In this document: piece by piece, positions 1 to 64,000 of the stretch
Position numbering within the stretch: the first letter of the stretch is position 1
How the letters are laid out: each line of letters opens with the position of its first letter
DNA from: Plasmodiophora brassicae
Taxonomy: Eukaryota
NCBI GenBank assembly: GCA_036867785.1
Contig: CP145419.1
Coordinates: 1,116,001 to 1,180,000 of the forward strand
DNA length: 64,000 bases
Direction of reading: 5' to 3'
Made by a program: the position numbers and the translations under genes
Notes under the pieces: model-generated
The model's input: the letters and a program-made list of their open reading frames with translations, nothing else
Told to the model about the DNA's origin: nothing
Database searches by the model: none

Positions 1-552
1 ATTCTCGGGCGCGATCAAGGCGGCGCTGCGGGACGCGGTACGTATTCGACGGTTCTGGCGACTCCATTACTTACAATGCGTTCGGATGCAGTCCCAGTAT
101 CAAGTGCCTTCGCATCCGGCTGGCCCCAATGGTACGCAACGACAGCGTTTAACATCATGTGCCCTCATTGCGTTATGTATGAATATAGGCGGCCTTGCGG
201 GCAGGGGCGGTGGAGGGTACAACCGTTGTTGTTCACATCCAGTTGACATGCAGGTTTTAGGCCCTGAGGATGTTCGTGGGTGGCGGACAATGAAGCTCTG
301 CCACTTAGGCGATCCGGAAGGCATATTGGCGTCGTGGTTAACGGCGGATCGGCGCCCATCAAGAAACAGCTACCGTTCAATAAACCATTCGTTAATCTTA
401 TTCTATTCTATTGTTAACGGCAATACCAAATACGATAGTGTCTCAGAATCTGGGGTACCATTCTATTCTATTACTGGACGGAGGAAAAATTCAATCGAGA
501 TTTTTGGAGAATGCCCGTGGAGCGCATTTTTTGGGAAATCCGGTCCCGAAAA

Positions 553-664
553 CGGCACTTAATCGGCACTACCTAGTGCCGAATTGGTGCCGCTAAACGC
601 CGAAAAGGTGCCGATTGGGTAATGAAGGGGACGGCACTAATTCGGCACTGATATTTTTCCAGTG
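553..664 (-). mobile_element. Terminus of a CACTA/CMC-like DNA transposon with subterminal repeats
   Basis: Minus strand from 664 reads CACTGGAAAAATATCAGTGCCG. Seven copies of CGGCACT/(A/G)GTGCCG occur in both orientations (553, 564, 575, 586, 607, 632, 643). No partner end or transposase is visible. Confidence 0.5.
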
Positions 665-889
665 TGATCCCATGACGTCCATGAAAATCAGTGAAGCGGG
701 TCCCAACGTTTTGAGTACCCGGTCCTCAGCTATAGAAGACCATGATCCAGATCATCTTCGTAACGTTCACCATGAACCGATACGGTGGCGTCGTCCGTGA
801 TTAGGTCCCGACGCAACGTAGGAAGCGTATACGATTGTTGATTCCTACGAACCCACCAACCGTAAATCATGGATACCTTGCACCCATAC

Positions 890-2290
890 CTAATGTTTTG
901 TTCGTCGCTTCCGTTGCGCTTGTCGCTTCCCCGTATTCGTACGCTTTTGCATCGGCGCCATTTCTCGTAACGCCTCCGCTTGCGGATGATCATCTCCGAG
1001 ACGTCGTATAAGCTTCTGGACTAGTTCGGGAACATCTTCGTAGATGACACGAGCAGGTTCCCACGTTGCTTCCGCCTCGTCGAATCCAGACCATAGAACC
1101 TTGATCTGAAGTTCTTGCGTTTCTCGATCCACTCGACAGTCCAGTAGATCGTCCACCAACAGCTGGTTATCAGCGTGCTGGAGATGACGCTTGAGATCGA
1201 CGGTCATGTTCAGATCGGCGTCAGCGTATCGTCGAATTCGTTGTGAGTGTGCGTAGTGAGCGGGTCTTCCAGCTCGTACACTTGATCGTTGATCATCTTG
1301 ACGACTCGATATGGGCCTCGCCACTGGGCTATCAACTTCTGAGCAGGACCCGGTACCGGTTTTGCCTTGAGCACGTAGTCGCCAACGCTGAACGATTCGT
1401 AGTGGCTCTTGTTCAGGCGTCGTCGCTGTTGTCGCACATTAGACGCATGCCGTTGTGCCTTTGCTTCATCAACGGCCTTGTGAATCTCGTCGAGGACCTC
1501 TTGTAACGTCGGCACATACTTGGCGAATCCTTCAGGTGGTATGCGTCGCCATTGTCTCTCCTTCGGATCCCAGATCTGGTCGAGCGACGTAGTCGACTAA
1601 CTCCATGTCGGGACATTCCGTTGAGGCGTGCTTGATGCACCATTCGATTGCACGACGTTTCGATCTCGTGCACGTTGATTGGTCCCAGGTCGACTTCACT
1701 TGAAGATGGCTCAGCGGAGTCTGGTTCCTGAGGGGCTTGAAAGTAGTCGCTTCCAAGCGTTGCCATTCTAGCAGCAATGCGCCGCACAGTCTCGATTGAA
1801 TCGACGTCGACTGCCGCACATCCTGACAGCGTGTCCATCTCGGTACATCCTGATGCCATGATGTTCTCCAGCTGCTTATGCGGGTTGATGCCAAGCGCAG
1901 ATAGAAGATTGTCACCGAACAGGATCACTGGAATCGTGTCGCAGACGTAGTAGGTCACATGGTACAGCTTAAGGTTGCCAACCTCGGTCTCCAGAGTCGT
2001 GACTGGAACTTGTACCATTCTCGTGATCGTCCCGATGACCTTGCCCTCTGCGGAAGTGATGTCTCGTGGCTGGACGTCGCGAAATGTGGCATCATTCAAC
2101 TGGTCAGCGATATGGCCAGGTATGATATTTCCACCACGACAGCCCGAATCCAGTTCGTAGGGAACGCGCATGCCTTCCAGCACTACCCGTTGCAAATCGT
2201 CCTCAGTCCCAGTGTACCCATCAGTCTTCTGGACCGTTCGCGCCTTGCGACTGAGAAGCCATGACGTTGTAAACAGTTGCGACGCTCCGC
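890..2290 (-). mobile_element. Internally deleted Ty3/Gypsy (chromovirus-like) LTR retrotransposon relic: aspartic protease, integrase C-terminal GPY/F, chromodomain
   Basis: ORF 1413-2195 has the protease motif YELDSG. ORF 1210-1515 has FSVGDYVL...KLIAQWRGPYRVVK. ORF 890-1324 has a chromodomain (IKVLWSGFDEAEATWEP). RT, RNase H and integrase core are absent, and the pieces are frameshifted. Confidence 0.85.
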
Positions 2291-2316
2291 CGCGCGTTAA
2301 CGTGTAACGTGTACGT

Positions 2317-2355
2317 GTGGTTGGACGTAGTGGTTGGACGTAGTGGTTGGACGTA
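2317..2355 (+). repeat. Tandem repeat, 3 x 13 bp GTGGTTGGACGTA
   Basis: Exact copies at 2317-2329, 2330-2342 and 2343-2355, plus a degenerate copy near 2362-2374. Confidence 0.9.
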
Positions 2356-2598
2356 TACGTAGGGGTGGGACGTAGTGCGCACTGTAGTCCCGTGTCTGCA
2401 GACTCTTGACGGCACGTAATGACACAGAAACAGAATGACGTTTATCGATCGCATCGTCACGACGACGTCAGCCTCGCCACGTCATCATGCTAAATCGGGG
2501 CACGCAGTTTGTCTAAATATAGTCCAGGACCGTCAGGTCAAGTGGCAGCACGTTGATGTAGGGAACGAGACGCTATAAATAGAGCCCCGCTCTACAAC

Positions 2599-4317
2599 GT
2601 GGAGCAGTTCGAGTCGGCCGTTACGGCGGTGCATGCGGCGCGCGATCAACGTGGCAACTTTGAAGACGCGTGCAACGCCTGCTGGGACGCGTTCCAGGCG
2701 GCGCGTCAAGCGAGTGCCTGCGGCCGGCATGTTGGACAGCATGATGATTCTTGCGACACATGCTGGGCGACGTTCTCGAGATCGAATCAGTCTTTCGGCT
2801 GCTTTCATCACGTCGGACAGCCACGTCTGTGGCGGCGCGGCAATCCTGTGCTGAGTCAAGTTGCGGTCGACACCAAGCAATGGGTGAAACGCGAGACGCA
2901 GGGGTACAAGGCAGAGGGTAACTTCGCTCTGCTGCCTGACCAGGTGCTGGAGATCAGGCGGCAGCTCGTTGCGACTGGCTCCCTCCGAGACTATTCCACC
3001 TGGGTGTCGATCCTGCTGGGCGTCCACCTGTTCCTGCGGGCCGACGAGATCGTCGACATCGCGCTTGAAGATTTCTTGCTCGAGATGACGGCCAAGGACG
3101 ACCTGGACCGCGTCGATCAGCTCGTCGTGCAGGTCTGCGGCAAGTCGGAGAGGGCCAAGGCCGAGGGTCCCGTCAATCTGGTCTTGTACCGGCTTGATTC
3201 GCACCCGAAGCTATGCCCCATCCGGGCGTTGTTCACGCTGGTGTCTCGGACACGCATCAAGTCCGGGTTGGTCTTCGGCACGAAGCAACACCTTGACGCG
3301 ATCGACCGAGGCGCCGCTTCGTTCGAATCGTTCCCGGATGGATTGTCCTACGACGAGTTCAACGCCGAGTTCGTTCGTGTTTGCAGGCCTGTCGTCGGCG
3401 ACGACACGATGCACCGGTACGGCCCGCACTCGATCCGCAAGACGGCGTACCTGTTCGCCATCTGGGGTGGTGGCGACCTCGATCACATCAGGCAAGCGGC
3501 GCGCCACAAGACGCTCAAGAACGCGGAATTGTATTACCGCGATTCGAAAGCTCTGCTGGCCCGGGCGCGCAGGACGAACAGCCACGTACTGGCGTTGACG
3601 CCCAAGTGGGAGCCGATCTTCCTGGAGAACCTGCGCAACGCTCGGCGGATCGCTCTCGATAGCAGGTGCCCGCCGCAGTCGAGCTCGATACCCGGGTTGG
3701 CATCGACGTACGTCGCGACACAGCTCCGGGTCGATCCGGCGTCCGTGTCCCTGATGCAGCTCATCTCTCTGGCAGAGCGCGATATCCCTGAGACGCCGGC
3801 GTTTCAACAATTGGAACAACTGCTTCAAACGCATGTGCCCCAGCTGGCACAGACGATGATGTCGCTGGTTAACCAGGTCGTTCTCCAACGACTCAACAAT
3901 TCGGAATCTCAGCCAGCCATCCAGCAGCCACCGGCCCCGCCCCCAGTCCAACCGCCGATGGCGTCGTCATTGTCACCTCCGCCGCCGCTGCCGCAACCTG
4001 ATCCGAACGATGACAACCGGGGGCGCGCGAGGCGAGGCGGTAATGTCGATCTTCCTGGGCGTTCACAGCTGGCCAAGCTTTCGACTTCGTCGGAGAAGAT
4101 TGTGCTGCTTCTATCCATCGAGGCGTCGCTGCCGGCCAGCAAGAAAGACCTGACCGAGCGTGCCCGCACGTTCGTCAATCAGGTCGTGACGCCAGTGCTG
4201 CGGTGCTACCGCGAACATTGCGCCTCGTCGTTGCCCGAATTCGTCGACAAGTGGGGGGCCAACTTCTCACACTCCCGGTTTTCGAAGGGGTGCGGTTGTG
4301 TGGAGCCGGCCCAATAA
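2599..4317 (+). CDS. Tyrosine recombinase (Crypton-like / phage-integrase fold); true 5' end uncertain (ORF opens at GTG, possible acceptor TAG at 2559-2561)
   Basis: Catalytic residues occur in canonical order: LFLRADE (R, 3037), VCGKSE (K), LCPIRAL, GPHSIRKTA (HxxR, 3427-3438), ARHK (H, 3505), ELYYRD (Y, ~3532). There is a Cys/His-rich N-terminus, a Pro-rich linker and a C-terminal domain. The 572-codon frame is uninterrupted. Confidence 0.85.
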   Translation: MEQFESAVTAVHAARDQRGNFEDACNACWDAFQAARQASACGRHVGQHDDSCDTCWATFSRSNQSFGCFHHVGQPRLWRRGNPVLSQVAVDTKQWVKRETQGYKAEGNFALLPDQVLEIRRQLVATGSLRDYSTWVSILLGVHLFLRADEIVDIALEDFLLEMTAKDDLDRVDQLVVQVCGKSERAKAEGPVNLVLYRLDSHPKLCPIRALFTLVSRTRIKSGLVFGTKQHLDAIDRGAASFESFPDGLSYDEFNAEFVRVCRPVVGDDTMHRYGPHSIRKTAYLFAIWGGGDLDHIRQAARHKTLKNAELYYRDSKALLARARRTNSHVLALTPKWEPIFLENLRNARRIALDSRCPPQSSSIPGLASTYVATQLRVDPASVSLMQLISLAERDIPETPAFQQLEQLLQTHVPQLAQTMMSLVNQVVLQRLNNSESQPAIQQPPAPPPVQPPMASSLSPPPPLPQPDPNDDNRGRARRGGNVDLPGRSQLAKLSTSSEKIVLLLSIEASLPASKKDLTERARTFVNQVVTPVLRCYREHCASSLPEFVDKWGANFSHSRFSKGCGCVEPAQ

Positions 4318-4407
4318 ATTGGATGATTCGTTCCGGGCCTACCTGCGTTCCCAGCTGGCAATGCGTCGGTTTGCTTGCACCGCCCGGCTAAGTACATAGG
4401 CCTTAGC

Positions 4408-4445
4408 GGTCACAAAAGTGCGCAGTGCGCGCATTTTTTGTGACC
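4408..4445. repeat. Imperfect 38-bp palindrome downstream of the recombinase
   Basis: GGTCACAAAAGTGCGC-AGTGC-GCGCATTTTTTGTGACC. The outer 10 bp are perfectly complementary, and the inner arm pairs with a mismatch and a bulge. Confidence 0.85.
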
Positions 4446-4488
4446 CTCCTACCATCCTACCACGACCAGTAATGAAACTTTACAGACC

Positions 4489-6096
4489 GTGTCGGCGCCG
4501 GACGACGGCCGACGTGGCGGCGTCGGGCAGGGGGATGCTGCCGCGCTGGGTAAGCACCGTGACATGTTAAGTCGACATCAAGCACATGACGGCCCAGGAC
4601 GAGGAGCGGATCCAGCTGAGGGGAGAGATCGCGGAGCTCAACTGGATCTGGAGGAGTTCAGGGCGACTGCCCTCGCAGAGGACATGGTCAGTGAGCAGGC
4701 GAGCCGAACTCCGCTCGGCCCAGAAGACGCGGCGCCAGAAGACACGGTCAAGGCTCGGCTGGAGGCAGACGTCGCGGACGTGAAGGAGGAGCTGCGGGCG
4801 ACCAGGGCCCAGATCGCAGCGATATGTACAGGCCGGTGGTGCGCGTGCGATACAGGAGCGCGGCGAGTCAAGTGAGGCACCGCAGCGCGGTCTACGACGG
4901 GTTCCGAGTACCGGCCACGATCGACCTTACGGAATGCTCGAAGGATCCTTGGAAAGATTGGGTGGCAGTCAAGACCTGGTTCAAGCGACCAATATTGTCG
5001 CTGGTCAGACGCCTGGATGCGAGTCGGGAGGACGTTGATAACTACGTCCTCTCCAAGCGCATGCACACCGACCTGCGGGCGCACGTCACGGCGCCGAATT
5101 GGCTGTTCCCAACCGGTTTCATTCGTACACGTGCTCTGCAGAACCGATCCCTGGCTGCCACGCGACACAGACGTCACGTCGAACGCGTACTACGAGTGCA
5201 GCCCTGCATGTAGGACGCCATGCGGGCCACACCAGTACAGTCCACCGTACTGCTCGCGAACTTCTGGCGATGACTGTCGCGCCGGTCCAGCCTAGGTGCA
5301 CTTCCACTGAGCGTGCCGGATTCCGGCGACGTGGTCGGCGACGTCCGCGTTGGGCACCCACGTTTCCGCCGCTGCCCCCCACGGTGGCGGACGTGGTGCC
5401 TGCATGTGCTTCGGCCGTCGCAGCAAGGCCGCTCTCCGCTATAGGCGATGGTGCTACAAGCATAGGGAGATTCTGGAACGGCCGCGTTTGCGGAGAGTAG
5501 AGCAGGCGGCAGCCCGCCATGAGACGCGCGAGGCTCCCGGTACAACAGCAAGTGTTGGAATCCGAGATCGCCGACATTCTCAACGGCATGCCGCCGGTCG
5601 ATGGCAATGACGGCACTCCTGGCCGAATTGATCCCGTCTAATAACGTTGCTACAGGACGTCCAATCCAGGCAGCGTCGGTGGATTTCGCATCCATGGTCA
5701 CCATCGAGCAAGTTCGTCGAATTCGTGCAGGCAGCCATGTCCTGGTCGGCACTCACGGGCCGGGGTCGGATTGACCTACGTTCTATGGCTAGCCGGCGGC
5801 GCCGGTCTCGTGGAGCTGAAGACCGAGGCCGTCCTGCCGATCCGCAATTCGGGTGCGATGCGTTCGGGAAGACGTTCACGTGGGCCTACACCCTCAAGGG
5901 CCACTGACGCCAACGAAACGCGCAGCGGCCGTACAACTGCCCGAGTTGCCCGAAGCAGTACGTTCAGATCGGCAAGCGCAACATGCACGTGAAGCGCGTG
6001 CATGAGGACATGAAGCCGTGGCAATGTAACCTGCGCCCGAAACTGTTCCCGTGCCAGTCGCAGTGGACCGTTCATTAGAGGCATCAGCTGACGCAT
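4489..6096 (+). pseudogene. Decayed gene: coiled-coil fragments followed by C2H2 zinc fingers with in-frame stops
   Basis: 5848-6096 translates FGCDAFGKTFTWAYTLKGH*RQRNAQRPYNCPSCPKQYVQIGKRNMHVKRVHEDMKPWQCNLRPKLFPCQSQWTVH*RHQLTH (TGA 5905, TAG 6076). Upstream there are frameshifted coiled-coil-like pieces (EERIQLRGEIAEL; ARLEADVADVKEELRATR). Their linkage to the fingers is inferred. Confidence 0.6.
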
Positions 6097-6436
6097 GTGA
6101 CATGTGTAACGGTGGATTCATCCTCCATATCCCCAATCTCGTCTAGCGTATCAACAGGCCATTCATACGGACGAAACGGTCTGCTGCGCGCTGTGTACGT
6201 TGTGTTAGAGACTTGGGCGACCCTAGGTCACTTGTGTCCAGGCGATATCAAAGTGGATCTCCGGGCGCCCGGCGCCAGGCAACTACGCAGGACCTACAAT
6301 GGCGATGCCTTACGTGCTTGCAATCATGAGTCCACATCAAACATAACAAAGACTCTTATTGATATCAACGAAACACAGAACACAAATCTGGTGACGTAGC
6401 GCACAGAGGGTACATCAGTCGCGAGAATCCACACAG

Positions 6437-7066
6437 TCAGGGGACGCTTTCCGCTTTCGCCCACAGGATGCATTGGGAGGCGATATCGGAGGCGACCCGG
6501 AGACACTTCTGGTCGGAGGTGAAGGTGGATGCCAACCAGGCAGATCCGACGTCAACCGATCCGTATCGGCAGGAGGCGACGTACAGTATCGCACGCAGGG
6601 CTCCGAGGATACTCGGGCGGGATTCCCCAGCGATTTCCATGCATGTGCGACGCACTGTTTCGGCATCATAGCCGGCCCACCTTGGCTTGACGTTGTCCAT
6701 AATGATATCGACCAGATGCAGGGCGCTGTCATCATCCAGCTTGTCCGTCGCTGTGATAACACCGTCAAGGAGGGGAAGCCCCGATTCGAGCATCTCCGGA
6801 TGGCTCAAGCTCGGCGCCCATTGCAGGATGCGCATCTTGATCTCATCCGCGTCGCCCTTGTCGAGCAGATCCTGCCACGACCAGATGTTGTACTCCTGAG
6901 CCGCCACGGCGTCGTTGACGTCGGCACCAAAGTCAATTGGACTCATCAGCTCTTTGTAGTACTCGGCATCACTCATCCGGCCGACGTCGCCGTCGCCACC
7001 TGCCTGCACGGGCGCTAGAAACACGCTGACCGAGCAGGTCGCCAAGAACACGTGCGCCAACATCAT
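6437..7066 (-). CDS. Predicted secreted protein of unknown function (209 aa, intronless)
   Basis: ATG start, hydrophobic signal peptide MMLAHVFLATCSVSVFLAPVQA, plausible globular helical composition, no recognised domain. Confidence 0.7.
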   Translation of the reverse strand: MMLAHVFLATCSVSVFLAPVQAGGDGDVGRMSDAEYYKELMSPIDFGADVNDAVAAQEYNIWSWQDLLDKGDADEIKMRILQWAPSLSHPEMLESGLPLLDGVITATDKLDDDSALHLVDIIMDNVKPRWAGYDAETVRRTCMEIAGESRPSILGALRAILYVASCRYGSVDVGSAWLASTFTSDQKCLRVASDIASQCILWAKAESVP

Positions 7067-7322
7067 GCAGCCACCTGGTGAACTTTGCGTTGCTAATCGT
7101 GCACGCGGCCTCTACCACAGTGGTGCGTGAGCACAGGGTGGACATCTTCATCAGGCCTTAACACACTATCAACATCGGTCTGACTCGCCCTGGAGTCGCC
7201 AACCTGCGAGATCCCAGCACAAAGTCAAAGGTGACAGGCCGACACTGCCAGGCCGGGAGAAGCTGACCTTCTGGAAGCGGACCCGAGACCGAGGCGCCTG
7301 CTTGAAAAGCGCGAAACACAAT

Positions 7323-7347
7323 TAAACTAAACTAAACTAAACTAAAT
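7323..7347 (+). repeat. (TAAAC)n pentanucleotide microsatellite
   Basis: TAAAC x4 followed by TAAAT. Confidence 0.85.
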
Positions 7348-7402
7348 TCAATATCGGACAATCAAAGGTGGGCCACTGTTGTATGAAGAAAACGCGGTTC
7401 CG

Positions 7403-7972
7403 TTACGTTTCGTGCGAACGTCGACCGAGCAACGGCGCCAGCGATGGGTCATGGCCCTGCTGCGGATCATCGTCAGCTGGACTCGCTAATTGGGCGACGT
7501 TGACCGGACGGTTGATGGCTTGCCGTGCCCCGCGCAGAATGGCAATCGCCTTGTAGATAATGATGGCAGCAAGCATAACAAGGATGGCATGCGACGCCAC
7601 TGTAATCGTGCCCTCGGGCACCATGTCGTTCGCCTTTAGGACGATGATGACGAGCAGAGCGAGAACTACAGCACCGGCCAGCGGCCAGCACTCCTGATCA
7701 TCGGCTGTCATCCTGATGGTATCGGACCATACGGAGCCTTCGGACGTACATGCTGATAGCATGGACGTCACAAACGTTGCGACCTTCGGGAGGAGGGACG
7801 TGGCGACAGCGACCTGCGCGACGACGAAGCCGTTGCCATCGATCCCCACCCTCTGTAATATGCGACTGACAGTCCACAGTGGCCGGACATCCAGCTGGTC
7901 GATACCGATGTAGAGAAACGTTGCGGGTTTCCTATTCCGCCGGGACCGTCTCGTAACAATTTGCGTTCCCAT
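7403..7972 (-). CDS. Putative membrane protein (possibly a 3' exon or degenerate)
   Basis: Hydrophobic segments LAGAVVLALLVIIVL and AILVMLAAIIIYKAIAIL near the C-terminus. The 5' structure is unclear. Confidence 0.35.
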   Translation of the reverse strand: MGTQIVTRRSRRNRKPATFLYIGIDQLDVRPLWTVSRILQRVGIDGNGFVVAQVAVATSLLPKVATFVTSMLSACTSEGSVWSDTIRMTADDQECWPLAGAVVLALLVIIVLKANDMVPEGTITVASHAILVMLAAIIIYKAIAILRGARQAINRPVNVAQLASPADDDPQQGHDPSLAPLLGRRSHET

Positions 7973-8647
7973 TCGGAAACTGCGGGCGTGACCACCCTCT
8001 TAGGGCTGATGGCATGATGATACAGTGCCGTGTCCACGTTCCGCCTGCTCATCACTCCACAGTACGTGAAGACGACGCCCGCACGGTGGGGCTTGAGAAG
8101 CGAGGGGGAATGGCGTGGTACGGTTACGACTTTGCAGCGACCTCACGATCACGGCGGGTGCCGTCACGACCTTGATGCGCTGTGCCGGCGGCCGTGCTCG
8201 TCGTCGGCGGCTACGTCGTCGCGGTGGATCGAGCGGAGACGCTGACGCTGGACGAGAGCACCGGCAACAGCAGCTAGCTGTTCGGCCGCTTACACGACGC
8301 AGTAGGTGTAGAGCGCCACCTGTACTGTACGGCATGTCAACCAGGCCGGTTCGTCTTCGGCGTCGCCCCGAGGACATGACGCACCGACCCACATCGGACA
8401 TGGCCAGGACGCGTTCGGGTCCCGGTCGATTCGGGGCGAGCCGTTACAGCCGCTCGCCTGCTGGTGGACGATGCTGTGGACGACCACATGTGCGGTCAGG
8501 TTCCTGGAACGCCTGGGGACTGGGTCTCTGCGAACCTGGACGCCGAGCAGGGATTTGATGTCCAGCGAATGAGCACTTACCTACGAACGACGCGATACCT
8601 ACGGCGCCCCCTCCCCCTCCTCATTCTGGGGGAACGCGGTCGCGGGC

Positions 8648-9552
8648 GTGGCGAATGCAAGCCCGGTCCAGCTGGCTCCTCTCGATGATAGCGCCAATGA
8701 TGATCCGCCACAGGCCCCGGCTCCGATCTCGCTGATTCCGAAGGTGCCGAGAGTTTTTCTTCGAATGCACGCGCTAATCGCAGCTTATGGTGTACAGGGA
8801 CGTCGGTATCCTTTGCAAAGCAGGCGGTCAAGGAAGGCTTAGGACAACGCCGACCGCGAGCTGATCTGGCGGGAGCTGGAGTCCCGGGGATCTGAGGCGA
8901 TCATCGTCTCCAGTATGCAGTCGCTCTTCGGCGTGTTCGCGGTCGTCCTGCTCGTCGATGGTCGTTCACAATTAGGACCGATACGAATGGCGACCGGTGT
9001 CGCTCAAGGTGTCGTCAATGCGCCTGACACCTGCTGGACAATAATTACTCGCTGCACGAACGGCTTCGGGCAATTGCTGGCCCCGACTACCCAGAACTGG
9101 TGAAAATTCGCATTCCGATGATATCGTTTGCTGACGATCAGACGCTCTTCAGCCGCGCTGACCGCCCGTCGGTTATGCAGGCAATGCTCGACGAGTGCCA
9201 CAGGTGCTCGATCGAATATATATCGCTACAGGTACAATTGTGAACAAGTGCGTCCTGAGGGTGCCGAAAGCGACCCTTCGTCGACGGAGAAGTTCGAACC
9301 GTGAAGGTGCTGGGCGACGTCTGCATCAAGAATGGGCGAATCAACCACGCTGCGCAACTCAGGACGAGGACGGCGAAGGCCAGGTGGACGTTATATTCGC
9401 GTTGAGCCAATCGGGTCGCTTCAAGACGAGGCACCTGCCCGTGAGCAAGAAGCGCGTCGTGTTTATGAGCTTTGTGCGATCGCAGCTGGAGTACGGCCTC
9501 TGCATCGCCAGCCACAGCAGCTCGACGCTGAGGGAGATCGACGCCTGGATCA
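8648..9552 (+). mobile_element. Degenerate non-LTR (LINE) reverse transcriptase fragment
   Basis: PISLIPK (RT motif 1), KA*DNADRELIW (KAYD-like, with stop), GVAQGVVNAP, SFADDQ, and downstream FMSFVRSQLEYG. Multiple frameshifts. Confidence 0.85.
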
Positions 9553-9554
9553 TT

Positions 9555-10115
9555 GTTCTCGGCTGTTCATCGACCTTCTCGGTCAGATAGAGCAGGAACC
9601 CGCCACGCACCACGTAGCTGTGCCTGCCGGATCGCCATCGGGACAATGCCGGCATATCGCATCATCAGGATCGACCCGGGACATGTGCGCATGACCCAGG
9701 AGCCGATCTCCCTCAGCGTCTTAGCTGCTGTGGTTGGCGATGCGCGCAGAGGCTCCAGCTGCGATCGCACAAAGCTCATAACACGGCGCGCTTCTTGCTC
9801 ACGTTCAGGTGCCTCGCCTTGAAGCGACCCGATTCAGGGACGGCAGGGCACGCTCAGGACGCACTTGTTCACATTGTACCTGTAGCGATATTCGATCGAG
9901 TACTTGTGGCACACGTCGAGCATTGCCTGCATAACCGACGGGAGGTCAGCGCGGCAGAAGAGCGTCTGATCGTCAGCAAACAATATAATTGGAATGCGAA
10001 GTTTCACCAGTTCTGGGCAGTCGGGGCCAGCAATTGCCGGAAGCCGTTCGTGCAGCGGGTTGTCCAGCATGGCGAACAGGTCAGGCGCATTGACGACACC
10101 TTGAGCGACACCGGT
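9555..10115 (-). mobile_element. Second copy of the same LINE RT fragment in inverted orientation, internally deleted
   Basis: Reads GVAQGVVNAPDLF...IILFADDQTLF...YNVNKCVL, then SFVRSQLE. 9847-10115 is the reverse complement of ~8993-9266, and 9690-9833 of ~9409-9550. Confidence 0.85.
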
Positions 10116-10198
10116 ACTGCTTCGGGCATCTCGGGCAGCTGAACCGCCGCTGCCCGTTGCGCTGGCGCCAATGCACCTTGTGGGTGTAGGCGCACGTG
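10114..10198 (-). pseudogene. C2H2 zinc-finger fragment paralogous to 5877-5961, truncated at the LINE junction
   Basis: Translates TCAYTHKVHWRQRNGQRRFSCPRCPKQY versus TWAYTLKGH*RQRNAQRPYNCPSCPKQY at 5878-5961. Confidence 0.75.
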
Positions 10199-10408
10199 TC
10201 CTGCAGGACGGGGTCATCGACGCGCCCAAGTTTCGCATCATCGAGTCCGTGCGCAACCTGCTTCTATTACGGCTGGTTGAAACCCAGGGACATGCCATAC
10301 GGCCGCCTGACACACACGGAAACAGTCCAACGCCTGTCACGGCGATACCACAGATGTGTATAGTGGAACCGCACCATGACAAGAGCCGTCCCGGATCGTT
10401 GTACGAGT

Positions 10409-10556
10409 ATGTGCCACGTAACCACGACGCCGTAACGTTGTGACACCGCTACACTGGGAGCTGCACATATGCCATGTAACCACGACGCGGTAACGTTGTG
10501 ACACCGCTACACTGGGAGCTGCACATGTGCCCATGTAACCACGACGCGGTAACGTT
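10409..10556 (+). repeat. Tandem repeat, ~58-bp unit, ~2.5 copies
   Basis: Unit ATRTGCCAYGTAACCACGACGCSGTAACGTTGTGACACCGCTACACTGGGAGCTGCAC at 10409, 10467 and (partial) 10525. Confidence 0.9.
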
Positions 10557-10585
10557 TGCGTATGTGCGGTTCTGCACGGCGGGTT

Positions 10586-11267
10586 TTATGCGCCGGCGCC
10601 GTACCCGACCAGTTGGTCGTGCAGGAGGCTGGAGCCGATGCGGGCGGCGATATCGACCGCCGCCCGGCCTCTGCGGTCGCGGGCGTGGACGTCGGCGCCC
10701 TTCTTGCAGAGCAGGTCGACGACGGCGGGCTGGGTGGCCAGAACGGCGCACATCAGCGCGGTGAACCCGGACCCCGTCTGCTGGTTGACGCGGGCGCCGG
10801 ACGACAGCAGGTCTTCAATGAGCCGCAGGTTGCCCTTCATGGCAGCGTGCATCAACGGCGTGACGCCGTTCGCTTCGGGCAGGTTGACATCCGCGCCCGC
10901 CCGCAGCAGCGCGTCGACAGCCTGCGCGCTGTCCGTCATCAGCGCGTGGATCAGCGGTGTTCGACCTTTGAAACCCTAGCGCGATGTCGACGTCTGAATG
11001 GCCATCCCGTTGCGAAACGACCAGGCCCGATACCGATTGGTCGACCGGGACGTGTTGGCTCAGGAGAAAGGCGATCGCGGCCGCACTGTCGCCGCGGGCA
11101 GCGCCTACCAGCGGGAGGTTCTCCTGAGGGTCCGCCGACGGGTCGGGATCGTCGGCGAGGAGGCGTTTGAGGAGCGCCACGCGCCCGAACTCGGCGGCCT
11201 TCGAGGCAGGCAGCTGTGCGTCGACCTGCGCCTGCAGGTCAGCAGTGAACGCAGCGGCCTGCGCCAT
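10586..11267 (-). CDS. Ankyrin repeat protein (2 exons; intron 10976-11033)
   Basis: Ankyrin motifs GRTPLIHA, NGVTPLMHAA, SGFTALMCAV, RGRAAVDIAA. A phase-0 GT-AG intron of 58 nt joins the two ORFs in frame. Confidence 0.9.
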
Positions 11268-11495
11268 GATCGCGGGTCTCGCGACGGTGCACTGTCGGGA
11301 ATTTGGGGGGAGGAGGACGGGCACGTGCCTCAACCAGCGAGTCACGTGTGGTCGGGGCAAACGACAAGACCTGTCCGTTTAATAACGCCGACACGGGTAC
11401 TGACAGATTACTCATCATCAGCGCGGCAAGGCGGTCGATGGCGTGTTGTGTTTCTAACCAATAAATACAACTGGGATGCGTCCAGGAACGAGGCG

Positions 11496-14400
11496 TCACC
11501 TCTGCGGTCGCCGGGGAGACGGCGGCTGCGGCTGCAGCGGCATCAACGAATCGATGTTCACCGGGTCCACCATGTCGAAGCTCAATTCGGGCGCGAGCAC
11601 TGGACGAACACGCATCATCAGGGGACTGTGTGCAGCGGCTGGGGACGCGCGCGCAACGCGTCACCTTCACCGAATCGCAGGGCCCTCCTCCGTTGCAGAC
11701 GAACGTAGCCGACCTGGATCATACGGTACTGGGCCAGCGACGCCGATGCATAGACGTTGCAGGTCGGGTCGAACTTGTTGAGCCACTTCGGGTTAGATGG
11801 GTCGCCGATGAACTCATCGACGGCGGCGATCTTCGCCTCGGCGGCGGTCACGAGGTCGGCGTCGTCGGCGATCGAGTTCGGGCCCATTTTCGTGCGAATC
11901 AGGACACACGCATGGGGTTCAGGGCCTGCCTCTTCGGAACGCGCGTCCGTTCTCGACATGGCCTACGTGCCAATCTCAGCTCGACGCCAGTGAAACGAAC
12001 ACGCAGGGCGTTACCTCGGAGAGCTCGTTGTTTGCCTTCCGCTGGTGCCGCTTTGCCTCATGCTGGATCGCAGACACCGATTTCGTTAAGGAGACGACGC
12101 CTGGGTTCTCCTTGGTCGATTTTCGGCGGATCGAAGGGAGCGCCAGGGACGCAAGCGAGAGGGGCAGCGATTCGCGGCCGGATTCGATCATGTTAGAAAC
12201 GGACCCACCCAGCGCCGAAGACAACCATGAGAAGGACGACATCATGAAATTCGAACCCTGGCCAAGCCAGGTACCGGGACGGTTCGACGCCGATGTGACA
12301 CTGGCAGCATTGCTGGCCGTGCCTGAGCCAGCGGCAGCCAGTCCATTCGAGCTGGACGATCGTGACGGGCGCCGCGATCGCGACATGGACGGCATCTGTT
12401 GCGATTCCGGTACAGGTGGTGGCGCGCACAGCCCGCCCCGGTTGAACTTGTACACAACGATGTAGTGGAATCGTCGTCGGACCTGCAAACGAGCGGCAGA
12501 GGGTTACAGGACAGCGCGGCAGGACTGATTCGGCACAGACGAGGACGCACCTCTGAACACCAGTGCATAAACAGCTTGTTGAAGAATATGCCGACGAGCA
12601 TGTCGTGGCACAATTGCCTTCGGTGCTGCCCGACGAAACGCCCGCAATTGGAGTAAACCAAAGTCAGGGTTTTGATCAGAACCTGAAAGTGTTCGCTCGA
12701 GAGCAGCATCTCCAGGGCGCAGAGGAACTCGTCGTGGCAGAACGACCGAGGCAGCGGAACTGACAACGAGTTCCCCGCGTGCTGAGGAGAATCCCTGGCA
12801 CTGTAGTTGGAGCACGCCGCCGCCATCCAGGACCCAATGTGGTCCAAACACGAGTTGACCTGTAGCGCATTGTGACAACGCGGATCGGGAGGCGGGCGCA
12901 GCGTGGACCAACCTCGAATTTGTCGTGCAGAGGCGTCGCCCGAAGTAGCGCGCGAACCGCGAACTGACACACAGCGTGTGAGACCCGCGGTGGTGAGCAT
13001 CGCCGTCTCCGACAGGATTCGTTTACCTGTAGGACATCCGGGTTTCGCAGGTATTGCGTCATGCACCGACGGATCTTCATTCCTCACTTGAATCAGTCGC
13101 TTAAGAATGCAGCCCCACCGAGGATCATGCATACCTTGCTCGTGTATGAGAGCGGGCGCAGGCCTTGAAGCTTTCGAATAGCGGCGCTCGTCAGTGGCCA
13201 CAGACCCGGGACACACGACCTGCGCGTCTGATCAGCAAACCCTGCAGGCACGTCATACAAACCAGGCAACCATTGTATAGAGCCATGCGCCACGTCGGTC
13301 ACATGGGCGACAACGCCAGCAACAAAGGCGTGCAGCGTCTCGGGATCAGTGCCGAGCAGATTTCGGAAATCGGCGAACGCGTTCACGAGCTCGGCGGACT
13401 CGTTTTCAAACCCAATCTATCGTCCGCACGCGTCCGTAAGCAGAAGCCGTTTGCCAGAGGGGGAGCCCAGCTACCCGTACCTGCTGTCGACATTCGTCAA
13501 GAAATATCCACTCGTCGCTGTTGCTGGGCTGGGACGCCACGCTGATGTTCACCCAGTTGAACAGTGACGGGTTGAACTTGAAGAACTGGGCCTGCCGCAC
13601 CCAGTGAGCATCGCGAATGGGCGCACACACGGCCGCCCAATGCGGTACAACCTGATCCGACAGACCCGACTTGAAGGCGTCCGTCGTCTTCTGCGCAAAC
13701 GCTTCGATATCATCTGCACAGTGGCGCATCAGCAATGGCGTCCAGGTTGGATCCACAGCACACGACTGGCCCTGTATGTTATCCGATGGTCCGGTATCCG
13801 ATGGAAGCTCTTCAGGGGCACTGGTGAACACAATCTCGCGCTGAGTCGGCCGTGCGAACACAGGACACAACGCGACGGGACTGACGGCGCATCGGAACCA
13901 TCGCACGCGTCGAGAAGCGGGGCACACAGGGACGGTAAACGAAAGAACGACAGAGCAGCCATGACGCTGGGGATCCACATGACACTCAGCTACACCGGCG
14001 GGCGCGCTCTTCCAGTTGGACAGACATTCGAAGGGCAGGTTGCGTATCCATTTGGCAGACGCAGACGGCTGTCCGCGCCAGCAGGCAGTGGTACGCCCGC
14101 GCCAGGCACTGCGACGGCCCCGAATTCTCCTCCATGTACAGTGGATCGCCAATCGTGAGCCCCGACGCGGCACCATCAACTGTGTACCACCAGCACGTTC
14201 AGTGTGCGATGAGCCCGCGCCGAACGACCGCATACCGGGGGACCCACGTCGCCAGGCGGAATGCATGTGAATGAGGTCGAATTCGTAACGCTGCGCAAGC
14301 GCCAGCACCAACGACGCGTACTTCATCGTGCATTCCCCGTCGTCCTTGACGAGGATCCGCTTCCAGACCCGCAACAGCAGCAGCTTGCCCTGGCGGAACT

Positions 14401-14801
14401 CGGCGGCCGACGAATAGACGAAACAGTCGGCGCGCAGGTGCGAATCGAGCACGTGCAGCAGCTTGTGCAACTGCTGCGGGCTGTTGGACGGCGACAGCGT
14501 GTGCTTCAGGCGCTGATGGACCCAGGGCGTGAACGGCAGCAGGTTCAGCGGGCGAAGGCGTCGCGGGATCGCAGCTGACGAACGCGCACGCATATTAGAC
14601 GCAGGACAACCACCCCCTGGGAACCACGACGGGCGGCGTACATCGAACACTGTTCGGGGACGTCGCCGCGCTCTGCGTCGACGCCGACGTGGACGACAGC
14701 ACCGAGTCCGTGCACGACTCGGTGCCGTCGTCAAAGTACTCGCTGTCGCGGTCGCCGTCGCTGACGCTGATGCTCGACAGGCTCCGCGACAGCGTCGACA
14801 T
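11496..14801 (-). CDS. DUF1765/UPF0592-like protein, multi-exon
   Basis: Segment FCHDEFLCALEMLLSSEHFQVLIKTLTLVYSN...FFNKLFMHWCSEVR/RRFHYIVVYK and C-terminal VYASASLAQY resemble recalled DUF1765 family features. Ser-rich N-terminus. Exon boundaries are approximate. Confidence 0.6.
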
Positions 14802-14935
14802 GGGCGTGCGCGCGCGCCCCCCGGCAGTGTTAACGCGGATCGTCGACTCCCGTTCGGCGGCGGCGGCGGCGGCACGGACGTTCGTCGATTTTGTCAAAAC
14901 GCGGCTCAGCGTAAGGCGAAAAGCGCGCGCGATCG

Positions 14936-15397
14936 ATGTCCGTGGCGGGTGGCGATGACGACGTCGTCGGTGCTGCGGGCGACAACGCCACGTGGCGCTG
15001 CGATCGGTGCGGCGTCAGCACGCCGATGAGCGACCGGGTCGCCCACCTGTCGTCGATCTCGCATCAGCTGTCGGGGAGTGCGGCGGCCCCGCCCGCGTCG
15101 CTCGGCATCCCGATGACGAACCGCGGGTACCAGATGCTGGTCCAGCTCGGATGGGACGAGGCCAGCGGCCTGGGCGCCAACCAGGACGGCATGCTGCAAC
15201 CCGTCGCCACGGAACGCCGGGATCGGTCCGGCCTCGGCGCCAGGCGCTTCCCGCGACGCATCACGCACGTGGAACGAACCCCGCCGGCCAGTAACATCCC
15301 CGCCGCTGTTCGACGAGCACGACGCCGAGAGGCGCAGAAGCGCCTCGATGAAATCGGTCAACGTCTCGACCGCGCCATACGAGAATCGCTTCGGTAA
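14936..15397 (+). CDS. G-patch domain protein with N-terminal zinc-finger-like motif (resembles the GPANK1 C-terminal region)
   Basis: CDRC...HLSSISH zinc motif; G-patch NRGYQMLVQLGWDEASGLGANQDGMLQPV...RSGLG. Confidence 0.85.
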   Translation: MSVAGGDDDVVGAAGDNATWRCDRCGVSTPMSDRVAHLSSISHQLSGSAAAPPASLGIPMTNRGYQMLVQLGWDEASGLGANQDGMLQPVATERRDRSGLGARRFPRRITHVERTPPASNIPAAVRRARRREAQKRLDEIGQRLDRAIRESLR

Positions 15398-15602
15398 TCG
15401 CGCCTCGCGCCGTCGTACCTACCTACGCGGCACCCGCGCCCAAGGCCGGATCGTGATCGAGACCGGGAACCCAGAGCGGGAAGCCGTGTTCCAAATTCGT
15501 CCACTGTAACGTCGACGCGCACGCCGAATGATCGCTCTGCAGTTGCCAGTGGGCTTTACATGTTACAGTATAGTAAACTGCGCGCCGTTGCGCGTTCCCC
15601 GC

Positions 15603-18600
15603 TCACGACGCCGTCCCGCACAGCATCAGCGTGAGCTTGCTCTTCGGGCGCTGCAGCCGCCACCCGTGGTACAGGACGGGCTCGAGGACGCGGAACTCGA
15701 CGGTCAGGTCGTCCTTGGACGACGTCGCGCTGGGCGCCGCCGCCGCCGCCCGCCGCTTGCCCGTCGACTTGTTCCTCAGCATGATGCGGGCGGCGTCGTC
15801 GACCGACTGCCGCGCCGCGCACCGCTTGTGCGGCAGGCCGAGCGTCAGCAGGCTGGGGGCGCGGGGCATCCACCCGGACGAGTTCGCCACGCGATGGTGC
15901 GTCCTGTGCGGGCAGCGCTCGTCGAACACGCGCACCTGCAGGCCTCGTCGCATGTGCTTCTGCAGCGTTGCCGACAGGCGCGTGTCGCAGAACGCGCACG
16001 GGATGGCGTTGTCCGCCGACAGCAGCGTCGGCGGCGGGCCGCTCTTCCTCGCGGCCGCCTCTTTCTGCGCCCGCTCCTGGCGCCTCCGCGCGTGTTCCAC
16101 CTTCAACGCGGCCGCCTTCTCCTTCGACCCCAACCGGGACGACCTGTCGACCAGGAACGCGAGCAGCGCCCCAGGGGTACCCGGTCGCCGGACGACGAGC
16201 GCCGGGGCAGTCAGCTGCCCGAGCGTGAACCCGGCGAACGCGGCACGGACCAGCGCCGACCCGTCGTCCGCCGACACCGCGTAATGCCGCCCTGGGATCG
16301 CCACGCGCTTCACGACCATCGTCGTCCAGGCGGTCGTGTACCAGTCGGGCGACGGCGCCGCCGCCGACGGCGACGTCCGCGCCGCGTACGCCGACGACCG
16401 GCGCCGTCCGTGATTCGGACGACGGTCCAGGTCCTGCAACACCGACGTCATCTGCCTGGCGGGGACGCTCACCAGGCCTGTCGTCGGCGGCGGCGCCGTC
16501 TTGCCGGCCCCCGCCAGATGGTACAGCAGCGTCGGCGTCGGGTATCGCAGCGCCCTGCCGATGCGGACCTCGGTGTCGTGTGCCCTGTTCGAGGCAGTGT
16601 GCGGTCAGCGAGCCGCGCGCGGGGGGTACACAACCGCGCGTGCTTCGTACATTCGCGAGTCGCCCGGCGTCGTGCCGACCGCCAGCAACGACGCCAGTGC
16701 GGGGACCGTGATCTCGACGTGGGCGTCGCGCAGGACGCGGACCAGGCCGACGTGGACGAGGTCGGTCAGGTCGCGCCAGAGCGCCGTCGGGTTCGCGCAG
16801 CGCATCGCCAGGCTGGCGAACGGCGCCGACGACCCGAGCACGGCGATCGTCGTGACGATGCCGCGCGACGACGCCGACAGCGACGTGATCGCCTTGTGCG
16901 CGAGCCTCAGGAACAGGGACGGGTCGGCGACGTCGTCGGCGTCGTCGAGGAACGACGCGCATAGGTGCGCGAACGCGGCTGGCGACGCGGCCGACCTGGC
17001 CGCCGCCACGATGGATTCGGCGCGGGGCGAGCCCTCGCACGACCTGCGAAGCTCGTCGTCGGACGGGTCGGCCCGGTGACGGACGGCGCCCGCATCGCGG
17101 TACACGTCCGCGATCAGCGTCTGGGCGGCGACCGCGTCCCCATGGTCGACGTCGACGCCGAGGACGGTCTGGATCTCGAACGGCATCGCCGTGTTCGGGG
17201 CGTCCAGCTCCCGCGCCGACGTGACGGCAATGACCAGCGGGATCGACGACGACGTCAGCGCCCGGCAGACGAGCAACGACGCCGCGTCCAGCCCGTTCGG
17301 GGCGTCGATCGTGAGGAAGAACCCGGGCGAGGTCAGCGCGCGCACGAGGTCCTCGACGAGGGCGATCAGCGCTGCGGCGGCCGACGCCGATCCTCGTCGT
17401 TTCACCGACGAACTCGCCTCGATGTCGACGTCGAGCAGCTCTGCGCACGAGATATGGGTCGCGAGGGGCGCCGCGCGCGGTCTGAGTGTCGACGTACCGT
17501 TCAGCAGGGCGGCGTCGCCGTACGACAACGGGCACAGGTCGGCGCAGAGCGCGTCGACGATATCGGTGCTGGCGGGTCGCGACACATCCGGGGCGAACTT
17601 CGGGTTCCGCATCCGCACGAGGACGCGCACGACGGCGCGCCAGGCCGCCAGCGGCGCCCAGGATTCCTGCGGCGGAACGTGCACCGTTATCGGCGTCAGC
17701 CCCAGTCGCCGGCACGCCTCTCTGCTGCACCGCTCCGCCCGCTCTCGGCGATCATCCCCGATCTAGACCCGAACGCGTTAGTTGAGCAGATCGGCGGACA
17801 GGCGACGCACCAGGAATCGGATGCCAGAGCCGGCCGCTTGCGACGGGCACAGGGCGTCATCGTCGGGCGATGCCGCGCGCGCCTCCACCCGGTACGTGTC
17901 GTCGTCAATCGCCGTCAGTTCGACGACGTCGCCAAGGCGTTCCCGAACGCGGTGCACGCCTGGCCCGCTGAGCAACACGACCCGCGTTGGCGTCGTCGTG
18001 GCCAGCGCGCGCGTCAGCATGCGCACGACGCTGACGACAGGGTCGCCGTGTACGACGACGTCGCGCCTGGCGTCGCTCCCGACGCTGCCGCAGCGAACCT
18101 CGCCGCATTCCACAGCGATCCCGCGAACGCCCTCCAGTCCCGACAGCGCCTGCGCCAGCGCGATCGCTCCCCGGGCGCATCCCTCGTCGCTGGGCATCGC
18201 GTGCGGCGGCAACCCGATCCCTGACCTGCGTTCAGCGAGAGGCGGGGCGCAGGCCAGGACGCGCCGTACCGATGAGGACGAGGACCCCGTCGTGGTCGGG
18301 CTCGACGGCGAAGATGACCGGGGCGACGGTCGCCTGTTCGCCCATGACGACCTGCATGGCGGACAACGTGGCGTGCACCTTCTGGTCGCCGCTGCCGCCC
18401 GCCCTCTGCCCGACGGACGCGGCGACGGCCAGCACGGCCGCATGGGGCACGACTCGGCCCTGCCACCAGCGGCCCGACAGCGCGTCGATCTGGGCCAGCG
18501 GGCTCGTGTACCGGAGCAGGAGCGCTTCGAGGCGGGCGTCAGGTCGGGAGCGCCGCGTCATCGCCGCGTCGTCCGGTTGCGGGAAGGGCGCCGCGCGCGT

Positions 18601-19314
18601 GTCCTTGTGGGTGACGACAGCGGCGAACAGCGGCGATGGGAACAGGGACGCGGGGCGTGCCGCCAGGTGCTGGCAGGCGAGCGTGCTCCGGGTCAGGGCG
18701 CGCGCCTGCTTCGTGAGGACGATGGCGCGCCTGCTATTGGCCGACACCGCACGTAGGGCGTACGCGGCCTGTAGGACGGCGTCGCCGCCGACGACGTGCT
18801 GGATCGGCTGTGGGTGCACGCCCGCGACGTGCAGGAAGTGCACGGATCCGACGCCGATCCCCGTCTGCACGTCCATGCTGGTCCCGCGCAAGGCCCAGCG
18901 AATGTCGGCGGCCGCTTTAACGGCCCGGAGGACCGTCGTGCCCGGCTGGTCGGCGTTGGACGGGCGTATCCAGGCGGCGACGTACAGCGACCCGCCTGAC
19001 TTCACGCGCAGCAGGTCCCCGCCGTTGCGGGCGACGATCGTGGCGATCGCCCCCGCCGTCGTCTTCATCAGCGTCTGGAACAAGGCGGCGTCGAGGTCGT
19101 CAGCGCTCCGCTGCATCCGCCCATGGAAGTCGTGGAGGACGTCGGCGAGGCCGGCAACGTGGACGTACGCGATAACGCCCTGCGAGACATGCGTCCGCGG
19201 CTCGAGGTCGGGGCCGACGCCCAGCGACTGCAGAACGGCATCGGGCACGTACGCCATCAGCGACGACGCCCAGGCGGACGACGACGACCCGTCATCGTCC
19301 TCGGCCGCTGCCAT
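15603..19314 (-). CDS. Soluble-adenylyl-cyclase (ADCY10)-like protein with two degenerate class III cyclase domains, multi-exon
   Basis: LMAYVPD leader; C1-like GVIAYVHVAGL, NGGDLLRV, GIGVGSVHFLHVAG...VVGGDAV; C2-like GIAVECGEVRCGSVGSDARRDVVVHGDPVVSVVRML; long helical C-terminal region. Confidence 0.7.
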
Positions 19315-19455
19315 GGCCTGCCCTGTTCACCTGCAACAACGGTATCGCCATGGACGCGTGCCAGGTCAGACAAGGAATCTTCGGACCCGGTTTCTGTATC
19401 GAGAGATGTGGAATCCATAAAGTGTCCCTGGGCCGTCCCAAGGACGGTGTCGAGG

Positions 19456-21162
19456 TCACAGGAGCGTGGCAAGCGCGTCGAGCACAGCCCTGACGAGGAG
19501 GAGAAACAGAACAACGGTGACGACGCGGTGGAACGGTGTGATCTCGTAGGCCGGGTAGGTGAGGCGTCCACCAGCATACCGAAGTAGCCCTTCGGTGTGT
19601 CGGGACTGGCCGTGCACGGCCGCCACGCGCATCGGCGTCATGCCGAACTTGTCGAGCGCGTTCACGTCAATCCGGTCTGCGTTCGTCAGCAACAAGACGG
19701 CGGACGCGTGACCAGCAGCAACGGCCACATGCAACGGCGTCCTCAGGTTGTTGTCGTAGGCGTTGACGTCGATCCCCCGTGCATTCAGCAGCCCAGATAT
19801 AGCATTGTCGGCATTCCTGCCTGCTGCCAAGTGCAGCGGCGTGCACATGTTCTTGTCGCAGGCGTTGACGTCGATCCCAGGTGCGCTGGTCAGCAGATCG
19901 ATTTCCTCGAAATCGACCGCCATGTGCAAGGGCGTCCTGTAGTCGTTGTCGCGCGCGTTGACGTCGCATCCGGATGCTTTCAGCAGCTCTGCGACGACTC
20001 GGTCGTTCCTCGCCTGCACCGCCCAGTGCAGGGGGGTCCGGTTATCGCTATCACCGGCATTGATCTCGATATCAGGTGCCTTCAGCAACACTTTGGTGAC
20101 ATTGCGAGATGCGGCAATCGCTGCCCTGTGCAACGGCGTCATCTGGAGGTCGTCGCGCGCGTTGACTTTGACCTTGTCGACAGCCAATAACGCCTCGACG
20201 ACACGAACGTGCCCAAGGGCAGACGCGACGTGCAACGGGGTCGTCCCTTGGAAGTCGGCTGCGCTGACTGCGATCCCAGGCGCCTTGGCCAACAGCTCCA
20301 CAACCCGGACATGTCCAGCAATAGCGGCCTTGTGCAGAGGCGTCATGGCCGTTCCGTCCACCAGGTAGACTCGGATGCCAGGAGCGCGCAGCAACGCCTC
20401 GACAACGCGAACGTGGCCATGCATGGCCGCCAGATGCAGAGGCGTCCGCCCGGAGGCGTCCCGCACGTGCAGGTCGATCCCGGGGAGGATTATCAGCACC
20501 TGAACGACCCGTTCCTCATCCTTTGTCGCGGCCCATTGCAGCAGGTTGTCGTCGGATTGACCCCATCGCCCCTCGTTGACGAGGCTGATGTTCCCTCCGT
20601 AGACAACGATCTCCCGGATCCTTGCAACAATTGCCCGGTCATCGGTCGTATTGGCAACGTGGTCAAGCCGGGCAAAGTTGGCGCAGTTGTCGACCACAGG
20701 GCGGAGCGCGCTGTTCGGGAGGGAACCGTTCCAGGCGATGACGTCGCTCCAGATGTCATACGCGACAGCGCCCATCAGCACCCTCATGTCAAGGTAGTCC
20801 ACAGCTGACAGGAGTTCGCATTTCGCTTCCAGCGCCATACCGGCGACCCAGTCACGTTGCCAGGTCTGCCGTACACTAATTACGCGCAGGGCGGTCGTGG
20901 CGGGGCAAGCGCACGACGAAATCAGAGCCGTCCTGTTGATGTAGTCGACAATGGGCACCAGCTGGGCATTGACGACGCGTTCCAGCGGGATGACGTCTAC
21001 AGCGGCGTCAGTACGATCGCCCGCTTCGGCGATCACGTCGTGCAGCACGCGCGACAGAGCGGCGGCGGCCGTGCTGTTGACGACGTGGTCGACGCCATCG
21101 CTGGATCGGAGCACGGCAGCGTCAAGAGCACCGGCCAGCAGGACGATGAACAACCACCACAT
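19456..21162 (-). CDS. Signal peptide + SKP1/BTB-like domain + ~9-10 ankyrin repeats + C-terminal hydrophobic helix
   Basis: MWWLFIVLLAGALDA signal; VLRSSDGVDHVV...LSRVLHDVI...IPLERV...ELLSAVDYLDM (SKP1-like); repeated TPLHxAA; C-terminal VVTVVLFLLLVRAVL. Intronless. Confidence 0.9.
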   Translation of the reverse strand: MWWLFIVLLAGALDAAVLRSSDGVDHVVNSTAAAALSRVLHDVIAEAGDRTDAAVDVIPLERVVNAQLVPIVDYINRTALISSCACPATTALRVISVRQTWQRDWVAGMALEAKCELLSAVDYLDMRVLMGAVAYDIWSDVIAWNGSLPNSALRPVVDNCANFARLDHVANTTDDRAIVARIREIVVYGGNISLVNEGRWGQSDDNLLQWAATKDEERVVQVLIILPGIDLHVRDASGRTPLHLAAMHGHVRVVEALLRAPGIRVYLVDGTAMTPLHKAAIAGHVRVVELLAKAPGIAVSAADFQGTTPLHVASALGHVRVVEALLAVDKVKVNARDDLQMTPLHRAAIAASRNVTKVLLKAPDIEINAGDSDNRTPLHWAVQARNDRVVAELLKASGCDVNARDNDYRTPLHMAVDFEEIDLLTSAPGIDVNACDKNMCTPLHLAAGRNADNAISGLLNARGIDVNAYDNNLRTPLHVAVAAGHASAVLLLTNADRIDVNALDKFGMTPMRVAAVHGQSRHTEGLLRYAGGRLTYPAYEITPFHRVVTVVLFLLLVRAVLDALATLL

Positions 21163-21840
21163 GGGCGGGGCGGCACCGCCGATGAACATGACGGCGCGTC
21201 ACGAAAAGTCAATGACGGACCGGCATCTCCACGGTCACTGTCACACTGCAGACCGCGCAACTGCACTGCGTGACTGCGATTCCATTTCGCACCGCACTCG
21301 GACTGCACCCGCTGTCTCGGACTGCGCGGCCGACTGCGACACAGGCGCTCCAGTGACGCCGGAAATTACTGCGCAGTGGAGTGCTTTAGTAGAACGAAGC
21401 GGATCCATTAGGGAGGTAAAATGGGGGACTGTAATGAGTATATAATTCAGGCTTAGGCGGCAAATGCGCACTCACACTATTTACAGAGGGCTGCCAGGCT
21501 ACCAGAGTTTGCAATCTTTCTGCTGAAAATGCAATTTGCGGCCGAAAATTGCGCATTCGATGGCAGCCAGACGCGCCCTACACAGTGCGCCAACCCAACT
21601 TGCGGAGTTCCTGCACTGCGGACCTGACCCGGCAAACGCGGTCAACGGCACTCTCCACGAGACACGGCTGGCGGCTGAAGGACGCAAACCATTGTGTAAG
21701 AGAGGAGCTGCCGTCGACAACGTCAGCGTTCGCGTCGCGTACCGAGCGAACACGTTTGATCACTTCGTTTCCGCACAGCATCCGAAGGCCGCCGGCGTTT
21801 AACCCGGTCCGCATCTACCTCGACCTGTCTTGATCGATCG

Positions 21841-22839
21841 ATGCATTCCTCAACCCGTTTCCGCCAGTGGGCCCCGCTATTGGCCTGTCTGATAATTCAT
21901 ATCACACATTCGACCCCGGCAGGCGAGGCGATCTTGGGACGTCGCCGGACACCCGAAGGCGGCGTTGCCAACGTGGTATCGTACAACGTGCAATCGTTCC
22001 CATCGACCCTCCAGTGGGCGATCTACGTCCCCAACGCCGACCGCATTGAGCACATCGCCACGACCAAAGTCATGCAATCGCCGCAACTCGACGTGGTCGT
22101 CTTGCAGGAGGCGTTTGCGAAGTCGACGGTGAAGCGCCTGGCCAACGACCTGTCTCTCATGGGATTCAGCCACATCGTGAAGCCTGCGCGGCCCCCGTTC
22201 AAGCTTAACGGTGGCGTTATGATCGCGTCACGATCGATGCTGATCCGGGAATCATCGCTGACATTCCAAAAGTGCTGCGGGCTGGACTGTTTCGCAGCAA
22301 AGGGGATCGTCTTCGTCGAGACACGCATCGACGGCAAATCGGTGGGGATCATTGGAACGCACCTCCAGGCGAACGATCCGCTGTGTGCCTCGTTCTCAAG
22401 TACGGCGTATGAAGCCGCTCGAGAGGTACGACGGGATCAGCTTCGGCAGATTCGGCAGTTCGTCGACCGGGAAGAGAACGCCCGCCTGGATGTGATGATC
22501 GTGGCCGGCGACCTGAACGTCAACGGGTATGCAGAGGCGGCCAGCGACCAGGAAACGGAGGAATGGAACGAAATGATGCAGGCGCTGCAAGCGGCCCCGA
22601 TGACGCGCACGAAGCATCGCACAACGCTGGATCACTCGATGGATCCGGCCACGAATTCCTACATGGCGCGCACTGGCGACACGAAGCACGAGCACTTGGA
22701 TTATGTCCTGTCGCTGCGCCTCCCGGGGCGATCGGCTCCGCCCAACGCAACTACGCTTCGTGTGCACAGGGCCAGGCATCCGATCACGAACGCAGACCTG
22801 TCCGATCACCATCCCGTTCACGGTCGCGTCCCGTTGTGA
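21841..22839 (+). CDS. Secreted sphingomyelinase C / EEP-superfamily phosphodiesterase
   Basis: SYNV, DVVVLQEAF, NGGVMIASR, DCFAAKG, GTHLQA, AGDLNVN, LDYV and SDHHPV motifs; N-terminal hydrophobic stretch; intronless. Confidence 0.85.
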   Translation: MHSSTRFRQWAPLLACLIIHITHSTPAGEAILGRRRTPEGGVANVVSYNVQSFPSTLQWAIYVPNADRIEHIATTKVMQSPQLDVVVLQEAFAKSTVKRLANDLSLMGFSHIVKPARPPFKLNGGVMIASRSMLIRESSLTFQKCCGLDCFAAKGIVFVETRIDGKSVGIIGTHLQANDPLCASFSSTAYEAAREVRRDQLRQIRQFVDREENARLDVMIVAGDLNVNGYAEAASDQETEEWNEMMQALQAAPMTRTKHRTTLDHSMDPATNSYMARTGDTKHEHLDYVLSLRLPGRSAPPNATTLRVHRARHPITNADLSDHHPVHGRVPL

Positions 22840-23162
22840 CGCCCTTGAATACACACCCACCGCGGCAGGCTTCGTCGATGGACTTTCTATATGCGTTTCG
22901 AAGCGTGCCGGCGACGCGCCGGCTCTTCACGAAGCGCCTAGGTAACGTCTCGAAACACCTGGGGGTTTCAGGAATGGATTCCTGCTATAACACACTGAGA
23001 GCCTTCGCGCAACCTTCGAGTCGGCCTCTGACGGTGTCCGATCGCTGTCACGGCGTGTCTTTGTACGAATCGCTACCAACTTCAGTGGGTGCCAGTAGTT
23101 ATACGTTTGATACAGGTACTCTTGTACGTGGTATTATACGAAGGGTGACCATATAGGCTGGT

Positions 23163-24822
23163 TCACTGATCGGGAGACTCCGTTGTACTGTCGCAGTCGG
23201 GCAGAGGTTCGTATGATGCCGACTGGGCACTCATCTGGCGTTTCGGGACGTCGGCTTTCGGCAGCGTTATGGCCATCGAAGCCGACAATGGCGATGGTTG
23301 TCGGCTTCGACAGTCGCGTGCCGTGGTGATATCCTGCTGACACAAAGGGCACACCTGGATTCCAACCGTCGTTCAAAGGTCGGCCGACACCTCGCCCACA
23401 ATCACTGATCATACGTGGTGCTGTTGGAGCCACTCGCCTAGGCAGTCTTTGTGGACTAACGCAGTCATCAATCAGTACCAGCTACCGTAAGGTGTTCTGG
23501 AACCTGAGCATTACAGTGGTGGCCACAGGTGATCTGCCTCAGCTTGTCTGACATGACGTAGTCGCAAAGGCAGATTGCACATCTGCCAGGTTAGTTCAGG
23601 TTGGTTCAGCGGACGAGTGCCCGCGGGAACCTACTTGCAATCCTCTTCGTCCAACGACAGGGACAGGAAATCCTTCAGCGGAATAGCCTCGACTTGCTCT
23701 GGTGTCGCTCCTCGATGCACATGCCGGGCGCCGGTGCCATGTCGAAGCGCCGCTAACTGCTGCAACCTCGCCATCCTGATCGCGCGGCGCCGATGCTGAC
23801 GACGAAGGATCCCTGAGTAAATTCGACCCGGACACCACCTCGATTGCCTCACCTGGTAGATCGCCAAGATCATGAAGACGACTCCAGACACAGCCAGGAA
23901 CAACGCCATCGAGATGCCCAAGATGGTCAGCGCGAAGCTGTCGTTCACGGCGGTATACACGGTGACGTCGTACGGGTTCGTATCCTCGTCGGTATCACAT
24001 GACGCGTACACCTCAACGATGTACAGTCCGTCCCGCCAGAACCCACCATCCTCGGTGATCGTGAATTCCTCCACGTAATTCCACCGATGGTTTCTCTGTG
24101 AACGTTCGTAATTGGGCCCGGGCGCGCTCGTGAAGGAACCGCTCTCGATACCGCCTACCATGTACTGGTTGGGGTACACGTAGTTGAACGGCATGCTCTC
24201 GTGGTAGACGAAGACGTCAACGTCGACCCGAGCGTTATCCGGGTCAGGTCGAACCTGGATCAGGGCCGGCAAGCTATCGCGGTGCAATTCCACTCCGTAT
24301 CTCTGACAGATCGAGACGGGTCGGCGAGATCGTGCATCGTTCAGCAACACGTCAACTGACCTTCGAGCGGGTCCTTGCCAGGACACCGCTAACGAGCTGA
24401 TCGGTCTGGATCATATCACCTCGGAACGCGCGAAGCTCAACAACGGACGGAGAGGGTGCCGCCCCGCCCAATACGATATCGATAGGGCAGCCGCTTGAGT
24501 TGTAAGGCACGTTGGCGCAGGCGTTAGCCATCACCGCTGGAGACGCGATGGCGTAGGAGAGGCCCGACGAATGCGACCCGACCACAACCGGGTGCCCAGC
24601 CAGGTTCAACGTCACGTCGACGGACGAGTCGTTGACGGCGACGATCGCGAATTGCGAGTGCGGGTCGATCAGCATCCTATACGCCTTCGCCTCGTGAAGA
24701 GCGACAAGCGCACGCGCGGACCCGTCGTCCACTCCAAAGTGCAACGGTGACGCCCCGGCCGACGTGGCTGACGCCGCCGATAAGATGAGAACGACGACTG
24801 CAGCGATGAGGCCCAGCGCCAT
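23163..24822 (-). CDS. Type I transmembrane RING-H2 E3 ubiquitin ligase, multi-exon
   Basis: Signal peptide MALGLIAAVVVLILSAASA; TM FALTILGISMALFLAVSGVVFMILAIY; spliced RING-H2 CAICLCDY...ITCGHHFHKDCLGEWL...VCPLC; stop at 23163. Confidence 0.85.
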
Positions 24823-24965
24823 CCTCCTGTTAGGTCAAGGGCGTGATGCACGAACACAGAGTGTAGGTGTACAGATCGATCGCCTGTAGGAAATCGTCCC
24901 CGCAATGCCTGCCGTCGAGCGCTAACGAGAGACGTTGGTTCTAAAAGGTGGAGGCCCTCGGTTAA

Positions 24966-25889
24966 TTAATGCTGGAAACGGAATTGGACGTCGATGCCCT
25001 TCGCGTGCCGGATGCCGTCTGCTGTTGACTCGTCGTAGTAGTCGACTGGGCCGACATCGTTGGCGTCTTTGGCGTTCGCGTCGATGCCGACGACGGATGA
25101 CCGCCGAAGCAGCGTAACGGTGGCGGCTCCATGGATCGAGGATCGTCGTGGCGCAGACGAGAACTGTGGCTCTGCACGACACATGTTCAACCTCGAATGA
25201 GCGCGTATAAACAACGCGTCATTACGGCAGACTGGGATCTGTCTGAAATGGGTGATGAGTTCGCCCTTCGATCGTGGCGGGTTGGCGAAACTGTCGCGCG
25301 CCTGATGGAACCAGTCCAGAGACGCATTGTCAGCGTCAGAAGACGGCAACCGCTTCTCTGCAGTCGTCGTCGGGTCTTTGGGCACCGGCTTCGCATCGGT
25401 TCCCTCTTTAACGACGCGCTTTGTCGACGACGCCTTGGCAGCAGTGACCAGGTTTATGAGATCGCGTTCCCGGACGCCACGTGACGTTGTCGGACCAAGG
25501 AACCTCTTGGCGCGCAGCATGACGGCAACGGCGTCGTCATTGGACACGCCGGCTTCCTTCAGTTTGTGGAAGTTCTTTGCCATCCGGTTCTTCGGGCGCG
25601 CGTCGTCAGCACAGACAGCTGTCGCATTAGACGGGCACAGACGTACCATCTTCCTTTCGTATTTGGAGATCAGCAGTTGCTCTTGGACCCTGGGGGATTG
25701 CCGAGGGGAAGGCGACCCCGACCGGGAAGGCCTGGGTGATAAGCGCGGCGACGGAGAACCCGATCGTGACGGGCTGGGCGATATTCGGGGCGACGGCGAC
25801 GCCGATGATCTCGACCTGGACAGTACTGCTGCTGGACGCCCGTTCGACTTCGGTTGACCCAGCGAATAGGGGTCGTCGCCCGTGCTCAT
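24966..25889 (-). CDS. Hypothetical protein with Ser/Pro/Arg-rich repeats (SPSPSRSGSPSPR), probably with small introns
   Basis: Long ORF with ATG at 25889; repeated SGSPSPR; no recognised domain. Confidence 0.55.
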   Translation of the reverse strand: MSTGDDPYSLGQPKSNGRPAAVLSRSRSSASPSPRISPSPSRSGSPSPRLSPRPSRSGSPSPRQSPRVQEQLLISKYERKMVRLCPSNATAVCADDARPKNRMAKNFHKLKEAGVSNDDAVAVMLRAKRFLGPTTSRGVRERDLINLVTAAKASSTKRVVKEGTDAKPVPKDPTTTAEKRLPSSDADNASLDWFHQARDSFANPPRSKGELITHFRQIPVCRNDALFIRAHSRLNMCRAEPQFSSAPRRSSIHGAATVTLLRRSSVVGIDANAKDANDVGPVDYYDESTADGIRHAKGIDVQFRFQH

Positions 25890-26083
25890 AGTGGACAGCG
25901 GCACCGGGCCCTGTTATCGAACAAGGCGCGCTGCAGGGGTGAGGACCGGGTGGTACGCCGAACCGAATCTAAACGACGACGCAGGATCGGAGAATCTCCT
26001 GCGCGACGAAATCGTATAGGAAATGCAAGATGGGCAGAAGGTGGTAGCGATCGTGGCCTCCATGCAGAACGCCGGATATTACT

Positions 26084-27484
26084 TTACAGGGTTGCCAGGG
26101 CGGCGCGCAACGCAGGGCACTTGTCGGCATGGGCGCGGCCGGCGTGTTCCGCGTACTCGCGGCTACAGATGAAGTCGACCATGATCGCCAGGCACTCCTT
26201 CTCGAGGTCGCCGTCGTCGCGCCCCAATAGCTTGCGCGCCTCGTCCACCGTCCACCGGCGCCGTTCGCCGCCCAGCAGGCTGTCCGGGCTGAACTTGAAC
26301 GTGTTCGCGTGCAGGAACGCGACCTTGGCCATGTCCGGGTCGTACTGGACGATCGCCGTCCCTTCGAAGCCGCCGCCCGGCTGGAACCGGCCCAGAAAGT
26401 CGGGCTGCCGGCCCACCTTGTGGTACGAATGGCCGAGCGCGTCGAACGCGGCCGGGAACGTCTCCTTGTCGCCGCCGCCGCACCGATGGCCGCCCGTCCC
26501 CAGGTTGTAGTGCAGCCCCGCCTGCAGGTTCATCTCCAGCGCCAGCATCATCGCCTGCCAGTGCCTGGCCTTGTCGACGAGCATCTGCCCCGTTTCGAAC
26601 GTCCCGCGCCCATCGGACGTATCGGGGTGCAGGTCCAGGATCTCCCAGTAGGCCGCGTTCGTGTTGCAGGCCCAGTAGTCGGGCCAGAACATGGCGCCCG
26701 TTCGCCGGTACGCGACATGGTCGAACAGGTACGTCGGGTCCGCCGCCGGCAGGTTGTCGCTGTCCAGGAACAGGATGTCGCGGAACGCGCTCATCACCAG
26801 CGCCATCGACTTGATCTGGAACCGCTTGTCGGCGTGCACGAACCCGAGGTCGACGCCGGCACCCTGCCCGCCGTCCACGTCGCACATGCAGCGAACGGCG
26901 ACGCGTAGACGGGCGAAGTAGGCGATCAGGGACTGGCCAGGCATCTCGTCGCCCAGGAACCACAGCTCGATCGGCAGGTCGCAGCCCAGCTGCCGAAGCC
27001 GGGTGATGGTGATGACGGCCGTGTGCAGGTGCTGGAGCCGGCCGCCCGACATCACGATGCCCCGGCCGCCGCGCAGCAGCGCATCGGGCGCCGTCCTCGG
27101 GACGTTATCGAGGAACGTGTGCCATTGCCAACGCGCGCGCTCGATCGCTTCGGGCGACATCGCGACGGCGAACACCCACGGGTGCGGGACGCGCGCGAAC
27201 TGACACCCGGGATCGCCGGCCAGGTCGATCGAGAACTCGGGAACGTGCGCCAGGTCGGCCTTGCGGGCGGCATCGGTGATCGTGGACCAGAGCGCGCGAC
27301 CAGCCCGCAGCACGTGGCGTGGCGTCTGCACCGACGACGTCGACGGGTCGACGACGTCGGCCGCGCGGCGTACCAGGCCGATGGCCCGCACCAGGGACAC
27401 CGCCGCGAGCACGCTGACGCCGAGGACGGCCACCCGGTGCATGATGCGCCCGCCCTTCAGCCGCGCCACCTTGTACGTCGCCAT
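26084..27484 (-). CDS. Alpha-mannosyltransferase, GT71 (MNN2/MNN5-like), type II membrane protein
   Basis: GRGIVMSGG, LRQLGCDLPIELW, QIKSMAL, ILFLDSDN (DxD), GAMFWPDYW, ETGQMLVDK, GDKETF; N-terminal TM. Confidence 0.9.
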   Translation of the reverse strand: MATYKVARLKGGRIMHRVAVLGVSVLAAVSLVRAIGLVRRAADVVDPSTSSVQTPRHVLRAGRALWSTITDAARKADLAHVPEFSIDLAGDPGCQFARVPHPWVFAVAMSPEAIERARWQWHTFLDNVPRTAPDALLRGGRGIVMSGGRLQHLHTAVITITRLRQLGCDLPIELWFLGDEMPGQSLIAYFARLRVAVRCMCDVDGGQGAGVDLGFVHADKRFQIKSMALVMSAFRDILFLDSDNLPAADPTYLFDHVAYRRTGAMFWPDYWACNTNAAYWEILDLHPDTSDGRGTFETGQMLVDKARHWQAMMLALEMNLQAGLHYNLGTGGHRCGGGDKETFPAAFDALGHSYHKVGRQPDFLGRFQPGGGFEGTAIVQYDPDMAKVAFLHANTFKFSPDSLLGGERRRWTVDEARKLLGRDDGDLEKECLAIMVDFICSREYAEHAGRAHADKCPALRAALATL

Positions 27485-27811
27485 GGTGGTACGGCGTCGA
27501 ATGGCGGTTTGCGCCGCGGCGCCGTTGCGGGGGCACCCTTCGTGACGCGCTGGGCTATTTCTGGATCCCCGGGCGCAGTCGTCGCACGATTCGCACCGCA
27601 ATTTCCGGGTCAACAACCCCGAGTCGTTTTTTGCAACTCCGTGTGGCCTCACACTGTCTCACATCGAAACTGCAGATCAGAACAGGCCACTGGTGTGCGC
27701 ATTTTCAGGTCGTGCTGCTACAAATTGGCCAAACTTTTGCCTGTTGCCATTCGCAAAGGAATGATTCAGTTGTACTATATCGACATTGTACGGGGATCGT
27801 ATGTGCATGGG

Positions 27812-29084
27812 CTACGGGCCGTCAAACACGCCTGGCCACGGGTCGCCCGGCGCGCGACAGGTGCCCGTCGCCCTGCAATTCGCAAAGCACTGCTCGACGG
27901 ACACGAAGTCGTGCCCGGGGTGGGCCTGCACCAGCCAGTCGAGGATGCCGCGCGCCCCGGGCGTCGCGTAGTGCGCGTCGTGCAGAACGATCACCAGGGA
28001 GGCGTCAGGGCCCAGCCTGCGTTTCTCCTTCGCGATGGCCGCCTGGATCGCGGGCAGCGTCGCTCCCGTCCAGTCCATCGAGTCGACCGTCCACGAGGCG
28101 ATCGTGTACCCGAGGGAATTCACGAACAGGGCCTGCGTGTGCCCCAGTTCGCCGTACGGTGGACGGAACATCGACATGGGCACGTCCAGGTCGCAGAACG
28201 TGTCCAGGTAGTCCTCGACGCTGTCAATCTCGGCGGAAATCGCATTGGTATCCAGCGTCTTGAAATTGGGATGCGACATTGAGTCTGGAGACGGGCGTGA
28301 GAACGGCTGGGACAAGCAACGACAGGGCGATAGGCTTACGACTCTGGATCGAGTGGCCCGCATCGATGACGCGCGCCAGCTGCGAGCAGAACGACACGTC
28401 GCCCCGATAGCATGTGGGGCAGATGAAGAACGTGGCCGGGATGGCGAGTCGCTCGAGGTCGTTCAACAGGTTCGTCAGTTGCGGCTCGACGAATACCGAG
28501 TCGTCAAAGGTGACCGAAATCCAGGGGATCGGCCCGCACCAGTCGAAGACGGACACGTCGCCGACAGTAACGGGGACCGGTGGGTGGGGACCAGCCATCA
28601 ACACCGACGGGCAAATCGACTGTTCGTTGCAGTACGCCGACGAGGACCCGCACCTGGATCCGAAGGAACGATCAGTGCTGCAGAGAAAGACGGCTATAAG
28701 AGCGCCGACGAACCATCCATAGCGGGAGCAGCACTGGCCAGGACGGCAACCGGCGTTACCAACGGCGGTCCCGCAACGGTTATCCGGGCGAGGTGGAGCC
28801 CAGCACGCGGTCGCCACTCGATCAGGAGTACACATCGATTCGTCGTTGCAGTAGTCCGAGCCAGTCCCGCACCTATCGGCGATCGGTGAGGTGGCGCGCA
28901 CGGCCCCGACGAGCACAACGACGTACCAGCCGTGCGGCGAGCAGCAGGACCCAGGCGGGCACCCGGCGCCACTCACCCAAGGGCCGCACCTGTTATCCGG
29001 ACGGGGAGCGCCCTCGCACGCAGCTCCCGCCACCGTCGTCACCAGCAGCAGCAGCAGCAGCATCGCGGCAACAACGATCTTCAT
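27812..29084 (-). CDS. Secreted 2x CBM18 (hevein-like) + CE4 polysaccharide/chitin deacetylase
   Basis: Signal peptide MKIVVAAMLLLLLLVTTVAG; two RCG...CCSxxGW/CG modules, each split by an intron; CE4 motifs TFDD, HSMSH (spliced), RPPYG, DSMDW, LHD. Confidence 0.9.
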
Positions 29085-29482
29085 CGCCCCAAACACACTT
29101 GCGCCTGTCGTCCACCAAACGCACCCACTTGCAGAATGAACTAGCTTTGGACGTTCCAGCACGGCAGGCGGGTGCCCCCCAAAGTGGTGTGTTGCTCCGA
29201 CGGGCGCAACTTCTGCTCGGAGAAATCGAGGTAGGTACCCCCCGAAAGTGCGGGCGCCGCTGTGTAACGAACGCGCCGCGGTTCGCTCGTGGAATCGGGC
29301 CGGTAACGACGGGACGTCTTTTGGGCGACACGGAACCGGTTCAAACTTGGCGGCAAAATGCGACACCACCACCGCTGAGCTGCGCTGCGCTCCTCTCTCT
29401 GTCTGTCTCCCCGGTGGTCGGCGTGGCCCCGTCCGTCATTAGGGCTATTCGTCGGGTTCGCACCACCACGCGGCACCCGGTA

Positions 29483-30892
29483 ATGCGGACGGACAACGGG
29501 TCGCCGTCCGCGATGGCGCGCGCGGTGTCGTTTACGGCGTCGCGTCAGGTGAAGAGGCCGGCGACGTCGGCGCCGCTGGGCAAGGCGGCGTCGCGTCGCA
29601 AGGTCCAGTTCGGCAACCGGAAGGTCGCCGTTGGGTCGCTGCAGCGCCTCGCCGACTCGACGCCGTTGTTCCGCGCCGGCGACTGGGCGGCCCTGCGCGC
29701 CCGCCTGCACGCCGACGGCGTCCTGCTCGTCCGCGGCGTCGTCGACCGGGCCGTCGCCGTCGACGCGCGACGCCTGCTCCTCAAGACCGTCGAGCAGAAG
29801 GGCGCGCTCGCCCCTGGATCAAATTACCAAGACGGTCCGTTGATGTTTGCCCGTTGCGACGGCCTCCTTTACCGCGTTGCTCGATCACCGGGCTCGTTTC
29901 GTCAGTAACGGTCGATGCAGGGATCATCGGGACCGGCAAGGACGGCAAGCTGGTGCCCGGCTATACGGTGGATGCGTTATCGGGCGGCCTGACGGACGAA
30001 CGGGACGACGACCAGGACGGGTGGCTGGCGGTCGGCACGTCGACGACCATGTCGTCCGTGTTCGACGGCGGCTACCTGCGCGGGTTCCTGGCCGGCCTGT
30101 TCGGCGGCCCGGACAACATCGAGACGCTGCCGGAGAACACGTGGTTGCGCCTGAAGGGCAGGGGCGACGTCACCATTGAGCACGCCGACTACTTCTACTT
30201 CAAGCGCTCAACCGGTATAACAGCGGGGGATTCCAGTCGCTTGTGAGCAGCGCGTTGCTGATTCCGCCGTCTGTTAGACATGTTCGAGCGGTACGCGACT
30301 GACGACGAGAAGGTGGCGCACGACGGGTCGTGCGGCGCCTGCGGCCGGACGACCGGGTCGATGGTGCACTGCGGCCTGTGCACACGGGGCTGGCACACGT
30401 CCTGTATGGACGCGTCCGCACGCCCATCCGGGGCGTCGTCCAGCGTGTCGACCTGGCACTGCTCGTCGTGTGCCGATGGGCCCCTGTCCGTGTTCACGGT
30501 ACAACGCCCCTTCGTTCCCCCCCTGTGGCTGCGTTCGCCCCCCTCTGACCCAACGATGGCACTAGTGCTGGTGCGCCCTGGGCGACATCGACCTGCAGGA
30601 CAGCACGCTGGCGTTCGTGCCCGGGACGCACACGCTGACCGGGTACGATCGCGCACGGGCCGGCGAGCAGGTCCCGTCGTCGTTCAAGGGCGGCAGCGCG
30701 CGCTGGCACGTCGCCGACGGGACGCTGCGCCCGGGCGACATCTTCATCTTCAACGTCAAGACCATCCACTGCGCCAGCAAGAACGGCACGACCCGGTTCC
30801 GCGCCAGCCTGGACACGCGCGTCGAGCTGACCCGCCCGGGTCGCCGCGCCTGGCCCCGCCTCGTCGCCCAGGCTGCTCCCCAACTAAAGTGA
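29483..30892 (+). CDS. PhyH-family 2OG-Fe(II) dioxygenase with an inserted PHD finger (introns 29835-29920, 30215-30277, 30499-30565)
   Basis: DGVLLVRGV; WLR..G.G..T..HADYFY (HxD at 30181-30189); FT/CWCALGDI..QDSTLAFVPGTH; PGDIFIF...TIH (30767) and RASLDTR. C4HC3 PHD CGAC...HCGLCTRGWHTSC...WHCSSC in exon 3. All three GT-AG introns preserve frame. Confidence 0.85.
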
Positions 30893-30985
30893 CGTCACGC
30901 CGTCGACTGGACCACGGTTGACTCACGGGAGCGATTCCAACGTGCTTGTGTGCCCCGAGTCGCCCCCGCCCGCCAGATCAATTTT

Positions 30986-33838
30986 ATGTCAAGGGTCGCG
31001 CTCCTCCTATTCGCCGCCGTGTTGTCGTTGGCCGGGCGCGTCGCCTCGCAGTGCGGGACGTGCACGATCTCGGCGGACGGGCACACGGTGACGCTGGACG
31101 GCGCCCAGCACCATTACTATGGGAAGGGCTGGCGCCGCCTGTTCCACATCGAGCAGTTCGAGGCGCAGTGCCTGTACGGGGAGTGCCGCGACGGGCCCGT
31201 GCGCGAGGCGCTCACCGGGCACCTGCTGCGCCACGAGCAGCGCCGCCTGTGCGTCCTGGAGTGCCGCGTGCAATTCGCGCCCGGCGGCAAGCAGTGCCCG
31301 CAGGTCGTCGCCTGGCTGCCGCACGACGTCGCGTCGGCGTCGGCGTCCGTCCCCATCAACGTGAACGGCGTCGCCCTGGACGACGACAAGGGCCTGTCGG
31401 TGAAGGGCGATAACAAGACGGCGCGGACGCGCTGGGCGCTCCGCGTCGAGCGGGTCGCCCGCGACGCCGTCGCCGTCGACGTGCTGCTGGGCGGGGCGCT
31501 GGGCGCCGTCGCCCTGCGCCTGGGGCCGAAGAAGCAGATCACGCTGGCCGTCAAGGGCATCGAGGGCGGCAGCGGCGTCTGCGGGTCCTGCGACGGCATC
31601 GCCACGAACGACCTGGCCGGGGCCACGCGCCTCAACATCAGCGACGTCGACGGGCACAACCGGTTCGCCGGCAACCACGTTCGCGGCGCCAGCGGCTTCC
31701 GCCTGGTGAACCCGGTCCCTGCCTGCGCCGACGCCGCCGAGTCGGCGCCGATCGACGAGGACGCCGAGGTCGCCGCCCTGCGCAAGGCGGCCGACGACGA
31801 GCGCGACGCGCTGCAGTCGCTGCTGAGGCGGAACGCCATGCTGAGGGCGCTCGGGTCGCAGGAGGCGCTGGCCGGCGACCCGGACGCCGACCCGGCGCTG
31901 GCGGTGCCCGGCGTCGCCGTGTTCGCCAACCAGACCGTCCTGGACGCCGTCGCCCACGACTGCCAGGCCGGCATGGTCGTCCGCGGCGACGACGACCGCA
32001 TGAACTTTGCGATCGACTCGTGCGTGTTCGACAAGGCGATGGGGCGGGGCTACGAGGCGGTGGCCGCCGGCGACATCATCGTGTACGTCCAGGGCCTGAT
32101 GCTGGAGCAGCAGGCCGAGCTGGCCCTGCAGCTGTACAGGGAGACGGGCGCCTTCTGCGCCATGTGCCAGGCGGCCATCCAGACGTACGTCGTCGACACG
32201 CAGCCGATCGTGCACCGGCGCCTGGTCGAGCAGCGCGCCACGCCGGCGAACGCCACCACCGCCGTCGCCATGTACGTGCCGTTGTGCCCCGCGCCCTACG
32301 ACCCGCCGCCGCCGACCGACGCGCCGACCGACGCGCCCCTGCTCGGCGTCAAGCCCCTGCCGATGCCGCCGATGCCGACGCTGCCACCGCCGACGAACGC
32401 GACGAACGCGACGACGAACGCGGGCGCCAGGCGGGCGGTGAAGAGCACCGGGAGCGGCGACGGCGGCGCCAAGTCGTCGAGCGGCGGCGCCGTTGTCGTC
32501 GAGTCGGTCAGCAGCGTGCGCGGCGACGTCGAGGGCGACGGCGCGTCGGGCCTGGCGGTCACGTTCAGGGTCGGCGACGACGGCGACAGGTCGTCCAGTG
32601 ACGACCATCTGCACCTAAGAAGCGGGACGTCGTCGTCGTCATCGTCGTCGTCGTCGTCTTCATCGTCGTCGTCTTCATCGTCGTCGCCGTCGTCGTCGTC
32701 ATCGTCATCGCGTGCGACCACGATCGTGAAACCGCTGACGATGGCGCCGCAGCCAACGTACAAGCCCATCGTCCCGGGCAGGGTGCCACCAGCGAAGACG
32801 AACCTCACCACGCCGGCTCCAGCGTCGTCTCCGCCGTCCGATCATGGTCTGGACGCGGGTAGCCCGGACGCGACAACGCCCGCGTCTGTCGCGCCGTCTC
32901 CGGACGCGATGGGCGGGCGACTCCCGAACGCGACGTCGACGATCTCCGAGGACGTAGTGGAAGAGTTCCCGGTGGCGGTTGAACCCGTCGCTCGTTCGCT
33001 GCCCGGCCGCGACACCGTTGTCCCTCCGTCCCCTCGACCCGCCGCACCGCCCCAGGCCCGATCGGCGACGGTGCCCCCATCGGTGGCTGGTGTACCCGCT
33101 AGTAAGGCGGGAGCGCCTTCTGAGCCGATGGCGACCAGCAGTGGCCCGCTGGCGGGTGCGCTTCCAGAGAAGACGTCTGTGCTGCCGAGTCCACCGGGCG
33201 ATGCAGGTCCCCAGGAGGCAACGGCACCGACAGGTGCCGGCGCAGGACAACCAGTGGATGCCGCAGCAGTGCCGATCGATGCACCGGGGGCGCCTGCCGA
33301 TGCCCTTCCGAACGCTGATGCGTCTCCGCCTGTCGTCGGTGATCAACTGTCGTTGCCGTCCAACGCGGGCCCGCCGGGCGACGTGCCGACCGGCGCACCC
33401 GGCCCTATTCGTCACACCTGGTCGCCGAACGCGTTCGTGGCAACGTTGCCGCCCCGGCAGGCGTACGCTGTCACCAAGTCCAAGCTCGGGGAGTTACCAC
33501 GGCGTGTTGGGGACGATGATGGCGGCGGTGCTCCTGTACAGCCGACTGATCAGGACGGCGAACCAGGGAACCAGGAAGGTACCCCAGAGGAGGAATGCGA
33601 GCAAGGCGAAGGTTCCGACGACGACGACGACGACGACGACGACGAAGAAGAAGAAGAGGACTGTAGCGACGTCGAGCTCGATGGTGACGATGAATCATCT
33701 TCGTCGTCCTGCAGCGAATCGGATCCCGGCAAGTCGCACCACCGGGAACGCTATCGCGCCAGGCCGCCGAAACGCCATCGCCGGCAACGTCACCGTAAGA
33801 AACGAGCCACGTCCCGCTCACGAGGCGACCTAGCTTAA
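30986..33838 (+). CDS. Secreted mucin-like protein with N-terminal VWD-like domain, Pro/Ser/Thr-rich stalk, acidic tract and basic tail
   Basis: Signal MSRVALLLFAAVLSLAGRVAS; CTISADGHTVTLDG (cf. GDPHyxTFDG) and GVCGSCDGIATNDL (cf. GLCGnfDG..ND); poly-Ser, PT-rich region, D/E tract, RHRR tail. Confidence 0.75.
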   Translation: MSRVALLLFAAVLSLAGRVASQCGTCTISADGHTVTLDGAQHHYYGKGWRRLFHIEQFEAQCLYGECRDGPVREALTGHLLRHEQRRLCVLECRVQFAPGGKQCPQVVAWLPHDVASASASVPINVNGVALDDDKGLSVKGDNKTARTRWALRVERVARDAVAVDVLLGGALGAVALRLGPKKQITLAVKGIEGGSGVCGSCDGIATNDLAGATRLNISDVDGHNRFAGNHVRGASGFRLVNPVPACADAAESAPIDEDAEVAALRKAADDERDALQSLLRRNAMLRALGSQEALAGDPDADPALAVPGVAVFANQTVLDAVAHDCQAGMVVRGDDDRMNFAIDSCVFDKAMGRGYEAVAAGDIIVYVQGLMLEQQAELALQLYRETGAFCAMCQAAIQTYVVDTQPIVHRRLVEQRATPANATTAVAMYVPLCPAPYDPPPPTDAPTDAPLLGVKPLPMPPMPTLPPPTNATNATTNAGARRAVKSTGSGDGGAKSSSGGAVVVESVSSVRGDVEGDGASGLAVTFRVGDDGDRSSSDDHLHLRSGTSSSSSSSSSSSSSSSSSSSPSSSSSSSRATTIVKPLTMAPQPTYKPIVPGRVPPAKTNLTTPAPASSPPSDHGLDAGSPDATTPASVAPSPDAMGGRLPNATSTISEDVVEEFPVAVEPVARSLPGRDTVVPPSPRPAAPPQARSATVPPSVAGVPASKAGAPSEPMATSSGPLAGALPEKTSVLPSPPGDAGPQEATAPTGAGAGQPVDAAAVPIDAPGAPADALPNADASPPVVGDQLSLPSNAGPPGDVPTGAPGPIRHTWSPNAFVATLPPRQAYAVTKSKLGELPRRVGDDDGGGAPVQPTDQDGEPGNQEGTPEEECEQGEGSDDDDDDDDDEEEEEDCSDVELDGDDESSSSSCSESDPGKSHHRERYRARPPKRHRRQRHRKKRATSRSRGDLA
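32630..32710 (+). repeat. Coding (TCG/TCA/TCT)n repeat encoding poly-serine
   Basis: About 27 codons, almost all Ser. Confidence 0.9.
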
Positions 33839-34180
33839 CGTCCTCGCACATCCTGACTAATAATTATACCATCCATTCTCTGTCTTCCCCTGAACTGCGA
33901 CGGAGCCTGGAAACTATCACCCGCCGAGGTCAAACAGGGACACGACGAACCTGCGGAGCGGCGCCGCGCGTGCAGGCCAAGCAGCTGAGGTCTGAAAACA
34001 GCGCCGGTTGCGCACGTTTTTGGGCCCCCCGTTGGGCGCCGCGTCAGGAGCGCGGCGACGTCACGCGGCAACGTGGTCGCCCTCAACGGCTCCGAGCAGT
34101 CTCCGACGCGGATAAACTGCACCCTGGTCGTGAAATGACAAAAGCGGCCCACGTTCGACGCAGGCCGCGGCAGACCGCAA

Positions 34181-35669
34181 ATGTCGTCCTCGTCGTCGTT
34201 CAGGCGGGTCGTCCCGAAGGACGCGCCATCGATCGCCATGCCGACCGCCGTGCGCCTGTACACGTGGACGGGCGCGTGCCGCATCCCCGTTCCGATCGCG
34301 CTGCCGGCGCCATCGACGGTCTTCCTGCAGCGCCCCGCTGTAGCGGTGCCATGGAGTGCCGGCCGCGATCATCGCCATTATTTTAATGGCGTAGCGGAGT
34401 CGACGGCGGAATCTGCCAGTACACCCGTGCCATCGCCTCACATGCCCATCAGCGTCGTGGGATCGCAGCACGTGACGCCCAGGTCGATGGGGTCGGGGAT
34501 CGGGGAGGTCCCCGGCGCCGGGGACGCGTCCCCGCCATGGCGCATCGGCGTCGTCACGCCGCCGTCGTCGCCCGCCCACGAGCTGCTCCCGGCGACCGAC
34601 AACGACGTCCCGCACGATTTCGACGACTCGATCGCCATCTCGGACGACATGCTGCTGACGCGTTTCCGCACCGACGTCGACAACAGCGATACGGTCCAGG
34701 GCGGCTGCGTCGCCCGCATTGCCGCCCAAGTCGACGCGGTCGCGAACGCCAACAGCGGCGGGTTGGCAGCAGCGAACCCGGCGCCGGCCCCCGACCCCGC
34801 AACGGCGCCGGCGCACGTCTGCAAGTTCTGCAGGGCGGCCTTCGCCGACAAGACCTCGCTCGGGCGTCATCTCCGCGAGCATTCCGGGGAGAAGCCCTGG
34901 ATCTGCACCTGGGACGGCTGCACGAAACGGGTCAGTCCACCGTCGGTTCGGCGGCACGTGCCACCCCCTCCGTCCCCCCAAAATCGTGTTCGAATGCCGC
35001 GGTTTGGAATTGCGGAATTTTTTTCCGGGTTGCTCGTTTGCGTTTTGCTGGTTGCCGCACGGCACGGCACCTGTCGCCGTGCTGTCGCGGAGGGCCCAAA
35101 TTTGGCGCCCGCCGCGACTGGGGGCGGCGCGTTTGGCAGCGTCGCCCCCGTGTGACCGTGTCATGTGGGTTGTGGATTTTGCGGCGTTTGACGTCATTTT
35201 CGTAATTGGACGTTTCGGGTTTGGACCGCCGGAGGGGGAGGGGGGGACAGGGTCGCTCGATCCCGCTATGAAGCCGGTAGCTGACGGGTCGTCGTCCCTG
35301 GACGAAAACGTGTCACAGTTCTCGCACCAGGAGCCGCTCAAGCGACACCAGCGCACGCACACGGGCGAAAAGCCGTACACGTGTTCGGTCTGCCAGAAGG
35401 GATTCAGCCAGTCGACGCACCGCACCGTGCACATGAGGTCGCACACGGGCGAGCGCCCGTACTCCTGCCCGATCTGCTCGCGCGCGTTCGCCCACAAATC
35501 GCACGTCAAGCGGCACGCCCGCGTCCACAGACAGCGCCAGGCGGACAGCCTGCGCTGCTCGCTCTGCAACGAGGAGATCGAATCCGCCGCCCTGTTCAGC
35601 ATCCACATGCAGATGCACCAGGTCCTGTCCGAGTGCCCGCAACCGCCCGTCCCGTTGCTGCCCGTCTGA
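34181..35669 (+). CDS. C2H2 zinc-finger transcription factor (intron 34931-35318)
   Basis: CKFC...HLREHSGEKPWICTWDGCTKR/FSHQEPLKRHQRTHTGEKPYTCSVC...HTGERPYSCPIC...; a phase-0 GT-AG intron joins the fingers. Confidence 0.9.
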
Positions 35670-35892
35670 CCCGGCCGCCCCCGCCCGTCATTGTTGTCAC
35701 GTATCTCACCCACTATTCCTATTATTCCGCACATGACGGGACAAACCCTTCCCTCGTATAGACCATCGTTAATAGAGTTCACAATATAGACGCCTGTCAT
35801 CTCCGTTCGTGTCGCGACAACGCGTATGGCCTGCGAGGGAGGGCGCCCCAGGTCGTCGAATGGCATAACGCAGAGGTTCATTACGACGACGT

Positions 35893-37122
35893 TCAGACGC
35901 CCCAGACAGCGGCCAGCATCTGCAGGCAGACGGGATTCGATTCGACCCAGACGCTGTGGCAAGCACGACGACAGGTTAGCAGACGCGGTGGACGGCGCCG
36001 ATCGATCCGTACCAGAAGCGGGCGACCTGTTCGGCGGTCAGCGTGGCGCGCAACCGGTCGATGTGCTCGTGTTGGGCGGCCAGGTGCCGCCTGGCCATCT
36101 GGGACAGGTTCGCCAGGCGCGCCCGGATCGCGTTCAGCCTGGACTCCAGGTCCTGCTGGGCGACGAAGAACGCGTTCAGGTGGTCCTGCATCGGCATGGT
36201 CGCGTTCGGCTTGGGCGCCCAGAGCCGGCTGGACCCGACGGCCAGCGCCCACTCGATGAACCGGTCCTGCGACGTCGGCTGCAGGCAGGCGGCGGCCCGG
36301 CCGATGAAGAAGTCGGTCGAGTTCTGCCGGTTCCTGGACTTCTGCACGAACTGCTCCAGCGTCCTGCACAGCTCGTCGGTCGGCACCGGCGCCTGCTCCA
36401 GCAGGGACGTCATCTTGGCTTTCAGCTGCTGCTGCTCCTGCCTGCACAGGCGTATGAGTGGGCGACACGGGCGGTGCCGAAGGGCGGCGTTACGCGTGGG
36501 CGGCTTGAAGCACGTCCGGCTGGTGGACGGCCTGGAGCTCGGCGAGCCGGGCGGTCAGCCTGGCGACTTCCGCCTCCAGCCTCATGATGTACTCCTTCTT
36601 GCGCTGCCGGCTCAGGCGGGCGGCCTGCGCCTTCTTCGCCAGCCGCGAATCGTGCTCGCTCATCGACGACAGCGCAACGGGCGCCGTCTGGATTCGCCGG
36701 AGCGGGAATTGCTGCTGCTGTTCCGATTGTGACGCGGGCGGCGCTTGCTGCACGACGGACGTGTCGTCATGGGCGGCGGGCGGCATCGTGAACGACGGAG
36801 CGAACGTGCGCGGGGCGACTTCCCGCGCGAGGACGACAGGCGCCGTTGTTGGCAGGGGCGCCGCCGCCGCCGCCATGAACATGCTGGACAGGTCGGTCGG
36901 GCACGTCTGCACCCGTCGCATCGAGTTGGACAGTTCCGACGCGCCGTACGGGTCGTGGGTCGGCGCGGGGGCGACCACCCGCGGCGTCACCGCCTGCTCG
37001 TTCAGGAAGTCGTTCTGCGCCAGCAGCAGGTCGATCCGCTGCCGCCCGAACTGCTCGTCCATCTCCAGCGTCATGTCCGTCATGCGGGCGTTGTCGAACC
37101 CGCCAGCGCCTCCATGCGCCAT
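35893..37122 (-). CDS. bZIP transcription factor, multi-exon
   Basis: Basic region RLAKKAQAARLSRQRKKEYI followed by zipper LEAEVARLTARLAEL; C-terminal LTAEQVARF/CVWVESNPVCLQML. Confidence 0.85.
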
Positions 37123-37414
37123 GCCACGCGTCGTCGTCAACGACGAACGCGCGCCGCCGTCGTCTGCATCGCCACGGACTCCGCCGCCGCGTCCGGAACG
37201 TGTCGCCGCCGACCCCGACGGGCCGAGCGACCGGCACCGAACCATCAGTGGCAGGCCGACCCATCATTCGCCGGCGCGTTGTACGTACGGCGCAAGAGCG
37301 GCAGGGACCAATGTAGGGCGGGCGCCGCTCCCTCCCGCTGACGATGACGATCTGGCTAAATGTATTGCGGGTCCTGATGCGGTGCGCGATCGCACCTGGC
37401 GTTGCACCGTCACC

Positions 37415-38188
37415 TTAGTACATTGAGGATTGGTGGTTGGACGGGCGCGGCGTCCGGATCTTCTCAATGTTCTTGACGATCAGGTCGTGGAGCAGGGCGG
37501 CGTTGTTGCGCAGGTCGCTGCAGAACAGCCGCACGTTGACGTACATCTTCTCGTCGAGCTCCTTGACGGCCATCCGGTAGTCCTGCACCTCGGGGTACTT
37601 GATCATCTTCGAGGCGATCTTGGCGCGCGTCACAAAGTACCCGGCGATGCTCTCGAGGACGTTGAACACGGCGTCCTCGGCCCGGGACAGCTCCGACACG
37701 GTCTCCTCCTGCACCGACACGCCAAAGTTGTTCCCGTCCTCGATGCGCGGGATCGCCAGCTGGATCGAGATCTTCACCGTCCCGATCAGCTCGATAAAGT
37801 CGAGCAGGTGCGTCTTCAGCAGCGCTAGCGGGGCGACGACGGCGCTGTTGCACGACAGCGCCGACGTCGACCGCGGGACGCAGGCGACCTCGCCGTCCAT
37901 CCTGCGCCTCTTGGCGTTCGACCCGTTGTTGTCCGCGTCGTCCGGCTCCGGGCGGACGTCGATGCCGGCGGCGACGGCGCCGGGCGGCGCGTTGAACTCG
38001 GGCGCGTCCTTCAGCAGGCGCTGCAGGACCATGACCTTGGCGGGCAGGACGGCATGGATGATCTCGTTGGCGTCCCGGGAGAACCCGTCGATGATCTCCC
38101 GGTACTGCCGCCGGCACTCCTCCGGCGACGCGTCCGCCTGCACCGCGGCGCCGTCGTCGTTCCCCGATGGCAGGTCGCTGCTCGCCAT
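37415..38188 (-). CDS. PSME3: Proteasome activator PA28/REG subunit
   Basis: IQLAIPRIEDGNNFGVSVQEE activation loop; KYPEVQDYR; KNIEKIRTPR...SMY C-terminus. Confidence 0.92.
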   Translation of the reverse strand: MASSDLPSGNDDGAAVQADASPEECRRQYREIIDGFSRDANEIIHAVLPAKVMVLQRLLKDAPEFNAPPGAVAAGIDVRPEPDDADNNGSNAKRRRMDGEVACVPRSTSALSCNSAVVAPLALLKTHLLDFIELIGTVKISIQLAIPRIEDGNNFGVSVQEETVSELSRAEDAVFNVLESIAGYFVTRAKIASKMIKYPEVQDYRMAVKELDEKMYVNVRLFCSDLRNNAALLHDLIVKNIEKIRTPRPSNHQSSMY

Positions 38189-38426
38189 CGCCCTACTCAC
38201 GAAGCGCGCAGGGCCACGGACTGCGCGACCCCGACCCGCCCCGACGACCAACAACAATGTTCACGTCGGTTTTTTCGCGCGTCTTCAACGACGACAGTAT
38301 TATAATTTGTACTTGTGGGAACGAACACATCATCCGCGACCACCACACCGTCCTCGTCCGGCTCCGGCGGCTCCGGGTTGACTACACTCGCTCACACGGA
38401 GACGGGCCCGCCCGCGCAGAAAAACG

Positions 38427-38639
38427 TCACGGCTGCGGCGGCTTGCGCCACATGGAGTTGGAGGGGCGATGCGGCGCTGCCCCGGCGGGTCCGTCGCCGT
38501 CGTGCTGCTGCTGCTGCTGCTGTCGTCGTCGTCGCTGACCGGACGCGTCGCTGAGGAACGGCAGGTACACGTGCGCGTAGCCGATGGCGGCGCCCGTCAC
38601 CAGCACCAGCGCCAGCACGGCCGCCCGCGACGACGGCAT
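38427..38639 (-). CDS. Small single-TM protein (70 aa)
   Basis: ATG, hydrophobic AAVLALVLVTGAAIGYAHVYLPF, poly-Q, C-terminal NSMWRK. Confidence 0.55.
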   Translation of the reverse strand: MPSSRAAVLALVLVTGAAIGYAHVYLPFLSDASGQRRRRQQQQQQHDGDGPAGAAPHRPSNSMWRKPPQP

Positions 38640-38675
38640 CGCAACGCCGCCGACGGGCTAAGTTTATCGTATGTA

Positions 38676-39244
38676 TCAGATCGTCGTCGTCGGCGACCTC
38701 GGGCCCGACGACGCGCGCAGGTGGACGTTCTCGATCATCGTCGCCTGCAGTTCGTCTTTGGGGAAACGGTGTCGTCAGACACGTGGCGCACCGACGGATC
38801 CCGATAGGCGCGCACTGACCGAGGATGGTGAGGAGGATGGCCTCCAGGGCGATGTCGCGCGGGGACCGATCCGCGCCCGCGTTCGCCGCCCGCCGCGCCC
38901 GGCTGTTGCGCTCCAGGTCCGTCTTCCAGCTGTCGTGGAACTGGAGGCGCAACGAGTCGAGGCGGTCCGCCAGGATCGTCTCGATCCTGCTTGCCCCCTG
39001 GTCAGCGGGGGCGCCGTCACGTCGTCGCCGTCGCCTACCGATCGTACGACACCGCTGCTGTCGTCGTCGAGCGTCGCTCTGGACGGGGGCGCTGCCGCCG
39101 CGCGAACATCAGGTACAGGCAGGCGCCGACCGAGGTGACGCCCGTCGTCAGCAGCAGCAGCGCGCTGGGCAGCCGCAGCCAGGGCGGTCGTCGTTTCGCG
39201 CTGGGCGCCTGGACCAGGACGGACAGCGCTGCTGGCGCCGTCAT
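38676..39244 (-). CDS. Small single-TM hypothetical protein, 3 predicted exons
   Basis: MTAPAALSV...SALLLLTTGVTSVGACLYLMFA, spliced to GASRIETILADRLDSL...LEAILLTIL/DELQATMIENVHLR. GT-AG introns are visible. Confidence 0.55.
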
Positions 39245-39366
39245 GACGACGACGAGCGGGGGCGACGTCGGCGGTGTGTGAGGCGCACGAGGCCGGGCGC
39301 CAAACGCTGCGACGATAACATGGTTACGATACGCGTCTGCGCCTGGCACCCCCCGGGGGGGACCGT

Positions 39367-40646
39367 TTACTGCTGGGGGCGGCGACCGGCCGAGCACTCC
39401 TGCCTGACGGACAGGCCCTGGATGAGGTCGTCGGCGGGCGCCGCGAGGAACCCGGCTTCGTACAGCCGGTCGAGGCGGTCAAAGTCAAAGTCCAGGCGCA
39501 TGGCACGCTCCATCTCCGCCTGGTGGCCCTTGCCGTTGCCTGTGGGGGACGTCACGTCATTCCCGTTCTGCAGCAGCAGCAGCAGCAGCGTCGAACGCGC
39601 CGCCGCTTACCGTTGAAGTGCAGGACGGACGGGTACGTGCCCGTGACCCGGTTGCGCCACCGGCTGTCCAGGTTGCCCTGCGACGGTTCGTGTTCGACGA
39701 CGAGGTCGTCGACGCTCAGGTGCACGCTCTGGAAGATGCTGGCCCGGTGGTCCAGCGCGACCCGCGCCCTGCCGTGCAGGAGGACGAGCGACGCCAGCTC
39801 CTGGTCGATCGCCTTCGCGGACGCCTCCGGCAGCGCCATCATCTCCTCGAACGCCTTGACGGCCGCCCCGGCGTACCCGATCCACCCGCCCGAGTTCAGG
39901 TACCCTACAGGGCGCGCGCGCGTCAGCGACACCGTCGTCGTCGTCGTCGTCGCATCCGCCTACGGTAGGGCGTCGGCGACGCCGGGTACTCGTCCTGGCA
40001 GATGCGCTCGCCGTCGGGGCGCCCGTCCATGAACGGCCAGCAGCCCTTCTCGGCGGTGAACACGACGGGTTCGTTCATGGCCAGGAACTTGTCAACGATG
40101 TTGGCCTCGGTATCCACCTGGCGAACGCACAGCCGGCCGTGGGACGACGCGTCAGCACACGACGGGTGGACCCGCCTACGAGTAGGACGTCGTAGGCGTC
40201 GACGAACATGACGATGTCGTCCGGGTCGTGTTGCCGCAGTTCGTCGAGCGTCACCGGGATCTTCTCGAACAGGACGTCGTCGGGGGCGGCGCCCCGGAAC
40301 CCGACCACCTTCACCTTCAGCTGGAACAGGGCGCCCGTGTACAGCAGATGGCACAGGAAGTTCGCCTGTGCGCGCTCGCGCGTCAGCGTACGCCACCGCG
40401 CGCCCAACGACGTACGTTGTGCGATGCGAACGTGACGACCGTCAGCGACGGGCGCGCCGGGCCAGCCGGCGCCTGCAGTGACAAGTCGGTTGTGATCGCG
40501 CGGTACCGCAGGAGGACGGCGAGCAGGGTGCCGCACGCGACCAGGCCGCCCGCGATGACGCAGACCACGAGGCGGCGTTGCGATGCGCGCGTCAGGCGGT
40601 GCCTCTTCGCGCACGCCTGCAGCGACGTCGACGTGGCCGCCAGCAT
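39367..40646 (-). CDS. Stand-alone PLOD/lysyl-hydroxylase-type glycosyltransferase domain protein, type II membrane, multi-exon
   Basis: DDIVMFVDAYDV, VVFTAEKGCWP, YLNSGGWIG, DQE, LDHRASIFQ, PSVLHFNG; N-terminal TM. Confidence 0.85.
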
Positions 40647-40741
40647 GATGATGTGCCGTGGTTCCTTCCCCCTTCGGCAGCGCGCGCCGTTCACGTCTGG
40701 TCAGACGAACGCACCTCCTCCGCCGCCGAACAACAAAATGG

Positions 40742-40846
40742 AACAAGATGGACGGCGATTTTGCCTCAGCCTTAAAATAGCGTCGCCTTCATCGAACAAG
40801 TTGGACGGCGTTTTGCCTCACCCTAAAAATAGCGTCGCCTTCATCG
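40742..40846 (+). repeat. Tandem duplication (53 + 52 bp) upstream of the PLOD-like GT gene
   Basis: AACAAGATGGACGGCGATTTTGCCTCAGCCTTAAAATAGCGTCGCCTTCATCG followed by AACAAGTTGGACGGCGTTTTGCCTCACCCTAAAAATAGCGTCGCCTTCATCG. Confidence 0.9.
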
Positions 40847-41052
40847 CGACAGCAGCAGCAGCCTTGTGACCTGCGGTGTCGTGAAACCGGCGCCAGTGTT
40901 GCGCAAACAACGAAACGTGCAAGTGCCAGCACTGCCGGCGTTAGGTCGATCGCATTCGACGGCCACCGCGCCGCGACACGTCCCTGGAGAGCGAGCGGCG
41001 TCGTTGACGCGATACGTTATGTATAAAGAAGGAGGAGCAGACGGCCAACGAG

Positions 41053-44000
41053 CTAGAACCAGGGGTGCCAGGTGGCCGGCATGGCGCTCAGGTTGTCGAT
41101 GCTGGTCGCCTGTTCGACGAGGCGCTGGATCTTGGCGTTGATCGGCGCGGGCACCTTAGCCCCGGGCGCGTCCGACGTCGTCGTCGTCGGCGGCGGCGGC
41201 GACGACGGCATCAGCGACTGGACGCGGTTCAGGACGGCCGTCGTGTTCTGCGACACGTGCGCGCGCAGCGACCGCTCCAGGTCGTCCAGGGCGCTCTCCG
41301 ACCCGATCGGCTGCAGCGTGACGCTCCAGGAGAGTAGGTCGTCGCGCAGGAACAGGTTCAGATAGTTCTTCAGGATGTGCTGCCGGCGCAGCCAGCAGGC
41401 GGCCGACGAGATGAACGCGCTGCCGAACACGCCCTCGATCAGGAACGGCGTGCAGAACTCGGCCAGGTTCGGGGTCAGCCGGAACGGGACCTGCCGCCGC
41501 AGCGTTCAGAACACGCCCTGGCAGAACGCAACGCCCCCAGTTACCTGTTCGGCGTGGTCGATGGCGTGCTCCGGCGTGTACGACGGGTAGAAGTCGTTCT
41601 GGACGATGCGGCCGGTGCGTCTGGAGAACCAGATGCGTTGTGGCGTGCGGTCGCCGATGCGCAGGGCGAACGTGAGGAACGACGTCAGGCCGAGCTGCTT
41701 GGCGAACTCGACCTTGAACGCCCAGAGCGCGTCGTGCGTCGGCAGCGTCCGCTCCAGGTACTGGCGCAGCGTGTTCGGCGGCACGTGGTTCATCATGATG
41801 CGCTTGTGGATCCGGTGGCGCGCGGCGTCCCGCTCGTCGTCGACAACGCCGCCCAGCTGGTTCCGGTACACGGTCAGCGCGTCATCGGCGTCCATGTTCT
41901 TCACGAAGCACATGTGCTCCAGGACGGCGTCCAGCGACACGAACGACGGGTCGCACTCGTACAGGCGCAGGCGGTTCGTCAGCGGGACGACGGCGGGCAC
42001 GTCCAGGGCAATGCTGCGTTCGCGCGTCTCCCGCGACTTGCGCATCAGCTGGTTCAGGATCCGCCCCATCTGCATCATGCGCTCGTCCGACTTGGTGATG
42101 TGCGACACGAAGAACTGGACGAGGAAGTACCGCAGGGTGCCGTCGCACCCGACGAACCCGATCCGCCGGAACGACATGCCGTTGTGCCGGACGATGCCGA
42201 CCAGGTGCGAGAAGCGCACCAGCATGACGTGGGCGCCAGGCTTCGGCTCCGCGCCGTTGCCGTACTGCCCCGGGATCTCAATGTTTCTCGCCTCGAACCG
42301 GGCCAGGTACGTGGACAGGCGCACCAGCTCCCGCATGTGCTCCTGGCGATGCGACTGCGACACGGCGCGACGCAGCGTGCTCTGTGCCACCAGCACAGCA
42401 CCCGTCAGCAGGGGAACGACGACGACGAAGACAGCGGCAGTAGCAGCGTAGTAGTACGTACCTTCCACCATTTCAGCTTGCGCATCAGGCGGGTCAGCGT
42501 CGTCGGGTACTCGGTGCCGTCGGGCGGCGGCAGGAACTCGCGCAGGAACCGCTCGCGGTACAGGTGCATGAACCGGGTCAGCGTCGGCTTCGACGACGCG
42601 TGCATGCCGCCCTGCAGGAAGAACTTGGAGCACACCCGGCGGATGTTCTCCGTCAGGGCCTGCGGCACCGTGTCCTGCGCCGTGATCGGCTGCCGGAAGC
42701 ACTTCAGGAACAGGGCCTGCACGGTGGACAGCAGCTCCTCCTGCGGCTCCGGCCGGAAGCACCGCCCCATCTCCTCGAGCATCTTCTCCAGCTCCGACAC
42801 CAGGTTCAGGTGCGACTGGCGCAGGACGGTCACGACGGCGCGCACGTTGGCGTTCGAGCGCTCGCCGGCCGCACGAGACGCCGCCGTCGACGACGGGGCG
42901 GCGGGGCCCACGTCCGGCGAGGTGCCGATCTGAACGGGCGGGGGCGTCACGGGAGGCGCCTCGTCCTGCCGCATCTCGGGACTGCCCGCCACCGGCGGGA
43001 CCGGGCGACTGCCAGACGTGTGTCAGGGAGCAGAAGAGACGGGGGCAGGGCACGCACGCGTCCCGACCTGACAGCGGCCGCAGCGGCAGCGGCCGCGTGC
43101 TGTTGCATCATGCGTTGGTGGTCGCGGCGCTCGTGCAGGTAGGCGCGCACGTCGTAGTAGATGGCCTGTGGGAACGACTTGGCGACGTTCTGCAGGATCG
43201 CCGTGTACGCCGTGCCTTCCGGGCGCGACAGCGAGCTGATGAGCTGGGGCAGCCACAGCAGCCAGACCCAGACGGGCAGGTCCAGCGAGTACTTCTTGAA
43301 GACGGCGTTGAGCGGCCCGTCGTTCTTGTCGTACGTGAGCAGCCAGAGCACGCGGGCCAGCGTCAGGCGCGCCCGGTCCGACGTGTGGAAGCGGACGGCT
43401 TGCAGGTAGCAGGTGATGGTGTACTCGGCCCACTGCCGGTCCTTCTGCAGGCCGAACAGCTGGTCGCAGAAGGCGCCCCAGGACAGCCACCCCTTGCCGT
43501 AGTCGTCGCAGACGGCCAGCGACGACGAGAACGCCGTGTGCGACTCCTCGCCGTGCCCGAGGTGCTCCAGGGCCTCCCCCTTCAGGCGGAACATCTCGGC
43601 GCACTGCTCGCCCGTGTACCTGTCCATCGGGCTCTGGTTCAGCAGCGACACCGCCGACCGGATCTCGTCCGCCGTCTGCAGGCAGATCTTCACCTGCTCG
43701 CGCAGCTTGGCGAACGATTCCGCCGGGGACAACCCGGCCGTCGGGAGCTTGTCCAACCACGTCAGGCAGACCTGCACCATCGGGGTTAGCACACAGATCG
43801 CGCTGTGCACACACTGGAGGCGGGCACGTGTGTACCTGGGGAAGTTGCTGTCGGCGCGCCGTCTCCGCCATCTTGACGACGGTCCACGTCGTATCGTTGT
43901 AGGCGAGTTCCTGCTGCGGCGCGCTCGCCAGCGACTGGAACGCCGCCGACAGCCGCTGGAAGACCTGCAGGCGCCCGCAGACGATCTCGTTCCAGATCGT

Positions 44001-47000
44001 GATCGAGTCCCAGTAGTTGGGCAGGCGGTCGCGCCAGGCGGACAGCAGGTTCTTGAAGTCGGGCACGCGGTTCTGCTTGAACGCCTTGCCGGCTTCGTCG
44101 ATCATGATGCGGCCTTCGCGCAGCTCGACCAGCTGCTGGAAACGGGACAGCAGGTCGACGTGGGCGGTGCCCAGGAACGACGGCCGGCGCATCCACTCCT
44201 GCAGGGCGATATCCATCGCCCGGTCCAGCATCGACACCTGCTTCGTCGTGATTCGCTGGATCAGGACCGCCAGCGGGACGGACGACGACGCGTCCGACGC
44301 CGGCGCGCCGTTGCCGTCGTCCTCGCCCAGCGCGCGCAGCACCAGGGCGGCCTGCTGCTGGGACATGGTTTGCAGGCGGTACATCAGGCCGGACAAGGGG
44401 ATGGTCGGATGCGAATCGGTGCCGTACTTGTCGCACAGCGACTCGAGCGCGGCCGTGTCGCCGGCGAGCGACGCCGACTCGAGGACCAGGTCGGCGCGTT
44501 GCAACTGCGATGCAACGTCGCCGATCTGCGCCCACTGGTGCAGGTGCTTCGCACATCGAACCCATTCGTGCTCCCACATGACGGCTTCGTCGGCGCCCGG
44601 GTGCGGCACCGGGGCACCACCGGCGTCGGCGCCGGGCGGCCCCTACACACACGCGTGAGCCCTCCCAAACGTTGAACAGCGGCACCGGCGCAAAGCGAAC
44701 CTGAATGGACTTCAGCGCGCCGAAGAACTCCTCCTGGGCGCGCGGCCACAGGCCGTACTGCTCCAGAGCGGTGGCCGCACGTGTGAACGGGGACACCGCC
44801 CGTATCTGGACGATGCCAGCGATGACGTCGTGCTCGGACAGCTCGGAATGCAATTCGATCAGGGCGCGGACGGCCAGGGCGTGATCGGCGGCGACGCCGG
44901 GCTGCATCGGCGGGTGCAGGACCAGCCGATCCAGCAGGGCGGACGCCGAGTGCCACGCGCCGAACGTTCGCCCCAGGTAGGAGATGAGTTCGGGGCGCAG
45001 GTCGGGCGGGCGATCGCATCTGTCGAACGATGCCAGCAGGGCGTGCACGACATTCGGACGGTAGCGGAGCTGCTTGAGCAGATCGTCGCGGGACAGGACG
45101 CGCGACAGCACAGACGTCACACCAGGCTGGTCGCCAGCGGGGACCTAAGCAACTGTCTAAGTGCACGCCGACCGACGAGCAGTGGGGACGACCGACCAGA
45201 CTCCAGGCGATCGGGAAGATGCGCTCCCAGGACAGGCGGGCCAGGCTGTCGTCGGCCAGCGCCAAACGATACATCGGGCCGATCAGAGCGCCGGCCTTCG
45301 TTGCGGTCAGCATAGCAATAAAGTCCTTCTGTTTGCCCAGCGCCTGCCGCTGACTGGTGATCGCAGCGGGGCCGCCCTCCGACGACAGGCTCCCGACGCG
45401 TAGCCGGGAGTGCTCCTGCGACAGAAACAGAGGGGCGTCGGCGTGCGCCAGCGACAGGATCATCTCGAGGCCGTGCGACAGCCAGAACCGGTCGGCGACG
45501 GTCGCCCATCCCGAGGTCTCAAAGATGAACTCGAGGCGGGAGGCCACGGTCGCACCCGCCAACGCCTCCAGGTACCGCATCATGCGGGCGTGGATGTCGG
45601 GCTCGGAGGATCGCAGGACGCCCATGACGGGGCGTGCCAGCAGCTTCAGCAGCGCGGCGTTCGGCGCCCCCTCTTTCACCTCGCTGTGCAGCACGTCGAG
45701 GACGGCAGTGAACAGCCGGATGAGGACGCCGGTGCCGTCGTCCGCCAGGCCGCCGCTGTGGGCGAACTCCTCGAACCGACTCATGCGGACGAGCAGGTTG
45801 CACTTCTCCTTCAGCGTCAGGTCGGGCAGCGGGTGCTTCCCCGAGATCCACCCGCAGACGATGACCACGACGGACGAGACGATGTCGAAGTCCTCGCTCT
45901 TGTCGATCAGGTGCAGCATGGTCTGCAGAACCTGACACAGCGCGTTAACCGATCGTGGCACGTGTTGACGGGTGCGCGCAGCGTACCTGCTTACGCTGCT
46001 CTCGCATGCTGGGCGCCCGACGTTCCACCAGGCGGAGCGAGCACAGGAGGGCGGGTTTGTCATGCTGCTGGCCGGTGGCGGCGGCCGACGACCCCGATGG
46101 CCCTTGCGCTTTCTTGACCGACGCCGACGCGCCCGACACGGCAGCCGACGACGCTTGCAGGCATCGTCGCATGAGCGTATGCTGTGCCGCCGCCAGCGCC
46201 GCGTTCAGGCCGGGCAAGAACAGGGGCGTCCGCAACGACGCCAGGTCCAGAGCGGAGAGCGTCAGGCGCAGCGTGTCAACGTCCTTGTGCTGGATCCCGG
46301 CGGCGATCCCCTTGCACAACGACGCGTAGATCGGGGCGACGTCCTCGCCGTCGGCGCCGGCGGCAGGCAGCGTCGCTTCCAGACGACGAAGGAACGACTG
46401 GAACGCCTCCAGCAGCGCGTCATCGACGGGAACGGCAAACACGCGGCCGATGATCCCATCGATCATGACCGTTCGGATGTCCGACTCCGACAGGAACGGG
46501 GCGCTGCGACCCGCCAGCAGCGCATCGAACAGCTTGAGCACATGGACGAGCGAAGCACCGTCCAGATGGGAAACGAGCGGGGCGATGACATCGTCCAGCG
46601 CCGCAAACGACGCCGTTGGCCACACGGACGAGGCCGTCGCCAGCGTCGTAATGATCCGAGACGATACGGCCTGTGTCGCTGGTTGCTGCGCCGTCAGGCA
46701 TCGCTTGAACGTCTCGATCAGAATGCCAATGACGACCGTTGCCGACGGGGCGGACGCAACCCAACGATGGGACGACACGAGGCTCGACGTCGACAGGTGG
46801 AATCGAGGCGACGACGACCTCGACGACGTCCGGCGCGTTTTCGACGGCGCCTTCTGGCGTTTCGGGGGCGACGGCGAGGCCGGCAACTCGGCGTTGTGCA
46901 CGGCAGCAACCGACGACCACAGGAACAGCTGGTCGACCATGTCGAGAATAACAGGGACGCGCTCCCGATCAGGGAACGCGGTCTGCCGGTTCGCCAGGTC

Positions 47001-50000
47001 AGCGGAGAGCGGGACGGCCTGTATAAGGGCATCGCCCAGATGAGACAGGTACGGAACGAAGAGCGCGTCGCACCGCAGGACGTGGCGGAACACCTGTCGA
47101 GCACACAATGAATGGATACTGTCGCGACAGACGACGACAACGGGAACCGGACGGTACCTCCAGGGCGTTCGCCGGCGAGCTCGATGCCACGCGTCCGGTG
47201 AGGACCACCCAAGCGGGAACATCAATGTCAGCGAACAGGCCGCTCAGGAGGACATCGTCATCCGCTTCGGGCTGGTCGGATGCAGTGAACGGGTGCAGCT
47301 GGGCGAACTCGTGCGCCGCCTGCGACTTGGGCGGTTCCAGGGCCAGCTCGTCGAACGACTGGTGGAAGAACGTCGCCAGGGCGTCGAGCGCGTCCTTGCA
47401 AACGTCATGCGTCCTGGCACAGCGGAACGCGCGAATGTACAGTCCAAGGTAGGCACAGCGTTTCGAGGAGCGGCTGGCGATCGCCGTGCGAACCAGCAGA
47501 AGGAGCGTGGCCGCCTGAAGCGCGGATTCGTCGCCGGAAATCGTTGGCAACAATGGCACCTGCTGGACGCCCAGCTGTGCACGGGCGAACGAAGACAGCT
47601 GGGACAGCGTGCCAATCTTGAACAGGTCATGCGCCCGCTCGATCAAGACGGCGAACAGGGTCGCGAGTTCCACTTTGACGCCGATCGAATGCGACTCGTT
47701 GTCGGCGTTGTCGATCAGCGGGCCGACCACGCTGCTGAATATCGAGCGGACCTCGCGCTCGGGACGCAGGCGGGCAATCGGGAGAAGGAGCAGCCGTATG
47801 CCAGCGCACCGGTCCGCATTCGTGAACGTGGAATGCGACGGTTGGTCCGGTGTCGAGGCGGGCGGGAGGACGTTCGCGACAAAGTCGCGCACGACAGCGG
47901 CCAGCTTCATGATCGAGAGGCCCAGCGCGATCTCGTCCATGAAGAACGCGTCGATGAATGCGAAATCGACCGGAGCCTTCGTGCCCGTCGCCGACAGCAG
48001 CATCCACAGCGTCGAGATTGGCATGGACGATGTTGCAGAATGTGGGCTTGATCCTGTGGACAGGGACGGATCCAGGCGCGATGTCCAATCTGTATCGCTG
48101 TCAGGTGACGACTACCACCGACCCATAGCAGGCACGACTTACAAGACACCAAGCAATGAGCGAGCCGAATCCGCTTCACAACCTGCTCCGTTGGCGTATC
48201 GGGAACGATCGACATGTTCGACTGGGCCATCCACGACTGGAACACGGCCTGCACGATACGCGACGCTTCCGGCTGCGCCAGCCAGAGCGGACGGTACTGG
48301 ACCAACTGGTACACAATGTTGACGCCCTGCAGCTCCAGCTCTTCGACCGCTTTCTCAGGGATCTGACGCCGCTGGACGGATTCAGTATCAGGCACGTCGT
48401 GCGCACTGTCGATGTCCATGGCATTGTCGGCACCGCCAGATTCCTGCATCCGCATCTGGCGCTGCTGTTGCCTGTGGATCTGCATCTGCTGCGCCTGCGT
48501 CTGCTGCGACTGCTCAATGTTGAACGACGCAGCCAGGAGTTGGTCGGACAGCATGATGAGGGTTTCGCAGACGACCCCGCAGGACGGCGACGCCAAGATC
48601 TCGAGGAACAGCTGCGACAGGCGCCGATCGACCAGATTCTTGGGGGTTAGGAAGAACGCGACAGCCTCCGCGGCGTACTTGCAGACGAACCGAAGAAGAG
48701 GAGGTCGGAAGGGTGACGGCTGCAGGACGCTGTGCCCACCGAATACGCGAAGCAGAGGAAGCATGGACTCAAGCGACACAACCGCCATGACAAGTTTTGT
48801 CAGGAACTGACGTGGTGCTAAACAAACACGTCAGAGGAGGCCGGCGAGATTGCACATCGCAGCGTACCAGGAGGAAGCCGATGGAATAGATCCAGTAGGC
48901 GGCAGGGAAGGCGAACCTCGTCACCCGGTTTGCAGAGCGCAGGAAGGGCGACCGGCTGCGGGACGGTCAGCATCTGCTTGATGGCTTCACTGAAGAAAAA
49001 CAGGTGATCGAGAAGCGTGCGCCCCAGCGTCACGTTGAAGCAGTGCGAAAGAAGTTGCAGCAGGTGCTCCAGAAGGTCCAGCAATGGCATCGTCAACGTC
49101 GACGAATCCGCCAGATTGCGAAGCACAGGCTCCAAGCAGTTGCGAAGCAACGCCTTCGGCAACTTGTGGTGTCGGCACAGAATGGCAAGGCCACGTTTGG
49201 CGGCGACGACGACGCGCGACCCAGAGTTTCGATCAACAAGCGCATTGAACAGCGACTGAACGACAGCGTTACGCAGGTCGTCGTTGGAGCTCAGCGGCGT
49301 TGACGAAACCGTAACGGCCATCAGGGAAATGTACTCGACCTGACAATTTCGATTAGCAGTCAGCCAGCTTGCCGGACACGAACCTTGACTAACCGTTAAT
49401 CGCGAGAATTCCAGGGATGATGCGCGTCCCATAGGCTGCCGGTTTCTCGAGGAGCGCCCTGCCTTCAATGATTCGATCGTATCGCGGACCAATGTGACCA
49501 GCTGGTCAGGAGGAACGAGGGACGGGCGCAATCGCAGTGCAAGGCACGCAGACCAGACGTACCCGACGCGCATCGATGGTGCCACCTTCGACAGCGTTCG
49601 GTGCAGAACGGGTTCGGCCAGTTTGTCCAGGATCGGTGACAGCAGGGTGCCCAGGTGGATCTCACGGCGCTCGGCGACGTGTTCCATCAACCGGAGGCAG
49701 ATATAACGACAGGACGGCAACGGGTCGCTGAGGTGCGCCGCCATTTCGTTGACAAGAATGGCGTCATTGCTTGGGTCCTGATCCAGGAACGCGTCCACGA
49801 TAGCAAGCAGGTTGTTTTCGGCAACCTCGATCAGGGCAGCCGTCCGCTCCGTTGGCGCCTCGGTGTCGAACGATTCATCCGTTGAACGCTCGCTGTCAAC
49901 CAGGTCGGTTTCATCTTCGGGGTCATAGTACCGCAACTGCTGGTACGAAGCCGTCTGCTCGCCGAGCGTTGCAATCAGCGCGTTGGCAACCTCGATCGTA

Positions 50001-53000
50001 TGCCCGGCAAGCCACCTTTCATCCAATCGCCTACGCTGACAATCAACAGCCGCATAAGCGCTTTTCGTCACGCGAACCTGTACCTGACGAGAATGGACAG
50101 GCCTGCAACTCCGGCCGTACGGCTGGCAATGGAGCGCCCGTAACAAGCGGTCATAAGCCGTAAGAGCAGGGCGTCAATGGCGGCCGAGTCGGAGGCTCCG
50201 TCGACACCAAACAGGACAATGAGCTCATCGACGAACATCTCAATAGCATCGAGCATTGCGGCATGCAGGCGCTCGTTCGCGAACGTCGAAGGCTCCATGA
50301 GCTGGTCAACGAGCGCTTGTATGACGACCTGGCGTTCGCTTTCCAGCAGACCGCCAGACGTCATTGCCGAGGCGGGCGGCGGGAGGGGGCGCGGGTCCAG
50401 CGCGTACGTTAGCGCAAAGAATCGGATCAAGCGCTCCAGGTAGACTTGTGCTTCACGTGCGGGACCCGGTTGGGCGCGCCCACCTGCTGCAATCAGCAGC
50501 AGACCCTCAATCAGGCGCTTGGCGGCAACGTCGAGCGCGTCCAGTTTCGGGCGCCGACGAACGATCATGACCATCTCCTGTTCCGCATTGTCAGGCAGAC
50601 TGACCGGGCCAGCATCCACATCGTCGTCGGCGCCGTCGACCATAGAGAACGGTGTACGTGGGGCCGCCGCAGGTGGCTGGGATACCGGGAGTCGATGCAT
50701 GTCGATGGGTACGGACGGATCAATGTCGAATATGCACGGGACGCAGGCCTTGATTAGGTTCAGCGCATGGACGTCGAACCCGCCACTGTGCAGGTTCGTC
50801 GACTGCCGCAGGCATTCAACAGCCTTCCCCAGGATCGCCGAGAACGGCAACGAAACGCGATGGTTGTTAATGAGCAGACGGAACGACAGGCCTTCGTGAA
50901 CGTTGTCTCGATACGGCAGCGCCATCGGGTCCGTCAGGAAGCGACGATTCCGGCCGCCGAGTTTGCCCAGGAGGGACAGGGCAGCGGCCCCGAACGGCGC
51001 TGGGGACGGGCGAAGCAACGCGCATAGCGATCGCATCGCTGACGATATTTCGGAAGCGAGGTTCACGAACAGATAATCGTGGTTCAGCTTGTCAACCCAG
51101 AACTCGAACGTCCGAAGACCGATCTTGACGACCTGTGTTGCACAGTAAGATGCCGACTAACCCTGGAACCGTGCCCACAACAGCGGCTACCTGGTCATCG
51201 CGCGACTCTAGCGCCCGAACGACCGAGTGCATCATGAGCGGAATGTAGGACAGTAGCGTGGACAGACGCGCAGGGACCGTTAGGCACAGTTCGACAGCGA
51301 GTTCACGGGTCGGCTGATCGTTCTGCGCCTGGTCCTGGAGTGACGACAGGCCAGCAAGCAGTTCGGGAAGCAACGGGACGAAGGTCTCGTAGAGCCGCTG
51401 GAACTTCCCGCCACCAATGCTCCGAAACAGGTGCCGAAGCATCAACAGATAATGCTGTTTGTAGCGACAGCGAAGCGCGAGTCGGACGGAGCGGCGAACC
51501 AGACGCGCCATGTAGGGCAGCAGCGCGTCCTCGTTGTCCGCGTACAATGATAACGACCCGGCCACAATACGGAACATGTTCAAGAGCAGCAGAGCCGTTG
51601 CCGATCGCGTTTTCTCCTCGTCGGTGGCATTAGGGCGCAACTCGGCGGCGGTCGGCGCGCCCATGTCCTCCAACCGTTCGAGGACAAAGATCATGACGAT
51701 GTCGGCGAAGATCTTCGATACGGACGGGTTGCCCAGGAACTGCTGCGGAATGACCAGACGCGGCAGGCGCTCGTACTTCACCATCGCCTCGAACAGGTGC
51801 CCAATGTCAACGCCCACGACGCGCCTGAAACTCGCCGGGTCCAGGCTCTGTACGACACGACCGTCACGAACTCCCACCAACAATGTTCTCAGCGCAAACT
51901 TACAACGAAGACGTTCGCAAACCTCTCGACAAACGAGGCGGCCGACGCAACTGGGACAATCGGCGACGGCCGTTTGGATCCGTCCAACGCGCCTCCCTCG
52001 GATGAGGGTTCAGACACGTCGACCGCTGGCGGTGGAGGTGAAGACGTGGGCTCGGAACTGGTCAGCTCAAACAGAGCGAAACAGCGCAAAGCACCTCGCA
52101 TGAAACGGGACACAAGCCGGCACTCGTCAATCTTGAACATCCATCCGCCTTTCGATCCCAGGGCGCCGCTGATGTTTGCTATCCGCCACAGCAGCGTCTG
52201 TAGGTCACGAACGATAACCTGCAGGAGCTGCTCGAGAGCGAGCACGTCATTCACCGGCGCTGTCCCGTCGTCCTCATCCACCAGCCTGGGGATTGCATCC
52301 GCGAGCGACTCCACCTTCACGACCAGCATCTGGAAGATCCGGACGAGAAGGTGGCGACCCCTCGTCTGCATGTCGTCGTCGACAGCGCCACCAGCCGCCA
52401 CTGACCCAGCGACGTCAGGCCGATCGACTCGGTTCGTTGTGCTAACTCTGAGAAAGCGGTCAGGCAAACGAGGGGAGCAAGGGCGTGTGCGAATGGCGTT
52501 ACCTGAAGATGTTCTCCACCAGAGCCAGTACGACCTGGAGCGACATGACTTGCATGTTGGCCGGCAGGGTCCGATCGTGGACGTTGAGGGCGAACGTGTG
52601 GATGATGTTGGCGAGTTGCCCGAGCGAATTCAGTTCGCCTTCGGCGCTAGCCCGCTTGACGATGTCGCTGATGATCTCCAGGGCGAGCTCGTGCATGGCC
52701 CGATGCCGAACGGGATCCGCGCCGCGCCCAAGCAGAACGGCCGTATCCAGGAACACGTTCAGGTGCCGGTAGACGCCGCGACGTAACTCGCTGCCGCCGA
52801 GAGCGCGTAACGCTTCCAGGACGTTCTCGCGGTCAGACCCACAGACGAGCAAGAGCTGGCGAGTGCTCGTGCAGAGCGTGTCCTGCAGCGGGAGGAGCAG
52901 GTCCCTGGTCGCCGGCGCCTGCACGCGAACAAGCCCGGCAATGAACGACAGCGTCCGGGCCTGGACGCTGATCAGCAGGTGGCAGGCGCGAACATTGGCC

Positions 53001-53728
53001 TTGTTCTGCCTCAGGTTGAACTTGAGCGCCTTGTGCATGACGGCCAGCAGCGCCGGGAGCGCCTCCATCAGCGCCGCCTCGTGCGTCGCCATCAGGCCGC
53101 GTAGCAGATTCGGGCACAACGACAGGATGCGAAGCGACTGGGCGCTGCGCATCACCACAGGCGACGACGAATGCTGGTCGTTGGCCATCGTCGGCAGATT
53201 CCGGTACGACGTCTCCACGAAACGTAACGCGTCGGCGGCCGTCGCGGCGCCGAGCGCGCTGCCGTGCGACGCGAACAGACGCGCCACGATGTTGCAGGCC
53301 AAGACGCCGTTGTCCTCGTTATCCGACGTCATGATGGCGAGGCAGGCGGATGTCAGCGACGATAAGGTCGGCGCGGGCAGCGACCCGAGGAACGCAACGC
53401 GATCGTGCAGGCAGGACAGGATCGCGCGGCGCACACGATGCCGCTGCCCGGTCGGGATGAACTCGGGCGCGTAATCGTCCAGGACTCTGTCCAGCGTTCC
53501 GTCAGCAAACGAACACTGACGTGGGACGCGGCGCCGTAACTGCAAGCACGCGTTGACGATGGCGTTGGAGATGGGCTCCAGGTCCGGATTCGGCATCGCC
53601 AGCAGACTCGGCGTCCAGACCAGGCCGATCGCATGGGCGGCCGCCGCCGGGTCCTTACCCTCCGACAGCGCGTTGATCAGGGCGGTCAGGTCGCTGACGT
53701 CGGCGCCAGTCGCCGCCGCCGACGGCAT
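41053..53728 (-). CDS. TRRAP: TRRAP/Tra1 PIKK-family pseudokinase scaffold (SAGA/NuA4), many short introns
   Basis: LFRSIGGGKF, ELCLTVPARLS, LGKLGGRNRRFL, WRDRLPNYWD, IEIPGQY, EQ/VPFRLTPN, and FATC ending LSAMPATWHPWF. Collinear ORFs span ~12.7 kb. Confidence 0.93.
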
Positions 53729-54173
53729 CGCTGAGGCGACGTTGCTGTCGTCCCCCTGGGCCCTTGACGGTACGCAGTACGCACGCACTATTGGAGGCGC
53801 TTCGCCGACCTGCACGGCAGGATCCCGCATGCGCGACCGAGACAGCCCCACCGGCCAATCCCGTTTGCAGCGCGCGACATGGCCCGCTCGTTGCCCGTCA
53901 GAAAATTCGCATCGTTCCGCACGTCAAATTGGCCAATGCATGACGCCCCCCCTCCCCCGGCACGTCGTTGTTCGCGAGCGCCGCGTGCGAGCTGCAAAGT
54001 GCGTGACTGGCGCCCCGCGTAGGACCCGGCTGTGGGGCGTCACGTCCGCCGGGGTTGCCGACACAGGGCGACAGTCGGTGCGTTATATTTCGGCGTTCGG
54101 TTTTGGGGCGGCACGATCACCGAGCGACGGTCGCGAGTGCGTCCCCCGGTGAACGGCGTCCGACACGACGACC

Positions 54174-56797
54174 ATGGTAGGCGGGCGCTCGGTGGGTGGT
54201 GGCGACGGAAATTCGCGCGCTGACCCCGCTGTAGTCGTCGGGCGGTGCGGCCACGTTGGGACGGCCCGGGTCGCGGTCGAGTCTCGCGGGCGGCGACGAA
54301 CAGGACCGGATCCTGGACGAGGCCAACAACAACGTGAAGCGGAACGCGTTCTACATGAAACGCGCCATCGATGAAGGGCACACGGGCGACGCGATCAAGT
54401 TCGCCACCGACATGATCTACGAGCTGCGCACCGGGAAGCTGTCGCCACAGAACTACTACGACCTGTACATCAGCGTCACCGACGAGCTCAGGTAGGCCAA
54501 CGTTCCGCGTCCCATAGGCGAGCCACGTTCCTAAACGCGGGGTGCCACGTGCAGGTCGCTGGAGGCCTACTTGGAGGATGTGCACTTGGCGGCGGATAAA
54601 AAGTCGAACCTGTACGAGAAGGTGCAGCACGCGGGTAACATTATCCCTCGTCTGTACCTGCTCGTTCTCGTCGGCTGCATCTATATCCGCACGCAGACGA
54701 GCCCGGCCATGGACATACTGTTCGACCTCGTCGAGCTGTGCAAAGGCGTCCAGCACCCGACCCGCGGCTTGTTCCTGCGATCCTACCTGACGCAGTGCTC
54801 CAAGGACAAGCTGCCGGATGTGAACACGGCCCTCCAGGGCGTCGACTTGAGGTAATCGTCCTGTTTCAATCGTCGTGCGGCCTTCTCCCTGAGTGGCGCA
54901 CCCAGCGACCCCAAGCCTGTCAAAGATGCAATCGAGTTTCTGCTCCAGAACTTCAGCGAGGTCAACCGGCTGTGGGTTCGCATGCAGCACCAAGGAGCGA
55001 ACCGGGATCGGGCACGTCGGGAGCGTGAACGGCAGAACCTGCGGATGCTGGTCGGGACGAACCTGGTGCGGTTATCGCAGCTGGAATCGATCGACCTGGC
55101 GACGTATAAAGAGGTCGTCCTGCCGCGCCTGCTCGAACAAGTCATCAACTGCAAGGACAAGATCGCACAGGAGTACTTGATGGATTGCATCATCCAAGTG
55201 TTCCCCGACGAATACCACCTGGCGACGCTTGAGACGTTCCTCGGGTCCATCTCTCAGCTGCAGCCGAAGGTCAACTCGAAGGACATCGTCATCAGCCTGA
55301 TGAACCGCTTGTCGTCGTACGCGCTGCAGTCGCCGCACGCCATACCGGACGACCTCGAGATGTTCGCCATGTTCCGCGACTACTCCAAGACCATCATGCA
55401 GACGAAGGAGGGCATGCCCGTGCCAGACGTCCTATCGTTGCAGGTCGCCCTGATCAACTTTGCGTCGAAAGTCTACCCCGACCGCCTGTCCTACATCGAC
55501 GACATCCTCAGCAACGTTGCCGTGACGCTGCAATCCACAGGGTCAAAGACCGCCCCCGCCAAAGGCGTACGACACGTCGTGAAGCTGCTGACTGTACCTC
55601 TGGAGACGGTTTCCACTCGCGTGCTTGACCTGGCGCACTACGCAAACGTTCTGCAATACCTGGATTTCGAGAACAGGAAACAGGTCGCCAACTCCATCGT
55701 TCAGGTACGTTCCTGCCCGTATCGTCCAACACGGGGCTAACGTGTTCGTGCAGTCCGTCTTGGAAGCGGGTGCCCCACTGACCGACCTCGGCAAGGCGAC
55801 CACGCTGTTCGAGTACATTGCCCCACTGCTGCGGGATCTGGATGACACGCCGCCCCTGGACGACTCGCTGAAATACGAGTTCGAGGCCGAGCAGCATGAT
55901 GTCGCCCGCCTGGTCCATTTGCTGAACGCGTCGAACACGGACGCCCAGTTCGCGTTGCTGCAAATGGCGAAGAAGCAACTGTGCAGTGGCGGGCCGACTC
56001 GAATGCCATTCACGATGCCGGCCCTCGCGTTCAGTTGCCTGCGCCTGATCCCCCGAGTGTTCGAACGCGAACAACGGGAGGACGTGGACCAGGCTGTCAA
56101 GTCTAAGAACGTGTTCCGCGTCGTGCACCAGCTGATCTCGTCCATTGCGTCAACGTCGCCTCAGGTCGCCGTTCGCATATTCCTGGCGACGGCCCTCGCG
56201 TCCGACCGATGCGCCTTCGAGGAGATCACCTACGAGTTCATGACGCAGGCGTTCATGACGTACGAGGAGGAGATCGCGAACTCCAAGGAGCAGCACGCCG
56301 CCGTGCAGCTGTTCGCTGGCACGATCCAGCACCTGTCGGCGCTGTCTGAGGAATCGTACGACACACTGAGCAGCAAGGTGACGCAGCACGCTGCGCGCCT
56401 GCTGAAGAAGCGGGACCAGGTGCGAGGCCTGTGCCTGTGCGCCCACATGCTGTGGACCTCCAAGTGCGGCGGAAAGAACAGGGGCGAAGCGGTCCTGTCG
56501 GCGCTGCAGCGTGCGATCAAGATTTCGAACAACGTGATGAACGCGCAGGAGCAGGCCGAGCTGCTCATCGAGATCCTGGACGACATGGTGCACTTCTTCG
56601 AGAAGGAGGTCCAGTGCATCAACGCAGAGCGCATAAAGAACGTCGTCGAGCTCGTCCAGGAGCACCTTGCCGACCTGGAGGATGGGCGGGCCACCAAGAC
56701 CATCAAGGGCCAGTTCGACCAGATCGTCGATCGCATCAAGGCCAAGGACGGTGTTTCGACATATTCGCATGACGCCGGCGATGGTTTCGCAGCGTGA
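54174..56797 (+). CDS. VPS35: Retromer subunit VPS35 (ATG-only first coding exon; intron 54177-54234)
   Basis: ELRTGKLSPQNYYDLY, VQHAGNIIPRLYLL, GVQHPTRGLFLR, LVGTNLVRLSQL, QEYLMDCIIQVFPDEYHL. Confidence 0.96.
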
Positions 56798-57131
56798 TCG
56801 GCGCTGCCCCCCGAGCCTGGACACCGTGTCTAAATTCCGCCTGTACCCCACGTGAAACGTTATCGACTTGCCTGGTATGTTCCCCCGCCTAATGCTCAAT
56901 CGGGGAGACGTGTGGCCTGAGCTAATAATGGCGCGCGCCGCGGGCCAAAAAATGACGCGTCCGGCGCGCGCCGGCCACCGTCGGGACCGCTTTTTGTGCT
57001 TGGAACTTGGTCGCACGGTCTGCCCAGATGGTAACGGGGAATGGTGAAGTGCGGCGTGGCATCGGACCAACTGCTGCACCGTCCCGCCCGTCACGTCTGG
57101 CGCCGAATCGGTATTGCTCGGGGCGTTTTTG

Positions 57132-59209
57132 ATGGTGGCAGCGGCGTCGCCCGTCGTGGACCGCGATGACGCGCCAACGTCGCCCTTTGTCACGCCGCTG
57201 CTGACGGACCTGTACCAGATCTCGATGGCCTACGCCTACTGGCGCGCTGGGCGCCACGACGACCTGGCCGTGTTCGACCTGTTCTTCCGGCACAACCCGT
57301 TCAACGGGTGCTCTGTATCCGTTGCATGCGCGCTGGATCACGTCTGACCGTTTCCCCCCAGCGAGTACACTGTGTTCGCCGGCCTGTCCGAGTGCCTGCG
57401 CTTCGTCAACTCGTACCGATTTTCGGAAAGCGACATCGCCCACCTGCGCCGCAAGTATCCGATGATGGATGGCGCCTTCTTCGACTACCTGGCAACGTTG
57501 GATGCCCGGCGGCTGCGCATCTACGCCATCGACGAGGGAACCGTCGTCTTCCCCAGGGTCCCTCTCATCCGCGTTGAAGGTGCAGCCGCGCGCCGCCGCC
57601 GCCGTTCCGAGGACTTGCTTATCCGTCGGGCAGGTCCACTGCTGCTGGCGCAGCTGATGGAGACCACGTTCCTCGTCCTCGTGAACTTCGCGTCGCTGAT
57701 CACGACGAACGCCGCCAGGCATCGCGAAGTGGTCGGCGACCGCACCGCGCTGCTGGAGTTTGGCCTGCGCCGCGCCCAAGGTATTCACCGCGCTCCCGAA
57801 CGCTACGGTTAGAGCATGAACGGAGGGACCCTGTAGGGCCGGATGGCGGCATGTCTGCTTCGCGTTACGCCTACATGGGTGGGGTGTGTATTCCGTCTGA
57901 ACGCCATCCACGTGCCGAGTTGTTTACCGTGCTGTCTCGCTACAGTTCAATGCCACCAGCAACGTTCTGGCTGGGAAGTTGTTCGACATCGAGGTGAAGG
58001 GGACCCATGCGCACGCGTTCGTGTCAAGCTTCACGTCGATGGACGACCTGAAGACGACGACGATCGTGTCGCCTACGGGGGAGCCTGTCGAATTCGCGGC
58101 GCTGTGCACTGCCTATCGCGACCGGCTCGGCGTGAGCACGAACACGAGCGAGCTGGCCGCTTTTATCAGCTACGCGCAAGCGTTTCCCAACGGGTTCCTC
58201 GCCCTGATCGACACGTATACCGTGCTGGACAGCGGTCTGTACAACTTCCTTGCGGTGGCGTTGGCGCTGCACGACATTGGATACAAGCCAGTCGGCCTGC
58301 GTCTGGATTCTGGGGACCTGGCATACTTCTCCAACGAATGTCGCAAGGCATTCATCGACATCAGCGATCGGTACATGTCTGGGGGATACGGTCCACTGGG
58401 GTATCTGACACCAGGACGCAGGTTCGGCGTTCCCTTCGAGAACCTGACAATTGTAGCCAGTAGCGACATCAATGAAGACGTCCTGCAGTCCCTTACTGTT
58501 CAGGGCCACTCAATCGGTTCATCAGCCACCGCACGTCGTACACCTTGCGTTGACGTTTGTGTATGCAGATAGTTTCGGCATTGGAACGCACCTCGTTACG
58601 TGTCAGAAACAGCCAGTCAGTCGATACGCGCCAAGCGCTCCGTCCTCCCACCCGGCCATCTGACGTTCATGGCTTAGGCGCTCGGTTGCGTCTACAAGCT
58701 CGTGGAGATCAACGGCCATCCCCGGATCAAGGTATCGGCTGACATTGGGAAGGTCACGATCCCAGGTCGCAAGACGGCCTACCGGTTGTTCAACGAGCAA
58801 GGTGTGCCCGTCATCGACCTGCTGGCCCAAGCGCATGAACCAGCACCCGTGGCCAACTGCCGCATCCGATGCAATCATCCAGTCGGTAATCTTCCGGTTG
58901 ACGAGTCGGGTGGCGCGCGTAGTCGTGATCTGATACCTGTGGCTCACAGAACATCAGAAGCGATGCGACGTGTTGCCCTCGCGCGTTGAGGACCTGTTGC
59001 GCCTCGCCTGGGCAGACGGCAAGCGTGCGAGGCCAGAGCCGACCCTACGGGAGCTGCGGGATCGGGTGAGGGCGCAAGTACAGTCGCTGCGTCCCGACCA
59101 TCGTCGGTTCTTGAACCCGACCCCGTACAAGGTGTCGTTGACGACATCCTTGCTGACCTTCATGCACACGTTATGGCTGGACGAAACCCCTGTCCAGGTA
59201 CTTCGCTGA
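57132..59209 (+). CDS. NAPRT: Nicotinate phosphoribosyltransferase, multi-exon
   Basis: [70 protein letters not shown]. Confidence 0.95.
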
Positions 59210-59533
59210 GAAGGTCGAATCCCTGTGGTACCGATTACTACATGATCCGTCTATTCGCTACGTTGCGCCATACTGGTGCCGACGTCATGTGACACACAAC
59301 CCGGAGACAGCCATGTCTGTTCGGCCATGGTCGGACAACTGGGGTTTGAAATCGATTGCCAGTGGGACACTACTCGCGACCAGCATGGAGGGGGGAGCCG
59401 ATCATCTGCTTTCCGATGCACTGCAGAGCCGACACACGGACGAGACCATATGGGCGCTGGCTCTGCCCAGCCTCCTCAAGCACCATGGACCATGTGACGA
59501 TGATTATTATGTAGGTATTCGGATGTAGCGGGA

Positions 59534-60602
59534 TTAGTTGTGTCTCGTATCGTCAAGGCAGACCTGGAGGGCGTGCGGGTTATAGACTTGTCGGACGTGC
59601 ATGTCGGGCGGCCTGTATCCTCGGTCCAGGATGGAATGCAGGCCGACGCGCGGAATGCAGTCGTCGAGCAACGCGATCCACTCCATGCAATCAGCACACT
59701 GCGCACGATCCATGCCGGTCGCCAGACCGATCAGGTCGGCATACCCGTCGAACATATGGAACAGCACAGAGGCGGCCAGCACATACGGGCTGTACTGCAG
59801 CGACTTGACATAGAGCCTTGCAGCATCGATGACCTCCATGACGCGTACGAACCGGTCGGATCGCAGCAGGTCGCGTCCGGGTTTGCTGCCAGGCGTCGCC
59901 TGGTCGATGCCACGGAGCAGGAACAGGCGCGCCCAGGTCGACGGCGAATGCGGGCGCAGCATCCAGCCCAGCGCTTTCACCATGTCCAACTCGGTGCGCA
60001 GGATCTCCGCCGCCGCGTACGAACCCGCGCACGTGTACGCAAAATCCGCGACAGTGGGCACGTTCACATCCTGAGCACCAAAATGGCTCCGTGAACAACG
60101 CCGCTCCGCCAATAGGCGCCCGGCGTACCTCGAGTTTGCTGGCGATGAACAAGGCGGTGACGGCGACGAGTTGCAGCCGGGTGGGCGGGGTCGCCAGTTG
60201 CCCGCACACGTACCGGTCGAAATAGTTGGTGGCCAGGTGGCACGTCTCGCGGGACAGGCCGTACTCCTGGCAGACTTGCTGCATCCAGTCGACAACGATC
60301 GAGCGCATCTTCGGGCGGAGGCACGGGTGCCCGGTCAAATAGTTCGGGTTCAGGTTCGTGTCGTACGTAGACTGACGCGTACGCATGCGCTCGATCATCG
60401 TGGTGGTCGTGTCCAGCAGGGCGCCGCGGCACACGTCCGGCTCGATCCATCGCGTCATACAGGCGCCGGCGCCGTCATCGAGCTCGCGGCACAGCAGAAC
60501 CTTGCCGACCGCAACCGCGTTGGCCTGGACCCGATGCCGCCGCGACAGGTCACCGGCGGCGTCGGCGGCGGCATCCCGATTCCGCTTGGCCCGCCGCGAC
60601 AT
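59534..60602 (-). CDS. Cyclin, cyclin E-like (intron 60071-60128)
   Basis: Cyclin box MRSIVVDWMQQVCQEYGLSRETCHLATNYFDRY...LQLVAVTALFIASKLE/DVNVPTVADFAY...ELDMVKALGWML. Confidence 0.9.
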
Positions 60603-60798
60603 CCGAACGACGTCTCCCGCCGACGAGGTCGCCCCGCGCCCTCAGCAGTCCGCCAGCCCGTCAGCGGGGACCCCACAACGACGCCGCGCCTTTTTCCAGC
60701 CGCCCGGCGCGTTTTTGCAGAACCATGCTTATAGAGCGTGTTTCAAGTCAAAATAGAGGTGGAGTCTGCAGCTCACTGCAGATAGACCGGTAGACGCC

Positions 60799-61172
60799 AT
60801 GGAGAAGTCGGACGGGACACCCAAGAGGAAACGTGTTCGGACCGCGAAAGGAGACGAGACGAGCGAGACTATAATATCGTGGCGGGCAGATGGTGGAGTG
60901 CTGCGCTGTCGTCCAAGGAGCAACGTCGCAGTTACTTCTTGGACGCCAAAAACAAGCAGCAGCTCCTCAAGGGTTGGCATCGTCTGGCTGTCATGTTTAA
61001 CAGTCAGCTGGGCATGGATGTGCCGGTCGAAAAGATCGAAAACAAGTACCAGCAGGTGGTCGCCCAGTATCGCAAGTTGATGGCTGCTGATCGCGAGACG
61101 GGCAACAACCCGAGGCAATTGGCGCAACCGGTGTACTACTTCCTGACGATTCGGAGACGCGTACCAGAATGA
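60799..61172 (+). pseudogene. Frameshifted Myb/SANT-like (trihelix) fragment, possibly PIF/Harbinger-derived
   Basis: NLS-like PKRKRVR then ISWRADG; after a frameshift, GWHRLAVMFN...IENKYQQVVAQYRK...ETGN. No transposase is visible. Confidence 0.55.
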
Positions 61173-61801
61173 CCGACGGTCCGCGCTGCGCCGTATCTGC
61201 ACGCTCGACGCATCGATGGATGCAATCGTCGACCGGCTGGCGCTATGGACAGGGTGTCTGGGCATTTGTCAGCACGCATACGTTGCCGTGCCTCTGCTGT
61301 CGATCCTGCCATCGTTCAGAGAGTTGCGCGACATGCACCAGGTGAGCTGGGGTCACGATTACATTGTCGACGGCAGCGATTTCGGCAACGAGTTCGCGGC
61401 GGACTGGGGCGCCCCGACGCCGTGCAAGATCGGGTTCAAGGCACTCGTCGACCATTACACAGCCCAAAGTACTAAAGGCCAATGACCTTTTTCGGCTGGA
61501 TGGATCCTTGTTATGTCAGCCACGACCGTCGGCCAGTAGGAAGCCGCTGAAGTTCAGGTCCCGGGCACTCGTTGCGTATGGCACCGACCAGTAGGTGGAG
61601 GACGAAGGAGGAAAATGCAGCAGGTCGCCTTACTGGACGCCGGATGCACTCTTGGTCGTCATGTGGTCAACGGCCCCCTGTCCAGGCTCCTGCTTGACCA
61701 TATCGTCTTTGTGTTGCATGCGGCGATTGGGAGATCGAGACGAAGACCAACGGGTACCACTCGATCAACAACAGGAAATTGCCGGCTCTCGCACTATAGC
61801 G

Positions 61802-63337
61802 ATGGCGTGGCCGACCACAGTGACTTTGGCCACTCTGCTGACCATGGCGTGCGACGCCAGCCTGCAGGTTGTGTCGCCGGCTGACGGTGCGCTGCTGGTC
61901 GACGTGCCGTACGTGACCGCGGACTCGATTCATACGGGCATCCAGTCGGGCGATGAAGCCGACCTGCTCGTCGCCAACCTGACGTTGTTTGTCGGCGATC
62001 CTTGCAACGACGCTGTGGCCGGTGGACTGCAGCGGCAGGCCGTCATCGTCAGGGATTCGCAGTACTACCTGTCGTGCACGTTGGAGGCACTGGCGGCCCA
62101 CATGGTCGACATGGGCGCTGGGGCTGTCTTCTTGGGTGGGCCCGCAATGCGACCGCATGCATGTGTCACGACGTTGACTGACGTTCGTGAAGATTGCGGC
62201 GGCGGAATCCAGGGCACGAGCGCGTACTACGCATCCGACAACAGCCCGACCGCCATGCTCGCCACACGACGCCTTCCGATCATGGTCCTGTCGCTGTCCA
62301 CGAACGAGATCGACCTCATGGTGGCCGCCTTAGCGGATCATCCTCAGGCAAGGGTACGCGTGCAGATCGACACGAATGTATGGGTGGCCGCGTTCGCCTC
62401 GCCAGTCTACCAGTTGTTCGTGCGCGTTATCCCGGCGACCATTTACCTGATCGCGGCGGCCCTGGCAGTCATCTACATGGTACAGCGCCTCCGGTTCGTA
62501 CACGCAGACTTCCTCGCGAAGACGATCGAGAGGCGGCGTTCACTGAAGGCGGCTTGCCGCTACATCGTCGTGCACGGTCTGCGTATCCCCGATGCGTCGC
62601 TGCTGCTCGAGTTCGTGTCGTGCACGTTGAACGGCGTCGTTATTGCCGTTGGTGGCTTCTGTTCCACATCCAACTTACCGGGTGGACTGGTCAATTTCTT
62701 CCTTCCGCAACTGGCGGGCGCCAGCATTGCTGGCGACGTGCTGGCGGCGATTGTCTGGCAGCGGATGCGCAATCCGTCACCGAGTGGCGCCAACAACTGG
62801 CCGATGAGTCGCATCGCGACGGTCTCCGTCATGATCCTGCTTCCGATTGCCATCGACACGATCGTATCACTGACGTTCGCTGTTCCCGGTACGGGCCGCG
62901 CTCTTGGGCGCTGGATGGCGGACAACATTGCTGCAATCGCCGGGGCGCTGTTCTGCCTTCTGCAACTGGTCATTGGGATCCACTTCCTGAGCCAGTCGAC
63001 GCGTTTCATTCTGGAGACACGCTCCCGTCGCGCGTCTCTTCGTGGCAGGGGCGGCCTCGACGCCTCCATGGATGTAATGATCGCACGGCTGGCTCGGTGG
63101 ACAGCGTTGCTGGGCGTGTGTCAGCTCGTGTTTGTCGCCATCACGCCGATCGCCGTTCTGCCGTCGTTCAAGACTCCGCCCGTCTGGACGGCATACTGGG
63201 CGGTGGTCGGCACCAGCAAGGCCATGTCGGCACTCTGCTGCGTCAACATGTTCAAGCAACGACGCAAGTCACACAAGGTCGTGCAAACTAGCATCAGCAA
63301 GAAGCCTTCGCTGGTCCCGTCGGCCCCCTCAACGTGA
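61802..63337 (+). CDS. Signal-peptide multi-pass (about 7 TM) receptor-like protein with PA-like ectodomain
   Basis: Signal MAWPTTVTLATLLTMACDA; ectodomain GDPC...CTLEALAAH...GAGAV; about seven hydrophobic helices from FVRVIPATIYLIAAALAVIYM to YWAVVGTSKAMSALCCV. Confidence 0.75.
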   Translation: MAWPTTVTLATLLTMACDASLQVVSPADGALLVDVPYVTADSIHTGIQSGDEADLLVANLTLFVGDPCNDAVAGGLQRQAVIVRDSQYYLSCTLEALAAHMVDMGAGAVFLGGPAMRPHACVTTLTDVREDCGGGIQGTSAYYASDNSPTAMLATRRLPIMVLSLSTNEIDLMVAALADHPQARVRVQIDTNVWVAAFASPVYQLFVRVIPATIYLIAAALAVIYMVQRLRFVHADFLAKTIERRRSLKAACRYIVVHGLRIPDASLLLEFVSCTLNGVVIAVGGFCSTSNLPGGLVNFFLPQLAGASIAGDVLAAIVWQRMRNPSPSGANNWPMSRIATVSVMILLPIAIDTIVSLTFAVPGTGRALGRWMADNIAAIAGALFCLLQLVIGIHFLSQSTRFILETRSRRASLRGRGGLDASMDVMIARLARWTALLGVCQLVFVAITPIAVLPSFKTPPVWTAYWAVVGTSKAMSALCCVNMFKQRRKSHKVVQTSISKKPSLVPSAPST

Positions 63338-64000
63338 CCAAATCGGCAAGAACATTGGGCGTCTGCGCACAGCGCCTATCCCCTCTTGAAAAACAGCATT
63401 CTCAATGTTTCTATGGAGTTCAACTCAATTTGCCAATGGAGTTCAAACGCACCTGATCACAATAAATGCGAGCACAAAGTGGATTTCGACCATTGGTCAG
63501 GAACCGACCGAGGCTGGGTATCGAAGTGCCGTTGGACGGATGTGAGTGGGCGTTTGCGTTCGTATAAGACTTGTCGGCGTTATGCCCGGGCTCTGAGCAG
63601 CTACAGGTGACTACGGGGGACTGAGCCTGGAGTCTCTCCAATCGAGCAGATGTGGTTGATTGGGCCTTTGGCAACGCTTGACAACGCGCGCGCGTCTGGG
63701 CTGACTTGTGGGCCTGAACGAGACCTCGCGTGATCCGTCCCTGCGTTTCCGCAAGAATTGAGGAGAACCGCTGTGGGGCCGCTCCACTTCTGTGACGGCG
63801 GGCGCTAAAGTCGGAGCTTTAACAAACGGTTTGTGTCGAGTGTGACTCGACACCAATCCGTTCTGTTGTCCAACGCGAGTCGCGATCACCGTTCGCCGTC
63901 GCCCACTCTCAATCCCTGTGCGCGCTGTGCTGTTCAACGCCGGCAACTGTCCCGTTATGGCTTCTACACTGCCCGTCCACACGATCATCGGGGCGAACGG

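What the first reader, a model, noticed from the sequence alone, without database searches (positions are those of the whole stretch)
29483..30892. PhyH-type 2OG-Fe(II) dioxygenase with a PHD finger inserted just after its HxD motif: candidate non-JmjC chromatin oxygenase
Seen: splicing three clean GT-AG introns gives one protein with an intact Fe triad (HAD at 30181, distal H at 30767) and a 2OG-binding RxS. A full C4HC3 PHD finger (~30331-30472) sits between HxD and the next beta-strand and is confined to one exon (30278-30498). The N-terminus is basic (KRP, RRK). Established: PHD fingers commonly read histone H3 tails, reader+dioxygenase fusions typify JmjC demethylases such as KDM5 and KDM7, and PhyH enzymes are normally small-molecule hydroxylases. 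Inference: this could be an independently evolved histone or nucleic-acid demethylase/hydroxylase. The ORF track hides it because it is split over four ORFs.
Basis: partly seen in the sequence, partly recalled or inferred. Interest (0 to 1): 0.8.

Follow-up and report, generated by a model that had tools for sequence, protein, structure and literature searches.

The report
PhyH dioxygenase with inserted PHD finger
This is a real, transcribed gene of the clubroot parasite Plasmodiophora brassicae encoding an iron/2-oxoglutarate oxygenase with a histone-reader-type zinc finger built into its catalytic domain. It belongs to a widespread, uncharacterised protein family that probably acts on chromatin.

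Summary
Exons 29483-29834, 29921-30214, 30278-30498 and 30566-30892 (+) give a 397-aa protein. It matches public Plasmodiophora brassicae models: one is an exact substring and one differs at 4 residues. All three GT-AG introns are spliced in assembled contigs of 4 of 4 runs from 4 studies.

Pfam finds PhyH (39.8 bits) and PHD (25.8 bits; 30.1 on exon 3 alone). The model (pLDDT 89.8) is closest to PtlH (Z 20.9).

The gene is not a one-off. 223 clusters match at E<=1e-10. Of 114 listed relatives that span the insertion site, 67 carry a strict C4HC3 finger there. All 71 aligned full-span members keep H-D-H-R-S. Some relatives add SET, JmjC or HMG-box domains. The family's fingers resemble the UHRF1, KDM5/Lid, BHC80, CHD4 and AIRE fingers.

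My best reading is a chromatin-directed PhyH-type oxygenase with an unknown substrate (about 0.5). The main rival is a small-molecule enzyme. Nine literature searches found no description. The architecture is already annotated in databases but is functionally unexplored. Interest is about 0.6.

The parts
29483..29834 (+). Exon 1 (ATG at 29483; residues 1-117 plus the first base of codon 118). It encodes the basic, low-confidence N-terminus and the first strands and helix of the PhyH fold.
   Evidence: Searches give the frame and the GT donor at 29835. In one search, contigs of 4 of 4 runs cover it and join 29834 to 29921. In one search, pLDDT is below 50 for P0003 residues 1-16.
29552..29608 (+). 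Bipartite NLS-like motif KR-x12-RRKVQ (residues 24-42).
   Evidence: regex. The two closest relatives (P0160, P0157) also have an N-terminal match. 168 of 2000 shuffles of the protein give a match, so the evidence is weak. The consensus itself is recalled.
29835..29920 (+). Intron 1 (86 nt, GT..AG). It is partly retained in the assemblies.
   Evidence: In one search a spliced 58-nt contig and an unspliced 144-nt contig are both present in 4 of 4 runs. Retention would stop translation at codon 142.
29921..30214 (+). Exon 2. It encodes the core of the double-stranded beta-helix up to the HxD strand and the following helix.
30181..30189 (+). H205-A-D207, the first two iron ligands (HxD).
   Evidence: H and D are invariant in 45 of 45 and 71 of 71 aligned relatives.
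30215..30277 (+). Intron 2 (63 nt, GT..AG).
   Evidence: In one search it is joined in 4 of 4 runs by contigs with 221 nt or more on each side.
30278..30498 (+). Exon 3 (221 nt, residues 216-289). It encodes the linker helix, the PHD finger and the start of the next core strand. Its length is not a multiple of 3, so skipping it shifts the frame.
   Evidence: Pfam PHD scores 30.1 bits on this exon alone.
30331..30471 (+). C4HC3 PHD finger, C234 to C280. The zinc ligands are C234, C237, C247, C250, H255, C258, C277 and C280, with Trp275 two residues before C277.
   Evidence: The best solved relatives are Rco1, PHF21A, PHF10, ORTHRUS2, ZMYND11 and AIRE fingers.
30499..30565 (+). Intron 3 (67 nt, GT..AG).
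   Evidence: In one search it is joined in 4 of 4 runs.
30566..30892 (+). Exon 4 (residues 290-397 plus TGA at 30890-30892). It encodes the C-terminal half of the PhyH domain and a terminal helix.
   Evidence: Pfam PhyH scores 36.5 bits on this exon alone.
30767..30769 (+). His357, the distal iron ligand.
   Evidence: Invariant in 45 of 45 and 71 of 71.
30800..30808 (+). R368-A-S370, the 2-oxoglutarate C5-carboxylate binding motif, 11 residues after the distal His.
   Evidence: R and S are invariant in 71 of 71. It aligns to the RMSMDTR of PtlH. The role of the Arg is recalled from PHYH and PtlH.

Best explanation
The locus is a real, expressed four-exon gene of Plasmodiophora brassicae. It encodes a 397-aa Fe(II)/2-oxoglutarate oxygenase of the PhyH type.

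Shown:
- The catalytic set is complete: His205, Asp207 and His357 for iron, and Arg368/Ser370 plus Thr202 and Arg194 for 2-oxoglutarate.
- A C4HC3 PHD zinc finger is inserted in the loop that leaves the HxD strand. It re-enters the barrel only about 7 residues before the next core strand.
- The protein belongs to a large, unnamed family. The three members that carry an organism name are rhizarians. In this family the finger insertion looks ancestral and the catalytic residues are invariant.

Inferred:
- Family members are fused to SET, JmjC and HMG-box domains, and the family's fingers resemble readers of the unmodified histone H3 N-terminus. I therefore infer that the enzyme works on chromatin.
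- In this model the finger docks on a histone tail, most likely H3. It holds a nearby side chain at the iron centre.
- The Fe(IV)-oxo intermediate then either hydroxylates that side chain or hydroxylates an N-methyl group, which falls off as formaldehyde (demethylation).
- The basic N-terminus with a bipartite NLS-like motif would take the protein to the nucleus.

The logic parallels KDM5, where a PHD finger is embedded in a JmjC catalytic module, but it uses a different oxygenase family. The substrate residue and the reaction type are unknown.
For: Gene and splicing:
- Searches show identity with public models.
- One search shows all three joints in 4 of 4 runs from 4 studies.

Domains:
- PhyH scores 39.8 bits and PHD 25.8 bits on the whole protein. 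On single exons they score 36.5 and 30.1 bits.

Fold:
- The AlphaFold2 model has pLDDT 89.8 and pTM 0.89, with the finger blocks at 91-93.
- PtlH is the best match: Foldseek E 3.3e-11; Z 20.9, rmsd 2.9 A, 231 residues aligned.

Catalytic conservation:
- H195, D197, H347, R358 and S360 (P0003 numbering) are invariant in 45 of 45 and 71 of 71.

Family size:
- 623 clusters match at E<=1e-3, 223 at E<=1e-10 and 56 at E<=1e-30.

Finger is conserved at the same site:
- PF00628 is found in 34 of 63 relatives scanned.
- A strict C4HC3 pattern is found in 41 of 71 full-span members and in 67 of the 114 listed hits that span the site.
- In a tree built without the insert columns, 11 fingerless sequences split from the other 60 with SH-like support 1.0.

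Chromatin-type fusions among 78 relatives scanned:
- SET above cut-off in P0057, P0059 and P0151.
- JmjC in P0093.
- HMG box in P0124.
- P0057 was recovered as an identical 886-aa protein from two sources.

Finger type:
- The family profile hits CHD4, PHF12, MLL3, BAZ2A/B, DPF3, ATXR5, KDM5 PHD1, UHRF1, PHF21A and AIRE.
- P0013's finger hits UHRF1 at 2.3e-11 and Lid PHD1 at 2.2e-10.
- The P. brassicae finger hits Rco1 at 1e-4 and PHF21A at 1.7e-4.

Other:
- There is an NLS-like motif, also present N-terminally in the two closest relatives.
- There is no hydrophobic signal peptide.
- The finger clade has a longer, acidic loop with median net charge -3, against 0 in the fingerless clade.
Against: - No experiment or computation here shows histone binding, nuclear location or any substrate.
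- Every close solved relative is a small-molecule enzyme: PtlH, SnoK/SnoN, AviO1, PHYH, PHYHD1, AsqJ, KanJ, EasH. I recall no PhyH-type enzyme that acts on a protein.
- The P. brassicae finger is divergent. It scores 25.8 bits against a cut-off of 24. It has Gly after C3 where 17 of 41 family fingers have Asp/Glu, and no PP in its last loop, a feature present in only 8 of 41.
- Within the finger clade the finger is dispensable for keeping the catalytic residues. Of its 60 members, 16 lack a C4HC3 pattern under the loose rule. Four of these have only a short link and 12 have a long insert without the pattern.
- The fused forms are gene predictions from metagenome or transcriptome assemblies. 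Two of the fusions (P0124 HMG, P0121 weak SET) are in members without a strict finger.
- The N-terminal composition (basic, Ser/Ala-rich) would also fit a mitochondrial presequence.
- The NLS-like pattern arises in 168 of 2000 shuffles.
- I had no model coordinates. The position of the finger relative to the iron is inferred from topology only.
Confidence: 0.5

Rival explanations
1. It is a metabolite (small-molecule) hydroxylase like its solved relatives. The finger serves as a structural zinc module, an oligomerisation or partner-binding module, or a regulatory lid over the pocket. It has no histone substrate.
For: - All top structural and sequence matches of the catalytic domain are small-molecule enzymes.
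- The P. brassicae finger is divergent.
- The finger has decayed or been lost in 16 of 60 clade members while the catalytic residues stay invariant.
- The sister clade of 11 has no finger at all.
Against: - SET, JmjC and HMG-box fusions occur in the same family.
- The family fingers match histone-tail readers at E down to 2.3e-11.
- All eight zinc ligands, and the Trp before C7, are kept in P. brassicae.
- There is an NLS-like N-terminus.
Confidence: 0.3
2. It is a nucleic-acid oxygenase that hydroxylates or demethylates a base in DNA or RNA. The finger and, in relatives, the HMG box tether it to chromatin.
For: - An HMG-box fusion occurs in P0124.
- 2OG oxygenases of other families (TET/JBP, AlkB) do this, which I recall.
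- NgTET1 appears only as a distant fold match (Z 10.9).
Against: - There is no specific similarity to TET/JBP or AlkB. The PhyH-type matches score far higher, Z 15-21 against 10.9.
- SET and JmjC partners point to histone lysine chemistry rather than to bases.
Confidence: 0.1
3. It is a catalytically inactive reader or scaffold protein that merely keeps the oxygenase fold.
For: None specific. PhyH-like folds without activity exist in complexes, for example a RESC subunit at Z 15.4.
Against: The iron triad and the RxS 2OG motif are intact here and invariant in 71 of 71 relatives. That is the signature of selection for catalysis.
Confidence: 0.04
4. It is an artefact of gene modelling: the finger exon belongs to another transcript, or the ORFs are chance ORFs of GC-rich DNA.
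For: The window is 63% G+C, and long spurious ORFs occur on both strands.
Against: Spliced contigs in 4 of 4 runs join exon 3 to exons 2 and 4. Three public models agree. Homologues align across the whole length at E down to 1.2e-80.
Confidence: 0.01

Closest known systems
PtlH, 1-deoxypentalenic acid 11-beta-hydroxylase of Streptomyces (PDB 2rdn/2rdq)
   Same: It is the best solved relative by profile (E 1.3e-16, both N- and C-terminal parts aligned). It is also best by Foldseek (E 3.3e-11) and by VIA-align (Z 20.9, rmsd 2.9 A, 231 aligned, 22% identity). It has the same HxD...H triad and the same R-x-S-x-D-T-R motif.
   Different: It is bacterial and acts on a sesquiterpenoid acid. It has no finger. 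By the profile alignment, and my recall that its HxD is H137/D139, only about 14 residues link its HxD to the next core strand. Here 83 residues do.
Human PHYH and PHYHD1 (PDB 2a1x, 3obz), founding members of Pfam PF05721
   Same: Same Pfam family and fold (Z 16.8 and 16.6; profile E 6.7e-11 for 2a1x). The Arg lies 11 residues after the distal His.
   Different: PHYH is a peroxisomal acyl-CoA hydroxylase (recalled). Neither has a finger, an NLS-like N-terminus or chromatin-domain partners.
KDM5/JARID1/Lid JmjC histone demethylases (PHD1 embedded between JmjN and JmjC)
   Same: Same design: a histone-reader PHD finger inserted inside a 2OG-oxygenase catalytic module. The family's fingers are sequence relatives of Lid/KDM5 PHD1 (E 2.2e-10 for Lid, 2.6e-07 for KDM5A). 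That KDM5 PHD1 reads H3K4me0 is recalled.
   Different: The catalytic domain is JmjC, not PhyH. No JmjC match was found in this protein. The insertion point and the other accessory domains differ. The similarity is one of working principle, not membership.
KDM7/PHF8/PHF2 (PHD followed by JmjC)
   Same: A reader plus a 2OG oxygenase in one chain. The PHF8 and PHF2 fingers appear among weak matches of the P. brassicae finger (E 0.062-0.58).
   Different: The arrangement is tandem, not inserted, and the fold family is JmjC. The finger reads H3K4me3 (recalled), whereas the family here resembles readers of unmodified H3.
UHRF1, PHF21A/BHC80, AIRE, CHD4 and Rco1 PHD fingers
   Same: These are the closest solved fingers. 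They have the same C4HC3 spacing and the Trp two residues before C7.
   Different: They sit in non-enzymatic or other enzymatic contexts. The P. brassicae finger lacks the acidic residue after C3 and the PP motif that many of them have (their roles are recalled).

Membership tests
PhyH family of Fe(II)/2OG oxygenases (Pfam PF05721) | Match to the family HMM above the curated cut-off | tested here: met
   39.8 bits against a cut-off of 22 on P0003, and 36.5 bits on exon 4 alone. Only profile positions 108-212 matched, because the finger splits the domain.
PhyH family of Fe(II)/2OG oxygenases (Pfam PF05721) | Double-stranded beta-helix fold most similar to solved PhyH-type enzymes | tested here: met
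   The model has pLDDT 89.8. PtlH scores Z 20.9, followed by SnoK, AviO1, PHYH and PHYHD1 at Z 16.6-17.1. Foldseek gives E 3.3e-11.
PhyH family of Fe(II)/2OG oxygenases (Pfam PF05721) | HxD...H iron triad | tested here: met
   H205, D207 and H357. They are invariant in 71 of 71 relatives.
PhyH family of Fe(II)/2OG oxygenases (Pfam PF05721) | Arg about 11 residues after the distal His that binds the 2OG C5 carboxylate (RxS) | tested here: met
   R368 and S370 are invariant in 71 of 71 and align to PtlH RMSMDTR.
PhyH family of Fe(II)/2OG oxygenases (Pfam PF05721) | 2OG-dependent oxygenase activity | not testable with these tools
   Needs recombinant protein and a 2OG turnover assay.
PHD finger (Pfam PF00628) | Match to the family HMM above the curated cut-off | tested here: met
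   30.1 bits on exon 3 alone and 25.8 bits in the whole protein, against a cut-off of 24. The margin is narrow.
PHD finger (Pfam PF00628) | C4HC3 ligand order and spacing, with Trp two residues before the seventh ligand | tested here: met
   C-x2-C-x9-C-x2-C-x4-H-x2-C-x18-C-x2-C, with 'TWHC' before the last pair.
PHD finger (Pfam PF00628) | Binding of a histone tail | not testable with these tools
   Needs peptide arrays or ITC. The sequence hallmarks of unmodified-H3 readers (recalled) are weak in this member: Gly after C3 and no PP. They are clearer in relatives.
RING finger | C3HC4 ligand order and a match to RING models | tested here: not met
   The ligand order is C4HC3. No RING family was listed at E<=1.
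JmjC histone demethylases (KDM5, KDM7) | JmjC catalytic domain | tested here: not met
   No JmjC match. JmjC-type structures are only distant fold matches: FIH Z 11.8, JMJD7 11.1, JMJD5 10.9.
JmjC histone demethylases (KDM5, KDM7) | Histone lysine demethylation | not testable with these tools
   Needs enzyme assays with methylated histone peptides.

The most novel reading that the evidence does not exclude
PhyH-PHD proteins are a previously unrecognised class of chromatin-modifying 2OG oxygenases, evolved independently of JmjC, TET/JBP and AlkB. The three members that carry an organism name are rhizarians. An embedded H3-tail reader feeds a histone side chain, or its N-methyl group, to a PhyH-type iron centre. 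The result would be either a new histone mark (hydroxylation) or a non-JmjC demethylation.
Probability: 0.3. Interest if true: 0.85.

Novelty: new variant of a known kind. Interest (0 to 1): 0.62.

Why it matters
As far as I recall, every known 2OG oxygenase that acts on histones is a JmjC enzyme, and those that act on nucleic acids are TET/JBP or AlkB enzymes. PhyH-type enzymes are known only as small-molecule hydroxylases, halogenases and the like.

This family has a histone-reader finger inside the PhyH catalytic domain and keeps invariant catalytic residues. Some members have SET, JmjC and HMG-box partners. If it acts on chromatin, it would be an independent recruitment of an oxygenase fold to chromatin. 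It could point to unknown histone marks in poorly studied eukaryotes.

The hypothesis is directly testable with recombinant protein. The family is large (223 clusters at E<=1e-10), and none of the nine literature searches found it discussed.

In P. brassicae, an economically important crop parasite with almost no functional chromatin biology, it is one concrete candidate regulator.

Tried and rejected
Calls that gave no usable result:
- Complex prediction of the protein with residues 2-41 of a canonical histone H3, plus 2 Zn and Fe (collected): verdict 'no answer', score 0.02. It counts neither for nor against binding. The job was turned back three times for a full queue.
- The look-up of sequencing runs listed no holder on record as RNA. 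The runs are labelled 'RNA?' as a guess. I treat them as holding RNA only because their contigs lack the introns.
- The search of earlier findings was not open. No whole genome is held for this window, so paralogues in P. brassicae could not be counted.
- The search for related loci on viral contigs with A1 failed because there was no conserved stretch.
- A bacterial promoter/terminator scan is irrelevant for a eukaryote.

Searches that added little:
- The search for homologous proteins, three searches, gave few hits and few names. Organism names for the family were obtained only for P. brassicae, Cercozoa sp. M6MM (P0014) and Paulinella chromatophora (P0025).
- The Atlas searches scored 0.83-0.85, which makes them leads only. 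Their PhyH clusters from Chlorophyta, Oomycota and Bacillariophyta do not show a PHD share. The taxonomic range beyond Rhizaria remains open.
- PDB searches with the fused proteins P0057 and P0151 found nothing. P0093's JmjC matches KDM4D only weakly (E 0.0045).
- A scan of prokaryote genomes with six fingerless relatives found only 24-30% identical genes in Chlamydiae and Actinomycetes. No origin can be inferred.
- No histone H3 or H4 motif was found in the window.
- PF27108.1, listed in the precomputed domains of P0157, is not in the local Pfam copy and remains unidentified.

Ideas considered and dropped:
- The '(mitochondrion)' tag in the name of SPQ99008.1. The gene has spliceosomal introns and that record's contig is 1.27 Mb.
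- A classical secreted effector. No hydrophobic N-terminal stretch is present; the maximum mean hydropathy is 0.71.
- A finger-less isoform by exon-3 skipping. The exon is 221 nt, so skipping shifts the frame.

Literature:
- Nine full-text searches found no paper describing a PhyH-PHD protein or PBRA_008944.
- For two papers I read only the passages found by term search (PMC3475032; PMC2453528). Neither is relevant. All other papers were seen as search listings only.
- Supplements were not opened, so expression tables of P. brassicae transcriptome papers may hold data on this gene that I did not see.
Full report
**What is there.** The window is 63% G+C and comes from Plasmodiophora brassicae. 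The exon-4 peptide finds PBRA_008944 at 98% identity. Joining 29483-29834, 29921-30214, 30278-30498 and 30566-30892 on the + strand gives an open 397-codon frame. The three introns are GT..AG and measure 86, 63 and 67 nt.

Three public models cover the locus:
- A truncated 237-aa model (CEP02360.1).
- A 397-aa model (SPQ99008.1) that differs from my translation at 4 residues.
- A 387-aa model (XXQ36797.1, 'PHD-type domain-containing protein') that is an exact substring, residues 11-397.

The gene is not hidden from annotation.

**Transcript evidence.** I laid Logan contigs of four runs from four studies on 29300-31000.
- In 4 of 4 runs a contig joins 30214 to 30278 and 30498 to 30566, with at least 221 nt on the shorter side.
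- In 4 of 4 runs a 58-nt contig joins 29834 to 29921.
- All three skipped pieces read GT..AG.
- The runs are only guessed to be RNA. The absence of introns from their contigs is what shows they hold spliced RNA.
- An unspliced 144-nt contig across intron 1 is also present in all four runs. This could be intron retention or DNA carry-over. Retention would end translation at codon 142.
- Contigs begin at about 29339-29383. In three runs they end at about 30884-30911.
- Exon 3 is 221 nt, so skipping it shifts the frame. The finger is not an optional cassette.

**Domains and residues.**
- On single exons, Pfam gives PHD on exon 3 (E 4.9e-07, 30.1 bits, cut-off 24) and PhyH on exon 4 (E 8.3e-09, 36.5 bits, cut-off 22).
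- On the whole protein it gives PhyH 39.8 bits and PHD 25.8 bits.
- Only the C-terminal half of the PhyH profile aligns, because the finger splits the domain. The N-terminal half is recovered by a weak NCBIfam match to PtlH and by the family profile against PDB. There PtlH aligns both at its residues 9-66 and at 151-259 (E 1.3e-16).
- The iron triad is H205, D207 and H357. R368-x-S370 follows the distal His by 11 residues, as in PHYH and PtlH (role recalled).
- The finger is C234-x2-C-x9-C-x2-C-x4-H-x2-C-x18-C-x2-C280, with Trp275 two residues before the seventh ligand. This is the PHD order, not the RING order, and no RING model matched.

**Structure.** An AlphaFold2 model built on a 45-sequence alignment has mean pLDDT 89.8 and pTM 0.89.
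- The finger blocks score 91-93. There are dips in the linker before the finger (66) and in its long last loop (69). The first 16 residues are disordered.
- Foldseek and VIA-align both put PtlH first: E 3.3e-11; Z 20.9, rmsd 2.9 A, 231 residues, 22% identity.
- A plateau of PhyH-type enzymes at Z 15-17 follows: SnoK, AviO1, TlxJ, PHYH, AsqJ, PHYHD1, KanJ and EasH.
- JmjC-type and TET-type oxygenases come far lower, at Z about 11.
- I had no coordinates, so the place of the finger relative to the iron is inferred from topology only. It starts after a short helical hairpin that follows the metal-binding Asp. It ends about 7 residues before the next core strand, T289-C-W291.

**A family, not a singleton.** An exhaustive HMMER search of 1.84 billion representatives found 623 clusters at E<=1e-3, 223 at E<=1e-10 and 56 at E<=1e-30. 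Many aligned in one stretch right across the finger.
- Of 63 relatives scanned with Pfam, 56 show PhyH and 34 show PF00628 at E<=1e-3, always just upstream of the C-terminal PhyH half.
- I aligned 71 sequences (70 relatives plus the query) whose match spans the whole catalytic domain over fewer than 620 residues. Four duplicate or truncated cluster members and longer multi-domain matches were left out.
- All 71 keep H, D, H, R and S. Forty-one have a strict C4HC3 pattern in the insert and 3 more a loose one.
- The remaining 27 have no finger pattern. Fourteen of them have only an 11-35 residue link and 13 have a long insert without the pattern.
- Of 148 listed hits, 114 span the insertion site and 67 of those have a strict finger.
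- A FastTree built on 269 core columns with the insert removed splits 11 fingerless sequences from the other 60 with SH-like support 1.0. Among the 60, 4 have lost the insert and 12 have long inserts with no finger pattern.
- With midpoint rooting this reads as one old insertion followed by decay in some lines. The root is not established.
- Organism names were obtained for only three members, all Rhizaria: P. brassicae, Cercozoa sp. M6MM and Paulinella chromatophora. The rest come from unnamed environmental or transcriptome assemblies.

**Why chromatin.** Two lines of evidence, both indirect.

First, domain partners. Among 78 relatives scanned:
- P0057, P0059 and P0151 carry SET domains above the cut-off.
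- P0121 carries one just below it (21 against 22.4 bits).
- P0093 carries an N-terminal JmjC (28.7 bits).
- P0124 carries an HMG box (44.5 bits).
- P0131 has a PDZ domain and P0053 has a DUF7869.
- P0057 exists as an identical 886-aa protein in two sources.

Second, the finger type.
- The family profile and a canonical member hit UHRF1, Lid/KDM5 PHD1, BAZ2A/B, CHD4, PHF21A, ATXR5, DPF3, KAT6A and AIRE fingers at E down to 2.3e-11. I recall these as readers of the H3 N-terminus with unmodified K4 or R2.
- The P. brassicae finger alone still finds Rco1, PHF21A, PHF10, ORTHRUS2, ZMYND11 and AIRE, at E 1e-4 to 1e-3.
- It is nevertheless a divergent member. It has Gly after C3 (Asp/Glu in 17 of 41 family fingers), no PP in the last loop (present in 8 of 41), and a longer Ser-rich loop.

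Weaker hints:
- A KR-x12-RRKVQ bipartite NLS-like motif starts at residue 24. N-terminal matches also occur in the two closest relatives. The pattern arises in 168 of 2000 shuffles.
- There is no signal-peptide-like hydrophobic stretch.
- The finger clade has a longer acidic loop, median charge -3 against 0.

**Mechanism proposed.**
- Shown: an intact, conserved Fe/2OG site, an embedded PHD finger, expression and splicing.
- Inferred: the finger binds a histone tail and positions a nearby residue at the iron. The ferryl intermediate then hydroxylates a side chain or an N-methyl group.
- The nearest analogue in working principle is KDM5, where PHD1 is embedded in the Jumonji module. By descent the protein is a PhyH enzyme, and it fails the JmjC membership test.
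- I put about 0.5 on the chromatin-directed reading, 0.3 on a small-molecule enzyme with a non-histone role for the finger, 0.1 on a nucleic-acid substrate, and little on a dead enzyme or an artefact.

**Against my reading.**
- All close solved relatives are small-molecule enzymes.
- The finger decays in part of the clade without loss of catalytic residues.
- Two of the fusions are in members without a strict finger.
- The fusions are unverified gene calls.
- The N-terminus would also suit a mitochondrial presequence.
- The docking test with an H3 tail gave no answer and counts neither way.

**Novelty.** Nine full-text searches found nothing on a PhyH-PHD protein or on PBRA_008944. Passages read in two papers were irrelevant. 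Supplements and non-open papers were not searched. Databases already annotate both domains. What is new is recognising a large family with an embedded reader and chromatin partners. I rate it a new variant of a known kind (2OG oxygenases coupled to histone readers), with interest 0.62.

Noticed in passing
window 29835-29920: Intron 1 appears both spliced (58-nt contig) and unspliced (144-nt contig) in all 4 runs laid, while introns 2 and 3 appear only spliced. This could be intron retention or DNA carry-over. The 141-aa Logan proteins P0004 and P0006 in the same cluster have the length of the retained-intron ORF (stop at codon 142).
   Followed up: partly
window 30073: Run X5 reads A instead of T. 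This turns Tyr169 into Asn, the residue found in the public models P0001 and P0002. Together with A229P, A319P and Q391E, these look like isolate polymorphisms.
   Followed up: partly
window 28227-29135 (- strand): A divergently oriented neighbour has a hydrophobic N-terminus, repeated Cys-rich hevein-like chitin-binding motifs (Chitin_bind_1, 27.9 bits) and a weak polysaccharide deacetylase match (19.7 bits, below cut-off). It is a likely secreted chitin-binding or chitin-deacetylase-like protein.
   Followed up: partly
window 30983-33835 (+ strand): A 951-aa ORF lies directly downstream with no Pfam match. It has a signal-peptide-like start, a long poly-Ser run, Pro-rich stretches, a poly-Asp/Glu run and a very basic C-terminus. 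In run X1 one 2608-nt contig runs from the oxygenase gene into it.
   Followed up: no
window 19459-21189 (-), 21841-22836 (+), 26087-27652 (-): Other neighbours are an ankyrin-repeat protein (Ank_2, 235 bits), an endonuclease/exonuclease/phosphatase-family protein (36.3 bits) and a putative mannosyltransferase (137.9 bits). None has an evident functional link to the finding.
   Followed up: no
P0157 (relative, 406 aa): Its precomputed domain list includes PF27108.1. This family is absent from the local Pfam copy and I could not identify it. It may be a recent Pfam entry covering part of this family.
   Followed up: partly
L001-L004 (Chlamydiae / Rhabdochlamydia MAG contigs): The nearest prokaryotic relatives of the fingerless sister clade found in the species-representative genomes are in Chlamydiae and Actinomycetes, at 24-30% identity. 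No conclusion on gene transfer can be drawn.
   Followed up: no
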